Positions 1 through 64,000 of a DNA stretch of 64,000 bases are shown here, piece by piece. Origin of the DNA: Salpingoeca rosetta. Taxonomy: Eukaryota > Protista > Choanoflagellata. The notes beneath the pieces are model-generated. The model did not search any database. It had not been told where the DNA came from and saw nothing but the letters and a program-made list of their open reading frames with translations. The translations under genes and the position numbers were made by a program. Location: the NCBI GenBank assembly GCA_033442325.1, contig JAWQFM010000026.1, positions 1,003,093-1,067,092 on the forward strand, given 5' to 3'. Within the stretch, counting starts at the first letter, position 1. Every line of letters starts with the position of its first letter.

Positions 1-165
1 CACCAGGGAATGAGTGCAACGCCAGATCCCCAAACGCCATCTGCAAAGTGTATGTGTGTGTGTGTGTGTGTGAACAAGTGTGACAGGAACGCAAACGAGG
101 AACAGGGTCCCAACCAGCAGAATTTGCGAGACGAAGAGACGAGGAGACGGAGGAGGAACGACAGC

Positions 166-236
<71 letters not shown>

Positions 237-1603
237 CAGTTCTGTCTGTGTGGCATCCTTGGGTAAAGCATATGCGGTAATGGCCGTTGGAGGCCTGGCG
301 TAATGACACAAAAACGGAAACGTCGCCTCCACCTCAGCTGCATTGACGGATCGCTCCACATAGCCACGCAGGTCGTTCCCCAACAAGCCGGCCACATTGC
401 CTGCCATCAACCACTGCTCCTGCTCCTGCTGCTGCTGCTTCTTCTTCTCCTTCTTCTCCTTCTTCTCCTTCTTCTCCTTCTTGTCCTTCTTCTCCTTCTT
501 CTCCGTCTTTCCTTCTTTCGCTGTGCCTGTTGCTGTCTTCGTAGCATGTGCAGGCGCAGCAAGATTCCCACCACCATCGCCTCGGCGCTTCGTGTCGCTG
601 CTGCTGCCCGGACTCCCCTCGGAGCCGGCTGTGTGAGGTCTGGTGTTTGCGCGGAGCATGTTCTCGTAGAGGGCCATCGGGCAATGCGGCATGAACAGCA
701 GCGTGGGCCGGTCCAGGGCCATGTAGCCGACCGTGTTCTCCTGCAGCACCTCGATCCCCATCACGTGCAGCGCCGCCACCTCGTTGATGTTGAAGCACGG
801 GTCGAAACACACGACCCTGTCACATGCAAGTGCAGAGGCCAGCGCTTTCGCCGTCAGCAGCTGCGCCCGCGCACTTTTGCTCGTCAGAAACCCGCCCAAT
901 CCAAGCACCACCAGCTGCTCTACACGCGTCATCTTCGGTGCTTTAGCCCGCACCACCTCTTCGCCAGTGAGTGGGTGAGGCAATGGGGTGAGGAAGGTGA
1001 TGGGTGAGGGAGGGAAGGATGGGTGAGGGATGAGTGTGAAGGGGGGAACAGCAAGCCAGAAATTGGAAAAGAAATGGAGTGAAGTCAGTTCACACACACA
1101 CATACACGCACACATACACGCACAATCACACACACACACACAATCACACACAATCACACAATCACACACACACACAATCACACACACAATTACACACACA
1201 CACAAGCACGTCCCCTTACCGACGATGGATGCAATGGTGTCTGACACCTCACTGCGCTCTTTTACAAGCCGGGAGAGACACGACCGCACTACCTCCAGGC
1301 TAAAAGGCTCATCGCCACTGCCAACCACCGTCCTGCATATTTGCGTGTGTGCGTGTGTTGTGACGCGAGGGGGTGCGATAAAGGTGCAGCGCAGCAACAC
1401 CGCCCACACGTCGTCAGCGTCAAATTTCAACACAACGCACCGCAATGAACACAAACGTACTGTGCCACTGTCGTCGTGCTCGTGGCGTCAGGCCGGCCCT
1501 GTTTCCTCCTCACACCTTGCTTCCCATGCTTCTTCTTGCCCTTCTTGTTCTTGTTCTTCTTGCTGCTCACGCTCAGCCAGCCATCCTCATCAACGTCCGC
1601 CAT
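1..1603 (-). CDS. SRR1-domain protein (SRRD-like), multi-exon, 3' end runs off the window
   Basis: ATG at 1603 (MADVDEDGWLSVSSKK). Exons at about 1603-1461, 1332-1220, 958-237 and 40-1. Motifs LVVLGLGGF, AQLL, FDPCF, PTLLFMPHCPMALYENML, LLGNDL and AFGDLALHSF match the SRR1 family pattern as I recall it. Confidence 0.8.
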
Positions 1604-1828
1604 CTTTTTGCTGTGACACTGAAATCAGTCGTTGTAGACTGAAATCAGTCGACACGGTTTGTGTGTTTTCTGCCGGCTGACTTTTCCCATAGCGTGATGC
1701 TTTGTTTCGTGGGCATTTTGCTCCTGTGTCCTTGTGTCTACAAGCACGACTGCCTGCAGGCACGACAACCACGAACGAAGAAGCTGAAGGATCCCAGCCA
1801 GGGAGTGCCACGACGACCTACGAAAGCC

Positions 1829-7028
<5,200 letters not shown>

Positions 7029-7057
7029 AAAACGAGAGTGTGTCATGGGCTGGCAAG

Positions 7058-7088
<31 letters not shown>

Positions 7089-7513
7089 TGCGCTGTTTTC
7101 CCTTCTTTCTTAAGGCCTTTCAGTCGGTAACCTTCTCTCACACTCTCCCGTTATTGTTGTCCGTACATGCAGTTCGCTTTCTCGTGACTGCACAGATGTA
7201 GATGTGGTATCTTCTTCGTGTTCATCGACTTCGTGTTACTCGTCGAGGCTGTTTGCCTGCTCCTTGCTTTCAGCCATAAAGTGCAATGCCAACCCCTCTA
7301 GCTCTTCACAAAGCAACCCCAGCATATAAGCAACGCCACATGGTTCCAGTCATTTATTCGTTGCCTCATACCAAGCTCAAGCACGCTGTACCTTCAAACC
7401 AGGTGTACGCACAGGTGCACACACGCACACACACACACAGACACACGCAGACACACGCAGACACAGACACACACACACACACACACACAGACATACACAC
7501 AGACATACACATG

Positions 7514-14494
<6,981 letters not shown>

Positions 14495-14708
14495 GGCTGA
14501 TGGTCACTCGTCGCCTCCCAGTCGCAGGCAGTCGGTTGAGGACGTTGAATGCAGGCGACTTGCGCCTCTTTCCCTCTCTTCTTGTCAGTGCAAACAACAA
14601 GCAACAAGAAGCAAGCACTGCCGCAAACAACCAGCGTTTGTCGCCAAGGATGGAGCACGACAGCATAAATTGAGACTACCCAATATCGCAGCACAACAGC
14701 AGACGATT

Positions 14709-16201
14709 ATGTCGATGATCTCGGCCGTGTTGGAGGACTTGGAGCCTGCAAGCACAGAGGCCATCAGCGCAGACATCACAACACAGGCAGCATCGGGTGC
14801 GTGGGCATGTGGCGTGCATGAGGTTGTGGACGTGCGATTACCGTTGCTGGCGTGCTTTTGGACGTGCTTGACGATGTGTTTGCGGTGGCGCGGTGGCCAT
14901 TCCATGTGCCTGTGCAACATGTTGTCACATCATTCGATGTGCTGACGTGGTTGTCTTTGTGGGTTGGTTGCATCGCACAGGGACGACGCCACAAGAGGTG
15001 CACTTTATCGTAGCCCAGGAGCTCGACCGAAGAGGGGACACACAGGCCGCCATCACCGCGTACGTCCACACTGTGTATACTTGTGTGTGCTTGTGTGTGC
15101 ATGTGTGCTTGTGTGTGTATGTGTGCTTGTGTGTGTGCATGTGCATGTGTGTGCATGTGCATGTGTGCGTGTGTGTGTGTGTGTGTGCATGTGCATGTGC
15201 ATGAGCAGGTACATCGTTGTGCCTGCTTCCAAAAGTGTGCTGTTGCTGCCACAATACGTGCAGCAAATCTGCTCACACACAACCTATGCCCATCCTCTCC
15301 TTCCCCTGTCCGTCTCCTCTCTCCCCTTTCACACACACACACACACAACCGCAGGTATGAGGATTTCATTGAAGCGGCGGCGGAGAATGAGGACCTGATG
15401 GCGCAGGTGCACGCATATCGACGCGTGGCACAATTGCACAGGCAGCGGCGCGAGATCCGCCAGGCCATCACCGCGTATCAGCACATGCTGTCTTTGGCGC
15501 AGGAGGCAAAGCAGATGCCGCTCATATGCGCTGCCTACGGACAACTTGGCAGCCTATACCTGCTCATGGCACAGGAGACCTCGCAGGAAAAGGGCGGGGA
15601 CGGCGTGCAGCGGGAGCAGAACGAGGAGCGGCTGCTGTCAGAGTCGCTGAATAGCTACACGAGCCTCCTCACCATCGCCACGACAATACACGACCGCAGG
15701 GCCATCACACAGGCGCGGCGCGGGCTCGGGCTCGTGCACGCGGCGATGGGCGACTGGGCGGAGGCGCGCGTGCAGCTGGAGAGGCACCTTGCCGGGTGCA
15801 AGCAGGTGGGCACGCCACGACAGCAGGCGCAGGCGTGCCATCTCCTGGCCGAGGCGCTGGGCACCATTGTATCCTCGGCGATCGACACGGCAATGGGGGC
15901 GACGCGTGCGCTGTTCCACAAGCAGGTGGAGCTGAGGTGGCAGCAGGCAGCCATGGCAACCGAGGCAAACGACACGCTCCTCCTCATCCAGGCATATGTG
16001 CGCCTTGGGGACCTGTATGCCAACTCTGGGAGCTACACACAGTACTATGGGGCGGGCAAGGCGCGGGAGTGTTACCAGCTGGCGCTGGATGCGGCAAAGG
16101 GGGTTGACTTGGCGGCGTTGGGGAAGGAGGGGGCGGACGCTGTGAGGCGCGCGGCCGATCATCTGGACAAGCTCTCCTCCTCCTCTTGCTCCATCAGCTA
16201 G
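14709..16201 (+). CDS. TPR-repeat protein ending in a CaaX box (CSIS)
   Basis: Exons at about 14709-14796, 14981-15059 and 15355-16201. TPR-like helices (AYRRVAQLH, AAYGQLGSLY, ARRGLGLVHAAMGDWAEA, AYVRLGDLY..ARECYQLAL). C-terminus SSSSCSIS*. Confidence 0.75.
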
Positions 16202-16304
16202 CATATATGCGTATTGTGTATTTGTGTATTTGTGTTTGTATGTGTGTGTGTGTGTATGTGTGTGTATTTCTCTGTGTCTGTATGTGTGCGTTTATGTCTG
16301 TCCC

Positions 16305-16338
<34 letters not shown>

Positions 16339-17178
16339 CCTCCCCCTGCGTCAACGCTTTGGACCGTCCTTTGTTCACGCGCACCATTCCACCACGTTGT
16401 GTCGCTAATTGGGCTGCTGTGCGATCGTGGAACTGCTTGCGATGATATGGCAGTGCACACGTTGCTGGTGTCTTTTGCCATTTGTTTGGTGTGTACATAG
16501 CCTTTGAGCACCATCCGTGCAACTTGCCATCCCTCGTTCTTCGCCTTGGTTCGCCACAATTGCCAGCACCACCGCCCTTTGATAAACGCAAACTCGTATT
16601 GTGCCAATGCACGAGCTCAGCGTTTCCTTCAGCACCCCCCTCCCCGAACCCAACTCTCGTTCATGTCAGCCCCACCACTCGTAATGCATGCGTGTTCGTG
16701 TATTGGCGGGAAATGTTGGAGGGACAGGAGGCGCTGAGCATCTGGGTTGAGACGCAGACAGCACCAAGTGACAACAGCCACGCACCGCAACCAATCACAC
16801 AAGCACACACTCGTGTTGTGTCTGGTGTTGGTGATGAGGCAGTCAATAAAGGCAGGCACCGTGCCGTGCACAGGCAAGCACCAAAAAGCACGGCCGCGGT
16901 GACACCAAAACAACCGTCATCACCACGCACGCACACGCACACGACGCAGGAGACAGCATCAAGCAGAAGAAGAAGAAGACGGACGAACAAGCGACGGAAT
17001 GAACTGGGGGCAAGAAACACCGGTTACACACGAAAGGGTCACAAGCCACGAAGAGACACAAACAGCGACAGTTGTGAATTGCGTGTTGATGTGCCCATCG
17101 CACGCCGTGCGCAAATGTGGGTTGGTCGTTGGCATGGCGATGGCGCACACGAGTGGCGTGAGGGTGGGAGGGGGTTTC

Positions 17179-18165
17179 TTAGAACGTCTTCTTCTTCCTG
17201 AAGCTGCAGCCTATATTGGTGATCGAAGCGCAAAAGGTGGGTCGGTGACATCAAGCAGCGTGAGACGGTGGAAGAGAACACAAAGAAGAGGGGCAACGGA
17301 AACGGTGGCGTGAACAACGACGACACACACGCACGCACAAAACACACAAGTGCAAGACGTTGCGCTGGGCAAGTCACACACATCCTGGAGAATGCATGCG
17401 AACGCGCACGCGCTTGCTCTCAGCAAACACACAACACACCACGCACATCAAACACGCACCACACACAACAGACGCACGGCCACCCATCTCAACGGACATC
17501 TCCGTGTTTGATGTCAGCGCACATGGAAGCACAAACACGCAGGCACAAACGCACCCTCTGTGAGACGAGCCTTGCCGCCGGTGGGCTGGCAGAGGATCTG
17601 TGTGCAGTTGCTGCAGACAACAACGGTGGAGGCGTGGGAGAACACGGTGGAGATGAAGGCGCAGCCAGGGCAGCGGACGTCCATGAAGTACGAGTCCGGG
17701 GACTGGACGAGGCGCTTGAGCTTGTGCTTGGTGGCCTCACGCTCGGGGCGTGGGTTCAGGAGATCGATGGCAAGCTGGTGCGCACATTGGTGGGTGGGAG
17801 GTTGGTGAGTTGGAATGGGTGTTGTTTGAGTTCGGTGTTGTTGGATAAGGTGTTGGTGTGTGGTTTGAGGCCGCGACGATAGCGGGCATGTGACAAACAA
17901 CCGCACCGCGCAAACACAGGAGCGTAGCACAAAAACAACGACACGCGTTGTTGGCGTGGGTGTAAATGAAGATGCAGAGGCGAAACGATTGCACGCTCGA
18001 CCACAGAGAAAGAGAGAGAGAGAGAGCATGCACATATGCATACACACACATACACACATGCATACACACACACACACATTCACCACATGCAACGTCGACA
18101 CTCGCCACGCCACGCCCGGGCATATCCCTATCCCCCATTACGAGCAGAGCACCACTTACAGGCAT
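17179..18165 (-). CDS. RPS27: 40S ribosomal protein S27 (eS27)
   Basis: Three exons read MP|[74 protein letters not shown]|CSFRKKKTF*, with the Cys4 zinc finger intact. Confidence 0.97.
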
Positions 18166-18244
18166 GGCTGCGGCTGTGGTGGTGGAAGCACAAGGGGGGT
18201 TGGCTGCTCACTCGGGCTCTTGTCTCGTCTCGTGTGCGCAGTGT

Positions 18245-18254
18245 GGAAAAAGGG
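18245..18254 (-). promoter_or_regulatory. Polypyrimidine TCT/5'TOP-like start element upstream of RPS27
   Basis: CCCTTTTTCC on the minus strand, about 80 bp upstream of the ATG. It resembles the TCT initiator of animal ribosomal-protein genes. TSS not measured. Confidence 0.45.
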
Positions 18255-18353
18255 CGATGACATTCATCAATTATCGACAACCCCTTAATTCAGGGCCGTA
18301 TTGCAAATATTTTCGTCGAGTCAGCACAAAACGTAGTCGAGCAAGCGGGAACG

Positions 18354-19117
18354 ATGATGATGAGGATGATGACGAGCGGAGTTGAGGACAACGGGTGTGT
18401 GGGTGTGTGTGTGTGTGTATGTGTGTGTGTGCATGTGTGTGCATGTGTGTCTGTGTGTGTGTGCATGTGTGTCTGTGTGTCTGTGTGTGTTGTGTGTGTG
18501 TCTGTGTGCATGCGTGTGTGTGTGTGTGTCTGTCTATGTGTGTGCATGTGTGTGTCTGTGTGTGTTGTGTGTGTGTCTGTGTGTGTTGTGTGTGTGTGTG
18601 TGCATGCGTGTCTCTCTGTCCCTCCCGCCCTCTCCCTCCCCCCCCCTCCAATTCCCTTCCTCCCACCCATGTTCTCACTCCAAGTCTTTCACCCACTCGG
18701 CTGCAGGAAAGCACGGCTGCGTGCGCTGCATCGGTTGACAGGCGTGAAAGCGCGCAGGCGCAATGTAAGCAAGGGCCAAAGCGGCACCCACACTGACGAC
18801 AACGGAAGTCTTCACACAGAAACGAGTTCACAACAGCAGCAACAGCAACAGCAACAAGAGCAACAACAGCAACAGCAACAGGCGAGGGGTGCGTTGCCGT
18901 TGCGAAGCCAGCTGCTTGGTGAACCTGATGATGAAAGCAGTAACAAGAAGAAGGTCGATCACGCCAAGCTGCAAGACGAGATTCTGCAGGACACTTATCA
19001 GTCTGTCCTTCACCTCAAATCCGTTTTCCAGAACACCCACGCCAGCGTGCGGCAAGGCACAGAGGTGTGTATGTGTGTGTTTGAATGTGTGTGTAGTGTG
19101 TGTGTGTGTGTGTGTTG

Positions 19118-19170
<53 letters not shown>

Positions 19171-19465
19171 CTTCCCTTGCTGTGTGGTGTCAGCGCTGCC
19201 GCTTTCCATGCCTCTTCCCAATGATCTCATACACCGTATCGCTCATCCACTCCGCTCCTTTTCTCCATCCTCTCTGAAGGTCATCGACGAGACCTTGGAG
19301 GCTGCGGAAGCGGCAGAGGCCGATATGGACAAGGCCTTGGCCGCCATGAAGAAGCACCTGGCCAGTGGCACAAACCTCTACATCTACCTCAGCATGGTGT
19401 TTACGCTGCTCCTCTTCATCATCATGGTTGTCTTTATCCACTTCTCCAACAAGGCGGCCTCCTAG
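18354..19465 (+). CDS. USE1: USE1-like ER SNARE (Qc), tail-anchored
   Basis: LRSQLLG..HAKLQDEILQDTYQSVLHLKSVF..|VIDETLEAAEAAEADMDKALAAMKKHL, then a C-terminal TM (LYIYLSMVFTLLLFIIMVVFIHF). This parallels the Use1 SNARE motif and tail. Start codon uncertain. Confidence 0.65.
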
Positions 19466-19550
19466 CTCCACTGTGTGGTCGCGTTATTCTCCGTGTGTGT
19501 GTGTGTGTGCGTGTGTGTGTGCGTGCGTGTGTGCGTGTGCGCGTGCGTGC

Positions 19551-19612
<62 letters not shown>

Positions 19613-19950
19613 GCCTGTCGCTCTCGCTCTCTCTTGTTTTGCATCTTCGTGCCACTTCGTCGTGTTGTACGAAATGACTTGTTGCCCACAGCTGGGGACC
19701 CTCACTCGTTTAATTTGTGTTATCATCGACTCCTTTAGCCTTGAATTGTACAGACAAGCGGAAGCAATAAACGATCACAACCACACACGCACACGCACAC
19801 ATTGGGTCAGTTAGCACGCTCCACGTGGATTGGTGCTCAATAATAGAGGTGAGGGAAGCTCCGAGAATAAAAGGCGTTGGCCGAGGACGCATGCACACAT
19901 GCACACGCATGCACACATGCACACGCATGCACACATGCACACGCATGAGT

Positions 19951-27523
<7,573 letters not shown>

Positions 27524-27935
27524 CGTTGTTGCGGCGCGCTGTTTTTGAGTGCGCCATTTCTTCTTTTCACTTGTTACTTTAAGCGCACAGGGGGGGCGGA
27601 GCCCCCCTGGGAAAATCCGTGGGCGCGGTGGCAGCATTTCTGCGTCCGCTCGCGGACGCAGAGTTTTTCGGTGGCGCAGCCACCTTTTTCTGTCAACGTT
27701 TGCTCGACAAACTTTGCTCACATCTGCAGAATAAAAAAAATTCACGGGGACACTGAATTCAGTCCTATGCCTGCGAAGCGGCATGAAACACTTAGCACAC
27801 TTGTTTCTTTTTTGTTTTTTGTTTTGGTGCTGGTGGTTAGATTTGACTTTGGCCAAGGCAAATTTGCCTTGACGCAGTTCACGTGCTTGCGAGTCTGTGT
27901 ATTGTGAACTTCTTTCCCGGATTTCGCTTCTCGTG

Positions 27936-27948
27936 CCTTTTTCTCTCC
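27936..27948 (+). promoter_or_regulatory. Polypyrimidine TCT/5'TOP-like element upstream of RPL13A
   Basis: CCTTTTTCTCTCC about 40 bp before the putative first ATG (27988). It has the same CCTTTTTC core as the element before RPS27. Confidence 0.45.
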
Positions 27949-27987
27949 ACCACCAGCACCACCACCGACACAGCGCGTGTATGTTCC

Positions 27988-29910
27988 ATGGCTGAGTGAG
28001 ATGGATATGGGGAGTGGCGGCGTGCTGCTGCTCGCGCTCGCGCGTGTGCGTGTGCATGCGTGCGTGTGCGTGTGCTCTCTGTCTGTGTACAACCGTGTCT
28101 GTCTGTAATCATCTGCATCTCTGCGCGTGGGCACAAGAACACCACCGCTACAACATGCACACGTTTCTGCAGTCTCATGATGTCACATGCACCAACCACC
28201 ACCAACCACCACTGCAGCATGTTTGAGAAGCGGATCGTCATCGACGCCCGCGGGCACCTTCTCGGTCGCCTTGCATCCATCGTGGCCAAGGAGATCCTCA
28301 GCGGTGCGTTGCATGAAACATCACACACCACACAAACCACACGTTGAGACAGCACGTGCGCATCAGATGCACATGTGCAGCACCAGCACGTGACGCCCGA
28401 CAACGAGCCAGCGACAGAAACATAGAGGGAGAGAGACCGGGAGGCAGAGTTAAGAGTGAAACAGAAGGCAGGGTGCCCGGTGACATCAGCTGCTCGTGGA
28501 GCAGCTGAAGAGAGACTGATTCGGCAGACAACGATGACCGAACACGCCCGCGACGCAACAGAGCACTGTTCCATGACCTTTGCTGCGGCACTCACAGTTT
28601 GTCCGTTGCCTTTGCGTGTGTTTGACTTGCTGTCTCTCTCTCTCTCGTTGTTGTTGTTGTTGCAGGCCAGCACGTTGTTGTTGTTCGTTGCGAGCAGATC
28701 AACATCTCTGGCTCCTTCTACAGGAACAAGCGTGAGTTGGAGTGCGGCGGGAGCGTGTGTTGTTTTGGGGATTGGTGTTGACGATGTCTTGCACATGGGG
28801 CGGGGGTGTTGGACAACTACATGAGTGTATGTGTGTGTGATCAGTTGTTGCAGCGCTAGCCTCACGTTTCCATCGTGGTGCTTGTGCGTGCAGTGAAGTA
28901 CAAGGAGTTCCTCCGCAAGCGCTGCAACGTGAACCCTGCCCGTGGTCCCTTCCACCTTCGCGCTCCCTCCCGCATCTTCTGGCGTGTGGTGCGCGGTATG
29001 CTCCCGCACAAGAAGGCAAAGGGTGCCGCCGCCCTCGGCCGCCTCAAATGCTTCGAGGGTGTCCCCCCTCCCTATGACAAGGTATATGTGTGTGAGAGAT
29101 AGCGTTTGGTTGGGATGCAACTGTGGGCGGGAGTTGTGTGGCATCGTGCGTGTGTGTGTGTTTGCGTGTTGAAGATGTGTGCCATGCCTCCTCCTCCGTG
29201 GTTGTGTGTGTGTGTTTGCTGACGTGTTTTTTGGTGTTGTTGTTGCTGTTGTGGGTTGTTTCCCTATCAATAGGTGAAGCGCGTTGTCGTCCCCGGTGCC
29301 CTCCGCGTCCTCCGCCTCCGTCCCGACCGCAAGGTGTGTTCCTGTTTGATTTGTGTGGATGGGTGAGCGTGTGATGAATGGGGGAACGAGGAGGCTGGTA
29401 GAGGTCGAGTCCCGTTAGCACGTGGATGCGACATTATTTGGTGCTCGCGTCACTTGCTCATGGGTTCTCATTTTCGTTTGTGTTTGCGGTTATGTAGTTC
29501 TGCACTGTTGGTCGTCTGTCACACGAGATGGGCTGGAAGTACAAGGACATCGTTGAGAAGCTCGAGGCCAAGCGCAGCATGCGCGCCAAAGAGTACTACA
29601 CCGCAAAGAAGAAGGCCGTGGTGCGTACCAACGCTGCATTGTTGTTGTTGTTGTTGTTATTGCTGTGTGGGATGGATGGGTGCATTCACCTGATGAAGCT
29701 GAGTGAGGCTGGCTCTCGTATGTTGTCGTGGACTCACTCTGCTTGCACGCTTGTGTGTGTGTGTGTGTGCCTTTTTTGCTGCCCTCTTTTGTCCCTCACC
29801 GTCACCCATCCACACTTGCTTCACTGCCAAAACAGGCGGCACGCGCCAAGGTGATGCAGTCGGAGGCTGTTGCAAAGTGCAACGCGACGCTTGCCAAGCT
29901 CGGCTACTAA
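27988..29910 (+). CDS. RPL13A: 60S ribosomal protein L13a (uL13)
   Basis: (MAD)[29 protein letters not shown]|[21 protein letters not shown]|..[45 protein letters not shown]|[15 protein letters not shown]..|[21 protein letters not shown]. The start is either 27988 (micro-exon) or 28219. Confidence 0.97.
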
Positions 29911-30263
29911 GCGCTCAAGCCTTTATGTGTTCTGGTGTATGGTCTCTTTCCTTCTCTTCCTTGATGCGTTTGCGCTGCACCGCCGCGAAGAAGATATGCT
30001 TGCTGGCGGTGGGTGTCGAGTAAACCGAACAAGAAGCAGCGTTCATGTAACAGAACAACAGAAACGGCTGAGGTGGCTTGAGTGCTGAGCAGTGGGCGTT
30101 TGTTGTGTCGACAAAAGGCTTTTTTTGGGCGACGACTGATGACATTTCACACAGCAAAACGAAAGAGAAGAAAAGCAAGCGAGACATCAAGCAGACAAGG
30201 CTCACCGACTCTGACACAGTTTGAAGCAATAACCAAGCGACCACTACTGTTGTGACCGCAAGC

Positions 30264-39290
<9,027 letters not shown>

Positions 39291-39296
39291 TGTGTG

Positions 39297-39329
<33 letters not shown>

Positions 39330-39733
39330 TTGTGTGGCGCACATCCTCAAGCTGTTGCTCTGTCCACTGCAACAGCCGTTCCGTTCTCTTCCCCACACCT
39401 GTCAGAGCCTCTTGTGGTTTGACCTTTCTTTTGTGTTCCGTCCACGTTATTACAGAGTGGTGTTGTGCGCTGGTTCAGGGAAGACAAGCAACACGTGAGA
39501 GGAAAGAGAGAGCAAGGGAAGTGAGGCGAGAGGAGAGGGAGATGAGCCAACACACTCGTCCCTTCAATTACAAACCCCCGGGGAGTTGGCGGCAGGCGGG
39601 GGTATCCCCTAAGCCTCACGCAAATGGTTATTGTGGGTGGGCGGCCAGCCGGGCAGCAAGGAAGGCGAGGGCAGGAGGGCAGGAAAGAGGTGGTAGTCGT
39701 TGTTGTTGCTGCTGCTGTCAGGTGCCAGGGTGG

Positions 39734-39767
<34 letters not shown>

Positions 39768-39879
39768 GCACACACACACTCACACACACACAAGCACACA
39801 CACACACACCTACACACACACATACACACACACATACACACACATACACACACACACATACACACACACACACACACAA

Positions 39880-41975
39880 ACCACCGACTGGCCCCCCACT
39901 CACAGCGGATGAATTGCTCGTTTGTGAAGACACCACCGCAGCACGCCTCGACGACCACCACGACCTCTATACAACAACAAGCGCTCTCGCTGTGTTCGAG
40001 GTGTTCCTCAAGACCCCGCAACCTCTTTACCGCACCGTGAAACCATCGCAGGTCCACCCCGTTGTCAAGAGCGACAATCCAAATCAGCTGTCCGAAGTGG
40101 CACCGCTCTGGTGTGGCGCATTCAAGCTCCCAGGAGAAGCCAAGCACCCTCCCTATTTCCTGGACGGAGCCCACACCAGCGTGCGCGGCATGTCGCTTCG
40201 ACGCGACCTACCTGCCACAGACGCAGGCTTGAAGACAGTGACTGAGCCTGTTCAGCCCCACCCCACGAGCATAAAGGTTGCTCAAAGCTTGCGGTGACCG
40301 CTATGGCCCCACCACCCACTCCCTCTTCTGGCTATCTGCACACACCTGACTTATACCAAGACACGTTTGTGACGCCGGACGACGTGACGCGAGAGAGATC
40401 ACCGAAAGGCACGTCGAACAGGAAGGACGAGGTCACAAAGCGATCCATCTTCTTTGGCTTTGAACTGCCGATCAACACCGACCTGGGCGCCATCGGCGCT
40501 GCAGTTGTATTCGACAACAACGGCGAGGAAGGCCACTTCAGCCTTATCCCTTGGCCATCAGCGCCTGTCAGCGGCGCCATTTGGGGTGCTCAAGATCCTT
40601 TCAAGAATCGCCACATCTTCATTCGCGATCCCTCAGCACCACCCCCGACCCATCCTGAGTATTGGCCTCACAGGATCGGCCTTGATAAGTGCCACGTGTT
40701 TTCTTTCGTGGCAGCGAAGTTTCGCCTTCACAGCTGGATGTGGCTGCGAGCCAGTGCCATCCCAACCGACGATTATTATGTCGACCTGGACCGCCCCGAT
40801 GCAGACAGCGCCCGCACCCTGCTGCGAGGAGCACGAACCCTACTTGCACACTCCAGCCTGCTGTCTGATCCGCTTTGTGCATTGGAGAGCCTCGACGCGT
40901 TGTGCTCGGCGCACTTCTCGGCACACGACGCAGACCCGCATCACCTGGGTGTGCTGCACAAGGCGTTGAAGGAGATACAATCGAAGATTGACGTGGTGCA
41001 GCCAGATATTTCCGCAGCATTGGATGTACTGGCTGACTTCTTGCCACACCTGCAACTGGTCGTGCTCGGCATGACGGAGGAGACAATGAAGTCGACTCCG
41101 CCCTGACCGCTGCGACCGACAACTCATCTGTAAACAAGGCACCAAGGTACAGCTCACGGCGTGTGCAGCACACCGCGAGATCATGGCGTCCTCGACTCAT
41201 CAGGGCGGCGTTCAGCTTGTCAACCGAGAAAGCAGCCCGTTTTATCTCGCTGGCCAACTCAACCCGTCCTGGCGATGCACTCGTGACCCAAGACCTTCTC
41301 GACAAGCATGCGGGCAAGGTGTCTCCCTCCTGCCGGTTCCCAGTTTGTCGCGATGAGTTACCAAAGTGTCAGGGAATCTTGCAGCAGTGCAGCCTTGAGG
41401 TCTGCGTCTCCGACTTTGCTGACCGGTTCGATGCCGTGGACCAGGAGTTGCAGGACTTGGACGCCCAACGCCTACTCCTGGCAGTTGCCAGCGTGCACTT
41501 TGATCAACCCCAGCCCATACGCCCCGTGCTCGTCGAACCACGCCCTGATATGGTTCCGGTGCGCGAACCTCCTCAGTACAAGCCTGCTGTACGGGTCTTC
41601 ACACTGCAAGAGAGTTGCCGCAATGTGCGGTTCCTCGGAGACACCACACGGTCAGTGTCAAGGTTCTTGTGGCGCAAGGACGAGTCAGAGTGGCACAGTG
41701 AAAAGGCTTGTTTCCTTCTCAACACCATCAACGGCGGCAGCGGCATCGACCTCAGCAAGTTTCCTGAATTCAAAGACGCCCTGTCTGTGTCCTCTTCTCT
41801 TTCTCGTTACATCCAAGTTCGGCATGATGTGGCCGTGCCTACGGATGCTGTGCCCGCTGTCTTCTTGTTGTTCACTTGGTCCGAAGTGGCACAGCGGTTG
41901 GGCTCATCCCATGTGCTGCGCCTTTTCCGTGACAGTGGCTTTCGCGTCCAGCCCGGCCCAGTGCTGCGCGTGTGA
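39880..41975 (+). pseudogene. Intronless unknown coding region in three overlapping frames (frameshifted gene or mobile/viral relic)
   Basis: About 2.1 kb free of microsatellites, with complex globular-looking translations. ORFs end at 40297, 41106 and 41975, and each overlaps the next in the -1 frame. No family recognised. Confidence 0.45.
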
Positions 41976-42010
41976 GTGCCTTGTCAAGTTTGTGGATGGA
42001 GTTGCACTTC

Positions 42011-42119
<109 letters not shown>

Positions 42120-42440
42120 ATTTCGCAAGTTCTTGCTTCTTTCCCGCCTAATGTTCTTGCTTCTTTCCCGCCTAACACTGGCTACCGCCTTGCTTGCTTG
42201 CTCTGCCTTGCTTGCTTGCTCTCTTGCTTGCTTGCTGTGCACTTTCCGTTGCCTTGTATCTGTTCATTGACGTTGAAGCTGTTTCGCCGCTCCCTTTCGT
42301 TCCTCCACACAGTGCGCCTTGCGTGTCGGTGTGTGCTTGTGTCTGTGTGTGTCTGTGTGTCCGCCTTTGTCCGCCTGTGCCACCAACACAAATACACTGA
42401 ATTCAGTGTAGAAGCGAAGATGCACAAACCAAGCCAGTGA

Positions 42441-42512
<72 letters not shown>

Positions 42513-42678
42513 ATCATGAAACGAAACGGGGCCAGGTCACGGAGGGAAGACCGACAGCCATTGTGCGCACAAGAACAAACGCATCTGTTGATGACAAGTC
42601 GAACAACAACAACCACAACAACAACAACAGCAACAACAACAACTTAAACAACAACAAGAAGAACAACAACAACAACAA

Positions 42679-42714
<36 letters not shown>

Positions 42715-42906
42715 CACAGAGCAGTGGAACACAAGCGAGCGTCAAGGAAGGAAACCACAACTGGCGTGCGTGTAACAGAACAGTGGGTGATGGACGAAAT
42801 GTAACAACTGCACCACGGTGACAGGACTGGAGGAGAGAATAGAAGCCACAAAATGGACGGTGGTGAAAGAGAAGAAAGGGCGTGCCACGAGGCAAGTGGC
42901 CAAGAG

Positions 42907-44290
42907 CTAATACGCTGAGCTTGCGTCCACATAACACTTCATTGCCTCTCGCACCAGCTTGACTGCGTGGCCCACTCTCACACCCGCACCTTTCAACATT
43001 TGCATCGTGAGCAAATCCTCATGAACAGACACGACTAGCACCTCCAGGCAGTCGATGCCGTGCTCCACCAGGGCGGACTCGACGTGCGGCAGCAGCGAGT
43101 GGCGGTTGAGCCATTGAACGAGATCTGGCTCAAATGGCAATGAGGAGGACGAGGAGGAAGATGGGGTGGCGGGTGGCGGTGGAGCAGGAGTTGTCGCGGT
43201 GGTGGACGAGAGCGACAAGGAGGACTGCTGGATATGTGGGTGAAAGGGGTGGGTGAAACAGAGTGTGAACGCCAAGCTGCCAGGGATGCGCCTGCAGGCA
43301 TGGACGCGCGCACACACACACACATACACATACACACACACACACAAAAATACCATACCTGCGTGGATCGACGTGCTGTGCCTGCTTCCTGCGTTGTTTG
43401 TTCGTCGCTTCTGGCAGAGACGGCAACCTGGCGCACCTTCTCTGCAATGTCGCGCAGCTGTGACGTGCGGTCCACAACAGCATTCAAAGCAACCACCGCG
43501 TCAATGTCAAACAGTGACAACACAGTCTCACGTACACTCTTGTGCTGCTGTGGCGGTGGCAAGTGTAGCACCTGCGTGAAATACTGGTCCAGCGCTACGG
43601 CTGTCTCCTTGCTTACAACATCTGGCAACGTCATCGCCAGCCGCTTCAGGCGGTCAAACGAGTCGTACTCGCTCACCTCGGCCCTGCTCATGCTGCTGCT
43701 ATCGTTCACATTGTGCCACGCGCTGCCAACAATCACGGGCACGACACGGCGAAGGCGGATCTTGGCGTGTTGCTGCTCCTCGTCTTCTTCGTGCGCCCGC
43801 TGGAACTCGTGCAGCGCCAGCATCGTCATCCACTCCAGCAGCACGTTGTCGCAGTAGTCGCTGTGCTGCAGCTGCCTCATCTGCATGATGGTGGCAGCAG
43901 ACGCGATGGGGCACGCCACCAGACTCAGCCCAATCGCCGTCATGAACGACAACTTGAAGTTGAGGCCCGTCTCCAGGTTGTTGGCGTCCAGGAACGCCAC
44001 CAGGTTGCGCTGCTCCAAGCGCGGATGCAGCGCCATCACCAGCCCACTGCTGGCGCGTTGCCTGTTGTGGTTGCGGGAGAGGGGGGGGGGGGGGGTTGAA
44101 AAAGGTCGTGATGAGATAACGGTAAACTGCATGCATTAGTTGTGGCGAGTTGGTGGAGGTGACAGACACGTACTGGCACAAACACACACACACACACACA
44201 CGCACACACGCACACGCACACACACGCACACGCACACGCTTGCACACGCTCACACGCACACACTTGCACACGCACACACGCACACACGCA

Positions 44291-44383
<93 letters not shown>

Positions 44384-47300
44384 CTCACCTGTAGCTGATG
44401 AAGACGTCGTACTTGTCCTGCAGGCCGAGTACGGGCAAGAGAGGGCCATACTTGGCGACAAGGTCATCGGGCGGCAGCAGCTGCTCGTCCACCCACATGT
44501 CCTGCTTGCTCTTGTGGTGGTGCAGCACATCCTCGAAGAACAGCAGCGTCTTGTCGTCGTACGGCAACAACAGGCTGCTCTTCAGCTCGGGATAGCGCTC
44601 TCTGGCGGCCTCGCTAATCATCTTGTGCAGCATATGCAGCATGGCGCGTGGCTGCGCACTCGTGATCTTCATCTTGATGCCGCCAACAGCCGGCACAAGC
44701 TGCAACTCAAGCTTGGTCGACTCCATGAAGCAGATGGCGTGGGTGCGACTCAGCTTGGGCTGCTGCGATGCGCCGTGCTGTGCATGCGTCATCACATGCG
44801 CTAACACCACCGTAAACAGGCCCTCTGGCAGGAAAGACGCATGCTGTGCGTCTTCAACACGCACGCTCGCCTCTGTCTTGAACTGCTTCAGGCGAAAGGT
44901 GACATACGCCGTCTTCTCCTCAAACCCAAGATATGGATTGACCTGCTGTGCTGCTGTCGTGCTCAGAGTGACAGATTCCATCGTGCTGCTGCTGTGGCGG
45001 ATCGTCATCGGCAGGATGGCTGGGACCAGGTATTGCTGCTGCTGGTGCTGCTGGCGTTGGTGTGCGTCATTGCCCTTGCTCACACCATCGTTGTCACCGT
45101 GGCCGGAGTTGGTGCGGGCGAGCGCTCTGCGGCTGTCCACCAGCTTGGGTGATGCATACTCAATGCACAGCCCATATTGCATCATGAGGCGCAGGAACGG
45201 GTCAACCAAGTTGCTGTCCACGTCTCTCCACAACACCTCCAGCAGACGACGGTGCAGGATGCCGCGGTCGACAAGGTCGTCCCACACGCTGGCGCCAAGT
45301 GCCCGCACCTCCGGCCCCTGCACATCGTCGTCGTGCAGGCCAAACGTGCGGATAACGCGCGTCATCGTGTCCACCGCCCACTGCGGGCTCAGGATCACAT
45401 AGGCCTCCATGCCTGGCACACTGTCGTAGTAGAGCACCATGGAGTACAAGTGCAGGAACTGGAGGCAGGCTCTCGTCTCCTCACGTGTGCGCAGCCCACA
45501 GGTGCGCGCAATCTGGACCACCTCGTCAAACGTGAGCAGCGGCCGTTTCTCGTCGCGGGCAATGGCGTTGAGCTTGTCGTAGAGGTGGAGGTAGGGTACA
45601 GCGACCTCCTGGCTCACGTACTCCTGCGCTAAGGCTGTGGAGGAGATGGTCTGGCGCAGGTCCTGGATCATGGGGTCGCCGATGGACTTGGTGTTGTCGA
45701 CGGGCCAGAACCACAGCTTGTGCTTGCTGTTGTACACAACAGAAGCGAAGGCCGGGTTGTGGCGCAGGCGGCTGTGGATGTCACGCGAGATCTGCTCATG
45801 TTGCTTCCGCTGACTGACCACATCAGCGAAGGTGCCGACGATGAGGACGGGCGCGCCTTTTGCATGGAGGTGGAGAGAAGACAACCAGTGCTCCATAAAC
45901 TCCCACGCCTCTGTCCGCTTGCTCTCGTCTTGGTGCAGCAGGTCCTCCATCGAGAACACCAGCAGGTACACCGCGTACCTGTTGGGGGGATGTTGGGAGT
46001 AAAAGGGTGGGGATGAGAAGGGTAAGGGTTTGGGGGGGGTAGCACTCACACACACGTAGCACNNNNNNNNNNNNNNNNNNNNNNNNNNNNNNNNNNNNNN
46101 NNNNNNNNNNNNNNNNNNNNNNNNNNNNNNNNNNNNNNNNNNNNNNNNNNNNNNNNNNNNNNACACACACACACATACACACACACACACGCACGCACAC
46201 ACACACATACACAGCGACTCACTCTGTGAGGAAGAAAGGGTGGAAGATGTAGAAGGTGGACTGACCGCCCAGGTCAAAGATCTTGAAGGAGACCTGCATC
46301 TTGCCTTCGCCAATTGTCGCATCAAAGTCCATGTCCTTGATTGCCTTCTCCACCTCCTCCTTCGAAACGGATGGTGTGGTCACGGCAACGACGTCAGCAT
46401 TGTCGTCACCAACGTCGGCGTGGCTGGAAGCTGGGTGCTGCTCCTTTGCTGCAGGCGTTGCTTTGGAGGCATCACGACCTGCAGCAGGTGCAGGCACGGC
46501 TGCGGTGGACGCCTTGTCGGATGATGGAGCGGAAGTTGTGGTTGTGCGACGGTCCTTCTTGCACTGCTTCTTGTCATCCGTCCTGGCCTGCTTCTTGGCC
46601 TGCTTCTTGGCCTCCTCGTGCTGTTGCTCGGTAACACGGGTGGCGTGCTGCGCCCGTGCCTTTGCTGACGCGCGCTTCAGCTCCTCGTCCACGCCGGCCT
46701 CGCGTGCCATCGCCGTGCCAACGAGACTGCGGATGAACTCGGACGTGCTCTGGTCGCTCTCCTGCACGAGATGTGGAAGGGTGGGTGTTTGTGAGTGTTG
46801 GTGAACAATGACATAAGGTGGTGATTGATCGAATGATGGTGGAAGCAGGTGTTGGTACAAGGTGGATGCACATATCACACACACACACATACACACACAC
46901 ACCGACAGACAACACACACGCACACACACCGACAGACGACACACACACACACACACACACAATCACGTGCACATACACGCAACTAAACGTACCTTCCAGT
47001 CGCACACTTCCATGGTGTGGACGGTGACTCTCATGTCATCGGTGGTGCGCCGAGCGTGAAGTGCTGCTGCTTGTGAACGGCTTACCCCTGAGCGAGTTCA
47101 CAAGCGTCGTCTTGCCNNNNNNNNNNNNNNNNNNNNNNNNNNNNNNNNNNNNNNNNNNNNNNNNNNNNNNNNNNNNNNNNNNNNNNNNNNNNNNNNNNNN
47201 NNNNNNNNNNNNNNNNNNNNNNNNNNNNNNNNNNNNNNNNNNNNNNNNNNNNNNNNNNNNNNNNNNNNNNNNNNNNNNNNNNNNNNNNNNNNNNNNNNNN

Positions 47301-49699
47301 NNNNNNNNTAAGGCGGATGCGGCAGTTGCCTTTTTACAAGGTGAAAAAAAGTCTGAAGTGGTACAGCAGTGCAAACGACAATGGGTTTCCTGTGCACGTA
47401 CATGCTCTGTATCTGGTGTGTCTGAAGCTGTCATGTCCGCCTGCTGCTGCTCTTGCTTTGGTTGTTGCTGTTGTTGCTGTGGTTGTTGCTGGGGTTTGCT
47501 GTCTGGGTCGAGCCCTGGGATACTGGTGATGGCGTGGAAATTGCGTTTCTGCGCCACCATGAATGGTGTTCCACCCTGTGGATGTTGGATGCGGACAGAG
47601 TGAGCGAGCACAGAAGCAGTGCACGTTGAAAAGAGGCGCGGTTGTGCAATAAAGGCGTCGCACCCACGGCACATGCGCGCGTACCCTGATGTTCTTGACG
47701 GCAGTGTCTGCGCCCTTCTTCAGGAGCAGCTCCACGACGGCGGGCTGGTTGTGCCTGCAGGCAACGTGCAGCGGCGTGTCGCCCTGTGTTTGGGTGGGGG
47801 GGGCAGGAAGGGGCATGGCACGTGTGGTGAGGATCTGTTGAAAACGAACACACGGCCGGTGCAACCATGAGCGAGCGCCGTTCACATACAAGCACAACAC
47901 ACACATGATGAACATACCCGCTTGTCCTGTTGGTTGATGTCTGCATTGTCCTGCTCCATGAGGGAGGTGACAACGGAAGCGTCGCCATCCCTGCAGGCGG
48001 CAAACAGTTGCTCATGCTGCCGCTTCTTCTCCTCGCGTGCTTCGTTAAAGGCGGCCTTGCCCTCATCGTCGTACGCCCTGTGGTAACACGCGACATTGGA
48101 CGCAAGCATCACGCAGCAAGTGTGCGTGAGGTGAAGGGTCGAGAGAAGGCAGGAAGCAAGCGACTAGAGTGGAAGCACGCGTTGACTGACCAATCTGTGT
48201 CGAGTTTTCGGTCGACGGGCAGCGCGGCACCAAAGGCGCGGGCGGTGGCGGTGGAGTTCTTGTTGATCCTAAACGAGGACACGTGGTGGTAGCGTGTGGT
48301 TGGGAACAGGCAGCAAGTGCGGTGCGTGCGTCAGGAGGGTTGGTGGTTAGGGTTGTGGAGAAATGCAAGCAAGCAGAGAGGAACACACACAGTGTGGCGT
48401 GCACTCAAAAGAGTGGCGATTGGTCACACAAATCCACAACAGGACACAGGCGTTCATGAGGCAGGCGCAACGCAATCGACGTACTCAAGCCGAGACAGCG
48501 TGCGGTTTTGGTCCAGTGCGGCACCCAGGGCCGCACCGCCAACCGGGGTGATGGAGTTGTTATACAAGCTGCAAGTGGCAAGAAATGCATGTTGGAAGAG
48601 CAGGGGAACGGGTGGGCAAGCAACACGTGTCAGTGTCATGGATAAAAGTGGGTTGCAGATGGATCACGTGCACGCGTACTCGCTCGCACATCAGGTCCTA
48701 CGACTTTTAAGGCACAATGGCGGAAGCAAAGGGGGCAAATGCAAATTGCACAGGATGTGGCAGCACTTGTGGCACATATGAAGGATGGAAGCATTTGTTG
48801 GTCAAACAAGCAAGTCGCACAGACATCGTGGGTGGCTTGCGGTGCCTCCATCTGCACACGGGTATTGCGGAAGAAGCGCCTAAAGACACACATTGCAAAG
48901 AGGAGCTTCCACTCACTCGAGTGCTGTGAGGGTCGTGTTGTGCTTCAGCATCTCCGCCAACGCCACAGCGCCCTCAGGACCGATGCGGTTGCCTCCCAGG
49001 CTGTCAAGATGGTATGATGCCACACAGGGCGATGATGCCACATGGATGAGGAAGAGTGAGTGAGTGCGTGATGATGCTCGCTGTGGGTGGCAACACAGTC
49101 GTTGAACCCCACCCCATCAACCACACATGTGCGCATGATAAGGTGGAACGGCAGTGACGCAGCATACATGTGCATGTGTGCGTGTACACACTCACCTGAG
49201 TTCTTCGAGGGTCGTGTTGTGCTTCAGCATCTCCGCCAACGCCGCGCCCTCATCGCCGATGGAATTCCATCGCAGGCTGTGCAGACACACAAGAAACGCA
49301 GGGAGCGAAGGTGAACACACGTCCAAACATGCGCCAGCAGGAGAGGAAAGGGGTGCAACATGCAACACCGCCATCCCAATCAACCATGCATATCACACGA
49401 TGCAGATTCATCATCACCACGCACCTGAGTGCTTTGAGGCAGGTGTTGTCCTTGAGCGCCTCGGCCACCGCACGCGCCCCAATGGCGCCGAGGCCAGCAT
49501 TGAAGAAGCTGCAATTCCAAATGGTGTGTGTCATGAAATGAGCAAGAAGAATGAGGATCAAGAGAGCAAAAACGTGAGGGTGCCAGTCACACCCTGCCAC
49601 AAACACACACAGTGTGTCCAGGCGGTGCGAGGGGACGCGCACACGTAAACACCCAACAGCAAGCCACACCAAGCTCATTGCAACACAAGGACAAGCCAA

Positions 49700-49792
<93 letters not shown>

Positions 49793-50014
49793 CAGCACAA
49801 GCACAACCACAAGAAGTGGCCTTGGTGTCCAACACATGCATGCATGTTCCAACACGTCGTTTTGGTTGCTTTTCCACTCAGGCACTCACTGTATTCTATC
49901 CCCACACGTGTTGTTGGCGATGGCCCTGATCTTGTCCTTCACCCCATCCTTCAGCTTCGTCTGCGCCAGCAACGCCTCCACCTCCTCCCTCGCTCTCTTC
50001 TCTCCGCCGGACAT
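42907..50014 (-). CDS. Roco protein: RI/NLRC3-type LRRs, ankyrin repeats, Roc GTPase, COR, TIR, SAM-like domain
   Basis: ATG at 50014 ([16 protein letters not shown]). LRR exons such as [55 protein letters not shown]. Roc motifs [28 protein letters not shown]|EYAVYLLVF and [73 protein letters not shown]-like [33 protein letters not shown]. Stop at 42907-42909. Confidence 0.9.
46063..46162. other. Assembly gap (inside a Roco intron)
   Basis: N run. Confidence 1.
47117..47308. other. Assembly gap hiding the start of the Roc P-loop
   Basis: N run immediately before GKTT on the minus strand. Confidence 1.
49702..49790. repeat. (AG)n microsatellite in Roco intron 1
   Basis: Direct reading. Confidence 0.95.
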
Positions 50015-50543
50015 GGCGACAGCGCGTCGTCTTTTCTCCTTGTGGCTTGTTGTGACGTGTTTGTGAGCGGCTGGCTGGAAGAAGACGACGACAAAATGGA
50101 CGACAACTCAACGCGCTGCTTTGTTTGTTTTCATTTGTTTTGTGTGTGTGTTGTTGTTTTGCGACTCAGCCATTGGACGATTCGCAAAACCTTGCAGAGG
50201 TTATCCGCACAGCAGCGCTTCGGTGGAAGACCATCTCTTCGAGCCCTCGTTCCTGACGGAACACAACAAACAAACAGGATGAAGTGCCTCCAGCCAACCA
50301 GCAGCAACGCAACTCGCTTTGTCGCGCCGAAAGGAACAACAGCCGCTCCCTCCCAGCTTCTTTTGGTCTTGCCTGGTCGGTACAATACACCAATGTCTGT
50401 AGCCACATCAACACCACAAACATCACCGCCGCTCCACCATCACCACCGTCAAGCGGGTCTCATCATCTTCATCGAGCCATTTACTGAGGAAAGAACAGGT
50501 CCGCCACACAATCCAAAACAACGCTCCCCAGTCCAACACACAT

Positions 50544-50600
<57 letters not shown>

Positions 50601-50997
50601 GCCCACACGCAACAGGAAGCCAAGCCAACCAAACAACAGCCAACCCCTCTGCACATCAAACAACACCCTCCAGTCGCAAGCCAGAATCAAATACGCACAG
50701 CAGCAGCAGCAGCACACATCCACCAAACACACCAAAACGTGTTCAGCCGTACACAGCGCCATACAATGAAAACAACAGGCAAGCACAGGAAGGGCGTGAC
50801 ATAAGCAAGCAAGCAAGCAGGCGAGAGGGAGAGTGAAGGAAGGGAAGAAGAGAAGAGAAGAGAAGAGAAGAGAAGAGAAGAGAAGAGAAGAGAAGAGAAG
50901 AAACGGAAACAAGAGGAATGCGACAAAGGAATCAACAGACATTCAGCCATTCGTTCAACTGGTGCACAAGTTGACACGACACATCACAACATGGCGA

Positions 50998-51816
50998 CTA
51001 TGCGGACGAGCCAAGCGCCTTAACAGCGCGCTGCACGCGGGCGTGCACCTCAGGATCCTGCATCAACTGCCCCACCACCCCGTGGGCAGGCGAATCCTGC
51101 ATGTTCTACGAGAGGAAACGACATGAGGGCGTGAGAATGAGGAGAGGAAGGAGGAGGAGGAGGAGGAGGAGGAGGAGGAGGATGGGAAAGTACACGAAGT
51201 ACACGACAGTCGCGCATATTCGAGGCAGCAAACACACACACACACACACATCACATAAATCACACACAACACAACCCACGCACCATGAGGCTGTGTACAT
51301 GCCCTGGCAGTGGGGCTCGTCGACGGCGGCCGCCGGGGTGCCAATCATCTGCACAAACAAACGCCCGCACAATCTTCACCGGGCTCTCAGGCGCGGTCAC
51401 GCGTGGATCTTGCCTACAGAAGCAACAACAAAAGGAAGGAGAGGGAGGTACAGGAAGCAATGAGGAGGGGGACGGGAGAGTCAGTCGGGAACAAGAACGA
51501 CAGGCGACAGAGCACACCACCGACACATGCAGCACGACCAGGCCATGCACACACACATAGACACACACACACACTCACACACAAAACACAGTGGTAGCAC
51601 TCACGCTTAAAAGAGCTCGACGAGGTATGTGTAGATGCACTTTGCTTCATCGTCGTCTTCTGTAATGGGCAGCCAGTCAAGCAGATGCGTCAGCATCTCG
51701 TCTGTGCAAGGGTTGGTAGTAGATGGGTGGATGAGGAGGTCAAGAATAAGCGACGAAAACGTGACAACAAGAGCAAACAACCAAAGCAAAAAGGACGGCG
51801 AAGAAGGAGTGTAGCA

Positions 51817-51892
<76 letters not shown>

Positions 51893-52135
51893 TTGAGAGG
51901 CCGTGTGCTGGGTTGCGTGCAATCTTGACAAAGACGGAGATGCAGTTCTCGGTCGCGCTGGTGTTGGGCGATTCGCGGGAGCCGGGCACCCTGGATCACA
52001 GCGAGCAGCGACTCAACAGCCTGAACGCGGCAGGACGACAAGGGGCAGCGGTGAGGCTTGGCAGGACGACAAGGGGCAGCGGTGAGGCTTGGCAAGGCGA
52101 AAGTGGAGAAAGGAGGGAAACGACGAAGCGACATG

Positions 52136-52224
<89 letters not shown>

Positions 52225-52480
52225 CCTTGAGCGCACCTTGTGTGGATGTATGTGGGTTGTGGATCCTCCTCCTCAATCTGGGCGGCGCTGGCTTGCATAA
52301 TGCACATGAGCTCGTGTGCATCCGGCGCAAACATGTTCTTGCAAACAAACACGCCCACAGGCCGCGCAGCATGCGGTATTGCCTGTCGTTTGCGTGTTGG
52401 AGAATGTTCTTCATAAACGGCACAGAATCGTTGTCGTAGTCCAAAAACCGCTCCTGCGCCACGTTGGCCAGCACATGCGT
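50998..52480 (-). pseudogene. Importin-5 (karyopherin beta-3/IPO5)-like pseudogene fragments
   Basis: Matches PFMKNILQHANDRQYRMLRG, MFAPDAHELM..EEEDPQPTY, ATENCISVFVKI and LLDWLPITEDDDEAKCIYTYLVEL. Frameshifts at about 52360, 51990 and 51355, and large parts of the protein are absent. Weaker remnants may extend to about 54060. Confidence 0.75.
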
Positions 52481-53382
52481 GCCAACCAGAAACACGGTGG
52501 CCACCCCCTTGCTGCCGCTGCAACCAGTGAGGAGTGCAAACACACCATCACCTCATCAACTGCCGCTGTTGTTGTCATGGCGTGCAGCACCACCACAACA
52601 ACCGCCACAATCACGGCCATTCTCTCTTCAAACAACGGTGTGGTGGTCCACGAGCAAACAGCATCCACCGCAGTGAGCTGCTTGAAACCGGCAGCGTGCA
52701 GCGACGGCTGTGGCCGCGGTGGGATGCCTCGCTGGCAGCAGATGAGGTGGCGGAAAACAGCAGCAGTTGTGGTTGAAGCTGAGGTGATTGAGATGGGCAG
52801 GGAGAAGCACAGCTAGCAGCGGGAAACTGGTTGACAAAGGGCCTTGAGTGCACCGCCACAACGCCGCGCAGGACAGCAAGCAGTGCAGCTGTTGCTGTGT
52901 TGGCGTGGTGTGGTTGACGATGGCGTGAATACGCATGCATGCACACACACATGGCAGTGTCGGGGATGGCGATGATGATGTGGGGCCACGTGCTGGCAGC
53001 ACTCAATCACAGCAAAGGTGCAATGCCCGTCGCTGTCGGTGGCTGCGGTTGGTTGATGCGGCGTTGCAGTGACGGTGTGTGTGGGTGGTTGGCTGCAGCA
53101 GCAGAGCCTGCGTTGGGTCGGAATCGGTGTGTGCACGCGTGCAACGGGAGGGTGGGGAAGCAAGATGCAGGCGCCCCACTGGGCGGGGGTGATGTGACCT
53201 GTGTGAAGACAAAAAAGGAGAGAAGGGAGAACTGACGATTAGAAGCTGTCGTGCACGACGTGCCAGTGTAGCCCTGCATCAGCACAGTGGGGGAGTTTGA
53301 ATGGTGTTATGTTGACGAGGCGTGGTCGGTGTGCGTGGTTGCTTCGACATGCGGGAGGGGCAACGAGTGCAAATGAATTCAA

Positions 53383-53460
<78 letters not shown>

Positions 53461-54585
53461 ACACACACACACACACACACACCTCTTGTGCGGCGCTGGG
53501 AGCGATGCCTGCTGGTGCGTGTCAACCAGCAGCGCTAGTGGTGTCAGCCATGGCGGCATGGAAGCGGAAGTGTGGTGGCGGGATCCTTCACCTCAACACA
53601 CATTCCAGCCACCACGCTGGAGACCACGAGCTGGCTCACTGTCTCCATGCCCGTGCATGGCACCGACCGCCGTATGGCAGCGGTGATGACAATGTCAGAG
53701 GCCTGCTCTGAAGCAAGCACACATCGTGACAGGGGTTAAGGAGAGAGTGTGTGTGTTGGGGGGGGGGAGGTGTGGGATGTGATTGACGAGGGGAGGTGGT
53801 TGACAAGAACAAAGACGTGCTGAGGGGATAAGTGGGGGAAGAAGGCGTGCAGTGGTGTGCATGTCGCGTCACACAGCACATTGAGGTGCAGTGCAGTGGA
53901 ATGGAAATCCCAGGCAACACCCCCCCCCCACGCCATCAGCCACACACATACCGAGACAGAGCGAGAGAGAAGGAAGTGCCTCTTGTTGTCGTGGCACACG
54001 GTGCTGTCGTTCAAGCCACCATCATCATCCTCATTGTCAGCATTTCATACCTGCTGCTGTAAGCCTGCCAAACAGGTGGTGGTGGTGGAGATGAAGACGC
54101 GCAGCGTTGCAGCCAAAAGCAAAGGGGGAGGTGAGAGGCATGTGACTTGAGCCGTGTGAGTGAGGGGGGGGGGAGAAGAGATGGTGTGCAGAGAGCAGGT
54201 CAAGCAAGGGGTGTGCAAGGGAAAGAAAGGGAGAGTGGACTGCGAGGCAGGGAGGAACAGTGTAAAGGAAGCAGAGCTGTGAGTACAACACACACGCACG
54301 CACCATGTGGTGGACGTGTCGCTCGTCCAAGTGGAGTGAATGAATACTTGTCCCTTTGTTTGGCTTGCTTGCTTCTTGCTTGTGTGCTTGCTCGTCTGCT
54401 TGATTGATTGATTGATGGATTGCTTGTGTCATTGTCATCATCATCAATATCCCGCTGCTCCCTGCTGGTGTTGTTGTTGTGGTTGTTGTTGTTGTTGTTG
54501 TGGTTGTTGTTGTGGCTGAGCATGTGACCAAACCACCACACACCATCACCTCCCCATCCATCCTTTCCTTTCGTCGCAGCAAATG

Positions 54586-54686
<101 letters not shown>

Positions 54687-55022
54687 CGTGCATTGCGCGC
54701 AACCAGCCACGACAAACGACTGTTGTGCGTGTTTGTGCAGAAGAAGACGGGGAAACCTGAAATCAGTCGATGACACGACTGTGGAGATGCAGCAGCTCAA
54801 ACTTGCTTGCACTCGCTTCTTCTTCTTCTTCTTCTTGCTCTCTTTGCTGCAGTGCACACAGCTAGGCAAGGCAAGACAAGGAAGGAAGGAGGGGGTGATG
54901 TGGCAGTCACCGCAACAGCAGCATGGGGAGAAGAGAGATGTGGGAGAGGGGAAGAGGAGATTGTTGGCGATCGCTACCCAGTCACCAACAGCCAACCAGA
55001 CCAATGTGGAAGAAAGGTCGTT

Positions 55023-55086
<64 letters not shown>

Positions 55087-55095
55087 CACACACAT

Positions 55096-55148
<53 letters not shown>

Positions 55149-56799
55149 CACACAAAGTAGGCGTCACGTCAACTATCCCCAGGTGAGCCAACACACATCA
55201 TGCCCACTGTTCCTTCCTCGACTTCTGCTTCTGCTTCTTCTTTTTCTTGGGCACTATTCGTTCGCTCCATGCGTCACGCAACCAAGTATGTGAACGTGGG
55301 ACGCGGTGTCCTGTTTGTGGTGGCAGTGCTGTCGGTTGTTGCTGTTGCTGTCTTGTTGTGGGTGTGTTTGTGAACTCCCTTCTTTCCTTCTTCTTGTGGC
55401 ACAAGGATGTGTGCAGGGGGCTGTGGGTCTGCTGAAAGTGGTGGTTTCGTCGTCGTCAGGTCGTCGTTGTTGTGCTTGGCTGACGTGAAGAAGTGCTGTT
55501 CTCTTGTGATTGGACAAGGCAGTGGCCTGCAGAAACAATGCCCCTGAGAGTGCACTGGCAACATGTGCCGCTGACATACGCATACCACAAGGCAAGCGAC
55601 TAGCAGTGTCATTCACGGCCACCTGCGAGGTGGGTGCAATCACACCTCCGCTCGTGTGTGTTGTGCGTGTGTGTGTATCAGTGCACGGTGGTGATCCGAT
55701 ATCCAAACCACAGCCACTGCTGTCACTGCTGCTGTCTTGCTGCTGCTGGTGCTGCTGCTGTTGGCACGTGTGTTCTCACGGTTGCATCCTCTCTTCCTCC
55801 CACGCAAACAACAAACAGACAGGAATCGGCAAGTGAGAGTGGCGGATACCAAGGCACCAGCAATACAGAAGGCCGCGTTTGAGTGGGACGCACCTCCACA
55901 AGGGTCGTGATCACAGTCATACATCATTCATCCCCCAGCTTGCAATCAAGTCAGTTACACATCATTCATCCTCCAGCCTGCAATCAAGTCAGTTTACATG
56001 GCATACACGCTGTAGGTGCTCATCACCTGCCCCATGCACACGTGGTTTTCACGCACACACCCCACAGCAGCCCGCTTGCGTGGCATCATCTGGCTGGACA
56101 TGAGTGTTGGGGATGATGATGGCATGCCCACGTCTCAGCATGACAGTGAGCGATGTGTGTGTGTGTGTGTGTGTTTCTCATTCGGCAACCGTGTGATGAC
56201 GGCTCATCACTCCTGCACACGTTCCCTCGCTCACTGCAACACCCATCTCGCCACCGTTAGCGACCAGGTTGCCATCCACTGGATGCCCTTGATTGCGTCG
56301 ATGGAGCAGAGTGTTGGTAACATTGGCAAGGTGCTGCTCATGGCGGGACAGAGCGAATGCTTTCAAAAGTATGCGCACACTGTATGTGTAGGCGTGTGTG
56401 CATATGTGACGTCGACGTGGTCATTCTGCCATGCGTCTGCTGTGGGTTCTTTGCTTGCAATCGTTTGATCTTGTGCTACGATGTGTTGTCCTGATCTCTG
56501 TTCCTCGTGCGTGTTTGGGCCACAGGGTACACCTGGAAGCTGAAGAGAGGAAGGGAGACGCTGCTCCGGCACAAGGATGATGGTGACATGAGGTGCGACC
56601 ACCGAATTGTGTTTTTGTTACGGGTGCATTGCCGCCGCCGCCGCTGCTGCTGCTGCTGCTGCTGCTGGTGGAGGTGTGTACCTGCACACACTGAACCACT
56701 CATCACTCGCTATCGTCTTGCAATCCTTCTGTGCGGCTCTCTTCGCGGCTTCGTCTTCACAGCTTCATGTCTGCCGAAGAGAATGAACTCTTTGACACA

Positions 56800-56842
<43 letters not shown>

Positions 56843-56981
56843 CCGTATGTGTGTGTGTGTGCGTGTGTGTGCAGCAGTTCGTTGCAGATATCTCCCAACA
56901 CTCCCCCCATCCCCTTTCATCCGCGCGTCTCACCACACAACAAACGCACCCATCGTCTCCACCACAACCACCACTGTTACC

Positions 56982-58895
56982 AGAACGCACTGCCCCGAGA
57001 TGCCGCTGCACTATCGCACTGCCAATGACGGCCCTGATGTCAGCGATCACCGCACGGCATATCCGTCGATCCTCTTCGCACGTGCCCATCGTTCAAGGTG
57101 AAGACCTGCCAACACAGCAACAGCAACAGCAACGGCGTGGAATGGCGTGCAACCGAAGCATGATGACCTCACACTCTCTGCCTGCTTGTGTGTTATGATT
57201 GCGTGTTCATGCGTGCGTGCATCTATGGCAGGTGTACGTGTATCCTCTGACTGCTGATGAAGAGGCCGTCCCTGCCAGCCATCTACCGCGCCATCCGAAC
57301 CGCCATCCGTGACGGCCCGTACAGCACCGATGACCCGTCCAGGGCTTGCCTCCTCGTCCCAGGCACCGACGTGTCGTGCTGGTGTGAAGGTGCGCTGTGT
57401 GTTTGTGTTTGTGTTGTGTGTGTGTGTGTGTCGCGTCGGTGCAGATGCACGGGCTTCCACAGCCGTCACCATCACCACCACCACCTCATAATTGTGTGTG
57501 CGTGCTTGTGACTGAAAGATTGCATGCACGACAAGTACTCTGACAACATTGAGTCGATTCATCCCGTGAGCGCAGCCATCGAGCGCAATCTCTCCAGCTG
57601 AGGTGGTGGTTTGTTGTTGCTTGTGGTGCTTGTGGTGCTGGTGGTCCGTGTGGATTGTGGTATCTTGCGTGTGAGAGGACCTGCGCTCATGGATGCCTTC
57701 CAAACACACACAACAATACACGTGATGCATGGCAGACTTGCGTATTGGAACGAGGCCCGCTACCATATCCTGTTTGAGTACAGCGATGCACCATGTCTCC
57801 CTGGCATGCAGAACACGGCATTCTTGCAAAAGGTACAATGTGTGTGTGTGTGTGTGTTGGAACATGACTGTGCGTGCCTGCGCTCACCATCGACGACTGC
57901 TGTTGCTTACACTTCACCAATGCCGCCTTGTTTCTCTTCACCACCTGCATCAGGTTGGCCTGAGCGAATTCCACCACCGTGACGGCCTCGGTGTGTCCAT
58001 GCCACTCTTCTCCATGGTGACATGCATTCATTCACACCGAAGCAGCGACGCGTTCCGCCCGCACAAACAGGAAATACCTCGTCACCTTCAGGTGTGTGCA
58101 TGCATCCGTGTGTGGTGTGACGTGGTGCGATGTGAGGTTCGATGTTTACTGCTGCTGCTGGGAGTTTTGAGGGGTCGGTGTCGCTCACTGCACCACCACT
58201 CGCCCTTCTTGTAACCGCTGCGATCTCACTCCAAACATGTTGTGGTGCCGCTGCTTGACATGTGTCTTCTTTCCCTGTTGTGCAGGGGTACCACCAAGTC
58301 TGCTCGTTCTTGATGCCATGTGCAACCACCTCCCCAGGCTGCACAATGGCAGGTATGGTGTGCTATGCGTGCGAGTGTTGTGTGTTCTTGTGTTCCGTGT
58401 GTGTTGTGTGTTGTGGTGGAGTCAGCTGGTTTTGGTGCTGTGTGCGTATCTGTCTGGATCCACCTCACACACGCACACACATCGTCTCTTTGTACGTTTG
58501 CTTGTGTATGCACGTTTGCAGGGACATTGTGTTGGTGTGCGCGTGCCGGTGGTTTGGCGAAGAGCGCATGAGCCGTGAGGGGGAAGGTTGGATATGACCC
58601 CTCATGTAAGCAGGCAGAGGAAGAGTTCAACAAGTACACGTACACGGATCTGGCGCTGAAGACCAAGGTTGGGCTCATCGTGGAAGGATTTGGCGACCAC
58701 TCCTGGTGTGTGTGTGTGTGTGTGTCTGTGTGTGTCTGTGTCTGTGTGTCTGTATGTTGCAAACGATTTCGGGCCTGTTTGTGGTCTCACCCATCTTCCA
58801 TCTCCTGTAACCCCCTTTCATGCCTCGTTGATCATGGCTGCGGGTGCCATCCCCGTCATTGTCGTCGATCACTACGTGCTGGATGAATGGCACAT

Positions 58896-58962
<67 letters not shown>

Positions 58963-59200
58963 AGATGTACCCCTCCCGTCGCTCATGGTGCTGCGATGTG
59001 ATGTGCTGGCGTTTGCTTTTTGCATTCTTGCAGCCCTACCAGGACCTTCTGGACTGGGAGACGTTTAGCATTCGCATTCCCGAGCACAGACTCCTCGAGG
59101 TGTGGTAACAGATCGGTGACATGGGGATGTCAAGCGATGCGTGAGGAGGGATGCGTTTTGATGGGGATTGTGTTTGGTCATAGCTTGTATGCCACGTCGC

Positions 59201-59280
<80 letters not shown>

Positions 59281-59603
59281 CTGTGTTCAGCTTCCGAGGA
59301 TCCTGCGGTCGATCTGATGAGGTGGTGGAGATGATGCAGAGACGCGTTGTGTTTGTGTTTGAGGAGTTCTTCAAGTCTCTCTCCACCCAAGTGCACACAG
59401 GTGAGGGAGTGAGTCATTGGCACAGGGGGCTGTGGAATGAGTTTGGCGACGTTTGTGGTGGTGTGTGCGTTGCTCACTTGTTCTCGTGTCCATTCAACCA
59501 CTCTCCCCATCTGCCAAATCGTGTGTCATGACTGTGCTATTTGCTACTATCAGCGCTGGAGTCTGCCAGGATCAACCCGTTCAGCGGCGACAACGCCTGG
59601 CAG
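56982..59603 (+). pseudogene. Exostosin (EXT, GT47 glycosyltransferase)-like unprocessed pseudogene
   Basis: EXT motifs FK|VYVYP, YSTDDPSRACLLVP, LAYWNEARYHILF, GVSMPLF, RKYLVTF, HLPRLHNGR|DIVLVC, MAAGAIPVIV and PYQDLLDW..IPEHRL. The frame is broken in at least five exons and one donor site reads CT instead of GT. Confidence 0.8.
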
Positions 59604-59623
59604 GTAGGTGTGTGAGTGTGTGT

Positions 59624-59674
<51 letters not shown>

Positions 59675-61638
59675 GACGTGCGGGTTCTCTTCTCCACCAA
59701 CCCACACGCCATCACCACCACCTCTCATTTTCGTGTGTGTTTGCTCAGATCCTTCCCTTCCCACCCTCGACACCACCACCAACACCACCCTCCTCCCTTG
59801 TTTCTCCTTCCTTCTGCTGTCGCCGCACATAGGGCCCTTGAGCCAGCAGCTGTAAACCCTCCCCCTGCACCAACCACCACTGCTCTGGTGGGATGAACAG
59901 ACGGGCGCTGCCATGTGATGACCATCCAGCCACACTTATGCGGTTGTGGAAGCAGCAACACCAACACACACCACAAACAAGCAAGCCATGAGCAACGTGA
60001 GTGCGTCACTGCATGTGCGTGTGTGTGTGATGAGCACAGCACCAGTGTGCGTGTTTTGTGGTCGCTGTCTTTGCTGCTCCTGTCTCCCCTTGTTGTCCCA
60101 CATCAATGTGCATGCATGTGTGTGGTGCGGCTGCCTGTTTTGCCTTGCTTGATGCGCTGTCTCATTCTTCGTTCTCACACACAACTGCCTGTACACCTGC
60201 ACATTCTCCACCTTGCAGCTGCTGCTTATCTTCCCCTCTCTTTCTCGCCCTCCCTGGCGGCCATCACAACAACAACAACAACAGCAGCAGCAGCAGCCAA
60301 CACACCCTCCACCGCCGATGCAGCAGCAGCAGAGAATGCACCACCACCACCACCACTTGCAGCTGAACACATTCCCCAACCAACAAACCTATCGCCCGCT
60401 GCTGCTGCTGGCGGGAGCTGGCTGGCTGTTGCTGCTGGGAACAGGTGGCGACAGCACCAGGTGCACTTTCGGCTGGAAGCAGCAGCAGAGGTGAGCGAGA
60501 AGAAGAGGGAAAGGGAGAGGAGATGTGTGTTGGCTGGATGGATGGATGAGATGAGATGGGGTGGGGTGGGGGATGCTGGGTGAGTGTGGTGTGGCTGGCT
60601 GGCTGGTGACAGAGGACAGTGGTGGTGTTGTGAGGAAGATGGATGGATGGATGGATGGGGTGCAGCATGTCTTGTTCCTTCCCTTCTGTTTTCTGTTTTC
60701 TCTCTCTTCCCTTTCTTCTTCACACAAATGCATGCACAACAGCAGCGGTGGCAGCAGCAGTGTGACTGCGCACATATCAATGCTCCCTGTTCTCCCCTCC
60801 CACTCGCTCACCATGCTGGTGCTCGCACACAACCACAGTTACAGGTGATGCGCACGCACACACAGGATGAGGGAAATGTCAAGGATACTTGCCACGCGTG
60901 CCAGCTGCACTCGCCTCACACATGGTATGTGGGTGGTGATGGGTGGTTGGTTGGTTGTGTGATTGGGCTGTGGCGGTGATGGGGTGCGGTGAAGCGAACA
61001 AGTGGAAGAAGGGTTGATGGGGGGATGGTCACACACATTGACACACACACACACACATACACGCACACACACACACGTGGTGCGTGCGATGTCACTGACT
61101 CGTTCTGCTGTGCTGACATGATGGCTTGCTCTGTGCTTGTTTGTGTTCTGTTCCCATCCACGTTCCTTGCAACCACTCACACACACGCACACATGCACAT
61201 AAACACAGGTGGTGAGGTACCAGCACACATCACATGGAAGGGGGCTCCCATGCCGGCTGCTGCTGCAGCATCCACCCCGATTTCGGCTGTCGCTGCTGTG
61301 CTCATGCAGTGTTCCCACATGCGTGAGCAAGGTGAGCCCACCATGCATGCTTTGGTTGGCACATGGTGCATGTGTTGTTGTTGCTGCTGCTCTGGGTGTG
61401 CTTGTTGTTGCTGCTGCTGTGTCTTGTGCACCAGTGTAGCTGTGCAGCTCACAAGTCATGCGTGCGTGTGTGCATGTATGCAGGGAGCGACTGCCTGAGG
61501 ATCGTTGGAGGATGATGGGCGGGTACACACATGATGGATTGGGAGGAGCAGCTGTGGACACACACGTCCATGGGCATGGTGGGCACATCCAACCACAGCG
61601 ACGCAGCTATGTGCAGGTGTGTGTGTGTGTGTGTGTGA

Positions 61639-61677
<39 letters not shown>

Positions 61678-64000
61678 ATGGAGTGCGGAGGAGGCAAGCA
61701 GAGGAGGGTCAGGAAGGTGAACACGCCTGCTGTGCTCATATGCCATACCTGTGCCTTGTGTGTGATGATATCGTTGTGTCTTGTCGTTGTGTGCTGGTTG
61801 CTTGGGCACCAAGGCCACACCAGAGGAGGGGAAGGAAGCTGCCATGAACGACACATCATCATCATCATCAACCCTCCCCATTTCTCTCCCCTTTCTCTCT
61901 CTTTGAACTCAGCTCGGCCGTCACCATCATCACCATCATCGCCATCGACTGCACAGCCGCCATCACACTCCGGCCGACACCAGCTCCAATCTGGCGTGAG
62001 GAACACATTGCACATGTCACTCGCTCTCATGAAGAGGTGAGCATGGGTGTATGCGTGCATGGTGGGTGAGTAGGGACAACATGTGTGCGTGTGGATGTGT
62101 GTCAATGCGGATGGTTGGATGGGGCTGGCGTGTGGCTGATGATGCTTCGCTGTCAACCTCATTACCTGCATTCTTCCCATCTTGTGTCTGTGCACGCACA
62201 CGTTTCACAGCGTTGAGGAGGCGCATGAAGCGGTGGAACCAGCGACGATGACGATGATGACGAGTGATGGAGGTGAGAGGCCGACTGAGATGTGTGTGTG
62301 TGTGTTGGTTGACATGTGATGTTTCCTTCCTCGCCTCCCTCTTTCCTTGTCTGTTCTGTCCACTCACGTGTCTTTTCTTCTTCTTCCCCCTTTTTCGATT
62401 GAGTCGGGCACAGGGCGTGTCTCCGTCTCCATCCGACCGACCAGCCAGGCAGCCGAGCGAGCGAGCAAATGGACACGGCGTGGCAAGGGGCCGTTTGTTT
62501 TCACCGTTTCCATCACCACCAGCAGCAGCAACAACAGCTGATGTGTGGCTGCATTTGGATGAACTGGCCTTCCGTCTCTCGGCCATCTCCTCCTCCTCGT
62601 CCTCGTCGTCGTTGGTCCCCAACAGCAGCGGCTGCGGCTATGGATGTGGAGGTGAGATGAATGGTGGTGGTTGTGGTGATGTGGGTGGTGTGTGATGTGT
62701 TGCGTGTGAACATCAGCATGTATGTGCGTGATTGTGAGGTGTAGGTTGGATGTCGTTGGGTCTGTTGGTGCTGGCAATGGGTTTTGTTGTCGTTGATATC
62801 CTGATTCTGTGACAACTCACCTCTTTCTTCACACGCACACAGGATGTGATGTGCGTCGATGTGCCGTTGTCTCACATGACGACGCTGCTGGTGGTGGTGA
62901 GTGATTTGTGGTGGATGTAGACAGCGCACGCACACGCATGTGCAGATGTGCTGCTTGTGCTGCTTGTGGTAGTGGTGGTGTGGTGTGGTGTCTGTGTGGG
63001 AATGTGAAATGTGCGTGCACAAGTGATGATGTGGGTGATGTGGAATGAGGCACAAGGGGGTTGATGTGGGTTGTTTCTGCCATGCTGGCTCACTGCGTGG
63101 TGTTCTTCTTGCTGATTTTGTTGTTTGTGTTTGCGCATGTGTGCATGTGTGTGATTTGCACAGGGCGGTGACCGGTGTCTTCCCAAGCCCTCATGACACG
63201 CACGCACACACAAATGTGTGAGAAAAGAAGGCACGAGGTGAGACGTTGGCGCTGTGTGTGTGTGTGTGTGTGTGTATGTGATGGGGTGGTACATGCACGC
63301 ACACGCACGCACGCACGCACACGCATGTACACGTACACATGTATGCCAACAAATCAAAGCAGTCATTGGCTGTGGGTGGTTGCACTGACGTGTGTCTCAC
63401 ATGAATCAATCTCACAACTCAAATGTGCGTGTGTGTGCGTGGCTGCAGGCGCATGTGTGCGGGTTTCCCCAACCGAATCCCCTTCTTCTTTTCCCAACCA
63501 ATCGCCTTTGCTCTGTGTCATCATCATCATCGGCCTTTCCCGTGCGATGTGGAGCTGATGAGGCGTGATCGAGACAGCGGCCAACACAGGTATTGCAGCA
63601 GTGGTGGATGTGGTGGTGATATCGTGTGCCTGCTTGCTTGCTTGCTTGTTGGATGCTTGCTTCGTTGGTCTTGTGTGTATCTGGTGCACCCCGCCCACAA
63701 GATGCTGCATATTCCCATGCGTGGTCCCTTTGTGTCCCTCCTTTCATGTCCTCACCACCACCGGTCATTGTTGTTCGTCTCTGGTTGGTTTCTCCTTGCC
63801 TCACAGGCATACACTCAGGCAGGCATGCTTGCTGCTGCCACTGGTGCTGCTGTGATGATGGCCGTGCGTGTGCGTGTGCGCTGTGCACCGTGTTTGGGGC
63901 TGCAACGATGAAGACAAGGAAGGACACGGCCCGTGCCCACCACTCTTCCCCCATTATCTCCCCTTTCTGCTCCATCAGCGGTAACGATGGTGGCCGTGGC

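Follow-up and report, generated by a model that had tools for sequence, protein, structure and literature searches.

A divergent TIR domain with a putative catalytic glutamate in a Roc-COR protein of the choanoflagellate Salpingoeca rosetta

Described TIR enzymes, ROCO proteins and a tested paralog

TIR enzymes, which make cyclic ADP-ribose signals from NAD+, are a common element of bacterial, plant and animal immunity. SARM1 has the domain order ARM-SAM-SAM-TIR, and the plant TNL proteins carry an N-terminal NADase-type TIR with an alphaC glutamate, fused to an NB-ARC switch and LRRs. In the ROCO proteins, such as LRRK2, DAPK1 and the Dictyostelium Roco family, a Roc GTPase and COR-A/COR-B come after LRR and ANK repeats, with a kinase or death domain as output.

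The Salpingoeca rosetta protein PTSG_08722 (P0084, UniProt F2UKH9, 1426 aa as annotated) has the domain order LRR-ANK-Roc-COR-TIR-SAM according to Pfam scans, which identified LRR_6, Ank, Roc and COR-A, TIR_2 at a sub-threshold score, and a weak C-terminal SAM_2. The arrangement up to COR is that of the ROCO proteins, whereas the predicted output is TIR-SAM. In common with the plant TNL proteins it would combine an NADase-type TIR and alphaC glutamate with a nucleotide-switch domain and LRRs, but the plant TIR is N-terminal and its switch is NB-ARC instead of Roc-COR. A SAM-type domain accompanies the TIR in SARM1 and probably in PTSG_08722, but in the latter it is single and C-terminal. Orthology to SARM1 was rejected, as Pfam indicated neither ARM nor tandem SAM domains before the TIR in PTSG_08722; separate SARM1 homologues of choanoflagellates are described by Richter et al. 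(2018). Unlike the bacterial defence TIRs, PTSG_08722 is a eukaryotic multi-domain protein without an operon partner.

The closest described protein is a paralog of the same species, F2UB80 (PTSG_12359, P0103), with the domain order ANK-Roc-COR-TIR-SAM. In Table S4 (row 33, F2UB80_1) of a 2026 preprint (bioRxiv 10.64898/2026.04.20.719644) its TIR is placed at residues 1034-1255 with catalytic residue 1118, and it is marked as active and as producing cADPR. According to the preprint, S. rosetta is among the cADPR producers, the glutamate of F2UB80 was located by TM-align superposition on ThsB E85, and none of the active TIRs still made cADPR once the catalytic glutamate was mutated. In the examined text of Table S4 the F2UB80 row is empty for NAD+ depletion, 2'cADPR and 3'cADPR, and the protein may therefore be only modestly active in E. 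coli.

This preprint was the sole paper found that covered S. rosetta together with Roc, COR and TIR, and the literature search returned no paper combining ROCO, TIR domain and NADase. The core claim for PTSG_08722, a catalytic TIR with its glutamate, is thus essentially covered by the work on the sister paralog. The examined parts of the supplementary tables contained neither F2UKH9 nor its close paralogs, which does not imply their absence from the study. What PTSG_08722 may usefully contribute is a TIR missed by Pfam-based annotation, a second TIR subclade, and the DNVLLEW signature with asparagine in place of tryptophan.

Gene structure and transcription of PTSG_08722

The window, i.e. the whole analysed stretch of 64,000 nucleotides of S. 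rosetta DNA, contains the entire gene on the minus strand at 42907..50014. PTSG_08722 aligned by tblastn as a collinear series of exons between 50014 and 42910 with 96.6-100% identity, and the spliced model of 870 aa was 100% identical to residues 557-1426 of the annotated protein, and therefore the glutamate of interest is E1162. The features of the 3' part of the gene are as follows.

47117..47308: assembly gap (run of N) within the gene, removing the start of the Roc P-loop; GKTTLVNSL reads directly after the gap
46063..46162: second assembly gap within the gene
44389..46004, minus strand: exon encoding the C-terminal part of Roc, COR-A (Pfam E 2e-18) and COR-B
44412-44389, minus strand: TIR strand betaA, YDVFISY(R), as the last codons of the COR exon, at the 5' splice site AG|GTGAGC
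44062..44388, minus strand: intron splitting the TIR after betaA (GT..AG, ending in ...acag), mostly (CA)n/(TG)n microsatellite
43359..44061, minus strand: TIR exon, PTSG_08722 residues 1086-1320, alphaA to alphaE with an expanded alphaD region
43833..43835, minus strand: GAG codon of E1162 (DNVLLEW motif, beginning of alphaC), the putative catalytic glutamate
43228..43358, minus strand: intron between the TIR and SAM exons (GT..AG); an RNA contig joins 43227 to 43359
42910..43227, minus strand: last exon, encoding a Ser/Pro/Thr-rich linker and a C-terminal SAM-like five-helix domain
42907-42909, minus strand: stop codon TAG

A preliminary description of the locus had quoted a TIR peptide, which is real: it is encoded on the minus strand as KYDVFISY followed by R, and is split by the intron at 44062-44388, the junction of which is at the same place in a paralog protein. 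The domain had been placed at 43730-44412, where a TIR is indeed located, although this extent is too short, as the fold ends with betaE and alphaE at about 43419 (model residues to about 236). The glutamate codon, in contrast, had been given exactly, as mapping of the coordinates onto NVLLEW demonstrated.

Stranded RNA-seq reads indicated minus-strand RNA, in agreement with the gene, with a depth of 60-300 in the exons and 0 across 44107-44374. In the RNA-seq comparison, no variant was listed at the glutamate codon.

Roc (35 bits, residues 528-606) is followed at once by COR (COR-A 64 bits, COR-B weak) in the Pfam scan of PTSG_08722. The P-loop pattern GxxxxGK[ST] was not found in the annotated protein, while paralogs carry GQGRAGKT; the P-loop is missing because of the N gap, as GKTTLVNSL follows directly. 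PTSG_08722 belongs to a set of at least 25 paralogs in S. rosetta. Paralogs bear the UniRef name "non-specific serine/threonine protein kinase", which no kinase domain in the Pfam scans supports.

The TIR domain and its alphaC glutamate

The TIR of PTSG_08722 is divergent in sequence. Pfam TIR_2 (PF13676) scored 23.9 bits on the whole protein and 24.3 bits (E 4.6e-5) on the domain alone, which is significant yet below the gathering cut-off of 28 bits, and PF13676 is therefore absent from the precomputed Pfam list; the database record of F2UKH9 has no Pfam TIR annotation. The TIR exon without betaA reached 14.1 bits (E 0.066) against TIR_2, and phmmer with this exon alone gave no matches in the PDB even at E 10. 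Because the single sequence without betaA was too divergent, a family profile was needed for the PDB search. With language-model embedding, the neighbours of the domain were TIR_2 clusters at 0.94.

The AF2 model of the domain (pLDDT 87, pTM 0.87) had strands at residues 15-19, 44-46, 68-71, 131-133 and 211-213 with helices between them, i.e. a flavodoxin-like TIR fold, and an expansion of about 85 residues (four helices) between betaD and betaE in the alphaD region. In VIA-align, model residues 12-242 gave Z-scores of 10-14.3 to 50 TIR entries, which filled the top of the list. Structural alignment, which the preliminary description had proposed, gave Z 14.3 to plant TIRs (RPV1), 12.5 to SARM1, 12.4 to TIR-1 and 11.8 to AbTir. 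In Foldseek, the plant TIRs RPS4, RUN1 and SNC1 matched with a probability of 1.00. Judged by the model, the TIR fold is real and complete, although divergent.

As to its nearest relative among solved structures, sequence and fold gave different orders. The family-profile search of the PDB placed the SARM1 TIR first (E 1.8e-6), followed by Roq1 (4.6e-6) and L6 (1.7e-5), whereas by fold plant TIRs were above SARM1 (14.3 vs 12.5). The highest fold scores were those of the plant TNL TIRs RUN1, RPV1, RPP1, RPS4, L6 and Roq1 (Z 13-14.3, 157-166 residues aligned), at only 14-16% identity. The SARM1 TIR superposed on the model over its full 140 residues at 2.5-2.8 A with 21-22% identity. The earlier label "SARM1-like" thus holds for the best profile match and, within the domain, for its N-terminal half only; against it stand the small margin over Roq1, the higher fold scores of plant TIRs, the asparagine at the W638 position, the alphaD expansion and the different architecture. 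Among bacterial defence TIRs, those of SPARTA and Cat1 had VIA-align Z-scores of 11.4-11.5. A bacterial ThsB-like origin was also considered and set aside, as the PADLOC matches were weak, N-terminal and uninformative; those to ThsB1 (E 2e-3) spanned betaA-alphaA, about 45 residues.

The profile alignment paired DnvLLeW with DWVHKEI of SARM1, and thereby E1162 with SARM1 E642; Table S4 of the preprint prints the E642Q mutant sequence, which pinpoints the latter residue. The SARM1 strings given in the preliminary description matched the SARM1 TIR sequence in the same table. Moreover, FISYR, the aspartate of FLD (SARM1 D594; FxD) and the BB-loop glycine (SARM1 G601) are shared between the two proteins in addition to the alphaC glutamate. 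In the AF2 model E1162 is located in the helix 94-111, and in the family alignment model residues E98 and W99 were either invariant or conserved to at least 90%.

The motif D[NYD][VL][LA][LMV]EW was present in 83 of the 106 proteins fetched. Two relatives of the S. rosetta type carry another residue in place of the glutamate, Gln in P0104 and Lys in P0003. An invariant tryptophan directly follows the glutamate in the DNVLLEW family. Four residues before the glutamate, at the position of SARM1 W638, most of the family has asparagine (N1158 in PTSG_08722) and a few members have tyrosine, whereas SARM1 has a tryptophan that is conserved in AbTir and plant TIRs; likewise, the WxxxE context of plants is absent from the PTSG_08722 TIR. 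As judged from the aligned sequences, the family signature is DNVLLEW, with asparagine replacing the tryptophan of SARM1, AbTir and plant TIRs. A tryptophan at this position is not essential in the family, because the active paralog F2UB80 also has asparagine.

Predicted function and alternative readings

The TIR domains of F2UB80 and PTSG_08722 are 65% identical and 77% similar over 256 aa, CDNVLLEWM is identical in both, and E1118 and E1162 occupy the same alignment column. Together with the alignment to E642 and the near-invariance of the glutamate, the activity of F2UB80 agrees with the preliminary description, which had proposed an enzymatic rather than a scaffold TIR, possibly giving a cADPR-type signal; homology lends this enzymatic reading good support. 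We consider it quite probable that the TIR of PTSG_08722 is an NAD+-consuming ADP-ribosyl cyclase/glycohydrolase, in which E1162 would be catalytic in the manner of SARM1 E642 and the main product would be canonical cADPR, as for F2UB80.

PTSG_08722 is read as a cytosolic LRR-ankyrin-Roc-COR-TIR-SAM protein with a TIR that would itself be active and consume NAD+. Its activity may depend on TIR-TIR assembly, to which the C-terminal SAM-like domain and Roc-COR dimerisation would contribute, and the LRR/ANK-Roc-COR part may gate the TIR.

The C-terminal domain is probably a SAM domain. The last exon scored 19.2 bits (E 1.3e-3) against Pfam SAM_2, for which the cut-off is 20.5, and in the profile search of the PDB with this region SAM domains took the first four places and six of the first nine (E 0.008-0.6). 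The AF2 model of the region had five helices (pLDDT 77); its low-rmsd (2.1-2.9) Foldseek matches, none of them significant (E >0.9), were the SAM domains of CASKIN2, Ste11 and EphB2.

A more far-reaching version, which we put forward tentatively and regard as doubtful in its entirety, is that a Roc-COR switch fed by LRR/ANK gates oligomerisation of a cADPR-producing TIR via the C-terminal SAM. The paralogs, at least 25 in number, would then form a repertoire of receptors analogous to NLRs, with Roc-COR in place of NB-ARC/NACHT, in the unicellular organisms most closely related to animals, and subclade A of the TIR tree, to which PTSG_08722 belongs, could differ in its product or in what triggers it. 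The fusion to Roc-COR and the number of copies in a choanoflagellate bear on innate-immune-like signalling before animals.

Among the alternatives, the one that survives best is that the TIR is solely a scaffold, acting by TIR-TIR or TIR-partner assembly, as most animal TLR and adaptor TIRs do, with the glutamate kept for structural reasons and catalysis lost or never used in subclade A. This would suit a divergent TIR which is below the Pfam cut-off and is missing the tryptophan of SARM1 at position i-4, and which lies in subclade A, apart from F2UB80 in the sister subclade B (support 100/100). Also, some glutamate-bearing TIRs, e.g. TLR2, were inactive according to the preprint. However, not only the glutamate but the whole DNVLLEW motif is near-invariant in distant relatives, FISYR, the aspartate and the BB-loop glycine are retained, and a paralog sharing both this motif and the asparagine makes cADPR, which renders a scaffold-only role unlikely.

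Product specificity of TIRs varies among close relatives. The enzyme could accordingly be active with a different chemistry, mainly depleting NAD+ in the manner of a SARM1-style death switch, or making a 2'/3'-cADPR-type signal or some other nucleotide product, and the 35% sequence difference from F2UB80 and the separate subclades leave room for such a change. The active-site motifs, however, are identical in both subclades and no evidence for another product was encountered, and we therefore regard this reading as improbable; canonical cADPR is retained as the predicted main product.

Finally, it is highly improbable that PTSG_08722 is a non-functional copy, decaying or mis-assembled, with RNA stemming from its 99%-identical twin PTSG_13152: the gene does include two assembly gaps and an annotated Roc without P-loop, reads can cross-map from P0086, whose TIR is 99.2% identical, and the sequence of RNA contigs deviates from that of the window near the stop codon, but the N gap accounts for the absent P-loop, the frame is open in all exons outside the gaps, the GT..AG introns are canonical, and 1511 of 1975 RNA reads were at least 99% alike.

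Gene structure and expression of PTSG_08722

The window is eukaryotic in character, with a G+C content of ca. 55%, four N runs, and numerous short introns consisting largely of (CA)n or (GA)n. On joining two minus-strand exons across the intron at 44062–44388, the peptide YDVFISYR/...VVPVIVG quoted in the preliminary description was recovered exactly, and coordinate mapping placed the Glu of NVLLEW at codon 43835–43833 of the minus strand, the same position as had been described (43833–43835). The features read from the sequence were as follows.

Ending at 44389, minus strand: exon with the TIR start, 3′ end ...GAC GTC TTC ATC AGC TAC AG/gtgagc
44062–44388, minus strand: intron, 327 nt, nearly all TG/CA repeats, 3′ end ...ccacaacag
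Starting at 44061, minus strand: TIR exon
43228–43358, minus strand: second intron
43227–42910, minus strand: last exon, stop codon TAG at 42907–42909

The spliced translation was 100% identical over 870 aa to the family protein P0084, and the splice model is therefore the annotated one. This protein is PTSG_08722 (XP_004990516.1, UniProt F2UKH9; 1426 aa), collinear with the window from 50014 down to 42910. Its UniRef name is only “COR domain-containing protein”, and Pfam identified LRR_6, ankyrin repeats, Roc (35 bits), COR-A (64 bits), a weak COR-B and a weak C-terminal SAM_2.

Two assembly gaps (47117–47308 and 46063–46162) fall within the gene, the former removing the start of the Roc P-loop, with GKTTLVNSL directly after the gap. 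The annotated protein has no GxxxxGK[ST] and contains an implausible stretch at about aa 265–346; the paralogs have GQGRAGKT, and the missing P-loop looks like an annotation artefact rather than a loss of the GTPase. Very long microsatellites and homopolymer-codon runs were located at 41976–42780, 44140–44390 and in other introns, the repeats between genes and in introns being of the (CA)n, (CTG/CAG)n, and poly-N- or poly-S-coding types.

RNA data on 42700–44700 comprised two stranded RNA-seq runs from 2026 and two older contig sets, with long microsatellites (e.g. 41976–42780 and 44140–44390) and the intron joints there left out of read mapping. Exon depth was ca. 60–360, intron depth was 0 over 44107–44374 and about 0 over 43236–43302, and an RNA contig joined 43227 straight to 43359. 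The first mate was on the plus strand in almost all pairs, the orientation that a dUTP-type library yields for minus-strand RNA. At the Glu codon (43833–43835), no variant was listed in the RNA-seq reads; elsewhere in the region, minor variants at 10–50% were consistent with cross-mapping of paralogs, and the near-twin P0086 (PTSG_13152) was 99.2% identical to the window TIR. Expression of this TIR, with intact αC Glu, BB-loop Gly and FISYR/Asp motifs, is strongly supported.

Around the stop codon (42899–42941), RNA contigs of runs X1 and X3 showed 7 substitutions and one inserted C in comparison to the window, and exact-match reads were scarce (depth 0–5 at several sites). The reference may be imperfect here, at the 3′-end of the SAM exon; otherwise the contigs are paralog-derived. 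A rare RNA joint within the TIR exon skipped 43458–43571, an in-frame segment of 114 nt (38 codons) bounded by GT..AG on the minus strand, in 4 reads of RNA-seq run X24 against a depth of ca. 100–250, and may be a minor cryptic intron taking out part of the αD/βE region.

TIR fold and the putative catalytic glutamate

Sequence evidence for the TIR from the single protein was modest. TIR_2 scored 23.9 bits on P0084 against a Pfam cut-off of 28 (residues 1081–1199; E-value 4.6e-5 on the domain), and for this reason the precomputed Pfam list of the protein has no TIR; the TIR exon alone returned no phmmer match against PDB, and its language-model neighbours were TIR_2 clusters (0.94). The AlphaFold2 model, produced with a 23-sequence TIR family alignment (A1), had a pLDDT of 87 and a pTM of 0.87, with predicted strands at 15–19, 44–46, 68–71, 131–133 and 211–213 alternating with helices, four extra helices (148–206) between βD and βE, and a long αE from residue 220. 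In Foldseek against PDB, the plant TIRs RPS4, RUN1, SNC1, RPP1, L6 and Roq1 led with a probability of 1.00, and SARM1 appeared from rank 26.

Structural matches of the TIR model by VIA-align
RPV1 / RUN1 (plant): Z 14.3–13.4; 157–165 residues aligned; rmsd 3.1–3.7 Å; identity 15–16%
Human SARM1 TIR: Z 12.5; 140/140 residues aligned; rmsd 2.5–2.8 Å; identity 21–22%
C. elegans TIR-1: Z 12.4; 142 residues aligned; rmsd 2.6 Å; identity 17%
AbTir: Z 11.8; 133 residues aligned; rmsd 2.2 Å; identity 19%

Because the model matched TIR structures in both Foldseek and VIA-align, the fold of the domain is that of a TIR beyond reasonable doubt.

The proposal that the Glu occupies the SARM1 catalytic position was upheld by profile alignment, which suggests pairing with E642. 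The A1 profile, queried against all PDB sequences, retrieved the SARM1 TIR first (E-value 1.8e-6), then Roq1 (4.6e-6), L6, AtTIR, AbTir and TIR-1, and it paired vfisyR with VFISYR, a 10-residue family segment with FIDVEKLEAG, and DnvLLeWm with DWVHKEIV. Counted on the full-length chain (profile 1–79 matched to residues 564–639), the family Glu was opposite SARM1 residue 642, with moderate posterior support at this end of the HMM alignment. The Glu of DWVHKEIV is fixed as E642 by Table S4 of a 2026 preprint (bioRxiv 10.64898/2026.04.20.719644), which prints the SARM1 TIR sequence together with that of an E642Q mutant (...DWVHKQIV...). In the AlphaFold2 model, the Glu is residue 98, within the first 1.5 turns of helix 94–111 (αC), which is preceded by a short helix (77–87), the same layout as in SARM1.

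Family distribution and the assayed paralog

With the 234-aa TIR exon as query, a full HMMER search returned 82 relatives, the best being Salpingoeca rosetta proteins. A word search with the TIR region of the paralog P0001 matched at least 25 S. rosetta proteins of 1172–2282 aa, P0084 among them. These paralogs (P0001, P0002, P0083–P0106) include at least 25 of LRR/ANK-Roc-COR-TIR(-SAM) architecture on many contigs; most are labelled “non-specific serine/threonine protein kinase” in UniRef, and their Pfam lists are without a kinase domain.

In A1, the Trp following the Glu was invariant, and the Glu, the preceding Asp and both Leu were at least 90% conserved. The pattern D[NYD][VL][LA][LMV]EW was present in 83 of the 106 family proteins; in two others (P0104, DNVLLQW; P0003, DDVLLKW twice) the Glu was substituted, and most of the remaining proteins were fragments or did not match the strict pattern. 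P0104 (S. rosetta PTSG_12997, 2282 aa, outside the window) carries, next to LRR-Roc-COR, both a PARP catalytic domain (PF00644) and a TIR having Gln for the catalytic Glu; of its two NAD+-using domains, one is thus probably inactivated. In P0003 (211 aa), a degenerate TIR core with Lys for Glu occurs twice, and the protein looks like a duplicated fragment or pseudogene model.

Among 57 more distant relatives, TIR_2 was identified in 35, COR-A in 17, Roc in 15 and SAM_2 in 6 (E-value 1e-3 or better), and an ARM domain in none; on these counts the DNVLLEW-type TIR is typically a Roc-COR output domain. It also occurs in the choanoflagellates Hartaetosiga balthica and Salpingoeca infusionum, and among uncharacterised entries from metagenomes or EukProt.

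The TIR of PTSG_08722 is new and unannotated; such TIRs have already been described (bioRxiv 10.64898/2026.04.20.719644). COR, LRR and Roc are among the domain abbreviations in the Figure 3 legend of that preprint, and row 33 of its Table S4 lists F2UB80_1 of S. rosetta (length 1352, TIR 1034–1255, catalytic residue 1118) as active at 1 hour and producing cADPR. According to the preprint, cADPR production was lost in all cases on point mutation of the catalytic Glu, and catalytic residues were found by TM-align to ThsB E85, giving E1118 for F2UB80. Counted along the ordered sequence, E1118 is the Glu of CDNVLLEWM, and pairwise BLASTP placed it in the same column as E1162, the putative catalytic Glu of PTSG_08722. 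F2UKH9 itself was not found in the searched portion of the preprint's supplementary tables.

F2UB80 is P0103 (PTSG_12359), one of the at least 25 paralogs, and its TIR shared 65% identity and 77% similarity with the window TIR over 256 residues. Maximum-likelihood analysis of 29 TIR regions placed the S. rosetta TIRs in two subclades, A (9 rows), with the window protein and its twin P0086, and B (14 rows, support 100/100), with F2UB80, which is therefore a sister-clade paralog and not the nearest relative. Membership of the window TIR in a family of which one member converts NAD+ to canonical cADPR, dependent on the Glu, is strongly supported. The earlier reading of an enzymatic TIR finds support, chiefly in the published assay of the sister paralog.

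Proposed assembly and likeness to SARM1

In SARM1, plant TNLs and bacterial TIRs, the active site is formed across two TIRs, and activity therefore needs assembly. The PTSG_08722 TIR would likewise require assembly, which could come from the SAM-like tail together with Roc-COR dimerisation, and the LRR/ANK-Roc-COR part could gate the TIR by its GTP state.

The label “SARM1-like” in the preliminary description was apt only in part. It agrees with the sequence likeness in the N-terminal half (βA to αC) and with a SAM-type domain in the same protein. However, the ARM and tandem N-terminal SAMs of SARM1 are absent from PTSG_08722, which has a single C-terminal SAM-like domain; the SARM1 TIR is ca. 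85 residues smaller than the window TIR with its expanded αD region, SARM1 W638 is replaced by Asn, and plant TIRs outrank SARM1 in fold comparison. Separate choanoflagellate SARM1 homologues with conserved Glu have been reported, as have TIRs paired with Ank, Arm or SH2, but not with Roc-COR (Richter et al. 2018, PMC6040629).

The C-terminal SAM_2 of PTSG_08722 scored 19.2 bits against a Pfam cut-off of 20.5. With a profile of the region against PDB, the first four matches were all SAM domains, as were two of the next five (E-values 0.008–0.6). The model was a five-helix bundle (pLDDT 77), for which the low-rmsd Foldseek matches were SAM domains, none of them significant, and assignment of this domain as a SAM is made with moderate confidence.

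What the first reader, a model, noticed from the sequence alone, without database searches (positions are those of the whole stretch)
48485..49508. One LRR per symmetric exon with conserved cores and variable ends: a shuffle-ready sensor
Seen: four LRR exons of 84, 81, 84 and 84 nt (49425-49508, 49196-49276, 48917-49000, 48485-48568), all phase 2-2, so any can be skipped, duplicated or swapped in frame. Two neighbours share an identical 37-nt core (GGCGTTGGCGGAGATGCTGAAGCACAACACGACCCTC) but differ at the exon ends (LRWN vs LGGN; EELR vs TALD), which encode the xxLxLxx ligand face. Known: LRR exon shuffling has been reported in brown-algal ROCO genes. Inference: recognition is diversified by recombination, gene conversion or splicing.
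Basis: partly seen in the sequence, partly recalled or inferred. Interest (0 to 1): 0.75.

Follow-up and report, generated by a model that had tools for sequence, protein, structure and literature searches.

The report
Hypervariable subtelomeric LRR-exon receptor gene
The sensor end of a Salpingoeca rosetta LRR-ankyrin-Roc-COR-TIR-SAM gene is built from one-repeat 84-base exons whose ligand-facing codons change about 3.4 times more than neutral sites, and it belongs to a family of about 27 arrays, mostly near chromosome ends, that gain, lose and recombine these units: an immune-receptor-like design in a close unicellular relative of animals.

Summary
On the minus strand, exons of 84, 81, 84 and 84 nt, plus a fifth of 78 nt, are all phase 2-2. 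Exons B and C share an exact 37-nt core. One slip: the residue after EEL is Ser, not Arg.

The gene is PTSG_08722 of Salpingoeca rosetta, 14-20 kb from a contig end.

It is not single-copy. A 23-nt piece of the core occurs 119 times in about 27 arrays. 83 of the 100 listed copies lie within 80 kb of contig ends. Arrays carry 2 to at least 9 middle repeats.

Across 50 such exons, nucleotide difference is 0.04 in the core, 0.16 in introns and 0.60 at the exon-edge codons. Non-synonymous change at the xxLxLxx codons is 3.4 times intron divergence (95% CI 2.7-4.5).

Introns flanking one exon have unrelated histories (Mantel r = -0.04; within an intron r = 0.74). In the five most recent duplications the copied unit runs from core to core and carries one whole beta-strand with its intron.

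So diversification by recombination and positive selection is supported. Splicing is untested, and sensor function is inferred.

The design is known from brown-algal ROCO and vertebrate NOD/NLRC genes. This scan has already reported the same family from other pieces of this genome.

The parts
49890..50014 (-). Exon 1 (ATG at 50014; 41 codons + 2 bases, ends in phase 2); no LRR, no signal-peptide-like start
   Evidence: identical to the N-terminus of P0169; 86-90% identical to exon 1 of paralogues at other contig ends
49425..49508 (-). LRR exon A, 84 nt, phase 2-2: conserved 'cap' repeat ([27 protein letters not shown]), present as the first LRR in every paralogue examined
49277..49424 (-). Cap-type intron (148 nt), about 97% identical to the first LRR intron of the C27 paralogue
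49196..49276 (-). LRR exon B, 81 nt, phase 2-2, 'middle' hypervariable class. It is the C27 unit-3 exon minus one codon (GCT)
   Evidence: (3.8% difference from L009_3)
49207..49243 (-). 37-nt conserved core in exon B (encodes [12 protein letters not shown])
   Evidence: a 23-nt part of it is exact in 64 exons genome-wide
49001..49195 (-). Intron B-C (195 nt), middle type, nearly identical to the C27 intron 3-4 up to the acceptor
48917..49000 (-). LRR exon C, 84 nt, phase 2-2, 'middle' hypervariable class ([27 protein letters not shown])
48928..48964 (-). 37-nt conserved core in exon C
48985..49206 (-). One complete beta-strand face (x2 x3 L x5 L x7 x8 N x10) split by intron B-C. Codons EE-L-(AG|C) lie at 49196-49206 and L-GG-N-R at 48985-48999. 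This is the core-to-core unit type that recent duplications copy whole
48485..48568 (-). LRR exon D, 84 nt, phase 2-2: conserved 'terminal' repeat ([24 protein letters not shown]), preceded by a 348-nt intron as in paralogues
48191..48268 (-). Exon E, 78 nt, phase 2-2: degenerate C-terminal LRR cap ([25 protein letters not shown])
47918..48077 (-). Exon F: linker and start of the ankyrin repeats
42910..47783 (-). Rest of the gene: ankyrin repeats, Roc GTPase (interrupted by N gaps at 47121-47308 and 46063-46161), COR, TIR, SAM
49764..59202 (.). Shared subtelomeric block, colinear at 86-94% with the distal 10 kb at contig ends C27, C28, C13, C29 and partly C14. Its proximal edge lies inside the LRR array

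Best explanation
The stretch is the N-terminal ribonuclease-inhibitor-type LRR domain of PTSG_08722. This is a cytosolic LRR-ankyrin-Roc-COR-TIR-SAM protein of Salpingoeca rosetta, and the smallest member, with two variable repeats, of a mostly subtelomeric family of about 27 arrays.

Each 28-residue repeat is one 84-nt phase-2 exon. The intron falls in the x5 codon of LxxLxLxxN, so every beta-strand of the concave face is assembled from the 3' end of one exon and the 5' end of the next.

Shown here: the family evolves by gain, loss and exchange of roughly 275-bp exon-plus-intron units within and between chromosome ends. Junctions lie inside the exons or at their edges. The solvent-exposed codons are driven apart by positive diversifying selection, while the scaffold core is under purifying selection.

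Inferred: the variable concave face binds diverse ligands. Binding would release the Roc-COR GTPase switch and trigger the TIR NADase, with the SAM domain driving oligomerisation. That would make this an innate-immune or non-self receptor.
For: - Exon structure and phase.
- RI-type LRR: LRR_6 scores 61.9 bits on P0169, and the best solved LRR relatives are an RI-like protein, LRRC34 and NOD2.
- Roc scores 35 bits and COR-A 64 bits, both above the cut-offs; TIR_2 scores 23.9 bits against a cut-off of 28.
- Family size: the 23-nt core occurs 119 times, with 0 in the reversed control. The 360-nt exon-intron-exon stretch matches 115 places at 68-91% identity.
- Location: 83 of the 100 listed core copies lie within 80 kb of a contig end, and the distal flank is colinear with other ends.
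- Repeat number: 2 to at least 9 middle exons per array.
- Divergence: core 0.042, introns 0.160, hypervariable sites 0.601.
- Nei-Gojobori estimates: dN at the six most variable edge codons (the five xxLxLxx codons plus x10) is 0.97, against dS of 0.18 for the rest of the exon and 0.18 for introns; dN/dS for the rest is 0.38.
- Bootstrap over loci on the five a-priori xxLxLxx codons: pN(hypervariable)/p(intron) = 3.4, 95% CI 2.7-4.5.
- Histories uncouple across an exon (Mantel r = -0.04) but not across an intron (r = 0.74).
- The 5' hypervariable block tracks the upstream intron and the 3' block tracks the downstream intron.
- Five of the five most recent duplicates are core-to-core units.
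- Junctions in this gene against the C27 array.
- A S. rosetta TIR makes cADPR (preprint 10.64898/2026.04.20.719644).
Against: - No ligand, expression or phenotype data exist.
- The immune role is inferred from architecture and from the mode of evolution.
- Pairwise counts ignore phylogeny and recombination, and the hypervariable sites are near saturation.
- The data are paralogues from one 2013 Sanger/454 assembly with N gaps inside some arrays. Some mosaicism could therefore be assembly error, and repeat counts are lower bounds.
- In this copy the Roc G1 region is broken by two 1-nt deletions beside a gap, so this particular gene may be a pseudogene or may simply be mis-sequenced.
- The own-gene junctions sit at the acceptor sites, not in the core, so no single breakpoint rule holds.
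Confidence: 0.75

Rival explanations
1. Relaxed constraint only: the exon-edge residues are free surface positions that drift, and the conserved core merely reflects folding constraints. There would be no selection for diversity.
For: Surface residues of repeat proteins are usually the least constrained. The core shows ordinary purifying selection (dN/dS 0.25).
Against: Drift cannot exceed the neutral rate. Non-synonymous difference at the a-priori xxLxLxx codons is 0.54, against 0.16 in the adjacent introns and 0.15 at synonymous sites of the same exons, a ratio of 3.4 (95% CI 2.7-4.5). Units whose introns differ by only 3-6% already differ at about 25% of bases in the hypervariable blocks.
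Confidence: 0.05
2. Splicing is the main diversifier: symmetric exons are skipped or chosen combinatorially to make many receptor isoforms from one gene, as proposed for human NLRP3 and for brown-algal ROCOs.
For: All LRR exons are phase 2-2 and 78-84 nt long, so any skip keeps the frame. The precedent is in PMC6642158 and PMC11378527.
Against: The public collection holds one protein for this gene. The only annotated 'variant' in the family (PTSG_12139) starts at an internal Met and skips no exon. The splice sites are uniform and strong (tgacag / gtgagt). With only two variable repeats, this gene has little to choose from. No transcript data were examined, so this is absence of evidence only.
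Confidence: 0.1
3. Programmed or somatic rearrangement: subtelomeric arrays act as donor cassettes that are copied into expressed genes at high frequency during clonal growth, in the manner of lamprey VLR or trypanosome VSG.
For: The family is subtelomeric and nearly all copies share one orientation. The conserved cores could serve as short homology tracts, and mosaic units are shared between ends.
Against: Every array examined is a complete gene, with exon 1, a cap exon, splice sites and a downstream Roc, not a set of silent cassettes. Divergence between the most similar units at different ends is 3.8-6.5%, which indicates evolutionary rather than somatic time scales. No incomplete 'acceptor' locus was seen.
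Confidence: 0.04
4. The variable LRR face serves self/non-self or mating-type-like recognition between S. rosetta cells, or binds fast-evolving endogenous partners, rather than sensing pathogens. The analogy is with fungal HET/NWD incompatibility NLRs.
For: The evolutionary signature is the same as in the Podospora NWD/HET genes: highly conserved repeats, a few hypervariable interface positions, and repeat shuffling within and between paralogues (PMC4986451). TIR and HET domains are related according to that paper.
Against: Nothing tested here distinguishes this from pathogen sensing. The protein has no signal peptide or membrane segment, so it would have to meet foreign cytoplasm, and cell fusion is limited to mating in this species (my own knowledge).
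Confidence: 0.12
5. Assembly artefact: mis-joined reads from near-identical subtelomeric repeats create the apparent mosaics and the differences in repeat number.
For: The assembly is a 2013 Sanger/454 hybrid. N gaps lie inside the arrays on C15 and C13. There are 454-type homopolymer indels beside a gap in this gene.
Against: Units differ by about 16% in their introns, enough to place Sanger reads that span 2-3 units. The hypervariable-versus-intron contrast is a per-site property that mis-joining cannot create. The same exon order is seen in overlapping independent fetches (L009/L010, L008/L020).
Confidence: 0.04

Closest known systems
Brown-algal ROCO genes with LRR exon shuffling (Zambounis et al. 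2012; Teng et al. 2024, PMC11378527)
   Same: N-terminal LRRs in front of Roc-COR; one LRR per exon; all introns in phase 2; repeat-number differences between paralogues; diversifying selection on the LRRs; proposed immune-receptor role.
   Different: The algal exons are 72 bp and encode 23-24-residue repeats with the consensus LxxLxxLxxLxLxxNxL; here they are 84 bp and encode 28-residue RI-type repeats. The algal proteins are LRR-Roc-COR only; here ankyrin, TIR and SAM are added. Clustering near chromosome ends and the core-to-core exchange unit are shown here; the passages of the algal paper that I read do not mention them. Stramenopiles and opisthokonts are far apart, so the shared design is probably convergent.
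Vertebrate NOD/NLRC LRR domains (Hoss et al. 2019, PMC6642158; NOD2 structures 5IRL/5IRM)
   Same: RI-class LRR; one 28-residue repeat per frame-preserving exon; the exon border always falls at the same point inside the beta-strand. By sequence, NOD2 is among the best solved relatives of this LRR (E = 6e-22).
   Different: The switch domain here is Roc-COR, not NACHT. Vertebrate NOD/NLRC repeats are not near-identical at the DNA level, and the passage of PMC6642158 that I read says nothing about hypervariable edges or a subtelomeric multigene family. Whether the intron position is homologous was not tested, because no animal gene was fetched.
Fungal NLR-like proteins with highly internally conserved WD/ANK/TPR repeats (Podospora NWD/HET family; Dyrka et al. 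2014, PMC4986451)
   Same: Near-identical repeats with a few hypervariable positions on the binding surface; positive diversifying selection at those positions; repeat shuffling and exchange within and between paralogues; variation in repeat number.
   Different: The fungal repeats are WD, ANK or TPR, lie C-terminal to a NACHT or NB-ARC domain, and are encoded without an intron in each repeat. Here they are LRRs, N-terminal to Roc-COR, with an intron inside every beta-strand.
Lamprey and hagfish variable lymphocyte receptors
   Same: LRR cassettes with conserved segments usable as short homology and with variable concave-face residues; diversity comes from combining cassettes.
   Different: VLRs are assembled somatically from silent flanking cassettes into an incomplete germline gene. 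Here every array is an intact spliced gene, and the exchanges look evolutionary (at least 3.8% divergence between ends).
SARM1 (ARM-SAM-SAM-TIR NADase)
   Same: A TIR domain combined with a SAM domain and a repeat-domain regulator. A S. rosetta TIR was reported to make cADPR.
   Different: The domain order is different and SARM1 has no Roc-COR. The TIR of this gene was not studied here; see the earlier scan note s1-436034.

Membership tests
ROCO proteins (Roc-COR tandem) | Roc (Ras of complex) GTPase domain | tested here: met
   PF08477 scores 35.0 bits on P0169 against a cut-off of 27, and GKTTLVNSL and DLGGQ motifs are present in the DNA. Caveat: in this assembly the G1 region is interrupted by an N gap and two 1-nt deletions.
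ROCO proteins (Roc-COR tandem) | COR domain directly C-terminal of Roc | tested here: met
   COR-A (PF16095) scores 64-67 bits against a cut-off of 35.3. COR-B scores only 15.9 bits in this gene and 21.1 bits in the C26-start paralogue, below the cut-off of 27.
RI-like (ribonuclease-inhibitor class) LRR | 28-29-residue repeats matching LxxLxLxx(N/C)xL...; the Pfam model is LRR_6 | tested here: met
   LRR_6 scores 61.9 bits in 3 stretches on P0169. Single exons score 20-23 bits because each repeat is split by an intron. The best solved LRR relatives are an RI-like protein, LRRC34 and NOD2.
Brown-algal 'exon-shuffling' ROCO genes | One LRR per exon, all in phase 2 | tested here: met
Brown-algal 'exon-shuffling' ROCO genes | 72-bp exons encoding 23-24-residue LRRs; LRR-Roc-COR as the only architecture | tested here: not met
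   Exons here are 84 (81, 78) nt and of RI type. Ank, TIR and SAM domains are present.
Brown-algal 'exon-shuffling' ROCO genes | Alternative splicing of the LRR exons | not testable with these tools
   No transcript reads are available. There is one protein per gene in the collection, and the single 'variant' is an N-terminal truncation.
Animal NLRs (NOD/NLRC) | Central NACHT NTPase domain | tested here: not met
   No NACHT hit on P0169 or P0160; Roc-COR takes its place.
Animal NLRs (NOD/NLRC) | One 28-residue RI-type LRR per frame-preserving exon, with the border inside the beta-strand | tested here: met
   compared with the description in PMC6642158. Homology of the intron position itself was not tested.
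Receptors under diversifying selection at the LRR xxLxLxx face (as in plant R genes; my own knowledge) | Non-synonymous rate at the solvent-exposed beta-strand codons exceeds the neutral rate | tested here: met
   pN(hypervariable) is 0.54 against p(intron) 0.16 and pS(rest) 0.15; the ratio is 3.4, CI 2.7-4.5. This is a pairwise method with no codon model.
VLR-type somatic cassette assembly | An incomplete germline gene plus silent donor cassettes, with somatic rearrangement | tested here: not met
   Every array examined has exon 1, a cap exon, consensus splice sites and a downstream Roc. Somatic change itself cannot be tested here.

The most novel reading that the evidence does not exclude
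The roughly 27 arrays form an actively diversifying repertoire. Ectopic recombination between chromosome ends, seeded in the near-identical exon cores, would create new beta-strand combinations and repeat numbers fast enough to differ between isolates or even between long-kept clonal lines. That would be a unicellular counterpart of cassette-based receptor diversification in the sister group of animals. The 84-nt RI-type LRR exon would then be the same ancestral module that NOD/NLRC genes still use.
Probability: 0.1. Interest if true: 0.9.

Novelty: new variant of a known kind. Interest (0 to 1): 0.6.

Why it matters
Choanoflagellates are the closest living relatives of animals, and S. rosetta can be manipulated genetically. 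A large, fast-evolving family that joins a hypervariable LRR sensor to a GTPase switch and a TIR NADase would be a tractable model for how intracellular pattern recognition worked before animals existed. It would also show how receptor diversity can be generated without NACHT domains.

The exon layout matches that of vertebrate NOD/NLRC genes, which raises a testable question: does this LRR exon module predate animals?

The analysis adds a mechanistic point. The conserved exon core, not the intron, is where exchange happens in the recent events, so the unit inherited together is a whole beta-strand with its intron.

I found no paper in the searchable library that describes this family in S. 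rosetta. The proteins are in public databases as 'hypothetical'.

Tried and rejected
The analysis therefore rests on 11 loci and 50 middle exons, and array lengths elsewhere come only from hit coordinates.
- Pfam on single exons gives sub-threshold LRR_6 scores because the intron splits each repeat. This was resolved with the public protein P0169.
- The word-based protein search cannot reach full-length relatives from single exons. I therefore used the representative search with the COR exon, and then P0003 as a full-length query. Most hits to that region were unrelated ankyrin proteins.
- I looked for exon-skipped isoforms in cluster members. None was found; the 'variant' P0205 is an N-terminal truncation.
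- The nearest-neighbour concordance test was much weaker than the Mantel test: 6 of 39 across an intron against 0 of 28 across an exon. I report it as supporting evidence only.
- My first idea, that all breakpoints lie in the core, was corrected by the own-gene comparison, where the similarity switches at the acceptor sites.
- No structure was predicted. P0169 and P0160 exceed the 1200-residue limit, and a cut-out or joined LRR sequence has no reference. Placement of the variable residues on the concave face therefore rests on general LRR knowledge.
Exons were searched one by one by reference. The frame check across junctions was done inside a script on window.fa. Whole-protein searches used public proteins returned by the tools.
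- A telomere-repeat search shows TTAGGG tracts at some contig ends but not at the end of this window.
Full report
**1. The observation.**
The gene lies on the minus strand. Each is bounded by ...cag| and |gtgagt, |gtgcgt or |gtacgt.

Each exon begins with the last base of a split codon and ends with the first two bases of the next, so all are phase 2-2. Exon 1 (50014-49890, 125 nt) also ends in phase 2. A fifth symmetric exon, 48268-48191 (78 nt), follows.

A script on window.fa showed that the frame runs through all junctions. The resulting N-terminus is identical to the public protein P0169, which is PTSG_08722 or XP_004990516.1 of Salpingoeca rosetta and lies on a contig of 1,067,092 bases.

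The 37-nt core is exact in exons B and C. No other match with up to 3 mismatches occurs in the window, and none in 100 shuffles.

The residue after EEL is Ser (AG|C), not Arg.

**2. What the gene is.**
Scanned exon by exon by reference, Pfam gives LRR_6 just under its cut-off, because every repeat is split by an intron. It also gives Ank, COR-A (67 bits), weak Roc and weak SAM_2.

On the public full-length model the scores are LRR_6 61.9 bits, Ank_2 46, Roc 35, COR-A 64 and TIR_2 23.9. The C26-start paralogue P0160 adds TIR, COR-B and SAM_2.

Among solved structures, the LRR part is closest to an RI-like protein, LRRC34 and NOD2 (5IRL/5IRM, E = 6e-22).

The protein is therefore a ROCO-family GTPase with an N-terminal ribonuclease-inhibitor-type LRR domain, ankyrin repeats, and a TIR-SAM tail. 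It has no signal peptide.

Whole-protein searches used proteins that the tools returned.

**3. It is not single-copy.**
The 360-nt stretch of exon B, its intron and exon C matches 115 places in the genome at 68-91% identity, introns included. Most matches fall in tandem series with a period of 265-285 bp.

A 23-nt piece of the core occurs 119 times with up to 2 mismatches, 64 of them exact. The reversed control gives 0. The copies fall into about 27 arrays.

The Roc-COR exon gives 58 matches at 67-95% DNA identity, from some 40 paralogous loci.

**4. Location.**
The window is the last 64 kb of contig C26, so the gene lies 14-20 kb from the contig end.

Using contig lengths, 83 of the 100 listed core copies, in 20 of 25 loci, lie within 80 kb of a contig end. 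At most about 20% of the genome lies in that zone.

With one exception (C30:24 kb), the subtelomeric copies are transcribed away from the contig end.

Window 49,764-59,202, on the telomere side of the gene, is colinear at 86-94% with the distal 10 kb at the ends of C27, C28, C13 and C29, and partly C14. [quoted passage not shown]

The proximal edge of this shared block lies inside the LRR array. On C34 and C27 the same exon 1, cap exon and variable exons lead into a different Roc domain with no ankyrin repeats.

**5. Anatomy of the arrays.**
Every array has the same layout:
- a conserved cap exon ([27 protein letters not shown]);
- a 150-nt intron;
- a run of 'middle' exons of 84 nt, separated by introns of 170-216 nt;
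- a roughly 348-nt intron;
- a conserved terminal exon ([24 protein letters not shown]).

The number of middle exons is 2 in this gene, at C14 and at the C26 start. It is 5 on C36, at least 6 on C15, at least 8 on C28 and C27, and at least 9 on C34. N gaps inside the arrays on C15 and C13 make these counts lower bounds.

Exon B of this gene is the family's 84-nt exon minus one codon.

**6. Conserved core, hypervariable edges.**
I compared 50 middle exons from 11 loci. Per-site nucleotide diversity is 0-0.08 through the core. It reaches 0.6-0.76, near saturation, at the first and second positions of codons 2, 3 and 26 and of the split codon.

In LRR numbering these are x7, x8, x3 and x5 of L1-x-x-L4-x-L6-x-x-N9. 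Codon 25 (x2) and codon 5 (x10) are also variable.

Mean pairwise difference is 0.042 in the core, 0.160 in the introns and 0.601 at the hypervariable sites.

Nei-Gojobori counts give dN = 0.97 at the six most variable edge codons (the five xxLxLxx codons plus x10). This compares with dS = 0.18 in the rest of the exon and d = 0.18 in the introns. dN/dS is 0.38 for the rest and 0.25 for the core.

Synonymous and intron divergence agree, so the core needs no special explanation beyond purifying selection.

Bootstrapping over loci, with the hypervariable set fixed beforehand as the five xxLxLxx codons, gives pN(hypervariable)/p(intron) = 3.4 (95% CI 2.7-4.5) and pN(hypervariable)/pS(rest) = 3.5 (2.8-4.3). 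Drift cannot exceed the neutral rate, so this is positive diversifying selection.

The caveats are that the counts are pairwise, the sequences recombine, and all data come from one assembly.

**7. What is exchanged.**
I compared distance matrices of the two intron flanks on either side of an exon: the last 110 nt upstream and the first 110 nt downstream, only 84 nt apart. They are uncorrelated (Mantel r = -0.04, p = 0.48). The two halves of a single intron correlate strongly (r = 0.74, p < 0.001).

The 5' hypervariable block follows the upstream intron (r = 0.20, p = 0.009) and not the downstream one. The 3' block does the reverse (r = 0.24, p = 0.008). The two blocks of one exon are independent (r = 0.03).

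Five intron pairs are nearly identical (d <= 0.02), and all five are duplications within the arrays on C34, C28 and C27. In these pairs:
- the upstream exon's 3' block differs at 0, 0, 0, 0 and 2 of 17 nt;
- the downstream exon's 5' block is identical in all five;
- the outer blocks differ at 3-10 positions.

The recently copied unit therefore runs from core to core. It carries one complete beta-strand, for example TLERL-D-LFGND three times on C34, with the intron in its middle.

The own gene shows a second pattern:
- The cap exon plus the 148-nt intron is about 97% identical to the cap and first intron of C27.
- Exon B plus intron B-C is about 98% identical to unit 3 of C27.
- The similarity switches exactly at the two acceptor sites.

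So this gene looks like a C27-type array that has lost unit 2 and is joined to a different exon C.

Junctions thus fall inside the exons or at their edges, and not within the introns. Because exchange is guided by homology of the cores, symmetric phase is not what keeps DNA-level shuffling in frame. Phase would matter only for exon skipping.

**8. Splicing.**
No transcript reads could be examined. The protein collection holds one sequence for this gene.

The one annotated 'variant' in the family is PTSG_12139, P0205 against P0270. It starts at an internal Met within an LRR and skips nothing.

**9. How it probably works.**
Shown here:
- the exon architecture;
- the family, its location near contig ends, and its repeat-number differences;
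- positive selection on the face codons;
- recombination junctions.

Inferred from established knowledge of LRR proteins, ROCO GTPases and TIR enzymes:
- The concave face binds variable ligands.
- The LRR holds Roc-COR in an off state until a ligand binds.
- Dimerisation or oligomerisation, helped by SAM, then activates the TIR NADase.

A 2026 preprint reports cADPR production by a S. rosetta TIR from a protein drawn with LRR, Roc and COR domains. An allorecognition role, like that of fungal HET/NWD genes, fits the same signature and is kept as a rival.

**10. Comparison with what is known.**
Brown-algal ROCO genes have one LRR per 72-bp phase-2 exon, exon shuffling, diversifying selection and splice variants (PMC11378527). 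The design is the same, but the repeat class differs, the algal proteins lack Ank, TIR and SAM, and the lineage is very distant.

Human NOD and NLRC genes encode one 28-residue RI-type LRR per frame-preserving exon, with the border at a fixed point in the beta-strand (PMC6642158). The exon module is the same, but the switch domain is NACHT.

Fungal NLR-like genes have near-identical repeats with hypervariable interface positions and repeat shuffling within and between paralogues (PMC4986451). The mode of evolution is the same, but the repeats and the gene structure differ.

Searches of the held library found no paper describing this family in S. rosetta.

Earlier reports of this scan, on other pieces of the same genome, reached the same family-level reading. 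I reached mine independently before reading them. The core-to-core unit, the own-gene junctions and the block-edge observation may be additions.

**11. Verdict.**
It needs amending on the unit of exchange, and it is untested on splicing and on function. This is a new variant of a known kind. The interest is moderate to high for the origin of animal innate immunity, but the scan has already noted the family elsewhere.

Noticed in passing
window 47040-47320 (minus strand): Compared with the close C9 paralogue, the Roc G1 region ([11 protein letters not shown]...) has two 1-nt deletions in short homopolymers, at about 47075 and 47047, right beside the N gap at 47121-47308. The public model PTSG_08722 reads around them and lacks the P-loop. 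These are either 454 homopolymer errors or this copy is a pseudogene.
   Followed up: partly
window 49764-59202: About 9.4 kb on the telomere side of the gene is colinear at 86-94% with the ends of contigs C27, C28, C13 and C29, and partly C14. It is a shared subtelomeric block whose proximal edge lies inside the LRR array. I did not examine what else it encodes.
   Followed up: partly
L020:3599-4942 (C34) and L010 (C27): The longest arrays (at least 8-9 variable exons) are followed directly by a different, diverged Roc domain (32.6 bits) with no ankyrin repeats. The same exon 1 and LRR units therefore sit on at least two ROCO backbones. Earlier scan notes call one such subfamily ROCO-PARP; I did not check the C-terminus.
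   Followed up: partly
L002:1015-1491 (C15:13764-14239): One unit in the C15 array carries a 14-nt deletion between GGCG repeats in the exon core, leaving a 70-nt exon that would shift the frame if spliced in. It is a decayed unit, or possibly an assembly error.
   Followed up: no
window 49712-49790; 44140-44390; 46163-46215; 46870-46990: There is a long (GA)n tract in intron 1 and (CA/GT)n tracts in several introns of the gene. Two of these abut assembly gaps.
   Followed up: no
P0205 vs P0270 (PTSG_12139, contig of 1,890,124 bases): The annotated 'variant' isoform of a paralogue starts at the Met of the conserved AEMLKH core. It removes exon 1, the cap repeat and part of the first variable repeat, which suggests an alternative start or a truncated transcript.
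   Followed up: partly
window 42910-43300 (minus strand): The gene ends in a SAM-like domain after the TIR domain (SAM_2 at 17-21 bits). This TIR+SAM pairing recalls SARM1.
   Followed up: no
G000:C32:761387-762977: The closest Roc-COR paralogue (95% DNA identity) lies 27 kb from the end of contig C32. No LRR array of this type was listed next to it, so a gap or a different N-terminus is possible.
   Followed up: no
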